A stretch of DNA of 64,000 nucleotides from Spirochaetia bacterium (lineage in GTDB: Bacteria; Spirochaetota; Spirochaetia; UBA9216): assembly GCA_963677925.2 (NCBI GenBank), contig CAXXYH010000004.1, forward strand, positions 64,001-128,000. The letters are read 5' to 3'. The notes beneath the pieces are model-generated. The model made no database searches and had not been told where the DNA came from. It saw only the letters and a list, made by a program, of their open reading frames with translations. Positions within the stretch are counted from its first letter, which is position 1; each line of letters begins with the position of its first letter. Positions 1 to 64,000 of the stretch are shown one piece after another. The translations under genes and the position numbers were made by a program.

Positions 1-1067
1 TAGTTCGAGTTTTCAAGAATATTTCTGCATAAAACCAGTCCCGTATCTTTACGGTCTTCTGTTACAAGCCCGATGTTGTTACTGATTGCATCAAGAGTAC
101 TCCTGATATTTACCTTCTTTCCGTCCAGATAGATTTCACCGGACAGCGGAGTCCTCATACCAAAGATAACTTCCATAAGCTCAGTACGGCCTGCTCCGAC
201 AAGACCGCTGAAGCAAAGAATTTCACCTCTTCTCAGCTGAAAACTTATATCCTTAAGCATGTTATCCGAAATATTTTTAACCTCAAGGAGAATATCATCA
301 GGATCTCCGCAGAAATCGCCGGCTTTTGAATCGGGAATTTTTCTACCTACCATCATTTCAGCAATCTCTTTCTCGGTTATATCAGCTACAGCCTTTGTCC
401 CTACAAAGGTTCCGTCACGAAGTACAGTAACGCTCTGGCAGACATCCTTTATTTCTTTTAACCGATGTGAGATGTAGATAATTGAAATTCCGTCTGAACT
501 AAGATTTCTCATCAGTTCGAACATAATTTCAGTCTCTTTTCCTGTAAGGACCGCAGTAGGCTCATCCATTATCAGAAGTTCGACATTGAAGGAAATGGCC
601 TTTGCAATTTCAACCATCTGCTTCTGGGCTATCTTCAAATCCTTAACTTTGGTCTTCGGGTCGAGATCCTGATCAAGTTTTTTCAGAAGGCTGCCTGCTA
701 CAATATTCATCTCGTTAAAGTCAATCAGCCCGTTTTTCTTTCTTGGTTCCCGGCACAGGAATATATTCTGTGCGATCGTGAGATCGTCGATCAGGTTCAG
801 CTCCTGGTGAATCATTGAGATACCGAATGCCTGGACCTCCAGAGGTCCGGCATTCCGCTTAATATGTTCACCATTAAAATAAACTTCACCTTCTTCCTGT
901 TCATAAATGCCGGAAAGGATCTTCATAAGGGTTGATTTACCGGCTCCGTTTTCTCCGCAGAGCGCTCTAATCTCTCCCTTATTAAGGCTGAAATCCACCT
1001 GATGGAGAACTTCAACCCCGTAGAACTCTTTACTAATTCCCTGCATTTCCAGCAGTTTAGACATCAT
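1..1067 (-). CDS. Sugar ABC transporter ATP-binding protein (RbsA/MglA type), truncated at the window edge
   Basis: Not in the ORF track. Manual minus-strand translation from ATG 1067/1064 gives MMSKLLEMQGISKEFYGVEVLHQVDFSLNKGEIRALCGENGAGKSTLMKI (Walker A GENGAGKST). Downstream it has IMDEPTAVL and a second-domain FSGLVGAGRTELME. Confidence 0.93.
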   Translation of the reverse strand, partial: MMSKLLEMQGISKEFYGVEVLHQVDFSLNKGEIRALCGENGAGKSTLMKILSGIYEQEEGEVYFNGEHIKRNAGPLEVQAFGISMIHQELNLIDDLTIAQNIFLCREPRKKNGLIDFNEMNIVAGSLLKKLDQDLDPKTKVKDLKIAQKQMVEIAKAISFNVELLIMDEPTAVLTGKETEIMFELMRNLSSDGISIIYISHRLKEIKDVCQSVTVLRDGTFVGTKAVADITEKEIAEMMVGRKIPDSKAGDFCGDPDDILLEVKNISDNMLKDISFQLRRGEILCFSGLVGAGRTELMEVIFGMRTPLSGEIYLDGKKVNIRSTLDAISNNIGLVTEDRKDTGLVLCRNILENSN

Positions 1068-1096
1068 AAACCCCTTAAACCTGAATAATCCTGCGC

Positions 1097-2338
1097 CTAG
1101 GTATGGTTAACCCTGAGTGCGCCCTTATCTTCTCTTTCTTTTTTAAGTATCTCTGTGTATTTCTTGTTAAAGGTTGTACAGCCTACCGGGGTCTGTCTGA
1201 TAAGAAGTTCAAGACAGTTGTCGCATACTGTACACCACTTAATCTCGTTTTCTCTTCCCTCTCTAAGCTTCAGCGGAAGCAGCGGATCTGCAAAAGACTG
1301 CCGGCCGAGACCGATCATGTCTGCTACACCTCTTTCAATACACTGGGCTCCATAGCTGAACAGTGAACTGTCCTCAGGACTTACCGCACAGAGTTTGTTC
1401 TTTCCGTTTCTAAACGGTGAAAAGTTTGAACCTATTACTACTGTTTCAGGCTTTAGAGCCTTCTTCATTTCTTTTGACCAGTACTGGTGCAGGTAGGCGT
1501 AGTAAGGCACATGCCTGTCAACCTGGGTGATACTGATTGTTATTGACGGACTTCCTGCAGACTGAATAAAGTACTGCGCTCCTCTTTCCTCAAGACCCTT
1601 CACAAGTGCAAGCGGCTCGGTAAGATCCATTACAGGTGAATCGGGACCGTCTGTTCCGAACCCGCCGGGAAAACCTTCCCATGCCGAGATCTTTGAACCG
1701 ATGAGGAAGTTCGGATCGTTTACAGCCTTAGCCATTTTCTCATACAGCTCAAAGGCAAAACGGCTTCTGTTTTCCCATGAACCGCCGTATTTCCACTTAC
1801 GGTCATTGTAGGGGCGAAGCAGCTGTGAACCGAAATAGCCGTGGCAGAGCTTCATATCTATTCCGTCGGCTCCGGCATCATGGGCTATCTTTGCCGCAAG
1901 TACAAAGTCATCCATTATCTTGTCTACTTCATCCTCGGTGAGAACATCTCCGCCGTAGCCGTGCAGGGGTTTTACTGTGACCCGTCTTGAAAACTCGGGG
2001 TTTGACAGTTCGCCTGAATGGGTAAGCTGAAATATAAACAGGGTGTCGGGGTTTGCATCCTTAACTTCTTTTACAAACTTTGTAAGCGGCTCCCTGTTGG
2101 GCTCCATGATCATCAGCTGGTTGTCTCTTGCCCGGCTTTCACGGGTTACTGATATTGCTTCAAGTGAGATAAGACCGGCTTCACCCTTTGCCAGAGTTTT
2201 GTATCTTTCGGTTGTATCGGATGACGGGTTTCCTGTTTCATCCTCATCGTTGCATTCCATTGCCTGGATGAAAAACCTGTTCTTACACGTTCTGTTTCCT
2301 ATTTTTAGTTCGCTTAATAATGTCTCTTTGTAACTCAT
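1097..2338 (-). CDS. NADH:flavin oxidoreductase / Old Yellow Enzyme family protein with a C-terminal 4Fe-4S motif
   Basis: KNRFFIQAME, QLTHSG, GADGIDMKLCHGY, YGGSWENRSRF, GLGRQSFADP, and C-terminal CTVCDNC-x11-C. Confidence 0.85.
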   Translation of the reverse strand: MSYKETLLSELKIGNRTCKNRFFIQAMECNDEDETGNPSSDTTERYKTLAKGEAGLISLEAISVTRESRARDNQLMIMEPNREPLTKFVKEVKDANPDTLFIFQLTHSGELSNPEFSRRVTVKPLHGYGGDVLTEDEVDKIMDDFVLAAKIAHDAGADGIDMKLCHGYFGSQLLRPYNDRKWKYGGSWENRSRFAFELYEKMAKAVNDPNFLIGSKISAWEGFPGGFGTDGPDSPVMDLTEPLALVKGLEERGAQYFIQSAGSPSITISITQVDRHVPYYAYLHQYWSKEMKKALKPETVVIGSNFSPFRNGKNKLCAVSPEDSSLFSYGAQCIERGVADMIGLGRQSFADPLLPLKLREGRENEIKWCTVCDNCLELLIRQTPVGCTTFNKKYTEILKKEREDKGALRVNHT

Positions 2339-2361
2339 TCCTTCTTCCTGTAAAATATTCT

Positions 2362-3669
2362 TTAACTGCTGTGTGCAGCTTTATAGTAGCCTTCAAGATA
2401 AGACCCGATATGTTCGAGTATCAGATCTTCTGCATTCATATTTTTTTGATTCTTCATAATCCGGATAAACTCAAGCGGCATATACTGGCTCAGCATCGAA
2501 AGAGGAACCTCTGCCTTCTTGATGTTATTGATCAGCGTTTCGATTGATGCTTTAACTTCCGGATTTCCCTGATAATACCGGGCCCTGTCGGAAAAACTGT
2601 ATTTTCTTGCAATTCTTACTTTTTCCTCATCACCGCGGTAATGCTTTTCCCAGTATCCCGGAGCCTCAACCATCACACGGTCAAGAACCGATGAAAAATT
2701 CGAAAGCTTTTCATCTGCATTCCGGTACAGCTCCTTCTCAATCATTTCAAGTGAATAGAGTGCCTCCCTGAGCGCAAAGGTCAAAGCAGGCCCTACCTTC
2801 AAAAATGCAATACCGTCCTCCACCATCATCCGGAGCGAATCTTCACTCTGGTAATCTGTAGAGTGCCCTTCAAAGACAAGCCCCAGATTCTTTTTGCCGT
2901 ATTCCGACAAAGCTGCCATGTTCGCCCTGCTGTAGTGGAAAACTTCAGAATCACCGAACTCCACACCGGTCTGCACAACTATGGCAAGAACCCTGCTGAA
3001 AGCATCTTCAAGTCCGGCATTTTTAAAAACCTCGCTGTAGGTTCTGTATGTGCCTGAACAGTCTTCGATTGAAGTTACGATTGAATCTTCGTCTTCACCG
3101 GTAAACCCGCCGGGCACCGGAACCTCGCTTCCGATTACATAAACCGGAACCTCAGAATCAGGAAAAGCAGCTAGCCTCTCTGCAAAAGCACTTTCAGCGG
3201 CGCGACAGAGCCTTGCTCCCCTCTGTGCAACAGCCTCAACTGCCAGCGGTTCACTTTCAGAATCGGTTCCCAGTCTCATTGATGTATCCAGATGGATCTT
3301 GGTAAATCCCGCCAGGACATATTCACGGACAAGATCCTCCGCGTACTGCATAGCTTCATCTTCAGGAAGGCTGCTGCGTGTAAGGGGTCCAAGATGGTCG
3401 CCGCCAAGAATTATCCTTTCTTCAGGAAAATCCATGCCGGCTGCGATCCTTTTTATAAAGACTGTAAAATCCGCAGGCTTCATCCCGGTGTATCCGCCGT
3501 TCTGATCCACCTGATTAGCTGTTGCCTCAATCAGAACAGGGACATCAAACTCGGCAGCTTTTTTCATAGCCGCTTTTATTGCAAATTCATTTGCAGTACA
3601 GATTGATGTAATACCGGCAGCAGCACCGCTTTTCTGTTTATTTACAATCTCTGAAAGATACCTGCTCAT
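2362..3669 (-). CDS. gatZ: GatZ/KbaZ family protein (tagatose-6-phosphate 4-epimerase / tagatose-bisphosphate aldolase accessory family)
   Basis: LIEATANQVDQNGGYTGMKP, LGGDHLGP, KIHLDTSM, YVIGSEVPVPGG, FEGHSTDYQ, LKVGPALTFALREAL, YSFSDRARYY. Confidence 0.9.
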   Translation of the reverse strand: MSRYLSEIVNKQKSGAAAGITSICTANEFAIKAAMKKAAEFDVPVLIEATANQVDQNGGYTGMKPADFTVFIKRIAAGMDFPEERIILGGDHLGPLTRSSLPEDEAMQYAEDLVREYVLAGFTKIHLDTSMRLGTDSESEPLAVEAVAQRGARLCRAAESAFAERLAAFPDSEVPVYVIGSEVPVPGGFTGEDEDSIVTSIEDCSGTYRTYSEVFKNAGLEDAFSRVLAIVVQTGVEFGDSEVFHYSRANMAALSEYGKKNLGLVFEGHSTDYQSEDSLRMMVEDGIAFLKVGPALTFALREALYSLEMIEKELYRNADEKLSNFSSVLDRVMVEAPGYWEKHYRGDEEKVRIARKYSFSDRARYYQGNPEVKASIETLINNIKKAEVPLSMLSQYMPLEFIRIMKNQKNMNAEDLILEHIGSYLEGYYKAAHSS

Positions 3670-3671
3670 TA

Positions 3672-4616
3672 TCAGCCCCGCTCTCCGGTTTCAATCATAT
3701 TTTTCACAGTCTCAGGGGAAATATCACCTTCCATCGGACCGAATGCTGAGGTATTAAGTGCGCCTGCAGCTGATGCCTGGTCGATAATTTCATCAAGCGG
3801 TTTATTCTCAAGAAGTCCGCAGATAAAAGCACCGTCAAAACTGTCGCCGGCCCCTGTTGCATCAACAGGTTTTATTTTAAATACTCCACGTTCTGAAGTT
3901 TCTGTTTTTGTGTATACAGAGCATCCTTTAGAGCCCCGCTTTAGAGTAAGGATTTCAAACCCCTCAATCTGAAAACACTTCTCAACTGCTTTTTCAATAT
4001 CAGTCTCATCCGTAAGAAGAAGCAGTTCATCAACTCCAGGCATAAAGACCGATGTATTTTCGAAAACTTCCCTGACAATCGTCATAACGGATGGATCTTT
4101 CATAAGCTCGGGCCTGATGTTCGGATCAAAGCTTATTTTTGCTCCAAGCGATTTTGCAAGATGAACCGTCTTCACGATTTCTTTTGCGAAATCCTTATCA
4201 GCCATTAACGAACATCCCATGACATGGAAAAACTTAATCCCTTCCAAATCATCAGCAGAAGGAGCCTTGGGAAGAACCGCCGGGGTATTACCAATATGAT
4301 AGATAAACTTCCTTGAACCGTCTTCAAAATAGGTTACAAAGGCAACACCCGTAGTTCCGGAAGCATCAACAAGAATTTTAGAGCAGTTAACACCGTCTTC
4401 CTTCATGCGGTCTGTTAGACATTTACCGAAATCATCATCACCCACCCCGCCGATAATTCCTGCAGAATGGCCCAGCCTTGCTACCGTGTCTATGAATATT
4501 GCGGGAGCTCCGCTTGGATAAGGGCCTTTAAATAATCCAGCCTTATTTAACTCCATTCCGGCATCGGGTCTCATGATCTCTACAATCATTTCACCCATTG
4601 TCCATACTTCTGACAT
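3672..4616 (-). CDS. PfkB family sugar kinase (probable tagatose/ketohexose kinase)
   Basis: GPYPSGAPAIF, FDPNIR, and the PfkB signature DATGAGDSFDGAF; adjacent to a gatZ-family gene. Confidence 0.9.
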   Translation of the reverse strand: MSEVWTMGEMIVEIMRPDAGMELNKAGLFKGPYPSGAPAIFIDTVARLGHSAGIIGGVGDDDFGKCLTDRMKEDGVNCSKILVDASGTTGVAFVTYFEDGSRKFIYHIGNTPAVLPKAPSADDLEGIKFFHVMGCSLMADKDFAKEIVKTVHLAKSLGAKISFDPNIRPELMKDPSVMTIVREVFENTSVFMPGVDELLLLTDETDIEKAVEKCFQIEGFEILTLKRGSKGCSVYTKTETSERGVFKIKPVDATGAGDSFDGAFICGLLENKPLDEIIDQASAAGALNTSAFGPMEGDISPETVKNMIETGERG

Positions 4617-4629
4617 ACTTAATCCTTTC

Positions 4630-5493
4630 TCAGCAGAATTTTTCCCTTAGGAATTCCAGCGACTTTTTAATTTTCAGATTCATTTCCTCAGGACTTGCCC
4701 CCTCGCTCAGATCTCTCCAGACTTTTATGTCCTTTCCTACCTGACCGCCGTCAAAATAAAAGGGTTCCATGACAACTCCGCCGTCAAATCCGATATCTTT
4801 TAGTGCTTTTGCAATACCGTCCCAATCCAGCGAGCCTTCACCGGGCAGCTTTCTGTTTCCTTCACCGACATGAAGATGTGAGAGCCTCTTTCCTGCTGTT
4901 CGTATAGCATCGGGAAGATTATCCTCTTCTATGTTCATATGAAATGTATCAAGCAGCATGCTCACATTGGGGTGACCGACCTGCTCACAGAACTTGTTTG
5001 CCTCAGCGGCAGTATTCAGGATATGTGTTTCAAAACGGTTAACTACTTCAAGACTGATCTGGACATCACATTCCGCAGCAACTTCGGCAAGCCTCTTAAC
5101 ACTCTCAACACCGCGTGCCCATATAGCCGGTTTATCCAGATCTGAAAAATCATTAGGCCAGTAAGTGTACTGAACACCGACAATAATTTTGGAACCGAGC
5201 ACTTTCATAGCCCGCATAATATCTGAAAGGAATTTAATCCCTGCTTCACGTACTGCGGGATCTGCTGAAGCGACATCTTTATCCTTTGCCGGACCGATAT
5301 TACATGTAATCTCCAGTCCCAGTTCTTCAGCATGTTTTTTTAGTTTTAAAATTTCATCTTCCGACATCTCTAAAAGATGTCCTGCACCAATCTCAAGAAT
5401 GTCAAAACCAGCTGTTTTTACCCGGTCCGCTATCTCAATATAGTCGCAGCTCCACTCATTCCCCCAATAGGAATACAATGTTCCAAATTTCAT
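4630..5493 (-). CDS. D-psicose/D-tagatose 3-epimerase family (ketose 3-epimerase)
   Basis: N-terminus MKFGTLYSYWGNEW. Catalytic and metal motifs LEVVNRFE, LDTFHMNIEE, HLHVGEGNRKLPG, VMEPF. Start moved to ATG 5493 behind a GAGGTG Shine-Dalgarno. Confidence 0.88.
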   Translation of the reverse strand: MKFGTLYSYWGNEWSCDYIEIADRVKTAGFDILEIGAGHLLEMSEDEILKLKKHAEELGLEITCNIGPAKDKDVASADPAVREAGIKFLSDIMRAMKVLGSKIIVGVQYTYWPNDFSDLDKPAIWARGVESVKRLAEVAAECDVQISLEVVNRFETHILNTAAEANKFCEQVGHPNVSMLLDTFHMNIEEDNLPDAIRTAGKRLSHLHVGEGNRKLPGEGSLDWDGIAKALKDIGFDGGVVMEPFYFDGGQVGKDIKVWRDLSEGASPEEMNLKIKKSLEFLREKFC

Positions 5494-5567
5494 CATTTCA
5501 CCTCTAATATCCGCCTGCACCAGATGATAAATAATCAAAACAATACATTACTGATTTACTACCAAAT

Positions 5568-5581
5568 TGTGCTCGAGCACA
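5568..5581. promoter_or_regulatory. Putative LacI-family operator (perfect palindrome TGTGCTCGAGCACA)
   Basis: 14-bp perfect palindrome with a central CG, in the divergent intergenic region between the epimerase and the LacI gene. Confidence 0.7.
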
Positions 5582-5716
5582 TTTATTTGTGATCGCAATA
5601 TAACACGGTTTTTTTCATCCCGCAAGAAAATTTTTGCTATTTTCGGACTAATTTTAGCAAAATTTATTCGATTTTATTAATTTTTGTCCATTTAACCGGT
5701 TTTTAACGATAAACGC

Positions 5717-5746
5717 TTGAAACAAATTGTGCTCGTGTGTTATTTT
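5717..5746 (+). promoter_or_regulatory. Putative sigma70 promoter of the LacI gene, overlapped by a second operator half-site
   Basis: TTGAAA (5717-5722) ... TATTTT (5741-5746). The spacer contains CAAATTGTGCTCG (5723-5735), identical to 5563-5575. Confidence 0.5.
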
Positions 5747-5816
5747 GTGTTAAAAATTAATAGTAATTTAATCTACTTATATATATAATAAGTAGCACCA
5801 GATCGGAGGAAATTTT

Positions 5817-6845
5817 GTGGCTGTTACCATCAAACAGATAGCTGAACTTGCAGAGGTATCAAGGGGAACCGTTGATAAGGTTCTCAACGGAAGACCCGGT
5901 GTAAAAACAGAAACAAAAGAACGAATCCTCAAGATAGCAAAAGAGCTCAACTACAAGCCTAATTACCTGGGAAAAGCCCTGGTAATGAGCAAGGAAAAAA
6001 CTAAAATCGGAGTAATCCTGACTCCCGAGTACAACCCCTTTGTTCATGAAATAATCCAGGGTATCCATAATGCCCAGGCCGAGTTTGAGCTTTTTGGAAT
6101 TGAAATAGCAATCAAAATGCTCAGCACCCTTGAACCGGCAGAACAGATAGGTATTCTAAATCACTTTGAAAATGAAAACTTCGCCGGAGTAGCTGTTTTC
6201 CCGCTGAATGATAAACAGATCATCGATAAAATAAATACGATGAGCCGAAAAGGCATAGCAATCATAACCTTCAATTCTCAGATTCAGGAAATTAACGACA
6301 TTTGCTTTGTAGGACAGGATCACTATAGGGGAGGAAGAACCGCAGCCGGATTACTGAACAAGCTTCTTCCCGACGGCGGTCGAGTCGGAATTATTATAAG
6401 CTCCAAAAATCTTTCCTGCCATCAGGACCGTCTGAAAGGATTTACCGATAAAATCAACGATTTCCATGCTGATCTTGACATCGTCAGAGTGGAAGAGAAC
6501 CAGGACAGAACCGAAACAGCTTTTCAGATTACGATGAGTTATCTGAAAGCCTTTCCTGATTTAAGAGGAATCTACATCACCGGCGGCGGGGCTGCAGGAG
6601 TGGGCAAGGCAATTGATCTGGCTGAAAAATCCGGAAAAATAAAGCTCATTTGCCATGATATAATTCCTGATACCGTAAAACTGCTGAAAGAAGAAATTGC
6701 AGACTTTACTCTTGGTCAGAACCCCGAACTCCAGGGTTACATTTTAATAAAAACAATGTTTGACTACCTGATAAAACAGCAGAAACCTGAAAACAAGGTA
6801 ATTGATGTACCCATTGAAATATTCACTGCCGATACTATCGATTAG
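5817..6845 (+). CDS. LacI family transcriptional regulator
   Basis: N-terminal TIKQIAELAEVSRGTVDKVLN HTH, YKPNYLGKAL hinge, and a periplasmic-binding-protein-like effector domain. Confidence 0.93.
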   Translation: MAVTIKQIAELAEVSRGTVDKVLNGRPGVKTETKERILKIAKELNYKPNYLGKALVMSKEKTKIGVILTPEYNPFVHEIIQGIHNAQAEFELFGIEIAIKMLSTLEPAEQIGILNHFENENFAGVAVFPLNDKQIIDKINTMSRKGIAIITFNSQIQEINDICFVGQDHYRGGRTAAGLLNKLLPDGGRVGIIISSKNLSCHQDRLKGFTDKINDFHADLDIVRVEENQDRTETAFQITMSYLKAFPDLRGIYITGGGAAGVGKAIDLAEKSGKIKLICHDIIPDTVKLLKEEIADFTLGQNPELQGYILIKTMFDYLIKQQKPENKVIDVPIEIFTADTID

Positions 6846-6863
6846 GTTTAATTAAGCATCTGC

Positions 6864-7871
6864 CTATACCCCTGTTATATCCCTTTTAAGCATCTCAAGC
6901 ATCTTATCTACATTATCCCTGTTTGCGCGGTAGTATATACGCTTACGCTCACCCTGCTCATAACTTACAAGATCAAGGGCTGATAATTTACTCATGTGGT
7001 ACGAAACTGTTGCAGAAGTAATATTCAGCTCATCTGCTATCTCTCTGATAAACCAGGGCTTCCTGCAGAGCATCTGTAATATTGTCCGCCGGCTTTCATC
7101 TGCCAGCAGACTGTAAATCTGATCGAGAGGAATACTGCCGCTGTCCTCCAGCAGAAACCTGCACCGGCCGTAAATTATAGTTGAAGGATTATCAATGTAG
7201 ATGATATCCAGCTCATCAAAGAAACTTATCAGCAGCTGACCGGTTTCCAGACCATCTTCAGGCTTGGTTCTGCAGTATCCGCTGAAAAATCTGTCCGGCT
7301 CCGAGTCAAGAACCACTTGATCCGCTTTGATCTGCCGGGAAATTTCATCCTTGACAATTTCTGAAAAAGGAACAAACGCAACTTCAAGGAAGTTCCGCAT
7401 AGTATCGGCAAGCCGGCTGCGGTAGGCCTCCGGACACCGGGTATAATCAAGAAACTTTTCAGCTTCATTTTTTCTGGTTGTACCGTCAGCCAACCGGATA
7501 GCGCTGAGAATTTTATCGTCATCTCCTGATACATCAGCATAGCTCCTTCCGGTAAGATATGTATTGAAAAGTCTTTCTGTGAGTATCTTCGGATCTGCAG
7601 ATTCAAGCCTCTGAATCAGATTTTCCGGATCTATAATCTTTTCGTTAAGAGCAAGATCAACCGGAAGAAAAATCAGTCCGATAAAATCATGGATTAGATA
7701 ATTCAGATCCGCCTTTACAACACCGGAAAGTCCGCTATTTACTTCACCGTACCAGGCATCGAGCTCCGGACTGTAGTTATAGCCGGGAACAGAACCCTTT
7801 ATATCATCCCAGTGAACAAACTGAAGCATAGCACAGCAGAGATCTACGGCAGGGTTATACTCTATCTTCAA
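6864..7871 (-). CDS. ArsR/SmtB family regulator with C-terminal wHTH and a large N-terminal domain
   Basis: LADESRRTILQML...IREIADELNITSATVSYHMSKL; TTG start after AAGGAG; overlaps the MFS stop. Confidence 0.8.
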   Translation of the reverse strand: MKIEYNPAVDLCCAMLQFVHWDDIKGSVPGYNYSPELDAWYGEVNSGLSGVVKADLNYLIHDFIGLIFLPVDLALNEKIIDPENLIQRLESADPKILTERLFNTYLTGRSYADVSGDDDKILSAIRLADGTTRKNEAEKFLDYTRCPEAYRSRLADTMRNFLEVAFVPFSEIVKDEISRQIKADQVVLDSEPDRFFSGYCRTKPEDGLETGQLLISFFDELDIIYIDNPSTIIYGRCRFLLEDSGSIPLDQIYSLLADESRRTILQMLCRKPWFIREIADELNITSATVSYHMSKLSALDLVSYEQGERKRIYYRANRDNVDKMLEMLKRDITGV

Positions 7872-9078
7872 CAGGTTTCTCCTTTAAAAACAGATAAATA
7901 AATGAAAGAACGGCAAGCGCAAGACCGGCAACCAGCCAGGAGGTTCCTATTCCGGATCTATACGCCAGAAAACCGGCTAACAGTGAACCTGAAGCGCCCC
8001 CGAACTGAAGAAATAGCGAATTAAGAGACAACAGGGTGGAGCGCCGCTCAGAAGGAATATCCCGGTTAAATACTGTCATTTCCGGAGATCCGTTCAGTCC
8101 GTTTGCAAGCATAATCAGTAAATACAGGGGAATAAAACCTTCAATACTGTACATGAATGAAAGCGCTATATACATAACTGACATAATCAGTCTTGAAACA
8201 AACAGGACAAAAGCGTACCTGTTTTTAAACAGTTTTACAACATATACCGAAAGTGCGCTTCCGCCTGCAGCACAGACAAAATATCCGGATGAAACAACCC
8301 CCAGCAACCAGCTGCCTGTCTCAGGCGACAGCATCCTTAATTTCGGCTGCCACAGCTGTTCAAGACCCGAGAGGCCTATTCCAAGTCCAAAAGTTGCAAT
8401 TAAAATTATCAGAGTGTTCCGGCTTTTAAAACCATACTGAACAGCAGAACTGATAACATGCGGAAAAGCTCTGAATCCGTCAAGGATACGTCCTGAAAAC
8501 TTAGAACGATCCTCCTTTACCATAATTCCCGTAAGAATAATCTGAAGAGCATAAATTCCGACAAGAACCGCAATATTAGACCGGTATGAACCAGTGAGAT
8601 CCGGAATAAACCCGCCTGCAAGAGTTCCGGCACCGAGTGCGGCAGGTATGACAACACCCGCCTTCGCAAGAGCCTGCTGAAGCTGAGAATCATCCATACC
8701 TTCTTTTTTACATCCGTCAACAAACCAGGCCTCCATCGAGCCGGAAGAGAGAGCTCTCCCCGCCCCAAGCAGAAAGACAGAAATAAATAACAGATAAAAG
8801 CTTTGTGCAAACAGAATCACTGCATATCCGGTCATGTAAAAAGCTACTGCAAGCATATAGACGCGTTTTCTGCCGATTGAATCGGCAACTCCGCCTGTGG
8901 GCAGCTCCAGAACCATTACGGTAGTTCCCATTACAGCCATAATTGTTCCTACCTGGGCAATATTGAAGCCCATATCCAGAAGAACCAGAATCATAACCGG
9001 AGCAACTATCCCGACAGCAAACCAGTGAATTCCCTGGTTCAGTGAATAGATAAACAGAAGCCTATTATGTATTTTCAT
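7855..9078 (-). CDS. MFS transporter
   Basis: About 12 hydrophobic segments; motif-A-like ELPTGGVADSIGRKR; ALSSGSMEAW; IPSERRSTLLS. Confidence 0.9.
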   Translation of the reverse strand: MKIHNRLLFIYSLNQGIHWFAVGIVAPVMILVLLDMGFNIAQVGTIMAVMGTTVMVLELPTGGVADSIGRKRVYMLAVAFYMTGYAVILFAQSFYLLFISVFLLGAGRALSSGSMEAWFVDGCKKEGMDDSQLQQALAKAGVVIPAALGAGTLAGGFIPDLTGSYRSNIAVLVGIYALQIILTGIMVKEDRSKFSGRILDGFRAFPHVISSAVQYGFKSRNTLIILIATFGLGIGLSGLEQLWQPKLRMLSPETGSWLLGVVSSGYFVCAAGGSALSVYVVKLFKNRYAFVLFVSRLIMSVMYIALSFMYSIEGFIPLYLLIMLANGLNGSPEMTVFNRDIPSERRSTLLSLNSLFLQFGGASGSLLAGFLAYRSGIGTSWLVAGLALAVLSFIYLFLKEKPVEDRV

Positions 9079-9096
9079 AATATAAACATATCATGC

Positions 9097-9110
9097 TAGA
9101 TGCGTATCTA
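9097..9110. promoter_or_regulatory. Putative ArsR-type operator TAGAT-N4-ATCTA upstream of the MFS-ArsR operon
   Basis: TAGATGCGTATCTA just upstream of the MFS start, plus an extra ATCTA half-site at 9121-9125. Confidence 0.5.
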
Positions 9111-9153
9111 CAATACTAACATCTAACATAACTGTAAATTTTTAAAAATTTGC

Positions 9154-9185
9154 AAAAAAAAGCCTGTCCGGCAGGTGGACAGGCT
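9154..9185 (-). terminator. Rho-independent terminator after the FMN-binding gene
   Basis: AGCCTGTCC / GGACAGGCT stem with an adjacent A-run (U-tail on the minus strand). Confidence 0.8.
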
Positions 9186-9229
9186 GAAAAAATATTAGGA
9201 TTGAGGCAATTTCAATTTGTTAATGCATG

Positions 9230-9637
9230 TTATTTTCCGTAAGCCTTCTTCACTGCATCCTCAACTGCAGCCATTATAGCCCTGCTTGTAGCCGTAGCAC
9301 CGGATACGGCATCAATGTCGGTTGACTGCTGTGCAATTATATCCTCAGGAATTACTTCCATAGGATACTGGTAATAACGCCTGCCGACCTCATTATGTTC
9401 TACAATCTGAACATCGACCAGTTTTCCGTTTTCAATTTCAACCTCAACAACCAGGCCCGGCCTGAACCCGTCGGCAGTACCGGTATAGGTTCCATCGGTC
9501 AGCTCGTAGGCCGTCAGATCAAGTCCGTCCGGAATAGTGTAATTGCTTTTGGATCTGAAAGCAAAAACACTGGTAGAGGCAAGACTCATCATGACAATCC
9601 CGATAACTAAAACCCTAGCGTAAAATTTTCTTTTCAT
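9230..9637 (-). CDS. Exported FMN-binding domain protein (flavinylation substrate)
   Basis: Signal peptide; DGTYTGTADGF; IDAVSGATATSRAIMAAV flavinylation motif. Confidence 0.88.
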   Translation of the reverse strand: MKRKFYARVLVIGIVMMSLASTSVFAFRSKSNYTIPDGLDLTAYELTDGTYTGTADGFRPGLVVEVEIENGKLVDVQIVEHNEVGRRYYQYPMEVIPEDIIAQQSTDIDAVSGATATSRAIMAAVEDAVKKAYGK

Positions 9638-10328
9638 TTTTTATTCCTTTCCTGCTTAAAACAGGTCCATATGTTAAAGCGCCTTTCACAGGACACGCTT
9701 CTATACATTTAAAACAGTTGATACACTGAAAATTCCTGACATTCTTCTTTGCCGCAATTTTCACGCCGGTCGGACAGGCCCTGTCGCAGGCCCTGCAATT
9801 GATGCACTTATTCTCATTGCGTTTTATCGTAAACAGCCTCGCCAGGCTGAGCAGACCGTACTGGGCACCCTGGGTACAAAGATACCTGCAGAAAGGCCGT
9901 TCAATAAAAAGCGCCGCAAACATCAGCACGCCGAAAAGCACCCAGGAAGCAACAGTTACCCGTGCCACATTCAGAGACAGGATCCCCATGAATGTTCCGT
10001 AAGCTCCTGTTATGAACAGGCTTAATGCAAGTCCGGTAAAAGTCAGACCAAGAAGAATATACCTGCTGAACCTTAAAAACTTCTCAAGACGCCCGGGGAT
10101 TTTTACCATCGGAAGCCGCAGTTTGCGCCCCAGGGTCCACAGCCACGACTGAACAGCTCCGAAAGGACAGAGCCAGCCGCAGAAGAAAGCTCCGCCAATC
10201 AGAGCTGCAGCGAGAAGTACCATCATTGTAATGAAGTCCCGGCCGGCTATTCCTGCCGCAAGAACTGCAGCGTAGCCAAGCGGCAGCAGGATTCTTAGCA
10301 GGCTGTAGATATACGTTTTTCTTTTCAT
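9615..10328 (-). CDS. Membrane 4Fe-4S binding protein (NapH/YccM/NosR C-terminal-like)
   Basis: FFCGWLCPFG, RPFCRYLC, CINCRACDRACP, CINCFKCIEACP, with TM helices. Confidence 0.88.
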   Translation of the reverse strand: MKRKTYIYSLLRILLPLGYAAVLAAGIAGRDFITMMVLLAAALIGGAFFCGWLCPFGAVQSWLWTLGRKLRLPMVKIPGRLEKFLRFSRYILLGLTFTGLALSLFITGAYGTFMGILSLNVARVTVASWVLFGVLMFAALFIERPFCRYLCTQGAQYGLLSLARLFTIKRNENKCINCRACDRACPTGVKIAAKKNVRNFQCINCFKCIEACPVKGALTYGPVLSRKGIKNEKKILR

Positions 10329-10421
10329 CTTAACTCCGCTGTAAATTGATATAAAAATTATTACAGCGGAAATGTAAATGAATTATGAAGAGGATATGTT
10401 TAAATAATTTCTTTCAGAAGA

Positions 10422-11183
10422 TTATTTTTTAAAAACAAAACTGATTGTCTTCTTATTACAGGCATCGGTACATTCACCGCAGAGTATGCATTCATCACTG
10501 AACATATTCTGCGACTGGACCATTGCCTGAACATCAAGAGACATCGGACAGGCTCTGGAGCAGAGACCGCAATTAACACAGCTGTCTTTTTCAGCCTTCA
10601 GCCCCATAGAAGGGATCCGGACAAGCTGCCCCAGCCGTCTGCCGAGAATCATAAAAGGAGCCATCCAGCATATGTAATGACAAAAACTTCTCTTTCCGGC
10701 AGCGAGCGCCGGAATCAGTATGAGCAGAAGAACCGGAATGTAGATGATGTAGGCCTGCGGTCTGGTGACAGACATACCGTAATCGGTACCTATGAAAGGA
10801 TCGAGTGTTTTAATTCCGCCTGCTTTCACAAAAAAAAGTACGATGACGGCCAGCCATGGAACCCATAAAATAAATTTGATCAGATTTGCCTTCCCGCCCC
10901 TCGCCGGCTTATCTATTCCGGCAGCGGCACACTCCTGCAGGCCGCCGGCAGGACAAACCCATCCGCAGAAAGCTCTACCGAAAAGTATCGAAAAAACAAA
11001 CATCCCGGAGAACAGCAGAAAACTGAAAGAAACGGCCCCCTGCGCCGCACCCATGATAATCAGATAGGGTGAAAAGTAAAACACTGTAATCGGAAACAGC
11101 ATAAAAGAGATCAGAAGAATCGTCCGTCTGACCCTCTGTTTCCGCGGGACTCTAGTTTTAAACTGTTTCATATTTCCGGTCAT
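10422..11183 (-). CDS. Membrane 4Fe-4S binding protein (NapH/YccM-like)
   Basis: GRAFCGWVCPAG, RSFCHYICWM, CVNCGLCSRACPM, CILCGECTDAC. Confidence 0.88.
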   Translation of the reverse strand: MTGNMKQFKTRVPRKQRVRRTILLISFMLFPITVFYFSPYLIIMGAAQGAVSFSFLLFSGMFVFSILFGRAFCGWVCPAGGLQECAAAGIDKPARGGKANLIKFILWVPWLAVIVLFFVKAGGIKTLDPFIGTDYGMSVTRPQAYIIYIPVLLLILIPALAAGKRSFCHYICWMAPFMILGRRLGQLVRIPSMGLKAEKDSCVNCGLCSRACPMSLDVQAMVQSQNMFSDECILCGECTDACNKKTISFVFKK

Positions 11184-11304
11184 ATCCGCTCCTCTGCAGT
11201 TTTTGGGTTAATGCAGTATAAACCCTGAACACCGATTTAAGAATTTTATATTTCTTTAACAGTATAAATACGGCTGAATGTTCCCTGGAGATAATATTTT
11301 TACA

Positions 11305-11784
11305 TCAGCCGCCCTGGACTGAAATATACTCCTTTACAGACTCTACAATCAGGCGGTGATCATCCAGATGATCTGGAAGACCGGATACGCAAATTGAGCC
11401 TATAACACCGGTATTTTTAACTGAAAGCGGAAACCCGCCTCCGCCTGCAACATAGGAAGTCTCATCAAGAAAACGGCCTTTAATATCGGTTCCGAAGAGT
11501 TCCAGCCAGTACATGAATCTCAGAGATGACATCCTCATAAGATCAACGCTGTTCCGCTTCCGCATAAGCCAAAGCTCGCTGTCAGGTATCGATCCTTCGG
11601 TAAAAAGCCTGAATACAACCAAACCGTTGATTGTTATCTCAATGGCTACAGGCGCAGGGTAATCAGCGGATTTTTCCTTAATAATCAAGCCGAGGTTCAG
11701 CGCATCATCATAGGTAAATTTCCTGAAAACAAGATCTTTCTCCTCAGCTTCAAGTTCATCAAATTTTTCTTTTGCAGTGTCCAT
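11305..11784 (-). CDS. UPF0303/DUF336 (GlcG/HbpS-like) heme-binding protein
   Basis: WLMRKRNSV, AGGGGFPL, GSICVSGLPDHLDDH. Confidence 0.8.
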   Translation of the reverse strand: MDTAKEKFDELEAEEKDLVFRKFTYDDALNLGLIIKEKSADYPAPVAIEITINGLVVFRLFTEGSIPDSELWLMRKRNSVDLMRMSSLRFMYWLELFGTDIKGRFLDETSYVAGGGGFPLSVKNTGVIGSICVSGLPDHLDDHRLIVESVKEYISVQGG

Positions 11785-11806
11785 TTAAACTCCTTTGTTA
11801 ATAACT

Positions 11807-12754
11807 TCAGACATGATTAAGGAGGCCTATTTCAACCGGATGCGGATACAGATAGTACTGCAGTTCAAGGTAGGGCTCCCGGTATTTCCGGACATAATGA
11901 CGGAACAAGGTAAGCGGAACGATTAAAGGAACAAGCTCGTTATAATACTGTTCAGAGGCTTCAAGCAGCTCAGCACGTTCATCATCACTGATAAGCTTTC
12001 GGAAATATCCGGCCATATGCAGCAGAACATTGTAGTTCTTCTTTCTGGTCTTCTGTAACTCAAGAGCTTTAAGAAGTTCAGCCCTGTACTCTTCAAGGAG
12101 ATCGGAGAAATTACCGCTTCCAGCCCTGGATACAATCTTTCCCATCTCCTTCTGTTTCTGCGGACTGTGGGCCATAAGGGTATATTTATGCCTGCTGTGA
12201 AAATCAACCAGGGCAGAAGGACCCTCACCGGCAACAAGCTCACGCCACCGCTGCAGAATGAAGATAGTTTCTATAAAGTTCTCCCTTATACCCGGATCAT
12301 GCAGCCGGCCTTCGTCCTCAACGGGAACATCAGGAAAATGCCTGACGAAGGCGGCAGCAAAGAGTCCCTGCCCATTGTAACTGACAGGATTCCCGGATTC
12401 TCCGTATACCTTAACAGCCCGGAGTCCGCTTGATGGGCTTTTAGTCTTGAATATATAGGCTACAAGGTCTTCAGATTCCAGCTGTTTCAGCCTTTTATCC
12501 GCCCAGCTCTTCATCTGCTCAGTGTAGTCCACTCCGGTTTTTCCTGTTACAAGCCGCGGATCTTCAGGATCTCCCACAAGTCTCAAACTTTCTCTGGGAA
12601 TAGACATGCCGCACTCAACCTCGGGACAGACCGGAACAAATTCACACCATTTACCAAGCGTACCGGTTATAAATCTGTCCAGTTTATGCTGACCGTCAAA
12701 ACGGACTTCATTACCCAGAAGGCAGCTGCTTATTCCGATTTTGATTTTTTCCAT
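11807..12754 (-). CDS. DUF523 + DUF1722 fusion (YbgA family / thiouridine desulfidase-like)
   Basis: IGISSCLLGNEVRFDG, VCPEVECG, KSPSSG, EDEGRL, FHSRHKYTLMAHS, YLYPHP. Confidence 0.88.
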   Translation of the reverse strand: MEKIKIGISSCLLGNEVRFDGQHKLDRFITGTLGKWCEFVPVCPEVECGMSIPRESLRLVGDPEDPRLVTGKTGVDYTEQMKSWADKRLKQLESEDLVAYIFKTKSPSSGLRAVKVYGESGNPVSYNGQGLFAAAFVRHFPDVPVEDEGRLHDPGIRENFIETIFILQRWRELVAGEGPSALVDFHSRHKYTLMAHSPQKQKEMGKIVSRAGSGNFSDLLEEYRAELLKALELQKTRKKNYNVLLHMAGYFRKLISDDERAELLEASEQYYNELVPLIVPLTLFRHYVRKYREPYLELQYYLYPHPVEIGLLNHV

Positions 12755-12799
12755 AACCAATTATCGGACTATTGCTATACCCTTGTCCAGTCCTTATCA

Positions 12800-13564
12800 T
12801 CAGGGTCGGAAAGAGGGTTCCCTGTATCTGGCTCTGCCCGGCGAAGCCATAAGCTCAATTGCCGATGAAGGACAGAGATTGAGACAGCGCAGACAGACTG
12901 AACAGTCTTTTCCCCATGAAGGCCTGCCCTTTATCAGAGATATATTCTGATGCGGACATATCCGGGCACAGACACCGCATGATTCGCAGTTTTCTGTTGT
13001 ATTAAACTTTTTAACAGCGGCTCCGGGCATCGCTGCATTAAAGAAAACAGACAGGGCTTTCTGCTTACCGGTCAGGTTTCCGGACGAAAAAATATTTTCA
13101 CCGCTGTAAATCTTCCCGGCAAAGGCTGCTGCTGATTCAGCGGCCCTGGCCCGCATGCCGGCAGCTATATCTTCGGACTCGGTTTCTTCGGTAATGACTG
13201 AGCTTGAAGGAGTAAAAACATCGGCGGTACCGATTACAGAGTAACCCTTTCTCTTCAGGATTTTCGCTGCTGTCTCCTTGGTCATTCCCGGGCTGCTGTG
13301 ACTGTTGGCAATAATAAATGCTTCTCGGCCGTCCAAAGCAGGCATGGACTTTAAAAACCTTTTTACAGCCGCCGGAAGGTTGAGTCCGTAGACAGGGAAG
13401 ACTATCCCCGCAATATGCGCCTTCCTTTCCGCCTGGATGCCGGGCAGGATTTCAACAGCATCAGCCTGTGCGCCTAAAGCACGTATCCGGTCCCTTGCAG
13501 ATTCAGCAACAAGCTTTGTATTTCCTGTTCCGGTGAAATAATAAATTATTGTTCGTTCTATCAT
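12800..13564 (-). CDS. EFR1 family ferrodoxin (flavodoxin domain + 2x 4Fe-4S)
   Basis: YYFTGTGNTKLVA, FPVYG, CESCGVCARICP, CSVCLRCLNLCP; start moved to ATG 13564 after AGGTGG. Confidence 0.88.
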   Translation of the reverse strand: MIERTIIYYFTGTGNTKLVAESARDRIRALGAQADAVEILPGIQAERKAHIAGIVFPVYGLNLPAAVKRFLKSMPALDGREAFIIANSHSSPGMTKETAAKILKRKGYSVIGTADVFTPSSSVITEETESEDIAAGMRARAAESAAAFAGKIYSGENIFSSGNLTGKQKALSVFFNAAMPGAAVKKFNTTENCESCGVCARICPHQNISLIKGRPSWGKDCSVCLRCLNLCPSSAIELMASPGRARYREPSFRP

Positions 13565-13574
13565 CAGTATCCAC

Positions 13575-13955
13575 CTATCCACGGATCAGATTTACAGCTG
13601 TCTGGGAGACAGCCACAGTCCATTTAATAAGAATGAAGACTCCGAGAAAAACAAGGGCATTACGGTGTGACACAAGGACCGGTACTGATTTCCCGGCAAG
13701 AACCGAAACTGATACGACAAGCAGCATTATCCCGCATAGAGCACCCAAAACCATTCCAAGACTCTTCGGGCCGTAGGTCTTCAGTGTTATCTGAATACCA
13801 AGAGAACACATAACCAGTGCAAGGACCATAGCCGCTATGTACACGCTGCGATCTGAAGCTCCGAAGGGAACACTTCGGCCGGAAAGATGAGCAAAGATCA
13901 TCGATAGATTCAGTGCTCCGATAACTGTTGATAAGACAGACATTATTATTGTCAT
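13575..13955 (-). CDS. Small 4-TM membrane protein of unknown function
   Basis: Four hydrophobic helices; ATG 13955 follows AAGGAG. Confidence 0.7.
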   Translation of the reverse strand: MTIIMSVLSTVIGALNLSMIFAHLSGRSVPFGASDRSVYIAAMVLALVMCSLGIQITLKTYGPKSLGMVLGALCGIMLLVVSVSVLAGKSVPVLVSHRNALVFLGVFILIKWTVAVSQTAVNLIRG

Positions 13956-13956
13956 T

Positions 13957-14214
13957 TCAGACTCCTTTTTCCGCGTCATTATGCGGATTAAAAATACATT
14001 CTCCGGGAGTACAAACCGACAGCAGAACAAGCCCGAGATCCCGGATCTTTATCAGTGTGCCGAACAGCTCAGACTGATCCCTCTGAGGCCCTTTTAGAAG
14101 AGAAAAACCGAATCCGGTTTCAATCTCCAGCCCCTCAAACCAATCCGAAATTTCGGGTCCAATTTCATTTCCAACCTTGAACCTGTACTGTTTTACAGTT
14201 TCCCTGTACTTCAT
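13957..14214 (-). CDS. Small conserved hypothetical protein (Y.F.V...SDWFEGL...GP..DQ..LFG.L.KIRDLGL.LLSV) of the type I recall beside MalT-like LuxR genes
   Basis: Recognisable motif pattern; first gene downstream of the 20-bp palindrome. Confidence 0.7.
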   Translation of the reverse strand: MKYRETVKQYRFKVGNEIGPEISDWFEGLEIETGFGFSLLKGPQRDQSELFGTLIKIRDLGLVLLSVCTPGECIFNPHNDAEKGV

Positions 14215-14246
14215 GATCTGAGAATATTCCGAATCTTAAGAGTCCG

Positions 14247-14266
14247 AATCACCCTTAAGGGTGATT
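14247..14266. promoter_or_regulatory. Perfect 20-bp palindrome AATCACCCTTAAGGGTGATT, putative operator of the MalT-like LuxR
   Basis: Lies between the regulator stop (14302) and the start of the downstream operon (14214); no U-tail typical of a terminator on the minus strand. Confidence 0.7.
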
Positions 14267-14301
14267 TTGAAGGGTTATATTCTGATAGTTTAGAGGATAA
14301 A

Positions 14302-16971
14302 TTATAAAATTCCGATGTTTTTTGCTGCTGTAACAGCCTGAAGTCTGCTTGAAACATCAAGCTTTGCAAAAATATTTTTCAGATGTGTTTTTGTGGTATT
14401 AAGCGATACAAACATTTTTTCAGCTATTTCTAGATTGGAAAGCCCCCGGCCGACAAGTTCCAGAACCTCCTTTTCCCGCGATGTGAGTTCATAGAGATTC
14501 CGACCCCTGCCTGAATGCAAAGTTTCCGCGGGTCCCGACAAGCCTTCGGTAAATTTTCTCAGTTCTCCTCTACCGAATTCTGAGACGAGGGACACTGCCA
14601 TTCCGGTCAGCGGTTCCCCAAAATTAAAGAAACTCCTGCAGAAACCTGAATCAGCTCCAGTCTTAAAAGCCTTCCGCAGTTTCAGGACAGCGGAGTCCTT
14701 TTGTCCGTTTAAAATATTTAAATAAGCTCCAATCATGAGGATTTCAACAGCCGAGGACTTCCTGCCGCCGGCTTCCGCGGCTTTCAGAAGCCTGTCCAGC
14801 AGAGTTTCAGCTTTGCAGTTATTTGAATAAGCAAGAAGAAAGGCATATCCGATAATTCCTGCCTCCCTGATATTCGAAACCGGCTCATCGGCTGAATACC
14901 GTCCTTCAGTAGCCAGGCGCTCAGCCTCTGCGTGTATTCCTGACAGCACAAGATATTTCATTCTAAGCCCCCTGCCCATTTCCAGAAACCAGGGGGGAAT
15001 CTTAGAGGATGAGCTTAGAACCGCAAGTTCGGTAAATACAGTTTTCCGGTATTCATGATCACCTGAAAACAGCAGCCCGCAGGCCAGCCGGTAAAGACTC
15101 CACCAGCGCTGAATACTTAGAAAGGAGGATGCAGTAAGCTCATACCCCTGCTCAAGCTGCCGGAGGGCGTTCTCCTCATCAAGGCCCTGCTCCAGGCTGA
15201 GAAGGGCACGTTCACTAATCATGTTCCCCAGTATCCCGCCATACATTCCTCCGTCATCGCTACATACCGCCGAGGCCGCATCCAGGATATCGGCAGCGGA
15301 ACCCAGACGGCCCTGCATCCTCAGGACTATTGCCTGCTGAAACTTGGAAGAGAGTTCATTGAATAGATTTCCCGCAGCTGCGGCAGATTCGGCTGCTAGG
15401 CTGAAAGCGTGTTCAGCATTAACCAAATCGCCGTTTCCATTCCAAATAGAAGCAACGGCCTGCGTCGAAAGCACAAAGCTCCGCCAGTGGTGGTCATTCT
15501 TATCAAGTAGCCCAAGACTGTTCCGGCTATGCCTGATAACAGCATCAATATTCCCCTGATAAATTGCAGCCGAAGAACGAAGCATTTCAATCCGGCCGTT
15601 AAGCCGCTCCCGCCTGTCAGCATCTGTAATTTTCCCGGATTGTCCGGAAGCATCATCCAGATACTTTACAGCATTAAGAACATCAGCCTGCCGTAAAGCG
15701 GAACCGGCCATACTGCAGAGAAGATCCGGAAATTTTCTGATTTTCTCATACGGCAGCATGCTTATTTGTTCGCCCAGAGTGTCACGGATTCCGCTCTTCC
15801 ATAACGAGGCGGCATGACTGCTGAGAATCTCCGCTGCCTTCTCAAAATCTCCCGCTGAAAGATAATGAGTAAGCGCAAGCTCTTCTGCACCGTTCTGATG
15901 ATACCAGGCTGCGGTAACACTGTGCAGCTTTCCGGCCTTCTCAGGGTATTTCTGTTCAAGCCTGTGATTCAGAAATTCCCGAAAGAGGGGATTAAGCTTA
16001 AACATTCCTTCATATTCATCTTCCAGTCTCTGAAAAAGATTTCCTGAAACCAGACATTCAATTTCATCAGCTGTATTCTGCATACCGGTGAGCCGTCTTA
16101 TCAGCTCTTCCGTCAGCATATCTGCAGGCGCACAGCACAGCAGAATATCACGGGAAGCCCCGGAAAGTTCTGAAAAAATTTCCTCAAATATGTATTCCGA
16201 AATAAAGCTGCCGGCTCCCGAGAAGGTACCTACCCTTCTCTCACATTCCTCTTTTGTAGAATCCTTTTTTATCATCATCGAGAAAAGCATCAGCCCTGCC
16301 GGCCACCCTTCGGTTTTTCCGGATAGAATAGAAAGGACCGAAGAAGATGCGGGAAACCCGCAGGCCTGATAATAAAACCTGCTTACTTCATCGGAGGAAA
16401 AAGCCAGATCAGAAGCTCTCAATTCAGAAAGCCTTCCAGCTGTCCTCAGTCTGCCGACAGGAAAAGGAGGATCAGAACGGGTACTTAGAATCAAACCGAA
16501 GTTTTGAGGAACGTTTGCAGCAGTAGTTTTTATTAAACTGTGAATATTTTTATCATCGATTCTGTGGTAGTCATCTATTACCAACCTGACTTTTTTGCCG
16601 GATTCTTCAATTGCCGATGAAAAGAAAATTCCCAGATGCTCTGCCGGGGGAAGTTCTCCGGAATCCAGAACAGCCTGCAGCATGGACGAAACTTCAGGAA
16701 CTGCCTCCGAAAAGGCTTTTTGAAGAAGCTGTATAAAGGTCCTGTATTCACTGTCGCTTTTATCAGCATTGATCCAGACAGGACGCGAGGACGCTGAATA
16801 TGCCCATTGACTCAGTACACAGGTCTTTCCGTAGCCAGGCGGCGCTGAAATAATCAGGAGACCGCGATCTGCGGAATTCTCTATCAGCTGAACAAGTTCC
16901 TTACGGAAGATATTACCCGGTGAATCCGGTGGAGGTGAAAGCTTTCCTTTCAGAATAATTTCGGAATACAT
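14302..16971 (-). CDS. MalT-like ATP-dependent LuxR family transcriptional activator (STAND ATPase + TPR-like + LuxR HTH)
   Basis: Walker A SAPPGYGKT, LVIDDYH, TRSDPP, TEGWPAGL; C-terminal LTSREKEVLELVGRGLSNLEIAEKMFVSLNTTKTHLKNIFAKL. Confidence 0.92.
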   Translation of the reverse strand: MYSEIILKGKLSPPPDSPGNIFRKELVQLIENSADRGLLIISAPPGYGKTCVLSQWAYSASSRPVWINADKSDSEYRTFIQLLQKAFSEAVPEVSSMLQAVLDSGELPPAEHLGIFFSSAIEESGKKVRLVIDDYHRIDDKNIHSLIKTTAANVPQNFGLILSTRSDPPFPVGRLRTAGRLSELRASDLAFSSDEVSRFYYQACGFPASSSVLSILSGKTEGWPAGLMLFSMMIKKDSTKEECERRVGTFSGAGSFISEYIFEEIFSELSGASRDILLCCAPADMLTEELIRRLTGMQNTADEIECLVSGNLFQRLEDEYEGMFKLNPLFREFLNHRLEQKYPEKAGKLHSVTAAWYHQNGAEELALTHYLSAGDFEKAAEILSSHAASLWKSGIRDTLGEQISMLPYEKIRKFPDLLCSMAGSALRQADVLNAVKYLDDASGQSGKITDADRRERLNGRIEMLRSSAAIYQGNIDAVIRHSRNSLGLLDKNDHHWRSFVLSTQAVASIWNGNGDLVNAEHAFSLAAESAAAAGNLFNELSSKFQQAIVLRMQGRLGSAADILDAASAVCSDDGGMYGGILGNMISERALLSLEQGLDEENALRQLEQGYELTASSFLSIQRWWSLYRLACGLLFSGDHEYRKTVFTELAVLSSSSKIPPWFLEMGRGLRMKYLVLSGIHAEAERLATEGRYSADEPVSNIREAGIIGYAFLLAYSNNCKAETLLDRLLKAAEAGGRKSSAVEILMIGAYLNILNGQKDSAVLKLRKAFKTGADSGFCRSFFNFGEPLTGMAVSLVSEFGRGELRKFTEGLSGPAETLHSGRGRNLYELTSREKEVLELVGRGLSNLEIAEKMFVSLNTTKTHLKNIFAKLDVSSRLQAVTAAKNIGIL

Positions 16972-17010
16972 TTTTCATAGATTTTAACATCAAAGAGGCA
17001 ATACTTCACA

Positions 17011-17580
17011 TTATTTTCTGAAAAAATCAGAAAGAAGAATACGATCCCAGTCATTGAGATTTCTGAATACGGAACCTTCCCCGGTTTTAACAAATTCTTC
17101 ATTCAGCCTGCCAAGTTCATCCTGCAGAGCCTCCATATCAAAACAGTTACCTTCTTCAGCGAAAAAAGAATCGTCGTTCTCACTTCGTGAAGAAAAGTTT
17201 CGATCACAGTAATAGATCTCTATTTCTGGAGGATCATGAATTACACGGTTTCCATCGATATCATATTCGATCACCATGTATTTAATAGGGATGCCGTGAA
17301 TCCGGCAGATAAGCGGCCGATACCTGTAGATTCCGCAGCTGTCATCAGCCGCCATGAAGGGACATGGCTTTGAATTATTCATATCAGGCGGGGTAAAACC
17401 GTCAAGTTTCATCCTGCGTTTTATTGCCCATAATTCAATCGGCCGCAGGTGCAGCGGGCTGCAGCAGTATCTGCAGCCGGCAAAACAGGTTATTTCTTCT
17501 TTGTATTTTTCAAAAAGTTTATCACAGATCGATGCCGTATTTTCTACAATCGATAGATATTTTGAATAGACAGCATCCAT
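17011..17580 (-). CDS. YkgJ family cysteine cluster protein
   Basis: CFAGCRYCC, CPFM....CGIYRYRPLICRIHG. Confidence 0.85.
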   Translation of the reverse strand: MDAVYSKYLSIVENTASICDKLFEKYKEEITCFAGCRYCCSPLHLRPIELWAIKRRMKLDGFTPPDMNNSKPCPFMAADDSCGIYRYRPLICRIHGIPIKYMVIEYDIDGNRVIHDPPEIEIYYCDRNFSSRSENDDSFFAEEGNCFDMEALQDELGRLNEEFVKTGEGSVFRNLNDWDRILLSDFFRK

Positions 17581-17588
17581 GTGCAGTA

Positions 17589-18347
17589 TTATACACTCAT
17601 TCCGTTATCAACTGTAAGGACCTGACCGTTAATTCCCTTTGATTCTTCAGATGCAAAGAACAGAATCGCCATAGCCTGATCTTCTGCTGTTACGAATGGA
17701 GCAGAAAGATCCATATGACGGTTGCACTGGTCGGCAAATTCACCGTCAAAGGTGGCAATCTGCTCAGGCGTATTTAGCGGTGTTGGAGTTGGGCCGGGAC
17801 AGACAGCATTGCACCTGATTCCTTTTCCGGCAAATTGAATTGCTATATTCTTTGTCATTCCCAGGACTGCAGTCTTTGAAGCTGTATATGAGACTCCGCT
17901 GTTGCTGCGTACGGCACCTACGGAAGAGATATTGATAATCGAACCGCTTTCAGCAGGTTCCATGTACTCAAGAACTTCCTTGCACATGTAAAAAACCGAA
18001 TCCTGGTTAATTCTTATAATGCGATCCCACCAGTCAGCATCAGTTCTTGTTATCGGGCGATGCTTATCCGCTATTCCTGCATTATTTACCAGAATATCAA
18101 CCCTTCCGTAGTTTTCAATTGCAGCCTTTACAATCTTTGAACAGTCAGTATACAGACTTACATCACCTGTTATCCCTACAGCCTTTCCGCCGGCAGCATT
18201 GATCGAATCAACAACTTCCTGAAGTTCCTTTTCTCTTCTGGCAGCAAGAACAAGGAGGGCCCCTTCCCTGGCAAAAATCTCCGCTGTCACCTTCCCGATT
18301 CCGGAATTACCGCCGGTAATTATTGCTACTTTATCTTTCAATCGCAT
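17589..18347 (-). CDS. SDR family oxidoreductase
   Basis: TGGNSGIG, LVNNAG, NISS, YTASK, NAVCPG. Confidence 0.93.
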   Translation of the reverse strand: MRLKDKVAIITGGNSGIGKVTAEIFAREGALLVLAARREKELQEVVDSINAAGGKAVGITGDVSLYTDCSKIVKAAIENYGRVDILVNNAGIADKHRPITRTDADWWDRIIRINQDSVFYMCKEVLEYMEPAESGSIINISSVGAVRSNSGVSYTASKTAVLGMTKNIAIQFAGKGIRCNAVCPGPTPTPLNTPEQIATFDGEFADQCNRHMDLSAPFVTAEDQAMAILFFASEESKGINGQVLTVDNGMSV

Positions 18348-18439
18348 ATTATAGATCCTCTTTTGATTCAGATTTAATTTAATCAGCGAATTTTAACATC
18401 ACATGGTAATCTTGTGAAATATTGATTTCAGATGAGGTC

Positions 18440-18454
18440 ATGCATTTTTTGCAT
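18440..18454. promoter_or_regulatory. Putative LysR binding box ATGC-N7-GCAT
   Basis: Interrupted palindrome containing T-N11-A in the divergent SDR/LysR intergenic region. Confidence 0.55.
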
Positions 18455-18497
18455 AACTCATCTTGACTTCATTTGTAAACAAACGGAGAATGAAGTC

Positions 18498-19382
18498 ATG
18501 AAAGATTCCCAGATAGACTGCTTTCTTGAAGCGGCAGAACGGCTCAACTTCACCGAAGCTGCGGAAGCCCTTAATCTCTCGCAGTCTGCATTAAGCAGAC
18601 AGATAGCTGCCATGGAAGAAGAACTCGGCTTCCAGCTTTTTTTACGGATAAAAAAACGCATATACCTCTCAGATCCGGGAAAAGTATATCTTGAGGGATT
18701 GAAAAAGATATTAAGCAGCCACTTGGAACTTATTGATAAAGCAAAAATGATGGAACGCAGCATCTCCGGAACCCTGAACATCGGATATCTCGAGGAGCGC
18801 ACCGTAAGTCCGGAAACAGCAGCTGCAGTAGCTGAAATAAGCAGAAAGTATCCCAATATTGATGTTCGGCTTGAGTATTACGGCCTTAAAGAGCTGCTTT
18901 CAAAACTGGAGAACCGGCAGCTTGATATCGGATTTACCCTGGATTTTGATATTGAACGTCATAATCGAATAGGGTTTAAAACACTGAAGAATATTCAAAT
19001 CTATCTTGCAATTCCTGAAAATCATAAAAAGGCCGAAGTGGAGAAGCTGAGTCTTGCAGATTTTGCAGAAGAAACCTTCATAACTATTTCAAAGGATGAG
19101 AGTGATGACATTTTCGATCTGCTCAACAGATCATGTGAAAAAGCGGGGTTTCGACCAAAAGTCAGACTGGCACCTACACTAAGGATGGCAGCTCTCTGGG
19201 TTGAAGCAGGCATGGGCATATCTGCACTTGATGACGGCAACACCATCTGGAATAATCCGAATTTCAAATTCATCAAGGTTCCGGAGATTAAGCAGGCTCG
19301 ATTTCTGGTTGCCTGGAATAAGGAACATCTAAGCCGACTCAGCGCTGTCTTCCTTGATATTCTTTTTTCATCACCGGGATAG
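18498..19382 (+). CDS. LysR family transcriptional regulator
   Basis: LNFTEAAEALNLSQSALSRQIAAMEEELGFQLFLR; start moved to ATG 18498 after GGAG. Confidence 0.93.
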   Translation: MKDSQIDCFLEAAERLNFTEAAEALNLSQSALSRQIAAMEEELGFQLFLRIKKRIYLSDPGKVYLEGLKKILSSHLELIDKAKMMERSISGTLNIGYLEERTVSPETAAAVAEISRKYPNIDVRLEYYGLKELLSKLENRQLDIGFTLDFDIERHNRIGFKTLKNIQIYLAIPENHKKAEVEKLSLADFAEETFITISKDESDDIFDLLNRSCEKAGFRPKVRLAPTLRMAALWVEAGMGISALDDGNTIWNNPNFKFIKVPEIKQARFLVAWNKEHLSRLSAVFLDILFSSPG

Positions 19383-19383
19383 A

Positions 19384-19929
19384 TCAGTTTACAGACACGG
19401 GAAGCCCCAGAATAACCTCAAGAAAATAATCGATATGCGCGTCAAAGGATTCATCCGGATAAAAATCATAATCCTGCCCGAAATTAAGGGTCATTTCAGG
19501 CTGCTGAACTGAAGCGCCGCAAAAAAATCTCTCAGCTTCCGGAGAAGTCAGCCAGGCGGTATAACGGGTCTTGCCTCTGTCACGGTAAATTATTTCGATA
19601 TTATCCGAAGGAATAATTATTCTTTCCGATCCTGCGGTCAGTGTTATCTGCTCCGGGACCGTTCGGAACAAACCGGAAGTATAAAACAGGGAAAAGTTAA
19701 GAATTGTCCTGGGCTCACCAGCCTCGTCTTCAAGCGTGAAATTACGGTAAAGCCAGTCAGCATCGATTTTTAAATAATCTTCAGTACAGCCCCATTCCCT
19801 CTCAGGAAAAAAGTACTGTACTGAATTTTTCCCCAGAAAAAAAACCTCAACATCATCCTCAGGCGTAGATGTACAGGAAAGCAGAATCAGCGGAAGCGCC
19901 GCAAGAACAAGAAGAATTTTCCGGGGCAT
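19384..19929 (-). CDS. Hypothetical lipoprotein
   Basis: Lipobox LILLS-C after a hydrophobic signal. Confidence 0.7.
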   Translation of the reverse strand: MPRKILLVLAALPLILLSCTSTPEDDVEVFFLGKNSVQYFFPEREWGCTEDYLKIDADWLYRNFTLEDEAGEPRTILNFSLFYTSGLFRTVPEQITLTAGSERIIIPSDNIEIIYRDRGKTRYTAWLTSPEAERFFCGASVQQPEMTLNFGQDYDFYPDESFDAHIDYFLEVILGLPVSVN

Positions 19930-19937
19930 AACGTCGT

Positions 19938-20234
19938 TTATTTTCCGGTAACTGTACAGGTAAATTTAGTTCCAAGACCGAAAAGCACAGATTTTGCTTC
20001 GAAATCAACGGTTGATATATTAACAATTCTACCGTCCTGTGCAGCAGCTCTTACACCCGCATCAACATTTCCGAACATTCCAAACCAGATTGTTCCTGAA
20101 GACTGACCAACAAGCGGTCCGATTTCGTTTGAAGTTGCGCCTACCGGCATATTAAGACTTGCACAGGAAAAAAGTGCACCGACAAGCATGAGTAAAACAA
20201 CAGCTTTTAATAAAATTTTCATAGTTTTCTCCAT
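19938..20234 (-). CDS. TRL-like family lipoprotein
   Basis: Lipobox ALFS-C; ATSNEIG..VGQSS...WFG...DAGVRAAAQDG.I..ISTVDF....FG......VTGK pattern. Confidence 0.75.
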   Translation of the reverse strand: MEKTMKILLKAVVLLMLVGALFSCASLNMPVGATSNEIGPLVGQSSGTIWFGMFGNVDAGVRAAAQDGRIVNISTVDFEAKSVLFGLGTKFTCTVTGK

Positions 20235-20262
20235 TCTATATAGGTTTTATATAAACTATAGG

Positions 20263-20300
20263 AAAAAAAAAGGGCACCGTCCATACAGCCGGCACCCCTT
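20263..20300 (-). terminator. Rho-independent terminator
   Basis: Minus strand AGGGUGCCG...CGGUGCCCU stem (with G-U pairs) followed by a long U-run. Confidence 0.7.
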
Positions 20301-20321
20301 CAGTTAAAAAGAAGTTAATTC

Positions 20322-20678
20322 TTATTTAACGCCAACACCGTCAACTTTTACAAGCGGGTAACCGAAACCGATGTAGCTTGCAAGGAAAGCCATGATGTCA
20401 TTTTCCATTGTGATTGTTACATCTTTTACTGCAGTTGCGCCAACTTCTGCCATAGCAGGTTCAACGATTGTGTCGAGCTCTTCGTTAGGAGCCTTGAAAG
20501 AAAGAAGTGATGGGTGAATGAGGTAAACCATTCTTGCTTCAGCTGAAACTTCTCCTACTTCTGTACCCTTTACGTCACCGTAAGCGAGTTTTCCGTTTGT
20601 TGTTGTGAAAGTTGTTGCACATCCTGAAATCATAACGATTGCAAGTACTGCAAGTACTACTAATGCGATCTTTTTCAT
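20322..20678 (-). CDS. Small lipoprotein, TRL/Bor-like fold suspected
   Basis: ATG 20678 after AGGAGG; lipobox MISG-C; GATAVKDVTIT strand and a hydrophobic hairpin. Confidence 0.75.
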   Translation of the reverse strand: MKKIALVVLAVLAIVMISGCATTFTTTNGKLAYGDVKGTEVGEVSAEARMVYLIHPSLLSFKAPNEELDTIVEPAMAEVGATAVKDVTITMENDIMAFLASYIGFGYPLVKVDGVGVK

Positions 20679-20688
20679 TAAGATCCTC

Positions 20689-21165
20689 CTATCTATTTTT
20701 TTCGAGGAACACGCCCCCCGAATATTCCAAACGTAATGCAAAGGATTCTATGTGATTGTAAAGCAGAGTTACTGCAAGCCCGTGAAGAGGCGGAAATGAT
20801 ACCCCGCTGGTCAAATACACATCGTATCCAAAGCCCTGATTTATAGTATATGTACCAAGAGCTCCTACCGAAAGATGAAAGAGTCTCTGATTTATAACTG
20901 AACTGGGAATAAGTATAAGATACCTTTCAAGTCCAAGTCCGAATTCTGTAGTTGTTTTAAAGTCGCTCTGAACAAGAGCTGAAAAGCCTGTAAAAAAATC
21001 CATGGGAGCATAAAGAAGGCTGAGCCCGAACATACCGGGATCTTCACTGTGGGCAAAAGTATAAGTCCACCCTAAACCAAGGAGGTCTCTTTCCTTGTAA
21101 TCATATGAGTATACGCTGACAGTTATTATTAGAAGCAGAAGAAACAAAAATACTCTTTTATTCAT
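20689..21165 (-). CDS. Secreted protein, probable small outer-membrane beta-barrel
   Basis: Signal peptide (VYS|Y); alternating G/aromatic strands LGLGWTY, FGLSLLY, FGLGLERY, LSVGALGTY, YDVYLTSGVSF, LRLEYSGGVF. Confidence 0.6.
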   Translation of the reverse strand: MNKRVFLFLLLLIITVSVYSYDYKERDLLGLGWTYTFAHSEDPGMFGLSLLYAPMDFFTGFSALVQSDFKTTTEFGLGLERYLILIPSSVINQRLFHLSVGALGTYTINQGFGYDVYLTSGVSFPPLHGLAVTLLYNHIESFALRLEYSGGVFLEKNR

Positions 21166-21367
21166 AAATGTCCACATAAAATAATATCTACAAAGTTAAT
21201 CATATTGCAAAAAGTGTCAACAAATAAACTGAAATTTAATTAGAAAATAACCGTTTTGATAATAAATAGCATAACGTATTCAATATCGAAAATCCAATTT
21301 TTCAGTGCAAAAAGTGAAATTTCCTGACTGTTAGAGTATCGGACATTAGCCTTTGAGAATCAACTTT

Positions 21368-21754
21368 TTATTTGAAAGATATGACCGTCCCTGACACAAA
21401 AGCAGTAGCAGGAGAAATTATATTACCTGTTATTGTCGCCAGCAGTATGTCTGCAGGCTGAGCCTTATATTCTATGGTCAGATCAATGGCGGCATCTCCA
21501 TTCCTGGATGCAATTTCCTCCTGCACCGCGTCGTATATGGCATCATCCATTTTGGTTGCCGACAGGTTTCCGAAATTCGCACCTCCCGGCGCACCAAGAA
21601 GTTCAAGAACTTTAACCTCGACCTCAAATTCACCAAGGACATCAAACCTGGGCAGATTTTTTGAAACCTGCGCACCCGAGAATCTGAAAGTAGTACAGGA
21701 TGAAAATAATACAGCCGATAAAGCCAGCAGCAGAAACAGCTTTTTCATATTCAT
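21368..21754 (-). CDS. Small lipoprotein, probable paralog of 20322..20678
   Basis: Lipobox LFSS-C; VLGEFEVEV, GDAAIDLTIEY, hydrophobic hairpin, terminal VSGTVI. Confidence 0.75.
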   Translation of the reverse strand: MNMKKLFLLLALSAVLFSSCTTFRFSGAQVSKNLPRFDVLGEFEVEVKVLELLGAPGGANFGNLSATKMDDAIYDAVQEEIASRNGDAAIDLTIEYKAQPADILLATITGNIISPATAFVSGTVISFK

Positions 21755-21795
21755 TTCAATCCTCCCGATAACCTTTCCTTCCTATAAGTTTATTA

Positions 21796-22425
21796 TTATT
21801 CACCCGGAGTTTCCATGCCTATCATTAAAAAACCGCTGAAGGCTGCATTATCAACCTGCAGCTCGGCAGAAACCAGAGATTTCATCTGAATAAACCGGCT
21901 GCGGTAATTATCGTAAAATTCCCAATCCGGTTTGGTGACATACTTCAGGTCCTCCAGCTCATAATATGAGATAACTCTCTTTACAGTTGTCGGCTTTATC
22001 AGTACATCTCTTCCCGGATTATAATAAAGACCGCAGACCGTCACAACCGGCCATTTGGCCATACCGAAACGCTCCAGAAATCCGCTGATTATTCTGAATC
22101 CGGAATCCTGCTTTCCATGAAGGTATTCAAACATCCCGTCAACGAGTTCTGCGGCTTCGTGCACATTCATATCTTTAAGAAGATCTCTAAGGCGCATTTT
22201 TTCGAATACCGAAACAAGGGAGGACTGCATTATTATCTTTTTAACAGATTCAAAAACTGTACTGCGGTCTTCAAAGGCTTCAGCCGAAAGCAGGTCTGCA
22301 GCCCGGGCCTGCATTTTTTCAATATTATGTTTTTTCATAATTACCTGCATTTCACTATCGTTAAATCCTTCAGGATACCTTGAATAAAAGATCTTCTGTG
22401 CAAGAACAAGTCTTTCTCTGTTCAT
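21796..22425 (-). CDS. Conserved hypothetical protein
   Basis: 209-aa ORF with a GGGGG SD; motifs YPEGF.D, SSLVSVFEK, LIKPTTVK, DNAAFSGFLM. Confidence 0.7.
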   Translation of the reverse strand: MNRERLVLAQKIFYSRYPEGFNDSEMQVIMKKHNIEKMQARAADLLSAEAFEDRSTVFESVKKIIMQSSLVSVFEKMRLRDLLKDMNVHEAAELVDGMFEYLHGKQDSGFRIISGFLERFGMAKWPVVTVCGLYYNPGRDVLIKPTTVKRVISYYELEDLKYVTKPDWEFYDNYRSRFIQMKSLVSAELQVDNAAFSGFLMIGMETPGE

Positions 22426-22501
22426 TACTGCCCCCGGTTAAATATGCTTTCATTGTTTTATGAAGTCAAGCTTGGAAATAATGTTAATTTTTCATTCTTG
22501 C

Positions 22502-22530
22502 TTGACTTTTTATGTCGCACGCGATATATT
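22502..22530 (+). promoter_or_regulatory. sigma70 promoter of gpx with an overlapping imperfect palindrome (putative MarR/OhrR operator)
   Basis: TTGACT-17-TATATT; TATGTCGC-AC-GCGATATA at 22511-22528. Confidence 0.6.
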
Positions 22531-22561
22531 CACAGTAGATATATTATTCCAGGAGTCAGTA

Positions 22562-23053
22562 ATGAACAATGATTTTTACAGCCTGAAAGCAAAGGGCATA
22601 GACGGAAAAGAAAAAGTACTTGAAGAATACAGGGGCAAGGTAGTCCTTATTGTAAACACTGCCAGTAAATGCGGATTCACACCGCAGTATAAGTCACTTC
22701 AGGAGCTGTACGAGAAGTATAAGGATTCCGGACTGGAAATTCTCGGTTTTCCCTGTGATCAGTTTGCGCATCAGGAACCTGGAGATGATAATGACATCAA
22801 ACAGTTCTGCAGCCTGAATTTCGGTGTCAACTTTCCGCTGTTCAGCAAGGTAAACGTAAACGGCGAGGAAGCCCATCCGGTTTTCAAGTATCTGCGAAAA
22901 CAACTGCCCGGAGCTATCGGTGACAGTGTTAAATGGAATTTTACCAAATTTTTGATTGACCGGAATGGTAATCCTGTTAAAAGGTTTTCTCCGACTACAG
23001 ATCCACTTAAATTAGCCGGCAAAGTAGAGTCGCTTCTGGCAGAGTCCGCCTGA
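22562..23053 (+). CDS. Glutathione peroxidase family (Cys-type)
   Basis: VNTASKCGFTPQY, LGFPCDQF, VKWNFTKFL; start moved to ATG 22562 after AGGAG. Confidence 0.95.
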   Translation: MNNDFYSLKAKGIDGKEKVLEEYRGKVVLIVNTASKCGFTPQYKSLQELYEKYKDSGLEILGFPCDQFAHQEPGDDNDIKQFCSLNFGVNFPLFSKVNVNGEEAHPVFKYLRKQLPGAIGDSVKWNFTKFLIDRNGNPVKRFSPTTDPLKLAGKVESLLAESA

Positions 23054-23092
23054 GTATTGCAGGCAGGCTCAAAATAAAGTATTTTTGGTGTA

Positions 23093-23542
23093 ATGGCATT
23101 CGAACAACTAAAACTTGAAAATCAGATATGCTTCCCGGTTTATGCAGCTTCAAGACTTATAACAAGGGCATACCAACCGCATCTGGATGCTCTTGGAATT
23201 ACCTATCCCCAGTATCTGGTAATGATGGTGCTCTGGGAAACAGACGGGCTGCCTGTAAACGATATTGCGGAAAAACTGATACTTAATACTAATACGATCA
23301 CTCCGCTGCTGAAACGTATGGAGCAGAATGAGCTGTTAATAAGGAAACGCTCAGCAGAAGATGAAAGAAAAGTCATTGTAAGTCTTACCGAAAAGGGGAG
23401 AGTTCTGCGCGAAAAAGCAGCTGATATTCCAGCCAAACTGGTAGGAGATATTGGAAACGGGGACATCCGGGTTGAAGATATAGTCTCAATGAAACAAACC
23501 CTCTTAAAACTTATTCAGTCCCTTTCGGAGGCTGAGTCTTGA
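23093..23542 (+). CDS. MarR family regulator, OhrR-like
   Basis: LKLENQICFPVYAASR (conserved sensor Cys), ITYPQYLVMMVLWE, TITPLLKRME, DERKV. Confidence 0.9.
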   Translation: MAFEQLKLENQICFPVYAASRLITRAYQPHLDALGITYPQYLVMMVLWETDGLPVNDIAEKLILNTNTITPLLKRMEQNELLIRKRSAEDERKVIVSLTEKGRVLREKAADIPAKLVGDIGNGDIRVEDIVSMKQTLLKLIQSLSEAES

Positions 23543-24075
23543 GACTTTTCTTTGCGGTAAATCCGGGTCCTGTGATTAACAGGCAGCTCACTGAACTGCA
23601 GAACAGTCTGCGGGAGCACCATGCACAGGGGAAATACACAGATATAGTAAACCTTCATATAACCCTCCATTTCATAGGAGAAGCGAATCCTGAACAGATT
23701 CCGGAGTTTAAAGCCGTACTTGAGAAAGCAGCCCTTTTATTCCCGGCCTTTACAATCCGCCTGAGCTCCTTCGGCTCTTTCAGGCAGGGAAAAGAGGATC
23801 TCATCTATGCAAAAGTTAAAAGCAGTCGCGATTCACTTACATCCATATCTGATTTTATTAGAAAAAACTGTGCAGTCGGTGATTTTAAACCGATGAAGCC
23901 GCACATCACACTTATACGAAGATGCCGGATCAGCTACAGCACTCTTAAAATTTTAAAGAAAACAAGATTTGATCTGCCCTCCGAAAACATAACTTCGCTT
24001 TATCTCATGGAAAGCCGGAAAGTTGATGGTAAACTGAAATATATTCCTGTCGCTGAGGTACCGCTTAAAGCCTGA
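23539..24075 (+). CDS. thpR: RNA 2',3'-cyclic phosphodiesterase (2H phosphoesterase)
   Basis: MRLFFAV, two HITL motifs, LMES. Confidence 0.88.
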   Translation: MRLFFAVNPGPVINRQLTELQNSLREHHAQGKYTDIVNLHITLHFIGEANPEQIPEFKAVLEKAALLFPAFTIRLSSFGSFRQGKEDLIYAKVKSSRDSLTSISDFIRKNCAVGDFKPMKPHITLIRRCRISYSTLKILKKTRFDLPSENITSLYLMESRKVDGKLKYIPVAEVPLKA

Positions 24076-24077
24076 GG

Positions 24078-24641
24078 CTATAAGGTAGCCGGCGTATCTA
24101 TCCAGAGAGCCTTGGTAAGTTCACAGGATTTATTCCTGAAACTGTGAGGAACTGTTGAATTGAAGTACAGGCTGTCGCCTTTTTCCAGATTATATATCTC
24201 ACCGCCGAGTTCAATCTCAAGGCAGCCTTCGATAATATACACAAACTCCTGACCGAAATGCTGATACTGTTTTTTACCTGAGCTTGCTCCGGCTTCAAGT
24301 TCATACAGGATCGGCTGAATCTGCTTATAGGTTTCTGATTTAGTGAGCATATTCATCACTATGCCGTCGGCATAAATTACTGTTTTCTGCTCATCTTCCT
24401 TAACCATCGGTCCGGGTTCAGGGCTGTGATCATCAAGAAGGGTATTTATACTTGTATCCAGATATTCAGCTATACTTATCAAGGTGGAAAGAGAAGGCTG
24501 GGTCTTTCCGTTTTCAACCTGGGAGATGAAACTTTTTGATACTCCGGTATTGGCCGCAATATCCTGAAGCGAAATCCCGCGTTTTTTCCTTAATTTGCGG
24601 ATATTAGCGCCTAAGATCCGCTCCGGTTGTTCTTTTCCCAT
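24078..24641 (-). CDS. XRE family HTH regulator with cupin domain
   Basis: VSKSFISQVENGKTQPSLSTL; HFGQEFVYIIEG; GDSLYFNSTVPHSFRN. Confidence 0.9.
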   Translation of the reverse strand: MGKEQPERILGANIRKLRKKRGISLQDIAANTGVSKSFISQVENGKTQPSLSTLISIAEYLDTSINTLLDDHSPEPGPMVKEDEQKTVIYADGIVMNMLTKSETYKQIQPILYELEAGASSGKKQYQHFGQEFVYIIEGCLEIELGGEIYNLEKGDSLYFNSTVPHSFRNKSCELTKALWIDTPATL

Positions 24642-24755
24642 TACTTTACCTGCTGCTATACTGATATTTCTTTATTGATTATAACTCCTATGGGATTTTT
24701 AGTCATGAGAAAACTTTGATTTCGTTGAAAGTCTGAACAATTAATATATACTTAA

Positions 24756-25982
24756 ATGATGAAAATATTCAGCGAACAATTTAAAACCGGACTGCATTTC
24801 AAGGATATTAAAACTGAAACAGAATTCAGGCGTTCGCTCAATAGCCCGGAACAGTTCCGGATGATAATAATAATTGGAGCAGCTTTGTTCACAGCATATC
24901 TGCCGCTCGATTTTCTGCTTTTCGGAGAACTATTCAAATCATTTCTGATTATCCGTCTTGGAATATTCCTTCCTTACTGTCTGGCAGCTTATTTACTGAC
25001 CTATGCAGTGTATTTTAAGAATCATCCTCTTTTACTGATTATATTACTGGCTCTGATTTCATCCGGAGCCGTCATTGCAATGGAATACCTCGCACGGGAA
25101 AGCGAGTATGCAGGACTTTACTTTTACGGGATAACTCAAATCCTTATTTTCTTTTTCGGAACAGGAAAAATTCCCATCAAACCGGCGGCAATAACAGGTT
25201 TGATTGTTGTTATTTCAGCAATAATTGTGGACAGCGTTTTTGTTGTTGACGATCCGATCCGAAGTCTGGTTAAAATAATCTATCTGGTCACAATGCTGTT
25301 AATCGGCATCCTGGCAACAGCCATAATTCAGGAAGCAAATAGAAAAACCTTTCTGAGTCATAAAAAGGTAGAGGAATTATCATTGACCGATCATCTTACA
25401 GGTCTTAAAAACAGGCTTTTCTTTGACAGTATAATCAAGCCGGAGATTATAGATTTTATTAAATTCACAGGTACTGCAGGTTCAGAGCCTGTCCAGCGAA
25501 CTGCAGACAGCTGTGCAAACGACTGTTATGCTCTTTTACTTCTGGATCTCGACCACTTTAAGAAAGTTAACGATACATATGGTCATGACATCGGAGATAT
25601 AGTACTGCAGGAGTTCAGTACGAAGTTAAAGGCTATTATAAGGTCCAACGATATCCTGATACGCTGGGGAGGAGAGGAGTTTTTGCTGCTTCTGCGGCAT
25701 ACCCGGGAAGAATTTATCAAAGACTTCGTTAAGCGTTTAAGGGAAAAAATCTCGGATATTCCATTTGAAGCCGGCGGTAAAAACATTAAGGTAACCATTT
25801 CAGGCGGAGTATTCACGGTACAGCCGCATACTTCAGCAGAATTCTCCGAGATTGAGAATATTATCAGTCTGGCAGACACTGCTCTTTACTACTCCAAGGA
25901 AAACGGAAGAAATATGTTCACTTCAGTAAAATGCAGCAACCTTGCTGTCGGGGAAGCGGAAGAACTCAAAAGAATAGGATAG
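24756..25982 (+). CDS. Membrane-anchored diguanylate cyclase (GGDEF)
   Basis: About 6 TM helices; TDHLTGLKNR, DLDHFKKVNDTYGH, RSND I-site, RWGGEEF, ADTALYYSKENGRN. Confidence 0.92.
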   Translation: MMKIFSEQFKTGLHFKDIKTETEFRRSLNSPEQFRMIIIIGAALFTAYLPLDFLLFGELFKSFLIIRLGIFLPYCLAAYLLTYAVYFKNHPLLLIILLALISSGAVIAMEYLARESEYAGLYFYGITQILIFFFGTGKIPIKPAAITGLIVVISAIIVDSVFVVDDPIRSLVKIIYLVTMLLIGILATAIIQEANRKTFLSHKKVEELSLTDHLTGLKNRLFFDSIIKPEIIDFIKFTGTAGSEPVQRTADSCANDCYALLLLDLDHFKKVNDTYGHDIGDIVLQEFSTKLKAIIRSNDILIRWGGEEFLLLLRHTREEFIKDFVKRLREKISDIPFEAGGKNIKVTISGGVFTVQPHTSAEFSEIENIISLADTALYYSKENGRNMFTSVKCSNLAVGEAEELKRIG

Positions 25983-26037
25983 AAGCCCCGATTCCCTCCT
26001 TTACCCGTAATTCCAATTCGGGTATTATCGGTAAATA

Positions 26038-26742
26038 ATGAAGTCGTTAAAAACTTTTCCTCATGCACTGAAAGCCTCGGCACCTGTATTCTTCGGATAC
26101 ATTTCAATCGGCTTTGCATACGGCTTTCTCCTTGTAAAATCGGGCCTGCAGTGGTACTGGGCACCAATCATGAGCCTTACTATCTTCGCCGGCGCAGCCC
26201 AGTTCATGGCCATCAGCCTGATAACAAGCGGGGCGGGTCTTTTTGAGATGGGACTTGCAATCTTTCTTCTGAATGCTAGACACATGGTCTACGGTTTCTC
26301 ACTTTTAGAACGGTTTGCACCTTTTAAAAGATTTAAAAAGTATCTGATTTTCGGTCTAACCGACGAAACGTACGCACTGTTCACAACAATAACCCCGCCT
26401 GAAGATACCGATCCTGAGAGGTTTGATTTCTATATCACAGCGCTCAATCAGGGTTACTGGACGCTGGGAGGACTGCTGGGAGCGGCATTCGGATCAGTAA
26501 TCAGCTGGAATGCTCCGGGACTTGATTTTGCACTTACTGCACTTTTCATCGTACTGATGATAGAACAGATAAAGACGCTGAGGCGGCCGGGGCCATTTAT
26601 CCTTGCAGGGGCGGCAGTGATTCTGCTGATAGTTCTGGGATTCAGGGACCAGGCACTTCTTTTCGGAATTATCACAAGCTCAATCGGATGCTTTTTTATG
26701 AAAAAAAAGCCGGTAAAAAGCAGAGAGGCCGCAGATGTATAG
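26038..26742 (+). CDS. azlC: AzlC family branched-chain amino acid exporter permease
   Basis: FAGAAQF, LLNARHMVYG, LTDETYA, GLDFALTALF. Confidence 0.9.
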   Translation: MKSLKTFPHALKASAPVFFGYISIGFAYGFLLVKSGLQWYWAPIMSLTIFAGAAQFMAISLITSGAGLFEMGLAIFLLNARHMVYGFSLLERFAPFKRFKKYLIFGLTDETYALFTTITPPEDTDPERFDFYITALNQGYWTLGGLLGAAFGSVISWNAPGLDFALTALFIVLMIEQIKTLRRPGPFILAGAAVILLIVLGFRDQALLFGIITSSIGCFFMKKKPVKSREAADV

Positions 26743-27049
26743 AATAATTATTGCAATTGCAGTTATGACTGCGGCAACCCAGTTTACAAGAGCCTTTCCC
26801 TTCCTTCTCTTCTCAAAGCGGAAGCCGCCGCAGTGGCTGCTTTCCGGGGCAAGGTTGATTCCGGGAGCTGTAATGACGGTTCTTGTACTGACAAGTCTGC
26901 CGCTAAATGGCGGACTGTTATCCGACGGCAGCTGGATGCCCTGGGTCGGTGCAGCCGCTGTCACTGTTCTGCATCTTCTTTTCAGACATCCGCTGGTAAG
27001 TATATTTGGAGGAACAGCAGTCTATATGCTGCTGCTGAATTTCTTATAA
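26735..27049 (+). CDS. azlD: AzlD family protein
   Basis: TQFTRAFPFLLF, LVSIFGGTAVYM; overlaps the azlC stop. Confidence 0.85.
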   Translation: MYRIIIAIAVMTAATQFTRAFPFLLFSKRKPPQWLLSGARLIPGAVMTVLVLTSLPLNGGLLSDGSWMPWVGAAAVTVLHLLFRHPLVSIFGGTAVYMLLLNFL

Positions 27050-27094
27050 ATAAAGAGAAATAGTCAGACCGGCAGACCCGGTTTTATTCCGGAC

Positions 27095-27580
27095 TCAGGC
27101 GCCGCAGCATTTCTTGTATTTCTTTCCGCTGCCGCAGGGACAGGGATCGTTTCTGCCTACCTTGGGAGAATCGCGTACGACCGTTGCAGAGGGTGTATAT
27201 CCGTCATTGAAAAACCATTTCCCGTCAACCCTGTTAAAAGTACTCACTTCATGATGATCGTAGTCAGTGCCGTCCTGCCTGAATTTAGCGATAAACTCAA
27301 CAATACCCGTCTCATCACCGGACTGCCCCTGCTCTGTTCTTAAAATTTCAAGTCCAAGCCATTCGGACTCACGAGCCCATTTTTCAGTTTCTTTGATATC
27401 AAGCCTGTTCCGGCGTTCCTGACTGTGTGTAGCCTCTATAAAATCAATTTCCTGCTTAACATAGGCAGTATATCTTGCCCTCATCAGTGCTTCCGCCGTA
27501 GGGGCTGAAGACTTTCCTTTTATATACGGTTCACAGCAGGCTGTGTAATTTTTTCCGCTTCCGCAGGGACATCCGCTCAT
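27095..27580 (-). CDS. ychJ: YchJ family protein with SEC-C motifs
   Basis: [50 protein letters not shown]. Confidence 0.92.
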
Positions 27581-27603
27581 ATAATCTCCTGAAAAAATAT
27601 ATA

Positions 27604-27960
27604 CTAAAAATTAAAAATACCTGTCATGCCATTTATAGCATGAAGAACGGCAATGATCAAAATTATTATACCGAGTAATCGATGTGATTTAAATTTAATT
27701 ATTTTTTTTCTCCATAAAATCGTATTCAATAAAATAATTATAAAAAGCAAAGTACCTGTTAAAAGATTAAATCTTGAATAGGGAAAATATTTAATCCAGG
27801 TAAAAACACCATGTGCGCCCGCACCGAAAAGCACAAGATATCCAAGGATTTTATGAAAGATCATTTTAACTTTTATTATCCTCATGCCAAGCAATACAGA
27901 TAATACAATCGCTACAAACAAACATATTCCCGCAATCGGAACCAATAATGTGTATAACAT
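27604..27960 (-). CDS. Small 4-TM membrane protein with two H-x13-H motifs (possible heme b binding)
   Basis: FHKILG...AHG and SHRLLG...LHA in two repeated helical hairpins; visibly AT-rich. Confidence 0.6.
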
Positions 27961-28012
27961 GGTCTGATTATAGCTTATTTACCGCTGATAATCAAAATAT
28001 CGTTGAAATTTG

Positions 28013-28068
28013 TTGACAGACATGTTTGAAAGAACTATAGTTTTATTGTACTAATGTTTTAATACAAT
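28013..28068 (+). promoter_or_regulatory. sigma70 promoter plus YtrA/GntR-type operator
   Basis: TTGACA (28013)-17-TATAGT (28036), followed by the inverted repeat ATTGTACTAA-TGTT-TTAATACAAT (28045-28068). Confidence 0.75.
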
Positions 28069-28090
28069 TTTTTACTAACGGGGAAAAAAG

Positions 28091-28513
28091 GTGGCAGATA
28101 GCGGTTTTAATAAATTAAAATTCAGCCTTGATCCTAAAAGCGGTGTTCCGTTCTACAAACAGGTAATCCTGCAGATCGAGATGGCGATAGCCGACGGCCG
28201 GCTGATTACCGGAGAGCAGCTTCCGACAGTGCGAAGCCTTGCGGTAGAGCTCCGAATCAATCCCAATACGGTTGCAAGGGCATACAATGAACTTGAAATC
28301 AGGGGCATAGTTACGACCCAGCAGGGAACCGGAACATTTATAAGCGGAAAAAAGGTTGAGCTTGATGAAATCAGAAGAGAAAAAGTCCTTTCATCAATAG
28401 TCAAATCATTCGTATCCAAAGCCGGATCGTACGGCTTCACACTAAATGAAATAATTGAATACCTACAGCTTCATGAAGCTGGAAACAAGGAGAAGGAGGG
28501 TGAGCATGTTTGA
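28091..28513 (+). CDS. GntR family regulator, YtrA subfamily
   Basis: PFYKQV, GEQLPTVRSLAVELRINPNTVARAYNELEIRG, QGTGTFI; short C-terminus. Confidence 0.92.
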   Translation: MADSGFNKLKFSLDPKSGVPFYKQVILQIEMAIADGRLITGEQLPTVRSLAVELRINPNTVARAYNELEIRGIVTTQQGTGTFISGKKVELDEIRREKVLSSIVKSFVSKAGSYGFTLNEIIEYLQLHEAGNKEKEGEHV

Positions 28514-29573
28514 ACCCAAATTTGATCGAATTAAAAACTTCAGCAAAACCGTAATATCAAGAGACTTCAGTTACAGCGCTGTATCTTTCCTGGTGCTGGG
28601 CATAATAATCACTGCAGGCCTGTTTATACAGCTGAAAGTGGTTCCGGATGCAATGATGCAGGATATTGTATTTATTGCATCCGCGGCACTTTTAAGCGGT
28701 GTAGTGATTGCCGTTATTCCGCTGTGGATAATGGTAATAGTTGTGATCTGCGCAGACTGGATCGGCCTGATCGCATTCTACGACATAAGCTTCTACCCCA
28801 TCGCGGCGGCAGCCTCGGTAGGCCTGCTTCTGTCCGCGTCTGTAGAACTTGTATATCAGTGGGATAAGGTTGTCATCCTGCGTATGGGAAGATTCAGAAA
28901 GGTTCACGGACCCGGACTGTTTCTGCTGATGCCGCTGCTGGACCGGACCGCAGCCTTTGTTGATACCAGAATCAGAGCCACCGACTTCAGCGCAGAAAAA
29001 ACGCTTACAAGAGACACCGTTCCTGTCCACGTTGATGCACTGGCTTTCTGGATGATCTGGGACGCAAAGCAGGCCATCCTGGAGGTGGAAAACTATCTTG
29101 AAGCCGTAATTCTGTCCGCCCAGACAGCACTTCGTGATTCAATAGGTAAATATGATCTTGCAACACTGCTCTCTGAAAGGGATGAGCTTGGAAAGGAAAT
29201 ACAGAAAATCCTGGACACTAAGACCAATCCCTGGGGAGTGACAATCCTTTCAATTGAAATTACCGACATTATCATACCCAAGGAGCTTGAGGATTCACTC
29301 AGCAAGCAGGCTCAGGCGGAAAGAGAACGTAAATCAAGGGTAATCCTTGCCGAGGCTGAAGTTGAAGTAGCCGAACGATACGAGAAGGCCGCTGAAAAAT
29401 ACAGAGAAAATCCGGAAGCTCTGCAGCTTCGGGCTATGAATATCGTTTATGAGGGATTAAGGAAAAACAGCTCAATGATGCTGATGCCTTCATCGGTTCT
29501 TGACAGCATGAACCTCGGAACCGTCATGGGCACTGCTGCGCTTAGCAAGGAGAAATTAAATGATAAAGATTGA
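28506..29573 (+). CDS. SPFH/stomatin (slipin) family protein with extra N-terminal TM helices
   Basis: VILRMGRF...GPGLF, LTRDTVPVHVDA, AQTALRDSIG, QAQAERERKSRVILAEAE, ALQLR; start moved to ATG 28506 after GGAGG. Confidence 0.9.
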   Translation: MFEPKFDRIKNFSKTVISRDFSYSAVSFLVLGIIITAGLFIQLKVVPDAMMQDIVFIASAALLSGVVIAVIPLWIMVIVVICADWIGLIAFYDISFYPIAAAASVGLLLSASVELVYQWDKVVILRMGRFRKVHGPGLFLLMPLLDRTAAFVDTRIRATDFSAEKTLTRDTVPVHVDALAFWMIWDAKQAILEVENYLEAVILSAQTALRDSIGKYDLATLLSERDELGKEIQKILDTKTNPWGVTILSIEITDIIIPKELEDSLSKQAQAERERKSRVILAEAEVEVAERYEKAAEKYRENPEALQLRAMNIVYEGLRKNSSMMLMPSSVLDSMNLGTVMGTAALSKEKLNDKD

Positions 29574-30237
29574 TTCAGTAGTAAGAACCTACAAAGCCGG
29601 AGAAACAGAAGTTCAGGCACTTAAGGGCGTTTCACTGAACATCGACTCAGGTGAATTTATATCAATAGCCGGCCCGTCAGGCTCGGGAAAGACTACCCTT
29701 CTCAATCTGATCGGCTGCATAGACGCTCTCGATTCAGGTGAAATTTCAATTAAGGGAGTTCCGGTTTCCAGGATGAGCAAGAAGGAGAAGACTGAATTCA
29801 GGCGTAAAAACCTCGGTTTCATCTTTCAGACCTACAACCTGATACCAGTCCTGACCGCCTACGAGAATGTGGCCTTTGCCCTCTCCCTGCTGGATTTAAA
29901 GGAAGAAGAAGTAAGAGCTCGAAGCATGGGAATTCTCCAAGAAGTAGGACTGAAAGGAATGGAAAACCGCAGACCCGACCGGCTTTCGGGAGGACAGCAG
30001 CAGAGGGTCGCTATCGCCAGAGCGCTTGTAAAGCAGCCTGAAATCATTCTTGCCGATGAGCCAACAGCAAATCTGGACTCTGAAACAGGTGAGGATATTC
30101 TTAAGCTGATGCAGGAAATGAATCAGAAATACAATACTACCTTTATTTTTTCCACCCATGACAGGATGGTTATGGATTATGCAAAAAGACTGGTGCTGCT
30201 TCACGACGGAAAGATTCAGAATGACGAAAGGAGGTAA
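29560..30237 (+). CDS. ABC transporter ATP-binding protein (LolD/MacB-like)
   Basis: GPSGSGKTT, LSGGQQQRVAIARAL, LADEPTANLD, STHD. Confidence 0.95.
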   Translation: MIKIDSVVRTYKAGETEVQALKGVSLNIDSGEFISIAGPSGSGKTTLLNLIGCIDALDSGEISIKGVPVSRMSKKEKTEFRRKNLGFIFQTYNLIPVLTAYENVAFALSLLDLKEEEVRARSMGILQEVGLKGMENRRPDRLSGGQQQRVAIARALVKQPEIILADEPTANLDSETGEDILKLMQEMNQKYNTTFIFSTHDRMVMDYAKRLVLLHDGKIQNDERR

Positions 30238-30240
30238 AAA

Positions 30241-31488
30241 ATGCGTTTTATAGTAACACTCGCATTTAAAAACCTTACACGATATAAGAGAAGAACCCTC
30301 ATCACTGCGGCAGCCATAGCATTCGGAATAATGATGTTCATAATGATAGATTCAATGCTCAAGGGCGCCGAGTATGAATCGGTGAGGAACCTTAAATGGT
30401 ATGAAACCTCCTCAGTACGAATCTATGACGAAGAATACTGGGAAGACAGGTTTCAGCTTCCTCTTGATATAAGTATAGAAGACCCTGATGAAATACTTCA
30501 GAAGCTTGATGAAGCCGGCTATACTGCATCACCAAGGACTGTATTCTCAGGGGATCTGATATTAAACGCTCAGGATTTCGGAGAGGACGGCAATATGCCG
30601 GCAACAGTTACTGCAATAGATCCTGAACATGACTATGAGGTCTTCCATTACAGCGATACCCTTGTTGACGGCCGGTTCCTTGAGCCGGGAGAGGATGCAA
30701 TACTTATGGGTTCCTGGTTTGCCGAAGATATCAACGCAAAGGTGGGCAGCTGGGTTACCATCGTAACAAGGGGAAACGGCGGTTTTTATGAGGCAATGGA
30801 TCTTGAGATAGTCGGAATAGTGAACTGCCCGAACCCGAATGTTAACCGTACCCTCATCATGATGCCCATAACAACAGCCGACTACTACCTGGAAATGGAC
30901 GGGGCTGTGACCGAGATCAACATCAGACTCCCCGATAGTGCCGATACTGCGCAGGCAGCAAAGGATATTCAGCAGCTCATTGCCGGAAGCGGGAACACAG
31001 CCCTTAACTGGGAAGTGATGGCAGCCGATTTTCTTGCAATTGCCGAAGCAAAGCGAGGAGGGACAGGTATGATTCTGTTTCTGATTTTTATCATCGCTGC
31101 GGTTGGAATTTCGAATACCATGCTGATGGCTATCTTTGAGAGAATAAGGGAACTTGGAATGATGAGGGCTCTGGGTATGAGCGACAAGGCTATACGTATG
31201 ACCTTTATGACAGAGGCGGCAGGAATCGGCTTAATCGGCTCAGTAATCGGAATTATCCTTGGAATCCTGGTGAATATCTACGTTGTTGAAATTGGATTCG
31301 ATTTCGGATTCATGCTCAGAGACATGGACATCGGCTACCGGATTCAGAGTGTCATGAGGGGCGTCTGGAATCCGCTGACTATGGTGGGAGCCTTCTTTGC
31401 AGGCACAATCATTTCAACACTGGTTGCTTTTTTTCCCACCGGAAAGGCCCTGTCTATGGACATCCCCGCATGTCTGAGACACCAGTAA
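30241..31488 (+). CDS. ABC transporter permease (FtsX/LolC-E-like)
   Basis: LAFKNLTRYKRRTL, large periplasmic loop, NTMLMAIFERIRELGMMRALG. Confidence 0.9.
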   Translation: MRFIVTLAFKNLTRYKRRTLITAAAIAFGIMMFIMIDSMLKGAEYESVRNLKWYETSSVRIYDEEYWEDRFQLPLDISIEDPDEILQKLDEAGYTASPRTVFSGDLILNAQDFGEDGNMPATVTAIDPEHDYEVFHYSDTLVDGRFLEPGEDAILMGSWFAEDINAKVGSWVTIVTRGNGGFYEAMDLEIVGIVNCPNPNVNRTLIMMPITTADYYLEMDGAVTEINIRLPDSADTAQAAKDIQQLIAGSGNTALNWEVMAADFLAIAEAKRGGTGMILFLIFIIAAVGISNTMLMAIFERIRELGMMRALGMSDKAIRMTFMTEAAGIGLIGSVIGIILGILVNIYVVEIGFDFGFMLRDMDIGYRIQSVMRGVWNPLTMVGAFFAGTIISTLVAFFPTGKALSMDIPACLRHQ

Positions 31489-31500
31489 AAGGAGGACGGA

Positions 31501-32727
31501 ATGAATCAGAAACTTGCCGAAACGGCCTTCCGGAATATAAGCAGAAACAAACGGCGCTCGATACTGTCAGGAACAGCAATCGCAGTTGCCGCAATGAGCA
31601 TAGTTATATTATTCGCCTTCATAGGCGGAATGAGTGCAGATATGTCTGAAAACCTCAGATCCTTCTACACCGGCGACATAAGAATCAGACATAAGGACTT
31701 TGCTGAATTTGAACGCTACAACCCGATTCACCTTACAGTTAACGTCGATGAAGCAGAAGATATTCTTAATGCCGATCCGGATATTCAGGCATGGACTCCC
31801 CGGACTACCTTTCCGGCGGCATTCAACGGCTCAAACTTCGGCGCTGTCGGTGTAGGTGTAGATCTCGAACGTGAAAAAGATTACCTGGACCTTAACTCTA
31901 TTGTTCATGATGGCAGGCTTCCGGAGTACGGTAAAAATGAAATGATAATAGGGGCAGTTCTTGCCCGGGACATGAAGCTGAAAATCGGAGACAAGGTCAC
32001 TCTTATGACAACAACAGCAGCCAGGGGTACTAATGCAATCACCCTGAAAGTCACCGGTATCGCAACCTTTCCGGTAGCAACTATGAACGCCAAGTATTTC
32101 TGGATGCCGCTTGACCGCGCCCAGTATTTTCTGAGAATGCCCCATAACAGCCTTGATATCATCATCAAGCTGAAAGAAGGTATTGACCCGAAGAAAAAAA
32201 CGGCAGAACTCATTCAGAAATACGAGTCGGACGGAATGGAATTTGAAATCAGTCCGCTTCTGGAAATGAATGATATGTACGGATTTCTTAAGCTGGCTGA
32301 GAATGTTTACAACATTATGGCATTCATCTTCTTTCTGCTCGGCAGCACAGTAATCATAAACACCACGATGATGGTTATCTTTGAGAGGATGCGTGAGATC
32401 GGAACAATGTCTGCGATGGGCATGCACGGCAATGAGCTTATAAGGCTATTCTTTCTTGAAGGAACATATATCAGTGCAATCGGTTCTGCAGTCGGCGTGC
32501 TTCTGGGTGTTGTAATTACCCTTTATCTTAAAAGGGTTGGAATTGATTTTACCGATGCGATGTCCGGCATGGATTTTGAAATATCATCGGTACTGTATCC
32601 GGTACTCAGCATACCTAAAACCATATTTGTATATTTCTATGCAGTAGTAATTGCCGCCTTTGCAACATTCATTCCATCAAGAAAGGCTGCAAGAATCGAA
32701 CCTGTGGAAGCTCTCAGGTATATATAG
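31501..32727 (+). CDS. ABC transporter permease (FtsX/LolC-E-like)
   Basis: AFRNISRNKRRS, NTTMMVIFERMREIGTMSAMG, PSRKAARIEPVEALR. Confidence 0.9.
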   Translation: MNQKLAETAFRNISRNKRRSILSGTAIAVAAMSIVILFAFIGGMSADMSENLRSFYTGDIRIRHKDFAEFERYNPIHLTVNVDEAEDILNADPDIQAWTPRTTFPAAFNGSNFGAVGVGVDLEREKDYLDLNSIVHDGRLPEYGKNEMIIGAVLARDMKLKIGDKVTLMTTTAARGTNAITLKVTGIATFPVATMNAKYFWMPLDRAQYFLRMPHNSLDIIIKLKEGIDPKKKTAELIQKYESDGMEFEISPLLEMNDMYGFLKLAENVYNIMAFIFFLLGSTVIINTTMMVIFERMREIGTMSAMGMHGNELIRLFFLEGTYISAIGSAVGVLLGVVITLYLKRVGIDFTDAMSGMDFEISSVLYPVLSIPKTIFVYFYAVVIAAFATFIPSRKAARIEPVEALRYI

Positions 32728-32748
32728 ACACTCTATTTACAGGAGGAA

Positions 32749-33492
32749 ATGATGAGAAATATTATTAAACCTTTACTATTGATATTCATAATCTTAAGTT
32801 CTTCAGCCCTCTATGCACAGACTGCTGATGAAATACTGGCGGAATCCGATCGGAGGCAGGTCTTTGAAAGCTCTGTCTCATCAGGAGAAATTCAGGTTAA
32901 AGACCGCTTCGGCATAAAGGTAAGCACCTTTAACGCCTGGTCCAACGGAGCCGATGAAACTCTACTTGAGTTTACAAGCACAGCAGAGCGGGGACAGAAG
33001 ATTCTGAAGACCGAAGATTCAATATATCTCTATTACCCGGATGCTGAAGAAATCATCCGAATGCAGGGCTCCGCGCTCAGGCAGTCGATGATGGGTTCCG
33101 ACATTTCATATGAGGACATGACCGGCGGAAACGATCGCCTTTCCCAGTACAAAACTTCGATAATCGGAGAGGAAACTCTAAACGGACGCGACTGCTGGAT
33201 TCTCAGTCTTGAGGCAAAAACACGGACGGTCCCCTACCCTAAAGAGAAGATATGGATCGATAAGTCAAACTATATTGTCGTAAAGGGAGAATATTCAACA
33301 AAATCAGGAAGACTGCTGAAAGAGATGGAAGTGCTTGAAACCATGACAGTAGGCGGCCGTGCAATAGCTTCAAAATCCAGGATCTCGGATAAGATGAAAA
33401 GTGATTCCGAAACAATTATGAGCATTAGCGATATAAAAATTAATGTCGAGATAGATCCGGACATTTTCTCACTGGATGAGCTTTCATGGTAA
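32749..33492 (+). CDS. Outer membrane lipoprotein-sorting (LolA-like) periplasmic protein
   Basis: Signal peptide ALYA|Q; RGQKIL, IYLYYP, QSMMGSDISYEDM, YPKEKIWIDK, FSLDEL. Confidence 0.85.
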   Translation: MMRNIIKPLLLIFIILSSSALYAQTADEILAESDRRQVFESSVSSGEIQVKDRFGIKVSTFNAWSNGADETLLEFTSTAERGQKILKTEDSIYLYYPDAEEIIRMQGSALRQSMMGSDISYEDMTGGNDRLSQYKTSIIGEETLNGRDCWILSLEAKTRTVPYPKEKIWIDKSNYIVVKGEYSTKSGRLLKEMEVLETMTVGGRAIASKSRISDKMKSDSETIMSISDIKINVEIDPDIFSLDELSW

Positions 33493-34691
33493 AAAAAACA
33501 GTTTTAATACTTTTGATATCAATCCTGCCCTCGATCATCTTTGCCGAGGGCAGCCTTACACTCGACATGGCTGTAAACAACTTCATTTTCAGGACTCCGG
33601 ACACGGCAACAGAGGATGATTATTACTGGGCCTGGATGACAAGCGGAGCCGGCGGATTCTCATTTGAATCGGAAGGCAACCGCAACGTTAAATCCGAACT
33701 TCAATTCAGTTTCAACTACCCGGAACTGGCTGCAACCCTCGGCTACAGCCTTCCGATTGTCACACTCGACAAGGCCTATGTAAAGGCGCGCTTCCCCTTG
33801 TTCAGAATAACAGCCGGTAAAACCCGGCTAAGCTGGGGCGAGGGCTTCATGTTCAACTCCGGAGATCTGCTTTTCGGCAGCACCGGAACATCGGTCGATT
33901 TAACAGCCGATGAACTCAGAACCGAAACAACCTGGCTTACAGCAGTCAATATCCCGCTGGGCCGATTCTCCTTTTTTGAAGCAGTGGCACTGACACCTGC
34001 AACCGCACTGCAGACAGATCCAGTTTCCGGCACGGTCACCGGAATCAGCTACGGGAATCTAACAGAGGCTTCAGCAGGCGGAAGAATTTACACTAAATTC
34101 ATGGACATTAAAACCGAAGCCGGGTATCTGTACAGCGGAGGAAATGAAGATGCAGCGCACAGGTTTTACGCTTCTTTTCAGGGGAACCTGTTCGCCGACT
34201 GGTATCTGACAGCAGGAACTGCGTTATCAGCAGAGGCGGAAGGTGATGAAATCACCGAAAATCTTGAAGACAACCTCAGCATCAGCGGCGGAATTTTCTA
34301 TATGCAGCAGATAAGTTCCATAAGCACTATAACCTTCCGGCTTGAAGGACTCTACTCACCCTTCGGAGAATTCGGGGAGACAGACTGGGAAGCCGGGTCG
34401 GCAGCCCCTGCTTACGGTGTTTATCTTTATCCTGAAATAGTATATGCCCCGAGCGACACACTCAGCATATCAGCAAGATCGGTATTCTCCCCGGCAGATC
34501 TCTCTGCAGAAATAACGGCAGGGGTCGGATGGAATGTGTTTGAAGGGTTTACCCTCTTTGCCTACCTGCTGAGCAACGCCGGTGATGGTGATGATACCTT
34601 CAGCTGGGAAAGAAACAGGAATCTTACGGCAGCAGCCGGAGAAACTTACAGCAGAATCGCAGTAAGTACAGGAATTAGTTATATTTATTGA
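33486..34691 (+). CDS. Secreted protein, probable outer-membrane beta-barrel
   Basis: Signal peptide; LDKAYVK, ITAGKTRLSWG.G..FN..D; amphipathic strands; aromatic C-terminus STGISYIY. Confidence 0.7.
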   Translation: MVKKTVLILLISILPSIIFAEGSLTLDMAVNNFIFRTPDTATEDDYYWAWMTSGAGGFSFESEGNRNVKSELQFSFNYPELAATLGYSLPIVTLDKAYVKARFPLFRITAGKTRLSWGEGFMFNSGDLLFGSTGTSVDLTADELRTETTWLTAVNIPLGRFSFFEAVALTPATALQTDPVSGTVTGISYGNLTEASAGGRIYTKFMDIKTEAGYLYSGGNEDAAHRFYASFQGNLFADWYLTAGTALSAEAEGDEITENLEDNLSISGGIFYMQQISSISTITFRLEGLYSPFGEFGETDWEAGSAAPAYGVYLYPEIVYAPSDTLSISARSVFSPADLSAEITAGVGWNVFEGFTLFAYLLSNAGDGDDTFSWERNRNLTAAAGETYSRIAVSTGISYIY

Positions 34692-34738
34692 TTGAATAAA
34701 TTGATATCAGGTTCCTGATTGTAGATAATTTAAGCAGA

Positions 34739-36244
34739 ATGCCTGAAATAGACGATGCAAAACAGAAAAGGAACCTGATACTCGCTACTTCGATTGAAAA
34801 AGAGCAGGACGAAGTAAGGGATTATATCGAGAAGAACCATCTCCCATATAGGATTTTCACCCCAAAGGGGTTGAAAGAACTTGATGAACTGACAACTACA
34901 TATCCGATATCTCTGATCATAACTGATTACAGTTATCAGAACGGAAGCCTGGTAGACTGGCTCACCCTTTGGCCGACGCCCTTTATCCTTATGATAGATT
35001 CAGAAGATCTGTTTCCTGTGGATGATGTCATAACAGATGAGTCAAGCACCTTCATACTCAGAAACGGTTCGCCGGGCTTTACCAGCTATCTGATGAGTAT
35101 GGTTAAAAAGGTTCTCAACATAAGAGAAAGCCTTGAGCGGCAGAATTACTTTCTGCAGAATACTGAAAAGCAGTACATGCACCTTGTACAGGCCCTTCCA
35201 GACATTATATATGTACTGAACTCTGATGGAAATTTTACATTCATAAATAATGCAGTAAGGATACTGGGATGGGAGCCTCAGGAACTGATAGGAAAGCACT
35301 TTTCTGAAATCCTTTTTGTAGACGACGTCTCAAAAGTATCAAGAGATATGGTCCTGCCTACTCTAAGAGGCCGGATAACCGGCCATGACAGAGCCCCCAA
35401 ACTCTTTGACGAAAGAAGAACCGGCCCCAGGATGACCAAGGATCTTCAGATAAGGCTGAAAAGAAAGGCTCCAATCGGCGGAGGTATTGAGGTATCTCTT
35501 ACTTCCTACGGAGAACTTGCTGCAGTAGGGCATTCATGGGAAAATAATGAATCGGAATTTGAGAGTCTGGGATCAGCGGGAATAATCAGAGAAAGAAACA
35601 CTGTAAAAAACAAAGAGAACTGCCTTGATCCGACAGGGGATAACATAGAAGAAGAAAAGGCTCTGGCACATCAGGAAGTCCAGCATCTGATAAACAACAA
35701 GCTTCAGATGCTGTCAAGCCTCATCTCGCTCAAACAGGGATCTACTGAGGACGCAACGGCTGCTTCTGTAATGAATGAAATTCAGATTCAGATATACACC
35801 CTCTCACTTGTTTATCAGAATATGGTTAAAATCGACAGTAAAAACAAGATAAAGATGCAGACATATCTGGATGATATTATTAAGCATTTGACAAGTTCAT
35901 ATTCAGCAAACCCGTGGGCTCAGAAGATAGAAGTCCACTGCGATTATATATATCTCGATACAGATGTAGCTATAGCCGTTTCAATGCTGATAAATGAACT
36001 GCTGACGATAATTCTCAAGACTCAGAACGAACTCAGCTGCGAAACAAGCCCGGTATCTTCAACATTTTTACTTAACGACAATATTGCACAGCTTAAATTA
36101 AGGATGTCAAAAACCATTCTGGACAATTGCCGGAAAATCATTGAGGATGATCAATCCGGCATAATTATCACTGCTTTAACCGATCAGCTTCAGGGACAGC
36201 TGTTCCTCGATGAAACATCAGTAACGCTGTTCTTCAATATTTGA
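34739..36244 (+). CDS. PAS domain protein with degenerate receiver-like and HisKA_2/HATPase-like regions
   Basis: LVQALPDIIYVLNSDGNFTFINNAVRILGWEPQELIGKHFSEI (PAS); EVQHLINNKLQMLSSLISL (HisKA_2-like). Confidence 0.75.
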   Translation: MPEIDDAKQKRNLILATSIEKEQDEVRDYIEKNHLPYRIFTPKGLKELDELTTTYPISLIITDYSYQNGSLVDWLTLWPTPFILMIDSEDLFPVDDVITDESSTFILRNGSPGFTSYLMSMVKKVLNIRESLERQNYFLQNTEKQYMHLVQALPDIIYVLNSDGNFTFINNAVRILGWEPQELIGKHFSEILFVDDVSKVSRDMVLPTLRGRITGHDRAPKLFDERRTGPRMTKDLQIRLKRKAPIGGGIEVSLTSYGELAAVGHSWENNESEFESLGSAGIIRERNTVKNKENCLDPTGDNIEEEKALAHQEVQHLINNKLQMLSSLISLKQGSTEDATAASVMNEIQIQIYTLSLVYQNMVKIDSKNKIKMQTYLDDIIKHLTSSYSANPWAQKIEVHCDYIYLDTDVAIAVSMLINELLTIILKTQNELSCETSPVSSTFLLNDNIAQLKLRMSKTILDNCRKIIEDDQSGIIITALTDQLQGQLFLDETSVTLFFNI

Positions 36245-36252
36245 CAGTCTGC

Positions 36253-37596
36253 TTACCCTTTCTTTTTCAGCAGCATGCTTGCAGCAGTAAGCAGAGGATC
36301 CCATACCGGACTGAAAGGCGGTGCATAGGCAAGGTCTGATTCATAGAACTCCGCTACCGAAAGCCCTGCCTGTACCGCAACCGCAGCCGCATTTATACGT
36401 CTGGCAACACCTTCAGTCCCGGTCATCTGAGCACCAAGCATTTTACCGCTTGCCTTATCGGCAATCACAGCCACATGAATTGCAGAAGCCCCCTCAAAGA
36501 CATGGGCCTTTGATTTAGCCACAATGGCCTTATAAACCGGTTCAAAACCGGCATCCTCAGCCTGCGCAACAGTGATGCCGGTTTTTGCCACTTCATAGTC
36601 AAAAACCTTGAACACCGCAGTGCCTGCAATTCCGTTAAACGGAGCATCCTCTCCCATCATGTTATCAGCAGCAAGACGGCCGCCCCTGTTTGCAGTGAGT
36701 GCGAGAGGAAGCCAGATCTTCTTTCCAGTTACAATGCTGAGACAGTCTGCACAGTCTCCGGCCGAATAAATATCAGGGTCTGAGGTCTGCATATTCTTAT
36801 TGATTGAAACAGCACCTTCTGCCCCCAGCTCCAGACCGGCAGCCTTTGCAAGTTCAGCCTCAGGAACTACTCCTGTTGCAACAAGAACCATTTCACCGCT
36901 GAAAGACTTTCCACCTGCATTAACAGTCAGGCTGCCGCGGCCCCCGCTTATTTTTTCAACTGGATACCCGTCATTAAGCTCGACACCCTTTTCTGTAAGC
37001 GATTTTCTTAATACATCTGAAAGTTCCGGAAGCATCCATGGAAGCAGCCCCTCACGGCGTTTGACCATAACAACCTTTATGCCGCGGGCATGCAGAGCTT
37101 CTGCCATCTCAAGGGCTATATAACCCATTCCTATAAGGACCGCAGTCTTAACTTCAACTTCGGCAAGGTATGTCTTAATATCTCTTGCATCCTGCAGGGT
37201 TTTCAGCTTGAAGACCCCTTCGAGATCCATTCCATCAACAGGCAGCATTGCAGCCTTTGCTCCGGTAGCAATAAGAAGCTTGTCATATCCGCATTTAAAA
37301 TCACCTGATTCGGAGTTCTTCCCCGAAACGGTTTTCTCATTCCGGTTGATAGCCGTAACTTCATGACCGGTTCTGAGATCTATGCCCTGAGACTCTCTGA
37401 AAGCTTCAGCAGATCTGACAACCAGCCTGTCAATTGCTGCTTCCGGTTTTGCTATATTATACGGCATTCCGCAGGCACTGTACGAAACATCCATCGTCTT
37501 TTCAAATACAACAACCTCAGAATCCGGCTCTCTTCTTTTAATTCTGGACGCAGCACTCATACCTGCAGCATCGCCACCGATTATTACATACTTCAT
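36253..37596 (-). CDS. CoA-disulfide reductase / NADH oxidase family flavoprotein
   Basis: GGDAAGMSAA, SYSACGMPY, IATGA, GMGYIALE, IYSAGDC, DLAYAPPFSPVWDP. Confidence 0.92.
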   Translation of the reverse strand: MKYVIIGGDAAGMSAASRIKRREPDSEVVVFEKTMDVSYSACGMPYNIAKPEAAIDRLVVRSAEAFRESQGIDLRTGHEVTAINRNEKTVSGKNSESGDFKCGYDKLLIATGAKAAMLPVDGMDLEGVFKLKTLQDARDIKTYLAEVEVKTAVLIGMGYIALEMAEALHARGIKVVMVKRREGLLPWMLPELSDVLRKSLTEKGVELNDGYPVEKISGGRGSLTVNAGGKSFSGEMVLVATGVVPEAELAKAAGLELGAEGAVSINKNMQTSDPDIYSAGDCADCLSIVTGKKIWLPLALTANRGGRLAADNMMGEDAPFNGIAGTAVFKVFDYEVAKTGITVAQAEDAGFEPVYKAIVAKSKAHVFEGASAIHVAVIADKASGKMLGAQMTGTEGVARRINAAAVAVQAGLSVAEFYESDLAYAPPFSPVWDPLLTAASMLLKKKG

Positions 37597-37663
37597 TTGC
37601 GAATCTCCTATATATGTATGATTATATAATAATAAAGCTGAGGCTGTAATCCAAATTTTGTTT

Positions 37664-38977
37664 TTATTCCAGACCGTATTCTTTTATTTTATTAAAAAGA
37701 GTCTTTCTATCTATGCCGAGCTCTTCTGCGACCCGGGTTTTTCGCCCTTCCCACCTGGCAAGTGAATCAATAATTGCCAGACGTTCAATATCCTTCAGAG
37801 TACCCTGAGCCTTCCGCCTTGCCGGGGATGATGAAATACTGAAATCCTCGGGGGTAAGTTCAGTCCCGGCGGCAAGGATTACCGCCCTTTCGAGCATATT
37901 CTCAAGCTCCCTGATATTTCCCGGAAACCCGTAGGAATTTAACAGTTCAATAGCTCCTGAGGTCAGCCCTTCAATACTGCGTCCCATTTTCTGATTGATA
38001 TTCTCAAGAAACCCTGCACATAAAACAGGAATATCCTCTTTCCTTTCCCGTAATGGCGGCAGATGCACACGCACTACATTAAGCCGGTAAAAAAGGTCCT
38101 CACGAAACAGACCATCCTTTACAGATTTTTCAAGATCACGGTTCGTAGCTGCAATTATTCTTACATCAAGATTTATCTGCCTCACAGCCCCCAGCCTCTG
38201 AATCTTTCTTTCCTGTATTGCGCGAAGCAGTTTCACCTGCAGATGGAGAGGCATATCCCCAATTTCATCCAGAAAAAGTGTACCGCCCGATGCCGTTTCG
38301 AAGAGGCCGCTTTTCATTCTATCTGCACCGGTAAAAGCACCTTTTTCATAACCGAAAAGTTCACTCTCAAGAAGGCTTTCGGGAACACCTCCGACATTGA
38401 CTGCAACAAACTGCTGAGAGGATCGGCTGGAAAGGCTGTGTATGTATCTGGCAAAAACCTCTTTTCCTGTACCGCTCTCACCCGTAATAAGGATATTAGC
38501 CGGAGACGGTGCCGCCTTGTGAACAAGCTCCATTACCGGCTTCATGGCCGGACTTCCGCTTTTCAGATTAAATTTTACCGCCCCGGTACTCCGAAGATAT
38601 TCGACTTCCTTCTGAAGCTTACGCTTTTCGCCGGCCTTCCGGATTTTGAGAAGCAGTTCTTCGGTTTCAAAGGGTTTTACCAGATAATCTTCAGCTCCAA
38701 GCTTGATTGCAGCAACAGCATCGGAGACTTCCCCGAATGCCGATATCATCAGCACCGGAATCCCGGGGGTATTTTCCTTCATCCATTTAAGAACTTCCAG
38801 ACCATCCGCTCCCGGCATTTTTAAATCGAGGATCACTGTGTCGAAATCTTCATCTTCAAGCTGTCTGATTGCCGACAGTCCATTTTCTGCTACATCGACC
38901 TCAATATCTTCAAGTTCAAGGTATTCGGCAATTGATTCCCTGAGTCCTTTTTCATCATCAGCAACAAGAACCCTCAT
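37664..38977 (-). CDS. sigma54-dependent response regulator (NtrC/AtoC/ZraR family)
   Basis: Receiver LDLKMPG; GESGTGKE; [13 protein letters not shown]; FLDEIG; [11 protein letters not shown]; Fis-type HTH. Confidence 0.95.
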
Positions 38978-40320
38978 CCTGTACTCCCCGGACCATGTCC
39001 AAGACGGAATTCCAGCCGCACGTATCCGCCGGCCTCATAATTACCAATCAAAACCCGCCCGCCGGAAGCTTCCATAAACTTTTTAACAACAGAAAGCCCC
39101 AACCCCATACCGCTTGTCTTGGTTGTAAAAAAAGGCTCAAAAACCATCGATAAATCATCAGAGGAAAATCCGGGTCCGCAATCTTTTATTTCAACAGCAA
39201 CCAGGTCGGCTGAAGGAAAAATATCAAGTTCGGCTGTTCCGCCGCTTTCTAGAGCATTGTTAATAACATTGTCAAAAACAGTTCTTAAACGTTCAGAATC
39301 GAAGCGGACATAGTATTCAGCAGATTTTATCCCATTGAGCTTTATGCCGTTCCTGTCACCGTATAAACCGTTCAAATAACTTCCAATATCAATATCAGCT
39401 CCTGTCCCTGCAGGATTTCTCAGAAAGTCACCGACTTTCTCCACCAAAGTGTTCAGCCGCTTCAGTTCACGATCTATTACATCCAGATTTCCCGAGTAGC
39501 CCTCACCCAGCTTCTTCACAAGCAGATCCCGCTGTATCTTCAGTACTCCAAGGGGATTTCTAATTTCATGAGCAAGAACTCTGGCAGCCTCACCAAGCTG
39601 AATGAGCTGCCGATCCTTTTCAGATTTAAGCTCCAGTTTTCTATTTCTAAGGTATAGCGAAATAATCAAAAGCACAGATACGGCAAAAACAGCAAGGGAC
39701 AAAGAGACAATAGCTATATTAAGATTACGCTGCTTTAAATAGGCACCGTTACGGTATTCGAGATACACTCCCGCACCTGCAGTTCTGAACTGTGAATTCA
39801 TCCCCATTTGAGGCATTCCACCGCCTTGCCGGCGAAACTCACGGGCACGTTCACTCATCGCAGGGGGCATCTGCTGCATCATTGAGCCCAAAGGCATGTT
39901 AGTCTGATCTCCAATCAGAGGTCTGATCACGGCAATACTTTCATTGCCATTGAACAGAACCCTCCCGCCCTGAAGATCAACATTTCTAAGCTCGGGTGCG
40001 GTTAGATAATCTTTGAGGTAGATATCAGCATGCCGGTTCAGATCTGTAAAATCCTGAGGCGCAGTTCCATAATGATAGAGCAGCTTTCCGTCAATTCCAT
40101 ATAATCCAAAACCGATGATATCACTGTCGATCTCATCCGGACTGGGCATATCTTCCTGAAAATATAAATCAATCAGCAGGTTTATTGTTCTTGAGGCCCG
40201 GTACTCGAGCATAATAGCATTACTGTTCTGTTTCTGATCTATAAGAAGAAATATAAGAACAGTAAAAAGCAGGATAAGTGCGGTAAAAGGTATGGCAATA
40301 AGACCCTTTCGGTTCATCAT
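38974..40320 (-). CDS. Sensor histidine kinase with a Met/Gly-rich periplasmic segment
   Basis: 2 TM helices; LAHEIRNPL, NVINNALES, DCGPG, FFTTKTSGMGLGL. Confidence 0.92.
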   Translation of the reverse strand: MMNRKGLIAIPFTALILLFTVLIFLLIDQKQNSNAIMLEYRASRTINLLIDLYFQEDMPSPDEIDSDIIGFGLYGIDGKLLYHYGTAPQDFTDLNRHADIYLKDYLTAPELRNVDLQGGRVLFNGNESIAVIRPLIGDQTNMPLGSMMQQMPPAMSERAREFRRQGGGMPQMGMNSQFRTAGAGVYLEYRNGAYLKQRNLNIAIVSLSLAVFAVSVLLIISLYLRNRKLELKSEKDRQLIQLGEAARVLAHEIRNPLGVLKIQRDLLVKKLGEGYSGNLDVIDRELKRLNTLVEKVGDFLRNPAGTGADIDIGSYLNGLYGDRNGIKLNGIKSAEYYVRFDSERLRTVFDNVINNALESGGTAELDIFPSADLVAVEIKDCGPGFSSDDLSMVFEPFFTTKTSGMGLGLSVVKKFMEASGGRVLIGNYEAGGYVRLEFRLGHGPGSTG

Positions 40321-40397
40321 TATTATCACAATACTATAAAGGATAAAAGAAAGCCAGCAATTCTAATTGCCGGCTTTCTTCAGATTTTCCTATTTTA

Positions 40398-41000
40398 TCA
40401 GTAGACAGGGCAGAAATCAGAATTCATGTACGGTCTGTTATATGAACCGCTGTTGTTTCTTGAGAAACCGCCTCTGGAACTGGTCCCGCCGCGCATATTT
40501 CCAAACCTGGAATCATCTGAAAAGTTTCTTCCCTGCATCATTGTTCCGAATCCATCTTCAACCCACGGCAGCATATAAAGCTGACCGTCTATCTCCACTG
40601 ATTCAACCAGAAGTATAATGTCGTTGTCCAATGCTTCCGGGTTAGAAAAATTCATCATTCCGGGACCCCTGCCGCGCGGGCCGTAAAAGGAATCGTTATC
40701 ATCAACAATATAACCATTTACAGTTACCTTCTGACCTTCAGTAAGATAGGCTGCAAGCATATTTGCACCGGGTGCGGTAAGAGCATATTCCTTTCCGCCG
40801 GCAGACAGTTCAGGTACCACACTCTCAAATTTTATTGAACCCTTAACAGAAACTTTCTCATAGTCGTCCAACACACTGTTTCTGGCGACATCCCTGGGAT
40901 CGAGTCTGACAATTCCATCTTCATCAGCCTCCTGTGCTCCGCTTGCAAAAACACCTGCAGCCGCACTTAACATAATTAAAACCACTAATGCCTTTTTCAT
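40398..41000 (-). CDS. Exported hypothetical protein with Gly/Met/Arg-rich segments
   Basis: Spirochaete-type signal MKKALVVLIMLSAAAGVFA-SGAQE; YGPRGRGPGMM; AAGGAG SD. Confidence 0.75.
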   Translation of the reverse strand: MKKALVVLIMLSAAAGVFASGAQEADEDGIVRLDPRDVARNSVLDDYEKVSVKGSIKFESVVPELSAGGKEYALTAPGANMLAAYLTEGQKVTVNGYIVDDNDSFYGPRGRGPGMMNFSNPEALDNDIILLVESVEIDGQLYMLPWVEDGFGTMMQGRNFSDDSRFGNMRGGTSSRGGFSRNNSGSYNRPYMNSDFCPVY

Positions 41001-41034
41001 AGCATACTCCTTTAAACTTGGTTATATGCATTAA

Positions 41035-41051
41035 AGCTATTAGCGTGCCAA
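41035..41051 (-). promoter_or_regulatory. sigma54 (-24/-12) promoter
   Basis: Minus strand TTGGCACGCTAATAGCT, close to the TGGCACG-N4-TTGCW consensus, about 35 bp upstream of ATG 41000. Confidence 0.8.
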
Positions 41052-41170
41052 GAAAGTAATTTCATATACTGTTTAATTAAATGATTTCCTTAGAAACATG
41101 GAGTTTTTGCTCTAAAACACCTTAATTTCATGAGGTTTGATAACGATTTTCTGAAACTGAAGCTTAGACA

Positions 41171-41215
41171 CGGGGAAAATTTCCCCGCTGCAGTTTTTCG
41201 GGGAGTTTTTCCCCG
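41171..41215. promoter_or_regulatory. Two palindromic enhancer (UAS) sites for the sigma54 activator
   Basis: CGGGGAAAATTTCCCCG (41171-41187) and CGGGGAGTTTTTCCCCG (41199-41215), about 120-165 bp upstream of the sigma54 promoter. Confidence 0.65.
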
Positions 41216-41220
41216 CCGGA

Positions 41221-42201
41221 TTATTTTGTTTCAGGTGCTTTTTCAAGCCTTCCCAGAGCAGCAGCGGCAGCCCGGGTTTTCCTGTGTTCTACTCCTAATA
41301 TCTTTTCATACCCGGAAACAAGCTCCTGCAGCAGCGGCAGAGCCTTCCCATCATCTCCGGTTTTCTCATACAGCCTGCTGAGGTTTTCTACAACTGAAAG
41401 ATATTCGAACTGCTCCCTGCCATAATGTCGGCGGCAGATATCAGCAGCCTCTAAGTAGCACGCTTCCGCTTTTTTAAATTCATTTATTTCAAAATAAAGG
41501 GCGGCATAAGTATTTAGACCTGCGGCATAAAGGGGGTGCTCCGCTCCAAGAACATTACGGTAGCACTGGAGGGCTTCTACAACAGAGGCTTCAGCCTCTT
41601 CAAGTCTGTTCAGCTGCCTATATACGCCGGATAGGTTGTTAAGACTAGTTGCATACGCAATTCTGTGTTCCTCATGCCTCCTGATTATTTCAAGAGCTTC
41701 CTCATGCAGAAGCACAGCCTCATCAAAACGTTTCATATCCTGGTACAGGAGGCCAAGATTATTAAGGCTGCTGGCATACAGATAATGATCCCGGCCTATT
41801 GTTTTCTCATACAGGCTTATAGTCTGCCGGAAAAGATCTTCAGCCTCATCATGCTTCCCCATGAGCCGGTACAGCCCGGCAGTGTTATTTATTATAGTGG
41901 CATATTCCGGATTGTTTTCACCCGCGCAGCTTTTCAAAGCCTCTCCGGCCTCTGAAAAACAGTATTCGGCCCGGCTGTAATCACTTAATTCCCGGTACAG
42001 GGCTCCAAGTTCGCTCAAAATAGCGGCATAGCCCTCATTCTTACCATACTTCTGCTCAAAATCCTCGGCACTTTTCTGCAGAAGTGGTTCAGCATCACAG
42101 CTCCTGCCGTTTTTATAAAACAGATCAACTTTATTCATTATTTCCTGCAAATCTTCACGCATCATAAACTGATTATGCCCTGCTGAAGCCTGTATTTCCA
42201 C
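41221..42201 (-). CDS. Tetratricopeptide repeat protein (42-aa TPR_10/12-like repeats); start uncertain
   Basis: Repeats YA..LNNL..LY......EA..L...AL. Confidence 0.85.
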   Translation of the reverse strand: MEIQASAGHNQFMMREDLQEIMNKVDLFYKNGRSCDAEPLLQKSAEDFEQKYGKNEGYAAILSELGALYRELSDYSRAEYCFSEAGEALKSCAGENNPEYATIINNTAGLYRLMGKHDEAEDLFRQTISLYEKTIGRDHYLYASSLNNLGLLYQDMKRFDEAVLLHEEALEIIRRHEEHRIAYATSLNNLSGVYRQLNRLEEAEASVVEALQCYRNVLGAEHPLYAAGLNTYAALYFEINEFKKAEACYLEAADICRRHYGREQFEYLSVVENLSRLYEKTGDDGKALPLLQELVSGYEKILGVEHRKTRAAAAALGRLEKAPETK

Positions 42202-42211
42202 CGGTTTTTTG

Positions 42212-42253
42212 AAAAAAGGGTAAGCGGAAGCCCGGTTATTCCAGGCTTCCGCT
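42212..42253 (-). terminator. Probable terminator after ssb
   Basis: AGCGGAAGCC / GGCTTCCGCT stem with a nearby U-rich tract on the minus strand. Confidence 0.55.
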
Positions 42254-42271
42254 GCATTCCATGTAAATATT

Positions 42272-42712
42272 TTAGATCACCGAATCAGCAACAGGATCCA
42301 GCTCCGGCGTCACAACATTAGCAACAGCCTCCTGGGATAGATCAACCTGCTCGGCCTCCTGTCTAGCCTGAGCCTCTTCTTTCGAGAATACAGGCTTAAA
42401 TTCCACATGTTCCGCAACAATCTTCAGTCTGGATTTAAACACTCCCTCCTTATCATTCCATCTGTCCTGTTTCAGACGACCGACAACTCTGGCCCCCTGC
42501 CCCTTTTGAAGTCCGTTCTCACAAACAACCCCCAGTCTGGACCAGGCTTCCACATCAATAAAGGAAACCTCTTTCTGATATTCCTCATCCTGCTTAAAGT
42601 ACCTGTTGGTTGCAATTGTGAAATTACATATTTTAGTCTCCTTAGGGGTTTCATTTAAAACCGGATCTCTGACCAGGTTTCCCTCAACTAATACTGAATT
42701 AAGACTGTTCAT
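42272..42712 (-). CDS. ssb: Single-stranded DNA-binding protein (probably a secondary paralog)
   Basis: MNSLNSVLVEGNLVRDP, FTIATNR, SFIDVEAW, VVGRLKQDRW; start moved to ATG 42712 after AGGAG. Confidence 0.9.
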   Translation of the reverse strand: MNSLNSVLVEGNLVRDPVLNETPKETKICNFTIATNRYFKQDEEYQKEVSFIDVEAWSRLGVVCENGLQKGQGARVVGRLKQDRWNDKEGVFKSRLKIVAEHVEFKPVFSKEEAQARQEAEQVDLSQEAVANVVTPELDPVADSVI

Positions 42713-42854
42713 TTTTCTCCTCGATAATTTTGATATAAAGCACCGGAACTTGACTGATATAAACTGAATTATCTTCATCATGATTCAAATTAATAATTGC
42801 CGTGCTTGATTGTTGCATCCGATCGGATTATTATGGAATTTCACGGAGGAGCAT

Positions 42855-43949
42855 ATGGCTAAAGGTTTTACACTCGAGACTTATCCATGGGTCTACATTG
42901 CCAAGTACAATGAAAATAATGAATGGACTGAAGAATTCATCGAAAATCCGCATCTTACTCCTGCTGAAGAAGCTGCTCTTTCTACCGATGATTTTTCTGA
43001 ACTGCTTGCAAAGAGAAACTCGTTTCCCCAGCTTCCGCTGGTAAACTATACATCACAGTACGGACTGGGCTGCTTTGAAGGTCTTAAAGCCTTTCCTCAG
43101 AAGGACGGCAACCTGAAACTTTTCAGACCTGATGAAAATGCGTCACGAATGTATTCTTCGATGGAAGGACTGATGATGCCTCCATTTCCGGCGGATATGT
43201 TTGTCGAAGCCTGCAAGAAGGTAGTTAAACTTAATAAGGACAGCGGATTCTATCCTGAATACGACGCTGAGTGGGAAAAAGACAACTATATTACCGGTCA
43301 TTCTATTTACCTGAGACCCTTCACATATTCCGAACCGGCAATCGGCCTGAACATATCATCCCATCCCTGGGTTGTTATTGTGGCAACCCCTGTCGGAGCT
43401 TACTTTGCTCCGGGAAACTCAAAGGCACTGGTAACCGACAAGTTCAGGGCAACCCCTAACGGAACAGGCTGGATCAAATGTAATGCAAATTATGTTATTC
43501 CCATCCTGGCTAAAAAAGAAGCTGTTAAAGCAGGTTACATGGAAGCAGTCTTCCTCGACTCTATCGAACAGAAATATGTTGAAGAAGGATCTTCATGTAA
43601 TATTTTCTTTAAACTTAAAAACGGCAGTCTTGTTACCCCCGAACTGGGAGATACAATTCTTCCGGGCATCAACCGTAAAACTGTCATCACTCTTGCAAAA
43701 GAGATGGGCATTACGGTTGAAGAAAGAAAAATAGCAATAGATGAAGTTCTCAGCGATGCAGTAGAGTCCTTTGTTACAGGAACTGCGGCTGGCGTTTCAT
43801 TCCTTGAATCAATTACCTACAATGGAAAAACTGCTGTTTTCAATAACGGGGAACAGGGTGAACTCACGACCACCCTTCTTAAGACCCTGAAGAGTATCCA
43901 GTACGGAGCAGCTGAAGATAAACATGAATGGATGTCTGATTCAATCTGA
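42855..43949 (+). CDS. ilvE: Branched-chain amino acid aminotransferase (PLP class IV)
   Basis: QYGLGCFEGLKA, LFRPDENA, IYLRP, IKCNANY, EEGSSCNIF, ILPGINR, TGTAA; start at 42855 after GGAGG. Confidence 0.92.
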   Translation: MAKGFTLETYPWVYIAKYNENNEWTEEFIENPHLTPAEEAALSTDDFSELLAKRNSFPQLPLVNYTSQYGLGCFEGLKAFPQKDGNLKLFRPDENASRMYSSMEGLMMPPFPADMFVEACKKVVKLNKDSGFYPEYDAEWEKDNYITGHSIYLRPFTYSEPAIGLNISSHPWVVIVATPVGAYFAPGNSKALVTDKFRATPNGTGWIKCNANYVIPILAKKEAVKAGYMEAVFLDSIEQKYVEEGSSCNIFFKLKNGSLVTPELGDTILPGINRKTVITLAKEMGITVEERKIAIDEVLSDAVESFVTGTAAGVSFLESITYNGKTAVFNNGEQGELTTTLLKTLKSIQYGAAEDKHEWMSDSI

Positions 43950-43972
43950 TTAAAGCAAGCATCTTATATAGC

Positions 43973-44009
43973 AAGGCTGACCTGTGAACTAACCGGTCAG
44001 CCTTTTTTT
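43973..44009 (+). terminator. Rho-independent terminator after ilvE
   Basis: AAGGCTGACC / GGTCAGCCTT stem followed by a T-run. Confidence 0.85.
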
Positions 44010-44010
44010 G

Positions 44011-47000
44011 TCAGAAATTGAGCTTTGTCATATCCCGCGGAATACTTCCGTAAATCTGCAGTCTGTAATCATCTACCGGGTAGAATACCGCCTTTGAGTT
44101 CAGGTAGGAAAGGTTAACAGTATTCGGCTTCTCGAGTGAGTTCGGATCTCTGGCAAGTAGATCATAATACTCGGTGGATTCTGTCAGAAGAACCATAGAT
44201 TCTGCATTTTTCTTCGGGTCTCTGGTTTTCTCGTAAAGCCGGTACTTTGTAACTCCCAGATTATTGCTTACCTTCATCAGGTTCTCTACCAGTGCCCGGT
44301 GTTCAGGGATTTCATCGATAAGCAGATAGGAAATAGCAGAATATTCCTTGTTCAGAATATCAAGCAGATGCATGTACATCCCTTCTGCAAGGTAGAAATC
44401 GTTCCGGTTAAAAAGTGTATTTGCAGTCGAGTACATTAAGTCTTTATCAACAGAAAAACCTTCCGCTGTATCATAAAACTCTATGAGGGCTTTACGGTAA
44501 TCCTCATTATAGTAATATACATAGCCCTTCTTGTATTTCAAATCGCGGTTGGTAAACAGGTTGTCCTCGGCTTCCTGAAAGAATTTAAGGGCTGAATCAA
44601 AATCACCGCTTATGTAATAGGCAAGATCTCCCAGGTTACTATAAATGCTGCCGTACTTGGCTTCAGGTTTCAGCTGATCCCTGGCAAGTGCATCCTCGTA
44701 ATTTGTCAGGGCCTTCTGAAAATATTCTTCGGCATCAAGATACATTTCTCTATCATACAAAACAGTGCCGTAGCGGTTATATGAATCAACAAGCATTCCT
44801 GTTCTGGTAGATGTAAGAGGCGATGTATGCTCAAAAAGCCATATTGCTGCACTGAGCGCCTTATCCTCTTCATCAGGAATATCAAGTATTTCAAAATATC
44901 GGGCCAGATTATAATGAATTTCAGGAATGCTTTCATCAAGCCTTCTGGCAGTAAACAGGATATCACGAACATCACCCAGCTGTCCCTTGTCTATAAAATA
45001 TCCTGCGAGTTCTGCATATATCGAAGGTTCAATCTTGGCTTTAGGATTATCCTTGAAAGCATTGTACAGAACCATAGCTTCCTGATAATTATCTGTCCGT
45101 ATAAAATACCTGAGCATCCGGAAAAGCAGGACATCTCTGTGTCCGTACTGTTCAAGAAGCTTGGCATAGTGAAATCGGGCTTCATCATAAAGTGCCGGAT
45201 TCAGCTCCTGTGCCCATTCCATATAGGTATCACCCAGCATCAGCCTCGCATCATAATCAAAAAGATCATCCGCAAGAAGCTGCTTCAGCAGAGCTTCTGC
45301 TTCCGGGTACTTCCCGAGGATTCTGAACTCCAAATCCGCATAATCGAGCCTTCCCTGCCTTTCATCAGGATACCAGGCAAGAAGTGATTCATATTTTTCT
45401 TCAGCAAGCAGATACTGCTTCTGGTTTACAAATTCTTCAGCATATTTAAAAAACCAGCTTTTCTTCTTCCATTCATTAAATCCGCGGTTAAAATAATTAT
45501 TGGCCTGCATATAGTTTCCGGCCTGGATTTCCTCATAACCGGTTTTATACAGCGATTCTGCATGCAGCGGAGTATATAGAAATTTGAAACCTAAAAATAG
45601 AATCAGACCAAGTGCTGCAGCGGCAAGCATAGCCGTTCTGAACATTGGAATAAAGTTTCTCTTAAATGCATAGAGAAAGGTTCCCCGCTCAGATTCAAAA
45701 TCCTCAGCAGTTTTTCTTTCATATTGTGTCGGTATCTGGACTTTTTTTCCGGTAATCTTTGAAACAATTGAGCCGAGTTCTTTTGGAGTTGCCCCTGAGG
45801 TAAGCCCTCTGAGCAGTTTATCAAGGTTTTCTCCTGCAAGCCGCTTCTCTCCAATCAATTCCTCTATAATTATCTTGAGGTTTCTGGGGAGGGTTATGAG
45901 GGTCTTTTTAATCTGCTCAAACTCATCATCAGGAACGGCATAGTTGTCATCGCCTGACAAATCCTGATACCCGGCTGCGGATTCATCCTGATCTTCCATT
46001 GGAATATTTTCCAGCACGCCGTAATCGGTGTCTTCACCGTCATCAAGACCGAATTCTCCGCCTAGATCACCAAGGCTGAACTCCGAAGCCTCAATATCAT
46101 CGTCATCGATTTCACCCATGCTGAAATCTTCCAGACTGAACTCATCGGAAGAATCTTCTTCGGTGTCTATACTGAACTCTGTTTCACCGGAATCTGTTTC
46201 TTCTCCAAAAGAATCGTCAAAAGATTCGGCACCGAAGCTGTCATCTTCCATATTAAAATCCGGCGGCCCGGGCTCTTCATCTTCAAATGTAAAATCTGTA
46301 TCGTCAAAAGAAAGAGAATCTTCTTCCCCGGAAAAATCATCAGGCATTGAAAAGTCTGTATCAAAATCAGACACAGGTTCCTCTTCATCTGCAAAATCCT
46401 CAATACCGCCTTCGTCAGCACTGATTTCCTCATCATCAAAGCTCATATCGAAGTCGATTTCCGAACCATCGGCCTCTGCTGAGGGTTCATCACTTAAATC
46501 ATCAAAATCAGTTATGTCAGCATCAGCAGTATCAAAATTAGGCTCATCCAGAAAATCAGCAAGAAGATCATCCTCAGACTCTGAAGCCTCTGAAGAATCA
46601 TCAGTACCCGGAGTATCGAAATCGCCCATGGATTCCTCAAAGTCAGCCTGTAAATCCTCCTCAGGCTCCCCGCCTAAGTCCTCTTCCAGACCATCCGTCA
46701 GACCTTCGGGAATCCCGAAATCATCCATTGCGTCATCAAAGTCGGCGAATATATCAGCTTCATCGTCAGCGGGAATCTCAGCCCCGGTATCAGCATCAGC
46801 TGCGGTATCAAAATCTATATCAAATTCATCCGCTTCAGCAGCGAAAGGCTCTTCAATATTCTCTTTAGAGATATCTTCTTCCGGTTCAGGTTCAAGATCC
46901 AGATCGAAACCGAAGGTATCATCTTCAGATTCAGCTCCACTCTCATCAAGAGCTTCATCAAGCCCGTCCAGAAGACCTTCAGGAATCCCGAAGTCATCGG

Positions 47001-47319
47001 AAAAATCTTCAGAATCAACAACTTCCTCAAAACCTTCAGGAGCCTCCTGAATTTCTTCATCAGCGCCCTGAATAAGAGTTTCCTCCGGTTCGGCAGGGGG
47101 TTCGGTAAGTTCATCGCCGAACATCTGCTCAAGGATATCATCACCGCCGTCATCAGATAAGGACGTATCATCAAAAAGATCACTCAGATCATCAGCAGAT
47201 GAAGCTTCAGGCGGAGTAATTTCGGGCATAGTTTCACCCTTTTCCGCGCGAATTTGAGGTTCATTTCCGAGTCTTGCAAATTCATTTTTAAATTCTTCTA
47301 TATCCTGAAGTTCGGGCAT
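44011..47319 (-). CDS. flcA: Periplasmic-type flagellar collar protein FlcA (acidic cytoplasmic region, one TM helix, periplasmic TPRs)
   Basis: MPELQDIEEFK...LGNEP N-terminus; long D/E/F-rich region; LPRNLKIIIEELI; IPTQYERKTAEDFE; TM; TPR array with SNNLGV. Confidence 0.8.
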   Translation of the reverse strand: MPELQDIEEFKNEFARLGNEPQIRAEKGETMPEITPPEASSADDLSDLFDDTSLSDDGGDDILEQMFGDELTEPPAEPEETLIQGADEEIQEAPEGFEEVVDSEDFSDDFGIPEGLLDGLDEALDESGAESEDDTFGFDLDLEPEPEEDISKENIEEPFAAEADEFDIDFDTAADADTGAEIPADDEADIFADFDDAMDDFGIPEGLTDGLEEDLGGEPEEDLQADFEESMGDFDTPGTDDSSEASESEDDLLADFLDEPNFDTADADITDFDDLSDEPSAEADGSEIDFDMSFDDEEISADEGGIEDFADEEEPVSDFDTDFSMPDDFSGEEDSLSFDDTDFTFEDEEPGPPDFNMEDDSFGAESFDDSFGEETDSGETEFSIDTEEDSSDEFSLEDFSMGEIDDDDIEASEFSLGDLGGEFGLDDGEDTDYGVLENIPMEDQDESAAGYQDLSGDDNYAVPDDEFEQIKKTLITLPRNLKIIIEELIGEKRLAGENLDKLLRGLTSGATPKELGSIVSKITGKKVQIPTQYERKTAEDFESERGTFLYAFKRNFIPMFRTAMLAAAALGLILFLGFKFLYTPLHAESLYKTGYEEIQAGNYMQANNYFNRGFNEWKKKSWFFKYAEEFVNQKQYLLAEEKYESLLAWYPDERQGRLDYADLEFRILGKYPEAEALLKQLLADDLFDYDARLMLGDTYMEWAQELNPALYDEARFHYAKLLEQYGHRDVLLFRMLRYFIRTDNYQEAMVLYNAFKDNPKAKIEPSIYAELAGYFIDKGQLGDVRDILFTARRLDESIPEIHYNLARYFEILDIPDEEDKALSAAIWLFEHTSPLTSTRTGMLVDSYNRYGTVLYDREMYLDAEEYFQKALTNYEDALARDQLKPEAKYGSIYSNLGDLAYYISGDFDSALKFFQEAEDNLFTNRDLKYKKGYVYYYNEDYRKALIEFYDTAEGFSVDKDLMYSTANTLFNRNDFYLAEGMYMHLLDILNKEYSAISYLLIDEIPEHRALVENLMKVSNNLGVTKYRLYEKTRDPKKNAESMVLLTESTEYYDLLARDPNSLEKPNTVNLSYLNSKAVFYPVDDYRLQIYGSIPRDMTKLNF

Positions 47320-47429
47320 ACTTGAATTTCGGTAAATTACCAGCTGCTTGTTAGGTTTTTATATCCTTATGGATATTTAAAATTATATCTCAAGAGGGAA
47401 CAATCTGTCACCGAAAAATAAAACAGTAT

Positions 47430-48134
47430 ATGAAATACCGCGTAATTATTGCTGTTTTTACAGTTATACTGTCAGTTTTTCCACTCTTTGCCGCTGAAGA
47501 AGAGGTAACCGTAAGGCTTCACTTTGCTATCACTGAAGCCACAGTTTCTTCTCCTCCGGAAATAATAGACAACCACCTTGTTCTTACCTATAAGGGAAAC
47601 AGGAACTACCGCTTTGTCGGAGCTGCATTCAGACATGAAGATTTCAAGCAGATCCATCCCTTCTATGTGAATACAAACGGAGTCTACATACTCACTTATT
47701 CTCTCCCGAAGGATCTGGAGGAAGTTGAATACAGGCTGGTTGTGGATGGATTGTGGATGACGGATCCGACAAATCCGGTAGTACAGAAGGATTTCGGCGG
47801 TGTTTACTTTTCAAGGTATCAGCTGCCCCAGAAGGAAAAACTTCTTGTCTCACCTGACGTAGCCGGTGAGCAGGTCACCTTCACCTACCGGGGAGCTCCG
47901 GGCCAGATGGTTTATGTATACGGCGATTTCAACAACTGGGACCCCTTTATGTACAGACTTAACGAGATAGGCAGCAACGGGGTTTATTCAACAAGATTGA
48001 GGATTACAAACGGAAAATATAAATATAAGTTCATTGTGGACGGAACAGCCATGGCAGATCCGCTTAACGGTTCAAAAGCCATAGATATATTCGGCGAACT
48101 TGTATCAATGCTCACTGTAGAAGGTCTGTACTGA
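47430..48134 (+). CDS. Exported protein with two glycogen-binding (CBM48/AMPK1_CBM-like) domains
   Basis: Signal peptide; YRLVVDGLWMTDPTNP; VYVYGDFNNWDP; YKYKFIVDG...DPLN. Confidence 0.8.
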   Translation: MKYRVIIAVFTVILSVFPLFAAEEEVTVRLHFAITEATVSSPPEIIDNHLVLTYKGNRNYRFVGAAFRHEDFKQIHPFYVNTNGVYILTYSLPKDLEEVEYRLVVDGLWMTDPTNPVVQKDFGGVYFSRYQLPQKEKLLVSPDVAGEQVTFTYRGAPGQMVYVYGDFNNWDPFMYRLNEIGSNGVYSTRLRITNGKYKYKFIVDGTAMADPLNGSKAIDIFGELVSMLTVEGLY

Positions 48135-49062
48135 AAATAATCAAATCATAGCTGTCTGCAGTTTCAGCCTTTGAATCATAGCGGACCTGGTCATTATCCG
48201 CCTCAATAACAGAAGACCGCCCTTCCCACAGAAGGTCGAGATATGAACCGACTGCACATACCGTCATTCCGTAATCGACGTTAGATTCCGCAATTCTTGC
48301 AGGCAGCGCTCTCATAAAACTGCGCTGCTGCTCCCTGTCAAAGATTTCACCGTTCGCTTTAATATCTATCCATAAGAAAGCATCCTGAAATCTCTCCTCC
48401 CAGTCAGGGAAATATGTATCACGGCAGATTGATACGCCAATACTGTAACCGCTGACATGGAACAGTTCGGCTTCACTTATTTTTCCGGGCTCAAGACCTA
48501 CAATCTCGGTCTCAAATTCAGTCAAAAAAACCTTATCCTGTGTATACTCCAGGCCGCCCGCCGGATTGAATACATAAGTCCGGTTCCGGACAGAGCCGTC
48601 TTCTTCATCGGGCACAAAGAAACTTCCAGCCAGAATGTAAACACCATATTCAGATGAAAGCTCAGCCCATCTTGATAGCGCGCTAGCCAGGATTTCCTCT
48701 GTATTCTGAAAAACATCAGTCAGGTTATCAACATCATTGTCAGACTGAACTATAGAACCAAGCGCAGAGGCAAAGCTGTCATATGCTTTTACTTTGCTGT
48801 AATACGGAATCAGCTGTACAAAAACACCAGTATATTCGGGAAATATTATCAAATCAGGATCACAGCTGCTCAGAACTTCATCAAGAATCTCCTCGACTCC
48901 TGTAAAGAAACCGTTAAGACTCTTATAATTGTTAATATCTATTTCATACTGGATACCGGCAACCGTTAATCCGTTTTCAGTTGAATTCTGCCCGAAACAG
49001 GGAAGCAGGACAGCCGATAAAAGAAGCACAGATGCAGTAACTTTTCTGTAAAAACAAAACAT
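48112..49062 (-). CDS. Carbon-nitrogen hydrolase (nitrilase superfamily) with an apparent signal peptide
   Basis: Glu-Lys-Cys triad: IFPEY, QDKVFLT, SICRDTYF. Confidence 0.8.
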   Translation of the reverse strand: MFCFYRKVTASVLLLSAVLLPCFGQNSTENGLTVAGIQYEIDINNYKSLNGFFTGVEEILDEVLSSCDPDLIIFPEYTGVFVQLIPYYSKVKAYDSFASALGSIVQSDNDVDNLTDVFQNTEEILASALSRWAELSSEYGVYILAGSFFVPDEEDGSVRNRTYVFNPAGGLEYTQDKVFLTEFETEIVGLEPGKISEAELFHVSGYSIGVSICRDTYFPDWEERFQDAFLWIDIKANGEIFDREQQRSFMRALPARIAESNVDYGMTVCAVGSYLDLLWEGRSSVIEADNDQVRYDSKAETADSYDLIIFSTDLLQ

Positions 49063-49175
49063 CGGGCCGATTGTAGCATCAAATAAATATTATTTAAACC
49101 GTTATTGCCTGCCTAAAATATTCAGGTTATGATTGATGCACATTAGAAACTCTTAAATTTAAGAAGGAACCAGCT

Positions 49176-49769
49176 ATGCCGACTCTGAACCTTGTATTAC
49201 GACGTAAATCAGATGATATTATGATATTTTCTCCTGCACCATGGTTCAGAATACTTTTTCTTGTTTTGACGGCAGCAATAGCCGTAGGCTTATATGCAGT
49301 CTACGGAGATCTGAAAGCATCTGGCGAACCGATGACCGGCTTAATTGTTCCTACTCTAATCGGGATCTTCTGTCTGGCAGGGATGCTTTATGAAGAAATA
49401 TGGATATTCGACCGAAAGCAGAGAATAATATATCACCGCTTTGGACTTAAAATACTTTCTAAAAAATCTGCATACAGTTTTGATGATTCAGAATCTCTGG
49501 AGCTTGTTATATTTCTTAGGGGTGCGGAATCAGATGGTAGTGCAGATCACGAGATAACAATAGGAAAACGTTTCGGAAAAACCACCGACGGCATGAATGG
49601 AATAAAGAATAAAATCATCCACCCGAAATACCATCAGGAACTTCTGTTAAATATCAGCGATGACAGAGCAGTGAAAATAGAAACAATTGACAGCCGTAAT
49701 ACTGAAAGCCTGGAGAAAAAGGCCGGAATACTTTCAGACTTCACCGGCCTTCCGCTCGTGAAAGAATAA
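49176..49769 (+). CDS. Hypothetical membrane protein (2 TM + soluble C-terminal domain)
   Basis: 197-aa ORF, AAGG SD, two hydrophobic helices. Confidence 0.7.
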   Translation: MPTLNLVLRRKSDDIMIFSPAPWFRILFLVLTAAIAVGLYAVYGDLKASGEPMTGLIVPTLIGIFCLAGMLYEEIWIFDRKQRIIYHRFGLKILSKKSAYSFDDSESLELVIFLRGAESDGSADHEITIGKRFGKTTDGMNGIKNKIIHPKYHQELLLNISDDRAVKIETIDSRNTESLEKKAGILSDFTGLPLVKE

Positions 49770-49798
49770 AAAAAGCCGTCCAGGGTTTCCGGACGGCT
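49768..49798 (-). terminator. Terminator after the opp ATPase genes
   Basis: AGCCGTCC / GGACGGCT stem with an A-run on the left. Confidence 0.8.
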
Positions 49799-49820
49799 AT
49801 ATAATCAATTAAAATTTGTA

Positions 49821-50816
49821 CTACTCGTATAAAAAACAGGCTACCTGATGCTTCTCTCCCTGCTCCTTAAGCTGGGGAATGCTGTTCTTGCACCTATCCA
49901 TTTTCTTGGGACAGCGGTCATAGAAATAACATCCTGTGCGTTCACGATCCGGAGAAGGAACATCTCCCGAAAGAATAATTCTCTTCCGGTTGCGCTCAAC
50001 ATCAGGATCAGGAATCGGGACTGCAGAAAGAAGGGCTTCCGTATACGGATGAAGCGGTCTTTTATACAGTTCGTCCGCCTTTGATATTTCAACTATCTTT
50101 CCAAGGTACATTACAGCGACCCTGGTACTGATATGCTGGATAACCGCAAGGTCATGTGCAATAAACAGGAAGGTAAGATCGAACTCCTTCTGAAGGTCAT
50201 CAAGAAGATTAAGAATCTGGGACTGGATTGAAACGTCAAGCGCAGAAACCGGTTCATCAGCAAGAATCAGTTTGGGGTTCAGAGCAAGAGCACGGGCTAC
50301 GCCGATTCGCTGTCTCTGCCCTCCTGAAAACTCATGGGGATATCGGTTTTTAAAGAACCTTGACAGGCCAACCTTTTCCATAAGGTCTTCAACCCTGGCG
50401 TTAATCTGCTGCTGGGACATCTTCAGCATTCCCCGGTTTTTGTAGATAACCATCGGCTCTGCAATGATATTTCCTGCCGTCATCCTGGGGTTCAGCGAAG
50501 CGTAGGGATCCTGGAAAACCATCTGAATACCCTTTCTTGCCTGAAGCAGATCATGCTCCTTTGCATTGCACAGATCCACCCCTTCATAGATAACCTCACC
50601 TGAGGTCGGTTTATGAAGCTGGGCTATACATCTTGCTGTTGTGGATTTTCCGCAACCTGACTCGCCTACGAGTCCGAGGGTTTCACCCTTTTCTATCTCA
50701 AAGTCTATGCCGTCAATTGCACGAATGGCGCCGACTTTCTTTTTAAGTATTACCCCTTCTTCAATGGGGAAATGCATTTTCAGGTTCTTAACCTGAAGAA
50801 GTGTATTATCTGCCAT
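49821..50816 (-). CDS. oppF: Oligopeptide ABC transporter ATP-binding protein
   Basis: GESGCGKST, FQDPYASLNP, YPHEFSGGQRQR, DEPVSALDVS, HPYTEALLSAVP. Confidence 0.93.
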   Translation of the reverse strand: MADNTLLQVKNLKMHFPIEEGVILKKKVGAIRAIDGIDFEIEKGETLGLVGESGCGKSTTARCIAQLHKPTSGEVIYEGVDLCNAKEHDLLQARKGIQMVFQDPYASLNPRMTAGNIIAEPMVIYKNRGMLKMSQQQINARVEDLMEKVGLSRFFKNRYPHEFSGGQRQRIGVARALALNPKLILADEPVSALDVSIQSQILNLLDDLQKEFDLTFLFIAHDLAVIQHISTRVAVMYLGKIVEISKADELYKRPLHPYTEALLSAVPIPDPDVERNRKRIILSGDVPSPDRERTGCYFYDRCPKKMDRCKNSIPQLKEQGEKHQVACFLYE

Positions 50817-51796
50817 TATTTTTCCTCCTCATAAAGCCAGCATCTGACCTGACGGCCTTCACCGAATTCTATTCTTGGAGGATATGTATTCCGGCATTTA
50901 TCCATAGCCTTTTCGCAGCGGGGATGGAAGGGGCAGCATTCCGGTAAATCAATTACGTTAGGCGGCTGACCCTTAATTGAGTAGAGCTTCTCATCAGTCG
51001 GCTTATCAAGCCTGGGAACTGACTTTATCAGGCCCTGAGTATATGGATGCCTGGGTTCCTTGAATATCTCATCGTTGGTACCCTTCTCAACAATACGGCC
51101 GGCGTACATAACGCAGACAGTATCACAGATTCCGGCAACTACACCAAGGTCGTGTGTAATCATGATTACAGCTGTATTCATCTTTGTGCAGAGATCCTGC
51201 ATTACCTCAATAATCTGTGCCTGAATTGTTACATCAAGAGCTGATGTAGGCTCATCGGCAATTAGAATCTCAGGGTCACAGCTGAGCGCCATCGCAATCA
51301 TTACCCTCTGGCGCATACCGCCGGAAAACTGATGCGGGTAATCATTGATTCGCTTTGACGGGTTGGGAATTCCAACCATTTCAAGCATTTCAACTGCACG
51401 CTTTCGTGCAGCGTCTTTATCAAGATCCTGATGCAGCATAATTGTCTCAATCATCTGTGTTGAGATTCTGAGAAAGGGATTAAGGCTTGTCATCGGATCC
51501 TGGAATATCATCGAAATCCTGTTTCCACGAAGCTTCCTGATCTCGGCTTCGTTCATCTTGAAGATGTCCTCACCGTCAAGCAGAGCCTCTCCGCCCATAA
51601 TTTTCCCGGGAGGGGAAGGAATCAGCTTCATAAGCGACAGGTTGGTAACTGATTTACCCGATCCTGACTCACCTACAATTCCAAGCATCTCACCCTTCTT
51701 CAGCTGGAAGGAAACACCGTCAACGGCCTTAACAACGCCGTCATCCGTATTAAAATATGTTCTAAGGTCTTTAACCTCTAATATTACATCACTCAT
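50816..51796 (-). CDS. oppD: Oligopeptide ABC transporter ATP-binding protein
   Basis: [37 protein letters not shown]. Confidence 0.93.
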
Positions 51797-51810
51797 TAAA
51801 CGCCCCGTCC

Positions 51811-52899
51811 TTATAGTTTATTCTTACTCTGAGGATCCAGAGCGTCACGCAGTCCGTCTCCGAAGAAGTTCATCGAAAACAGGAAGACTGTCATTGCAAC
51901 AGCGGGGAACCAGAGCATCCATGGATAGTTTGTCATGGCATAAACCCCGTCATGGATAAGAACACCCCAGGAGGCATACGGAGCCTGAACTCCGAGACCA
52001 AGAAATGAAAGAAAAGCTTCAAGCATTATAAAAGCCGGAACCCTCAGCGTTGTATAAACAACAATAACACTCATTGTGTTCGGTATAAGATGCTTGAATA
52101 CGATTCTTGCCGTACTTGCTCCTGCAGCACGGGCGGCTTCTACGAATTCCGAGTTTTTAAGTGATATTATCTGCCCGCGGACAACACGGCAGACAGTCAG
52201 CCAGCTCACCAGAGCGAGGGCCAGAAAAAGGTTGGTAATGCTTTTACCCCATATGGCCATCATGATGATAACGAGCAGCATGTAGGGCAGCGAGTACATG
52301 ATATCAACGAATCGCATCATCAGGGTGTCGAAGGTTCCGCCGATGTAACCCGCAAGAGCTCCTAGAATAACTCCGATAACTGCTGTCGCTATAGCGCCGA
52401 TAAGGCCTATCATTATTGAGACCTGACCGCCGTAGATTATTCTGGCAAGAAGATCACGTCCCAGCTCATCTGTACCAAGGTAGTAAACCCTGTCATGAAC
52501 CTGAACTTCCTCGCCTGTCAGAAGTACCTTTTTCTCGGTTGCAACCCGCTCCTTAAGTTCCTCAATCTGTTCAAGTTCCGACTTATTGAGTTCACGGCCT
52601 TCTTTTTCGGCAAATCTCGAAAGCAGGTCAACCTTCTTTTCTATGATCAGCTCTCCGGCTGTTTTGGTGGAAGGAGGGAGGTACTGATGCTCCAGAACCT
52701 GCTGCTTATATGAATAGATAGGGAGAATTCCGGCTGACAGTGAAATAATCGCGTAAATCACCATGAGGACCAGGCCTATCATTGCCATTTTGTTCTTTCG
52801 AAGCCGTCTCCAGGCATCGAGCCAGAGGCTCACACCCTTTACAGGCTGGTTAAGTTCATTAACCATTTTATTGTCTTCTGTTCTTATTACTTCGCTCAT
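51811..52899 (-). CDS. oppC: Oligopeptide ABC transporter permease
   Basis: LWLDAWRRLRKNK, LGTDELGRD, EFVEAARAAGAS, GDGLRDALDP. Confidence 0.93.
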   Translation of the reverse strand: MSEVIRTEDNKMVNELNQPVKGVSLWLDAWRRLRKNKMAMIGLVLMVIYAIISLSAGILPIYSYKQQVLEHQYLPPSTKTAGELIIEKKVDLLSRFAEKEGRELNKSELEQIEELKERVATEKKVLLTGEEVQVHDRVYYLGTDELGRDLLARIIYGGQVSIMIGLIGAIATAVIGVILGALAGYIGGTFDTLMMRFVDIMYSLPYMLLVIIMMAIWGKSITNLFLALALVSWLTVCRVVRGQIISLKNSEFVEAARAAGASTARIVFKHLIPNTMSVIVVYTTLRVPAFIMLEAFLSFLGLGVQAPYASWGVLIHDGVYAMTNYPWMLWFPAVAMTVFLFSMNFFGDGLRDALDPQSKNKL

Positions 52900-52908
52900 G
52901 ACAACTCC

Positions 52909-53835
52909 CTAACTGTATGAAATTCTAGGATCAAGATATCCGTATAGAATATCTACGAGGAAGTTCATTACGACAAGAATCAGAGCATAGACAATAACTG
53001 TACCCATAATCATTGTGTAATCACGGTTAAATGCGGACTGCACAAAGTGGCGCCCGAGCCCGGGAACACGGAATATCTGTTCAACAACAATTGAACCGGT
53101 GATAATTCCGGAAAAAGCCGGGCCGAGATAACTTACAACAGGCAGTGACGCACCTTTAAGAACATGCTTAAGCATTATATATGAAGTCTTCAGGCCCTTG
53201 GCTCTCGCAGTTCTGACATAATCAGATCTGATGGACTCAAGAAAACTTGCCCTGGACAAACGTGCAATTGTAGCAAAATACTGATAGAACAGTGTAATAA
53301 CAGGAAGGATAAGTGCAACAGCTCCCCATTCATCAAGCCATCCGGCGACAGGAAGCAATCCCAATTTTAATGAAAATATAAACATCAGCACCGGACCGAT
53401 AACGAAGGTAGGCACCGAGATCCCCACAACCGCGAACGACATCCAGGTGTAGTCAACCCAGGTGTTCTGCCGGAGTGCCGAGAACATGCCTGCCGCCATA
53501 CCCAGAATTACAGCAAGAACAATTGAAACCGAGCCAAGAATAAGCGAATGCGGCAGGCCCTGTCCAATGTAATAATTTACATCGTAATCCTTATATTTAT
53601 ATGAGGGACCGAAGTCTCCACTCAGAACGCTTACCAGATAACGTCCGTACTGCTGGATGAGCGGTTCATCCATGTGATACTTTTTTTCGATATTTTTCAT
53701 AATCTGGACAGGGATCTTCTTTTCAGAACTGAAAGGCCCGCCCGGCGCGACTCGGATAAGAAAGAAACAGATCGTGATGATGATCAGCATAGTAGGAATT
53801 AAACCGAGAGCGCGTCTAATAATAAATTTAGACAT
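52909..53835 (-). CDS. oppB: Oligopeptide ABC transporter permease
   Basis: APGGPF, GDFGPSY, DYVRTARAKGL, DILYGYLDPRI. Confidence 0.93.
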   Translation of the reverse strand: MSKFIIRRALGLIPTMLIIITICFFLIRVAPGGPFSSEKKIPVQIMKNIEKKYHMDEPLIQQYGRYLVSVLSGDFGPSYKYKDYDVNYYIGQGLPHSLILGSVSIVLAVILGMAAGMFSALRQNTWVDYTWMSFAVVGISVPTFVIGPVLMFIFSLKLGLLPVAGWLDEWGAVALILPVITLFYQYFATIARLSRASFLESIRSDYVRTARAKGLKTSYIMLKHVLKGASLPVVSYLGPAFSGIITGSIVVEQIFRVPGLGRHFVQSAFNRDYTMIMGTVIVYALILVVMNFLVDILYGYLDPRISYS

Positions 53836-54027
53836 ATTTTCCCCTTGTAAAAAACAGTTTGGTTAATTTTCTGTTTTTAGCTGCTTCATTGGTTATGAAG
53901 TTACTTTTCCGTAAACAAGTGATTATATATATGAATTACCGGAATTTCAAGGTAAAGATCTGCTGTTCATGGAAATACGGATGCTAATGAACTAAATTCA
54001 GATACATATCTTATTCAGGAGAAAAAC

Positions 54028-55287
54028 ATGATAAGAAAAATAGCCACAGGCTTGGCAGTCTCTGTCATTCTTCTTGCTTTGACAGGCTGTCCCGATTTTG
54101 AAATCCCGGAAGATAATGCGGGCATCATAGATCTGCCTTCCTCAATTGCCTCTGACGCATCTTCAAGAGGCCCGGCATCAAAGGCTGCCAGGACTCCCGA
54201 AGGCGACGCTATAAGCGCTCTTTTCTCGCCGATCAGGGATTATATCGGCTTTGCCAATGATCTTGGACAGCAGCTTGAAGGACTGATTGTAGGACTTCCG
54301 GCTATAGCCGAACTGACCGAATATGCCGAGGCCTCTGCCGGAAGCTACAGCGAAAGCGGCGACAACTACGTGAGCGTAAACAGTGTAAGTGTTGATGATT
54401 ACGATTTACGGGTAAATCTCAGCAGCACTGCTGATGACAGCGGTCTTATTCTGCAGCTCTTTCTTGATTCCTCAGTTGAAAACAAGGAAAAGGGCATGGC
54501 GATTTTTATCACCGACATGGACGGAAGCGACGGCGGAGACGCCGGTGACGAGCAGGTTAAGATAATTTACGACGTCACAGCATCTTCAACCGAACCGGCT
54601 ATGGAGCTGATGGTAGGCGGTGCAGTCGGCGGACATACCGAAAACTGGGCTCCTGATGCCCTTTGGCTGAAAGTATGGAAAAACGATACAACACTCAAAG
54701 TCTGCGGAATAAGCTCACACCCGAATGCGGAACTTCAGACAGACGATATGTTTCTTGATTCAGGAGTTACATCCAGGTACTACATGTTTTCCGGAATAAC
54801 CTATACAAACTCAAATGTAGCAGCAGTACAGGTTGCAATCCCTGTCCAGGAAGTAACCGCTGACTTCTACACAACTTACAGCCCCGGGCAGCTGCTTAAA
54901 GACTATCAGCTTTATGAGATTAAAACAAATAATACCGGAGACTGGGCTAATGCGGCAGATTATCTGTACACGGATCCTGGTGAATATACTTCTTATTTCT
55001 CAACAGCACCTGCCGGATTTGATTCAAACTTCACTGAAGACATGATGATGGATACAATAGATGCATATCAGGCATACCTTAATGCCAGCGGTTCAGGCGT
55101 ATCTGCAGACCTGAGTGCTTATGTTTTTATAGCAAACCTTACAAACCCGGTTTATTTCAGCAGCACCGGATATTATGACCACGGTACAACAGTGCCATCA
55201 GGATATCCGTCAATCAGCAACGCACCCGCCGAATCAAACTGGGTTATACCCGATAATATCGATGCGCTTTCCATCACCTTCGAATAG
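54028..55287 (+). CDS. Hypothetical acidic lipoprotein
   Basis: AGGAG SD; lipobox ALTG-C; 419-aa S/T/D/Y-rich ORF. Confidence 0.75.
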   Translation: MIRKIATGLAVSVILLALTGCPDFEIPEDNAGIIDLPSSIASDASSRGPASKAARTPEGDAISALFSPIRDYIGFANDLGQQLEGLIVGLPAIAELTEYAEASAGSYSESGDNYVSVNSVSVDDYDLRVNLSSTADDSGLILQLFLDSSVENKEKGMAIFITDMDGSDGGDAGDEQVKIIYDVTASSTEPAMELMVGGAVGGHTENWAPDALWLKVWKNDTTLKVCGISSHPNAELQTDDMFLDSGVTSRYYMFSGITYTNSNVAAVQVAIPVQEVTADFYTTYSPGQLLKDYQLYEIKTNNTGDWANAADYLYTDPGEYTSYFSTAPAGFDSNFTEDMMMDTIDAYQAYLNASGSGVSADLSAYVFIANLTNPVYFSSTGYYDHGTTVPSGYPSISNAPAESNWVIPDNIDALSITFE

Positions 55288-55326
55288 AAACTTATAAAAC
55301 AAACCAACAGATATTTATGAGGACAC

Positions 55327-55361
55327 AAAAAAGGCAGCTTCCGGTAGGGAGCTGCCTTTTT
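55327..55361. terminator. Bidirectional terminator between the lipoprotein gene and oppA
   Basis: AAAAAAGGCAGCTTCC-GGTA-GGGAGCTGCCTTTTT. Confidence 0.85.
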
Positions 55362-55395
55362 ATTTGACCCGGCGGAAAGATCCGCCGTGATAGTC

Positions 55396-57021
55396 TTATT
55401 TCTTGTAGATAGCCTTCCAGGGATGAATATCCTGTACTGTTTCGTACCATCCGCCCCATACGTCAGTGTCAATCCAGTTAGCTGATGAATAGTAGTAGAA
55501 AGGCATAACAGCCATGTCTTCACCGATTGCAAGTTCTTCAGCTTTTCTGAGTACGTCAAATCTTGCTTTTCCGCCGGGCATTGTTGCTGCTTCTGCGAGA
55601 AGAGCATCAAATTCAGCACTGTTGTACTTACCGTCATTGTTTCCTGAACCTGAGTAAAGGAGGTCAGTGAGGAAGGTATTAGGATCAACATAGTCTCCCT
55701 GCCAACCGGCACGGGCTACGTCGAAGTTCTGATTCTGTCTGTTGTCAAGGAAGGTTGCCCATTCCTGGTTTTCAATCTGTACATTGATTCCAAGAACTTC
55801 AGCCCATTTCTGCTGTACATACTGAGCTATGTTTTTGTGACCTTCACTTGTGTTGTAAATAATTGTTGTTTCAGGGAAACCTGCTCCGCCGGGGAAACCA
55901 GCTTCAGCAAGAAGAGCCTTTGCTTCTTCAACATCTTCTTCAAATCCAACAACTGCAGGGTAAAGACCTGGAAGAGGAGGAGTAAGACCGAAAGCAGGGA
56001 ACTGACCGCCTCTGGTAACCTTGTCAACAAGTTCCTGTCTGTCGATAGCCATTGCAAGAGCTTTTCTTACACGGACATCATCAAAAGGAGCCTTGGTCAT
56101 GTTGAACTCGTAGTAGTAAGTAATAAAAGAAGCGTTTGTTCTGTATCCCTTATCGAGCTTCATTTCATCAAGTCTGTTCGGAGGAGTTTCCTGCAGCCAG
56201 TTAATCTCACCGTTCAGATACATGTTTGTAGCTGTATTCTGATCATCAATCGGGAAGAAAACGATCTGGTCGAGTTTTACATTTCCCTTGTCCCAGTAAG
56301 TTTCACTCTTTTCAACGATAATCTTATCCTGTGGAGTCCAGCTTACGAGGTTGAAAGGACCGTTTGAAACCATATTTTCAGGTCTGGTCCATGCGTCACC
56401 GTATTTTTCAATTGCATGCATAGGAACTACAGCAAATGCGTAATGTGAAAGCATACCAAGTACGTAAGGTGCGGGTCCAGTAAGGTCGAACTGGAATGTA
56501 TAGTCATCAAGAGCTCTGATTGCTACTGCATCAGGTCCGGCTTCACCGGCATTGTATTCTGCAGCACCCTTAATTACCATTGCTGGAAGGTATGCATATA
56601 CAGCTGCTGTTTCAGGTGCCATGAATCTGAGCCAGGAATCAACAAACTGCTGAGCAGTTATCTTTGTTCCGTCTGACCAAACTGCGTTCTTTCTAAGGTG
56701 GAAAGTCCAAGTCAGTGAATCATCAGATACTTCCCAGCTTTCAGCTGTTCCGGGAATAGCATCAAGAGATTCCGGGTCATAGGTTACAAGGCCTTCAAAA
56801 AGCGCCATGTAAAGGTTGTGCTCAGGTACACCTTCGATAACGGCAGGATCCAGTGATTCCGGTTCTGCTCCGTTGTCAAACTTAAATACTACCGGTTCAG
56901 CCATAGGTGCGGGTGCCGCTTCAGTACCGGTAGAAGCTTCCTGCTTACCGCCTGCAAAGGTAAAGGCAGGAACGATCATCAGGATCAGCAGTGCTGCAAC
57001 AATCAGTTTTTTCATTTTCAT
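55396..57021 (-). CDS. oppA: Oligopeptide ABC transporter substrate-binding protein
   Basis: EPESLDP, LFEGLV, WTFHLRKNAVWSDG, VSNGPF, FDDVRVRKALAMAIDR, GWQGDYVDP. Confidence 0.93.
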   Translation of the reverse strand: MKMKKLIVAALLILMIVPAFTFAGGKQEASTGTEAAPAPMAEPVVFKFDNGAEPESLDPAVIEGVPEHNLYMALFEGLVTYDPESLDAIPGTAESWEVSDDSLTWTFHLRKNAVWSDGTKITAQQFVDSWLRFMAPETAAVYAYLPAMVIKGAAEYNAGEAGPDAVAIRALDDYTFQFDLTGPAPYVLGMLSHYAFAVVPMHAIEKYGDAWTRPENMVSNGPFNLVSWTPQDKIIVEKSETYWDKGNVKLDQIVFFPIDDQNTATNMYLNGEINWLQETPPNRLDEMKLDKGYRTNASFITYYYEFNMTKAPFDDVRVRKALAMAIDRQELVDKVTRGGQFPAFGLTPPLPGLYPAVVGFEEDVEEAKALLAEAGFPGGAGFPETTIIYNTSEGHKNIAQYVQQKWAEVLGINVQIENQEWATFLDNRQNQNFDVARAGWQGDYVDPNTFLTDLLYSGSGNNDGKYNSAEFDALLAEAATMPGGKARFDVLRKAEELAIGEDMAVMPFYYYSSANWIDTDVWGGWYETVQDIHPWKAIYKK

Positions 57022-57127
57022 GAAATTCTCCTTTTGAATTTTTGTTTTACGATCTAACAGTTTAATTTATTTTAACTCACTTGCCAAGAATAAATTTTCT
57101 GCGGTTTATAAAGTAATAATTTTGAGG

Positions 57128-58822
57128 TTAGAAGTCACTATTAATCAGTTTTTTACATTCAGAATGGACATTCTCAACCGGAACACGCCATGTCTTCCGG
57201 GTTTTTCTTTCATAAAACTCTGCATTTCCGTCCTCAAGACTCTTTGTTGAGATAACAATCCTGTATGGAATTCCAAGCAGATCAAAATCCTTAAACTTAA
57301 CACCTATGGATTCATGACGGTCGTCAAACAGAACCATTGACCCGAGATCCTCGGCTAGTGAATCAACAACCTTTTTAACCCTGAGAGATTTCCCGATCCC
57401 CATAAGGTAGAAGCAGTATGGAGTAAGTTCCATCGGCCAGATAATTCCCTGCTCATCATGGTTTGCCTCTACCACAGCGGCCATAAGCCGGCCAAGGCCT
57501 ATACCGTAGGAACCCATGTGCGGATAGCCTACTCCGCCGTTTTCTTCAGTAAAGGACAGGCCAATTGATTTTGAGTAAAAATCACCCAGTTTGAAAACAT
57601 TCCCGACTTCAAGCGCGGCAAACTCTTTCATCGGGGTTTCACACTGAGTGCAGAGATCCTTTGCGTGAATACTTACAATATCACCTATCAGTTCACTTTC
57701 AAAATCACGCCCGAAATTGGCATTTACTATATGTTTGCCGGGTTTATCTGCACCTACAACAAGATTAGCGGACTGGGCTACAAGATCATCAACAACATGC
57801 CGGAATCCGGTAATCTCGGCGGACGGAAATAAAAACCCGGGCTGCAGTCCGAAAGAGGCAACCTCATCCTGAGTGGCCGGGCCGATGACAGGTTCTTCCA
57901 GAAACCTGGAGAGCTTTTCATTGCTGATTTCATAATCAGCTCTGTAGGTTACAAGAACCCAGTCTTTCAGGGTTTTGTACAGGGAAGTGACAGCTATCCG
58001 CGGCAGGGGGATTTTTAAGGCCCTGGCCAGATCATGTACCCCGGCATACTGGGGTGAATTGATTTCACTGGACATCACAGGAATTTCATTGATGATTGAT
58101 TTCTTGCCGACTGCTATATCACGATTAGCAGTGTATCCGCATGACGGACAGGTAATTACACGAGCGTCACCTATTTCACTCGGCATAAGAAATTCATAGG
58201 CCCTGTCCCCTGAAAGAGAACCGACTGCAGATTCCGCCGTAACAAAGGGCACCTGACATCGCTCAAAAATCTTTTCGTAGGCTTTAAAAACTTTCGGAAA
58301 AAAGATATTGAGATCAACATAGGACCGGTGGAAGGAATAGGCATCGTTCATAACAAATTCTTTTGCCCTGAACAGTCCGTTCTTAACTTTTTCTTCATCC
58401 CTGTACTTAGTCTGGAACTGATAAAGAAATCTGGGGACATCACGATAGCTATTAATGGCCATTCGTGCAATCTGGGTGATAGGTTCAAGATGACTTGTTG
58501 AAAGTACTAGATTATGTCCTGTGCGGTCTGAAAACCTGATAAGCTCACGGCCTATAAGCTGGTCTCTTCCTGTTTTCTTCCAGAGATTCTGCGGGACCAC
58601 AAGCGGAAGTTCAATTTCCTGACCGCCTAAATTCTCAAGTTCTTCACGAATTACGCCCTTAAGCTTGTCCATAACCCTCATTCCAAGCGGCATCATGGCA
58701 AAAAGACCGGGTCCGACCGATCTTATGTACCCGCCCCTGTGGAGAAGGGAAAAACTTGCAGCCTTTGCCTTGCCGGAGCTGTGTCTGAGAGTGTTATTAC
58801 CAAAGAGACTTGAATATTTCAT
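57128..58822 (-). CDS. Proline--tRNA ligase-like protein (bacterial type, divergent)
   Basis: Class II motifs PLGMRV, YQFQTKYRDE...EFVMNDAYSFH, EVGNVFKLG, MGSYGIGLGRLMAA; INS domain; anticodon domain DDR..S.GVKFKDFDLLGIP; several non-canonical active-site residues. Confidence 0.85.
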   Translation of the reverse strand: MKYSSLFGNNTLRHSSGKAKAASFSLLHRGGYIRSVGPGLFAMMPLGMRVMDKLKGVIREELENLGGQEIELPLVVPQNLWKKTGRDQLIGRELIRFSDRTGHNLVLSTSHLEPITQIARMAINSYRDVPRFLYQFQTKYRDEEKVKNGLFRAKEFVMNDAYSFHRSYVDLNIFFPKVFKAYEKIFERCQVPFVTAESAVGSLSGDRAYEFLMPSEIGDARVITCPSCGYTANRDIAVGKKSIINEIPVMSSEINSPQYAGVHDLARALKIPLPRIAVTSLYKTLKDWVLVTYRADYEISNEKLSRFLEEPVIGPATQDEVASFGLQPGFLFPSAEITGFRHVVDDLVAQSANLVVGADKPGKHIVNANFGRDFESELIGDIVSIHAKDLCTQCETPMKEFAALEVGNVFKLGDFYSKSIGLSFTEENGGVGYPHMGSYGIGLGRLMAAVVEANHDEQGIIWPMELTPYCFYLMGIGKSLRVKKVVDSLAEDLGSMVLFDDRHESIGVKFKDFDLLGIPYRIVISTKSLEDGNAEFYERKTRKTWRVPVENVHSECKKLINSDF

Positions 58823-58969
58823 AGCTTTATTAATTCTAATATAAAATCAGCGGAAATACAGCAATTTTCTCATGAAGTGTAGAAAGAACAGGCTCAAAGC
58901 TTGACATTTGTCCTTATTATCAGGATCCTTACAATATAAATGAACTAAGGAATATTTTTTAAGGAGTGA

Positions 58970-60268
<1,299 letters not shown>

Positions 60269-60326
60269 CGAAATAAAACTTCGTTTTGTTTCAGGATTTT
60301 TTGATGAATAAAAATCCACAGCAAAC

Positions 60327-60360
60327 AAAAGCCGCATCCTTCACGGATAGCGGCTTTTTT
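60327..60360. terminator. Terminator between the convergent eno and MCP genes
   Basis: AAAAGCCGC-ATCC-TTCAC-GGAT-A-GCGGCTTTTTT. Confidence 0.85.
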
Positions 60361-60384
60361 ATTATATACTGAATAAGAGCCTGT

Positions 60385-62598
60385 TCAGGTTTCCTCAGTC
60401 TTATCAGTTTTAAACTGTCCGAAATTATCTTTCAGTTCTTCAACTATATCACCCAGCTCCTGTGAGAAATCCACCATCTGCTGCATTGCCCTGACAATTT
60501 CACGCGCTCCTGTGTTTGATTCGGCCATACCGGTTGAAACCCTGGACGAAACTTCCTTTATCTGCATTGAACTGTTCTGCATCAGCGATGTTCCGGATTT
60601 TATTTCAGCGGATCCGCTTCTGATGGACAGAGTAACTTCGTTAATCTGGTTGGTTGATTCAAGGATCTGCTGACCGCCGATGTTAAGCTCACTCACCGAC
60701 TGCTCTATTTCCGAGAAGGCATTTACAGTATCATCAACTTCTGCAGATATCCTGTCAAATGCCTGAGTAGTTTCAGCAACATTTTTATCTGTTTCAAGCA
60801 CTGAACTGGTTATATCCTTGATACTCTTGGAAATAGCCTTCGCAGAATTTCCAGCAGAATCTGCAAGCTTCCTGATTTCCTCTGCAACTACTGCAAAACC
60901 CTTTCCGGAATCTCCGGCATGCGCAGCCTCTATGGCAGCATTCATTGAAAGCAGATTAGTCTGTGCAGCAATCCCATTAATTGCGGAAGCCATCTCCTGA
61001 ATTTGATTGATATGCTCGACTACACTTTTAAATGCGGAAGCCGTCTCTTCAATCTTAGTCCTTCCATCCGATGCCACAGCAGCCAGGGCTACGGTAGTCT
61101 GTTTCTTATTCTGTGCTACATGATTAACACTGCCAAGAGAGGCCATCATCTGGGTGATGGCTGCAGTAGACTGCTCAACCATTGAAGACTGACTGATTAT
61201 CTGCTCATCGACTGATGATATATTTCTGGTAACCTGCTCAATAGCAGCAACCGTCTCATTGATATTATTATCAAGAATATCTATCTGCCCGCTTATTGAT
61301 TCAAGATTTGCACTGATTTCTTCGATAGCTGTAGAGGTTTCTTCCGCGGAAGCTACTACATTCTGTTTAATCAGGAAGGTATTTCCTATTACCCCCTTTA
61401 AATCATTCATCAAAGTACATAGTTTAAGAACAAATTCGTTGAAGTTTTTCGCCATTCCCCCTATTTCATCCTTTGTCAGAACAGGCATCTCAACTGTTAG
61501 ATCTGCATCAGCTGCAGCAAGATTTGCAAGATTACTGCCCATCTCAATAAGCGGCTTAATCATCAGTCTTGAGTAGATAAGATAAACTACAATCTGCAGA
61601 ATCAGCAGACCTGCTATAAATGCAAGAATAGGCGGTAAAACGGAACCGGTTACAATTTTTGTAATCTCACTGATCGGGGTTGATATAAACAGACCCCATC
61701 TTGTTCCCGGAATTTGAAATGAATTAATCAAAGACTTTCCGAAAGGCGTCGTTCCCTGAAAGAAATAACTGAAATCAGTTGAAACATGATTAACAAATTC
61801 GGCAATGTCAGCTTCTTTAAAGCCGAGAATCACCGCAATAGATTCCAGTGTAAGCATGTTTTCAGGATCAAAAAAATATTCTTCCTCACCGTTAGGATTC
61901 CAGATAAAGAAACCTCCGACCCTGTCGTAGATGCCAATCGTCTTTCCGGTTGATTCCATCACAGTTTTTAGTATTCTTATGATAGGATCCAGCTGATAAT
62001 TAAGCGCAAGAATCCCTGCTGCGTTTCCTGATTCATCTGTCACACCCAGAGCGACGGTTATTACAATTTTCGGGGCAGCTCCCTGTTCAGCCGAAACCCT
62101 TGGCTGGCTGATAAACGGTTCACCCGGGTAGGCAAGCGCGCCATCATAGTAGTCCCGCTTTCTGACATCAAAGCCTTCGCCTATCTGCACATCACGCCCG
62201 AGAAGAATTCCTGTTGTCTTAGTACCTGAAGCGAACACCAGATCAATATCAGTCCACTTAATTGCATATTCCATTCGCTTACTTAGCTCTGCCGCACCCT
62301 CTAATTCTATAAAATCATCATTATCAAGACCATCAGGGACCTGATCCAGCCTTTTTAGAACCTCAGCTGTCTCAGGATCAGCCGCAAGATTCCGCAGAAG
62401 CTCAAAACTTTTAATCATCTCGGACTTTACTTCCATTGCTGAGGATATCCCTTCCGCAAGTAGAAGCTCTTTTTCCTTATCGCCGAAACTGTTAGCCTGA
62501 ATAATATACATAAAAACGGAGAATATTCCCGCCACAAGCAAAGGCAGTACGATAGATAATACAATAATATTCTGTTTAACCGATCTTTTGCTCATCAA
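60385..62598 (-). CDS. Methyl-accepting chemotaxis protein (Cache-like sensor, HAMP)
   Basis: 2 TM helices; FDVRKRDYY; [11 protein letters not shown]; [37 protein letters not shown]. Confidence 0.95.
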
Positions 62599-62716
62599 AA
62601 AAGATCTCCTTATAATTATATCTACTTATATTTTAGGAATTGAATGGGGCGAATACAAATAATTAGGTAACTTTTTTACTTATAATTAAATAACAAAAAA
62701 GAATTTAAATATGGAA

Positions 62717-63004
62717 TCAGTAATCAATAGTGAATCTAAGGTAGGTTTCTAAAGGAGTTTTAGTGATTTTTGTGATACCGGTTATATAAGACATCGACGG
62801 CCCGCCTTTCTCAAGCCATTTGAGAAAAGAAGCCGTTTTTTCAGACAGACCTTCAAAGTACAGGCTCACCGAACCATCCGGCTCATTTCGGACCCATCCG
62901 GTCAGTCCAAGACGTGAAGCCTCTCTCTGTGCAGAGTATCTGAATCCGACCCCCTGCACACGTCCGGTTATATTCAGTCTGTATGCTCTGAGTTTTCCGT
63001 CCAT
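62717..63004 (-). CDS. acyP: Acylphosphatase
   Basis: ITGRVQGVGFR, LTGWVRNEPDGSV. Confidence 0.93.
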   Translation of the reverse strand: MDGKLRAYRLNITGRVQGVGFRYSAQREASRLGLTGWVRNEPDGSVSLYFEGLSEKTASFLKWLEKGGPSMSYITGITKITKTPLETYLRFTIDY

Positions 63005-63657
63005 TCTATACCTGTATCCTCAATGTATTTTTTAATTTCCCGGTAGGAAAACCCTCTGCGGCCAAGATGATTTGTCAGCTTCTCCCGGGTGACGCCGCTG
63101 CGTCTGAGGTACTTTTCCGCGGCTCTTGCCAGTGCATCGGCAGCTGAAGCTTCAGAATAATATATTCCGGCAACCTCTTCTGCAAGATTCCGGTCAACGC
63201 CTTTTGAAACCAGTCCGCCTATCAGGCTGCCTAAACCTTCGGGATGCCTTCGAAGCCTTGATTCAACCCAGGCATGAGCAAAGCGCCTGTCATCGGCAGA
63301 ACCTTCAGCTTCAAGCTCTGACACAGCAATATTTGCTGTCTGCTGCTCAAAGCCTTTCTGACGAAGCTTAAGGACCAGCTCCGCGACACTATGCTCTCTT
63401 CTGGCAAGGAATTCGAGAGCTTTCTGCTTTGCAGTCAACTTTTCCGAATATGTTTTTAGTTCTTCAACCTCTGCAGCACTCAGACTGTCCCCGAAGGCCA
63501 GGCCAAAATGCTTTATAACTCCGGGATGAATAAAAAAAGAGGAGCCGTCTGAAAAGCCGATTTGTACGGCTTTTCCGATAGCTCCTCTCTCGATACTCGA
63601 AACAGTGAGTTTAACGCTTTGAGAACTGGAATTTTCTTCTTGCGCCTCTCTGGCCAT
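62974..63657 (-). CDS. recX: Regulatory protein RecX; start uncertain, likely inside rpsI
   Basis: [47 protein letters not shown]; N-terminal FSDGSSFFI segment. Confidence 0.85.
63532..63588 (-). terminator. Long intrinsic terminator of rpsI, lying inside the recX frame
   Basis: 22-bp stem (20 pairs including one G-U) AGAGGAGCUAUCGGAAAAGCCG / CGGCUUUUCAGACGGCUCCUCU followed by a U-run, 22 nt after the rpsI stop. Confidence 0.8.
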
Positions 63658-64000
63658 ATTTCTTTCTTTCAACCATTCTCGGGTCTCGAGTAAGGAATCC
63701 GTTAGACTTCAGTGCTGATGTGTTTGAAGCATCTACAGACTGAAGGGCTCTTGCAAGTCCGTGTCTGCATGCACCGGCCTGTCCGGTTACTCCGCCGCCT
63801 CTAACTGTTATTACTATATCATACTTTGTAAGACTGTCAGTAACATCGAGGGGCTGTTTTACGATAAATACATTGATAGGATTTGAAAAATAGGTTTCAA
63901 CATCCTTACCGTTTACAGTTATTTTTCCGCTGCCGCTTCTGAGATAAACTCTGGCAACTGAAGTCTTTCTTCTACCTGTACCTAAAGCAAGATTTTCTGC
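63611..64000 (-). CDS. rpsI: 30S ribosomal protein S9; start codon just outside the window
   Basis: Not in the ORF track. Manual translation: [31 protein letters not shown]...[21 protein letters not shown]...[27 protein letters not shown]. Confidence 0.97.

Follow-up and report, generated by a model that had tools for sequence, protein, structure and literature searches.

A conserved prolyl-tRNA synthetase paralog of Spirochaetia with a replaced proline-anchoring glutamate, a possible ligase of altered specificity

Background

New biochemistry has repeatedly arisen from duplicated aminoacyl-tRNA synthetases (aaRS); examples are antibiotic resistance, deliberate mistranslation, the modification of EF-P and ligases for natural products. 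A review (PMC9437257) lists as aaRS paralogs with non-translational ligase roles PoxA/EpmA, the amino acid:carrier-protein ligases and LeuRS-I, which adenylates only, and the single case there that is derived from prolyl-tRNA synthetase (ProRS) is Streptomyces ProRSx. This enzyme (Vargas-Rodriguez et al. 2021, summarised in PMC9437257) keeps proline specificity and has co-evolved with tRNA-ProA bearing an Ala anticodon. According to PMC11229370, the P-type BtProRS1 and the E-type BtProRS2 of Bacillus thuringiensis coexist, act both on P-type tRNA-Pro and are both functional. In ProRS of Mycobacterium tuberculosis (MtbProRS), Thr111 and Glu113 are the TXE residues through which proline is bound at its alpha-imino group, the TXE Glu makes an ionic bond to the alpha-amino group, and a loop formed by residues 200-207 closes over proline and forms the pocket (PMC13629369).

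Here we describe a divergent ProRS paralog of a Spirochaetia bacterium, encoded in a stretch of 64,000 nucleotides which is called the window in the following. The protein shares architecture, fold, ATP motifs, anticodon core and 33-34% identity with canonical P-type ProRS (2J3L, 5ZNJ and the M. tuberculosis enzyme). It differs from these in the exchange of the TXE Glu for Leu and of Thr for Ser, in Ser202 and Ser204, in a Lys to Val exchange and in a GFLFP loop; furthermore, it is not the only ProRS of its genome and is below the equivalog cut-off of NF006625. We assign it to clade A, a Spirochaetia lineage defined here by YEF-type sequences with Tyr or Phe at the HEF His position and a divergent enolase neighbor. 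As with ProRSx, which has a non-canonical role, a duplicated bacterial ProRS is found beside a housekeeping enzyme; unlike ProRSx, the window protein has a changed proline site, and no dedicated tRNA was found among the 46 tRNAs of the genome. The presence of two ProRS genes in one bacterium also resembles B. thuringiensis, most directly so in other spirochaetes, where clade A members with the TXE Glu (Glu-type) occur paired with an archaeal-type ProRS. In contrast to B. thuringiensis, the window genome encodes two P-type copies and no archaeal-type enzyme, and one of the two is devoid of the proline-anchoring Glu. With paralogs of the PoxA/EpmA type the protein would share a class II or aaRS scaffold in which adenylate chemistry is retained and substrate or acceptor has changed. 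Those paralogs have lost or replaced their tRNA-binding domains or adjoin acceptors, whereas the window protein has a full anticodon domain and no evident acceptor gene nearby. We found no published account of a spirochaete ProRS paralog, of this clade or of a ProRS without the TXE Glu in the open-access literature searched.

Results

The paralog gene is located at 57128..58822 on the minus strand of the window and belongs to the Leu/Ile subclade of clade A. Its open reading frame has an ATG start and encodes 564 aa. Pfam domains were assigned to residues 96-454 (tRNA-synt_2b, PF00587), 257-370 (tRNA_edit, PF04073) and 485-558 (HGTP_anticodon, PF03129), corresponding to a class II core that is interrupted between motifs 2 and 3 by an INS domain and followed by a class IIa anticodon-binding domain. 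The AF2 model is confident over the whole length (pLDDT 93.1), and its best Foldseek match is 2j3l (TM 0.93, rmsd 2.4 A). The full bacterial ProRS architecture claimed in the preliminary description was thus recovered by all three Pfam domains and by the fold. With 412.8 the protein scored above the TIGR00409 cut-off of 306.7, and with 510.7 bits below the NF006625 cut-off of 558; the Glu-type clade A member P0033 reached 564.7 with NF006625. Residues were assigned by HMMER alignments to the ProRS of S. aureus (5znj) and E. faecalis (2j3l) and by our own translation, which reproduced the earlier readings LSTSHLE, AYEF, VTS and GFLFP. The rarity of each residue was scored against 150 diverse ProRS representatives.

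The TXE loop (residues 107-113, 58484..58504, minus strand) reads LSTSHLE where LGPTHEE is canonical, with Ser110 in place of Thr and Leu112 in place of the proline-binding Glu. This position is E in 139 of the 150 representatives, and 3 more rows have a gap or truncation there. Most of the remaining 8 non-E rows are degenerate paralogs in which motifs 2 and 3 are broken; the combination of Glu to Leu with intact motifs was found in only one row of the 150 (P0123), which belongs to the same clade as the window protein. All rows of clade B and all Glu-type clade A rows carry E, and the 33 distinct rows of the Leu/Ile subclade carry L or I and no other residue (33/33). The second part of the proline pocket, comprising the proline-binding loop and YEF (residues 199-211, AVGSLSGDRAYEF, 58190..58228, minus strand), is changed as well. 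Ser202 corresponds to Met in clade B and to Tyr or Phe in Glu-type clade A, and Ser204 to a Gly elsewhere (G in 130/150 representatives); in the window's subclade the lid has thus turned from hydrophobic to Ser at 202 and 204. The SHEF loop reads AYEF (residues 208-211), with Tyr209 where clade B has His. The reading itself agrees with the preliminary description, which had taken this His to be normally invariant; the latter does not hold, since H occurs in just 71 of the 150 representatives, next to Y (18), E (17), Q (9) and K (7), and E. faecalis ProRS has SKEF.

Class II motif 2 (residues 141-164, RDEEKVKNGLFRAKEFVMNDAYSF, 58331..58402, minus strand) keeps the ATP-binding residues R141, E143, R152 and F156, and its RPR loop is changed to KVK. 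The Lys of MKD, which is K in 103/150 representatives, is N159 in the window protein; across the clade this position is K in 70% and N in 30%. Motif 3 (GSYGIGLGRL, residues 437-446, 57485..57514, minus strand) is intact and includes R445. The ATP-binding arginines of motifs 2 and 3 (R141, R152, R445) are hence retained, as had been proposed. Across the Leu/Ile clade R141, E143, R152, E155, F156, E210, E405 and R445 are 100% conserved, with S202, A199 and F471 as new residues fixed at 91-94%. Whether SHLE, MND and YEF together mark a conserved clade had been posed as a check; the Leu/Ile exchange does so, but N159 is not clade-wide and the Tyr is common to all of clade A. The Tyr of AYEF and the differences in the motif 2 loop are traits of this whole Spirochaetia clade and not specific to the window protein.

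The core of the INS editing domain (residues 257-370, 57713..58054, minus strand) was detected by Pfam tRNA_edit with 41 bits. A whole-genome INS scan gave 45 bits for the window protein against 93 for the INS domain of the canonical copy, and identified two free-standing INS-superfamily ORFs in addition. The position of the editing Lys is occupied by Val278 (IAVTS, 57989..57991, minus strand). Lys is found here in 126/150 representatives, in 100% of clade B and in 96% of the Glu-type clade A rows; the title of Bartholow et al. 2014 calls it 'strictly conserved'. It is lost in the window's sub-subclade, and the subclade has V (70%), E (15%), P (5%), D or L at this position. Loss of the editing Lys thus coincides with intact motifs 2 and 3 in the window protein. 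The editing-site loop GFLFPS (residues 329-334, 57821..57838, minus strand) replaces GxxSP, and its Phe332 is fixed in 95% of the subclade. His364 is kept though the Lys and GxxSP elements are changed, and a Cys4 cluster flanking the domain is conserved. A ProRS with a defunct editing domain that is still a working ProRS has reportedly been described by SternJohn et al. in 2007. Both proteins appear to keep a non-editing INS-type domain, but in the window protein the aminoacylation pocket is altered, too.

The anticodon-binding domain (residues 485-558, 57149..57370, minus strand) keeps its core, DDR.ES.G.KF.D.DL.G.P.R, in which Ala513 is changed to Phe and the columns D500, R502, S505, K509, D512, G517, P519 and R521 are invariant. 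Identity within the subclade is 0.72 for this domain and 0.76 for the catalytic core. ARAGORN predicted 46 ordinary tRNAs in the window genome. All three tRNA-Pro genes (CGG, GGG, UGG) have C1:G72 and A73, that is the bacterial identity set. The acceptor stem CGGG...CCCG-A expected of an orthogonal tRNA similar to that of ProRSx occurs on these three tRNA-Pro only. None of the 46 tRNAs combines a foreign anticodon with a tRNA-Pro-like acceptor stem, and the unusual tRNA that had been suggested was not found.

A fully canonical proS is located on contig 3 of the same genome (99.6% complete) and shares 39% identity with the window protein. It scored 719.5 with NF006625 and 607.1 with TIGR00409, and no archaeal-type ProRS above the cut-off was found in this genome. 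The earlier supposition of a second ProRS copy is therefore correct. Tree placement, Tyr209 and the adjacent enolase place the window protein in clade A, which was found in 59 genomes of a 151-genome Spirochaetia sample. A complete canonical ProRS of bacterial or archaeal type is present in 56 of these 59, a contig-cut fragment in 2, and none in 1 draft. Among 41 relatives clade A is more widespread, occurring in 25 genomes, than a clade-B-type copy, found in about 22, and 24 of the 25 hold another ProRS; such co-occurrence counts overstate independence, as these genomes are not phylogenetically independent. The wider clade A lineage looks accessory, as it is almost never the sole ProRS, and the Spirochaeta thermophila copy, too, does not appear to serve alone.

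On the tree a single change suffices for the exchange of Glu for Leu/Ile. Of the 120 database homologs nearest to the protein, 30 belong to the clade that carries it. The 64 rows of clade A were grouped with support 100 whether the trait columns were included or not. After removal of these columns, the inner 34 rows had support 81 and the window's 22-row subclade 100, but support for placing the G022 group in the Leu/Ile clade fell to an SH-aLRT value of 13.7. Between the window genome G000 and its sister genome G001, dN/dS was 0.014 for the paralog (dN 0.007, dS 0.506) and 0.019 for the canonical copy. In most older pairs dS is saturated; one older paralog pair gave an omega of 0.036, and in 11 older pairs dN of the paralog was 1.4- to 2.1-fold the value for the canonical copy. 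For family f1 plus G012 the tree of the canonical copy largely matches that of the paralog, so that both genes have been retained since that ancestor. The reading frame is intact in every searched f1 genome with the paralog; a split clade A copy was found in the relative G124. The suggestion of a conserved clade instead of scattered decay agrees with Leu/Ile in 33/33 rows and a dN/dS of 0.014. With a second proS in the genome and strong purifying selection acting on a conserved clade, the gene is neither the only proS of its genome nor a case of scattered substitutions, two of the findings that the preliminary description had named as speaking against its reading. Fixation of Leu/Ile together with S202, A199 and F471 suggests, at the level of sequence, selection for a new pocket rather than drift.

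The divergently transcribed neighbor of the paralog, identified by Pfam and used as synteny marker of clade A, is enolase (58973..60268, plus strand), which adjoins the clade A gene in 19 of 25 loci. Directly downstream on the same strand an oppA-like solute-binding protein (SBP_bac_5, 55396..57021, minus strand) is encoded, followed by the Pfam-assigned oppB, oppC, oppD and oppF (49821-53835, minus strand). Promoter and terminator scans around the gene gave consensus-level sites only, with no terminator-like site between the paralog and oppA on the minus strand, and Rfam had no match at E<=0.1 in 53000-61000. The position upstream of oppA had been considered possibly incidental. This synteny is conserved, with oppA adjacent in 10 of 25 clade A loci, some of them with unaltered Glu-type copies, but no functional link emerged. 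A UPF0158+GNAT gene follows the Glu-type clade A copy in 12/12 informative loci and is absent from all 13 Leu/Ile-clade genomes searched. As an obligate partner of clade A it was rejected, as it is also present in 6 genomes without clade A. Neither the clade A loci nor the genome tRNAs contained a partner gene, an unusual tRNA or a biosynthetic cluster hinting at a new product.

Discussion

The presence of a canonical ProRS elsewhere in the genome and the conservation of a copy with replaced proline and proofreading residues indicate that the paralog probably has a different ATP-dependent job. We tentatively regard the gene as neofunctionalised, belonging to an accessory lineage of bacterial-type ProRS that is specific to Spirochaetia. 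With similar reserve, its product may be an active ATP-dependent ligase on a ProRS scaffold that binds tRNA-Pro, which has lost both its preference for proline and its editing activity. Charging of tRNA-Pro for translation would then be the task of the canonical proS on contig 3. The paralog would retain ATP binding and most likely tRNA-Pro binding, and would still make an acyl-adenylate, from a substrate other than L-proline that needs no carboxylate partner for a charged alpha-nitrogen. Ala-tRNA-Pro would not be proofread by the paralog, and the final acceptor would be tRNA-Pro or something else. A non-proline residue on tRNA-Pro would do harm if the product could reach the ribosome.

An enzyme that is still a ProRS, namely a slower, specialised or condition-specific isozyme, e.g. 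stress-tolerant or insensitive to inhibitors of the proline site, is a somewhat unlikely explanation. Proline would then be held by other residues, such as Ser110, Glu113 and the Ser residues gained in the lid, and proofreading would fall to the canonical enzyme and to free-standing INS-family proteins, two of which are encoded in the genome besides the canonical INS domain. Full architecture, intact ATP, motif and anticodon-domain residues, a TIGR00409 score above the cut-off and the bacterial identity set on all three tRNA-Pro genes are consistent with such an isozyme, as are the functional coexisting enzymes of B. thuringiensis (PMC11229370). Weak proline activation is conceivable because the remaining alignable pocket-lining residues (M158, D160, Y162, S438, E113) are kept. 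Nevertheless, the residue that bonds proline is E in 139/150 representatives with the lone intact-motif exception in the same clade, it was replaced by a hydrophobic residue and not by Asp or Gln, two positions of the proline-binding lid are changed, and the NF006625 score is under the cut-off.

Loss of catalysis was considered as well. A catalytically silent pseudo-synthetase binding tRNA-Pro and/or ATP as a sensor, sequestering factor or regulator of the adjacent opp genes for peptide uptake would fit an altered proline pocket and editing site next to a tRNA-binding domain conserved nearly as highly as the core (0.72 vs 0.76), and also the conserved oppA synteny without a terminator-like site before oppA on the minus strand. 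We consider it distinctly unlikely: the residues of adenylate chemistry are invariant in 33 distinct sequences of about 45-70% identity, which is unexpected for mere binding, and oppA adjoins just 10/25 clade A loci, unaltered Glu-type copies among them. A redundant copy that slowly decays since the lineage gained its canonical ProRS is very improbable and already largely refuted by the dN/dS comparison. The variable editing Lys position (V, E, P, D, L), the 1.4- to 2.1-fold dN in 11 older pairs and the split copy in G124 would agree with decay, but the frame is intact in the f1 carriers searched, omega is 0.014 at dS 0.5, the replacements are clade-wide with new residues fixed, and the AF2 model is confident throughout.

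Within the preferred reading of an active ligase, the alternative substrate is suggested by residue chemistry. It is conceivable, if doubtful, that the Leu/Ile subclade represents a new aaRS-like specificity, i.e. a ProRS-derived ligase adenylating a proline-shaped carboxylate without a charged ring nitrogen or another non-proline acid, and loading it onto tRNA-Pro or a non-tRNA acceptor outside ordinary decoding. The exchange of Glu for Leu/Ile and the two lid Ser residues lead us to speculate on a lactam like 5-oxoproline, an N-blocked acid or a hydroxy acid as substrate.

Conclusions

Several homologs of the clade, including 70%-identical ones, are named 'proline--tRNA ligase' in their database source names, and the window protein itself passes the TIGR00409 proS cut-off; counting such genes as working proS may be wrong. 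The clade provides a natural experiment, long-lived and under selection as strong as that on a housekeeping enzyme, in which adenylation machinery and tRNA-binding domain are frozen and the proline anchor, the lid and the editing Lys have been replaced stepwise.

Architecture and active-site residues of the paralog

The ORF at 57128..58822 on the minus strand starts with ATG and encodes a ProRS-like protein of 564 aa. In Pfam, tRNA-synt_2b (residues 96-454) matches the class II core and tRNA_edit (residues 257-370) the editing domain, while a class IIa anticodon-binding domain spans residues 485-558. NCBIfam groups this paralog ambiguously with the bacterial proline--tRNA ligases, its two models disagreeing: TIGR00409 scored 412.8 bits (over the cut-off of 306.7) and NF006625 510.7 bits (under the cut-off of 558). 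The top solved relatives were the ProRSs of S. aureus (E=6e-100) and E. faecalis (E=3e-98). An AlphaFold2 model built from an input alignment of 71 sequences had high confidence over the full length (mean pLDDT 93.1, pTM 0.90) and superimposed on 2j3l, the E. faecalis ProRS with a prolyl-adenylate analogue, with a TM score of 0.93 and an rmsd of 2.4 A.

Alignment to solved ProRSs and re-reading of the translation reproduced all residue readings of the preliminary description. The TXE loop is LSTSHLE where others have LGPTHEE, motif 2 is RDEEKVKNGLFRAKEFVMND, AYEF occupies the SHEF position, Val278 the position of the editing Lys, and the GxxSP loop has become GFLFPS. Retention of the ATP-site arginines of motifs 2 and 3 was likewise confirmed. 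How rare these residues are was assessed by aligning the 150 best cluster representatives that HMMER retrieved when the full set of 1.84 billion proteins was scanned; they share 30-47% identity with the paralog. The TXE Glu was present in 139 of these, and 3 further rows were gaps or truncations. The remaining 8 had Asp (3), Leu (2), Ala, His or Thr, with motifs 2 and 3 visibly broken in most; among the 150, Leu together with intact motifs was found only in the database protein P0123, which belongs to the clade of the paralog. The editing Lys was kept in 126 and G204 in 130 of the representatives. The His of the HEF motif had been regarded as invariant, which is wrong: it was found in only 71 of the 150, with Y in 18, E in 17, Q in 9 and K in 7, and the E. 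faecalis enzyme has SKEF. Hence, the Tyr of the paralog at this site is no departure from an invariant.

Canonical ProRS and tRNAs of the host

A protein search of the host genome (5.04 Mb, 4 contigs, 99.6% complete) supplied the second, canonical proS whose presence was to be checked. This full-length homolog on contig 3 shares 39% identity with the paralog, reads LAMTHEE, RDDPRPRAGLIRVREFKMKD and AHEF, possesses the editing Lys (AKA) and scored 719.5 bits against NF006625. No archaeal-type ProRS over the cut-off was found in the host genome. The earlier suggestion of an unusual tRNA as substrate found no counterpart among the 46 ordinary tRNA genes detected by ARAGORN: three are tRNA-Pro genes (CGG, GGG, UGG), each of which has C1:G72 and A73, and none of the 46 combines a tRNA-Pro acceptor stem with another anticodon. 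The genome also encodes two INS-superfamily proteins (YbaK/ProXp-like) as free-standing ORFs of about 154-169 aa (G000:C3:1016869-1017216 and C3:623672-624019), indicating a trans-editing capacity separate from the two ProRS copies.

Phylogeny of the substitutions

Judging by the source names of its nearest homologs, the organism belongs to the Spirochaetales. In the 120 nearest database homologs the TXE Glu site was Glu in 90 and Leu or Ile in 30, of which 20 also lacked the editing Lys. A tree of 87 sequences was built from both copies of 40 related genomes and database matches; excluded were the near-identical copy of the congener G001, an outlier of 28% identity, two fragments and three database rows that were truncated. 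The spirochaete P-type ProRSs separated as clade B (23 rows, support 100), with canonical residues and His in HEF, and clade A (64 rows, support 100), in which this His is replaced by Tyr or Phe. All Leu/Ile rows of clade A were located on one side of a single branch (37 rows, SH-aLRT 91), with support of 99 for the inner 34 rows and 100 for the 22-row subclade of the paralog, so the substitutions do define a conserved clade. With the trait columns removed, the best tree still contained one Glu-to-Leu/Ile change; support was 13.7 for the 37 rows, 81 for the inner 34 and 100 for the subclade. This drop to 13.7 means that a second origin may have occurred in the group of genome G022. At least two losses of the editing Lys are seen, one in the subclade of the paralog and one in genome G012.

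Altered and retained sites

Clade B, Glu-type clade A, and Leu/Ile rows with and without the editing Lys were compared site by site. Sites conserved elsewhere and altered in the Leu/Ile clade were few and at functional places. E112 is Leu or Ile in all 33 distinct Leu/Ile rows. At position 202, in the proline-binding loop, clade B has Met, Glu-type clade A has Tyr or Phe, and the Leu/Ile clade has Ser (91%); in this last clade, residue 199 has changed to Ala and residue 471 to Phe. G204 is Ser in 100% of the subclade of the paralog and in 69% of the other Leu/Ile subclade. Restricted to the former are variability of K278 (V 70%, E 15%, P 5%), S332 to Phe (95%), N359 to Asp (90%) and A513 of the anticodon domain to Phe or Tyr.

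In M. tuberculosis ProRS, according to an excerpt of PMC13629369, the TXE Glu makes the ionic contact with the alpha-amino group of proline, the pocket for proline is formed when loop 200-207 closes, and Arg142, Glu144, Phe157, Arg462, Glu422 and Glu211 bind the adenylate. Their equivalents in the paralog (R141, E143, F156, R445, E405, E210), as well as R152, E155, Y162 and motif 3, show 100% conservation throughout the Leu/Ile clade. The anticodon-domain core (D500, R502, S505, K509, D512, G517, P519, R521) shows no variation among the 71 aligned sequences. Four Cys in CxxC pairs at both INS hinges (C391/C394, 57638-57652; C225/C228, 58137-58150) likewise occur in every one of these 71 spirochaete ProRSs, the canonical copy among them, and resemble a metal-binding cluster. 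In terms of residues, the comparison shows a clade with a hydrophobic residue at the proline anchor and a polar lid, loss of the editing Lys in the subclade of the paralog, and intact adenylation and anticodon-domain residues.

Selection and retention

Purifying selection on the paralog is very strong. Between the host and its congener, omega was 0.014 (dN 0.007, dS 0.506) for the paralog and 0.019 for the canonical copy. In older pairs, for which dS was saturated, dN of the paralog exceeded that of the canonical copy by a factor of about 1.4 to 2.1. Mean pairwise identity in the subclade of the paralog was 0.76 for the N-terminal catalytic part, 0.60 for INS and 0.72 for the anticodon domain, and the INS-to-core ratio is close to that of canonical ProRSs. 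For family f1 and G012, the subtree of the canonical copies (support 100) broadly agrees with that of the paralogs, indicating that the two genes have persisted together since that ancestor.

Clade A as a probable accessory lineage

Clade A was present in 25 of 41 relatives. In 24 of these 25 it is accompanied by clade B or an archaeal-type ProRS, and G025, in which it is not, has a completeness of 81%. Where clade A appeared to be the sole P-type ProRS, an archaeal-type ProRS over the TIGR00408 cut-off was also found. In a class-level sample of 151 genomes, each at least 90% complete, 59 carried a clade-A-like gene: 53 full-length matches of at least 536 bits, one split over two contigs, one in two adjacent frames and four divergent, three of which were fetched and read YEF or YGF. 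A full second ProRS accompanied 56 of the 59 (22 clade B, 36 archaeal-type, 2 both), counts that come from related and hence not independent genomes, with unfetched matches classed by bit score and identity. G143 and G151 had only a contig-truncated archaeal-type fragment, and no second ProRS was found in G153 (94% complete, 240 contigs). Genomes having just clade B, or just the archaeal type, were common in both samples. Allowing for this kinship, clade A looks like an accessory ProRS that comes in addition to another one. Each of the 20 additional clade-A genes fetched was Glu-type, and by its residues the subclade of the paralog is the most altered branch of clade A.

The gene in two adjacent frames (G124:C1:2632871-2634480, 47% identity each) is probably a pseudogene, and the clade-B ProRS of this genome is whole; the accessory copy can thus be lost. 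G016 and G052 apparently have three ProRS genes apiece (clade A, clade B, archaeal type), G016 being a 600-contig draft of possibly mixed origin. A degenerate P-type ProRS-like ORF (G036:C1:218324-220558; also in G061, G083 and G119) was observed in one related genus, with 28-29% identity to the paralog, QTGHYEE in the TXE region and an unrecognisable motif 2; these genomes also hold an archaeal-type ProRS.

Gene neighbourhood

In 19 of 25 clade-A loci, enolase is the upstream neighbour in divergent orientation, and in 10 of the 25 a gene for an oppA-like binding protein follows on the same strand. In the window the paralog is followed by oppA, an opposite-strand lipoprotein ORF and oppBCDF. 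This 419-aa ORF (54028-55287, plus strand; signal LALTGC, no Pfam match) breaks the opp cluster. The paralog-oppA interval contained no Rfam family and no clear terminator. A two-domain UPF0158+GNAT acetyltransferase gene lies directly downstream of the Glu-type copies in 12 of 12 informative loci (e.g. L020:3185-4078(+) and L026:3170-4108(+), and 10 other clade-A loci) and was absent from all 13 Leu/Ile-clade genomes searched. Since it is kept in 6 genomes without clade A, it was rejected as an obligate partner and is a syntenic neighbour.

Possible function

The protein is a genuine ProRS paralog, conserved and under selection, in which the amino-acid pocket is rewired and the editing site, judged by its residues, is dead. 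Simple decay is ruled out by the selection figures and the joint retention of both genes, leaving a paralog in decay highly improbable. The fixed residues point to a pocket remodelled rather than relaxed, because the anchor is always Leu or Ile and never Asp, Gln or Ala, and because the new Ser, Ala and Phe residues are fixed while the editing Lys position drifts. We tentatively favour an enzyme which would still catalyse ATP-dependent activation and would probably still dock tRNA-Pro, for which L-proline would no longer be the preferred substrate, and which would not edit. An acid shaped like proline but lacking a charged ring nitrogen would suit this chemistry, although this is speculation.

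A specialised but genuine ProRS appears rather unlikely. We regard a non-catalytic role in tRNA or ATP binding as doubtful. ProRSx, the single ProRS-derived case in the excerpted text of a review of duplicated synthetases (PMC9437257), is described there as having kept proline specificity and as using a dedicated tRNA with an Ala anticodon. In contrast, no such tRNA was found beside the paralog in the host genome, and the changed part is the amino-acid site. In Bacillus thuringiensis a P-type and an E-type ProRS both work, as stated in part of PMC11229370; this pair may by analogy parallel the Glu-type members of clade A, but not the paralog. No prior description of its clade was found in the open-access main texts searched. 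The paralog would belong to the synthetase paralogs with altered function and is well suited to a direct biochemical test.
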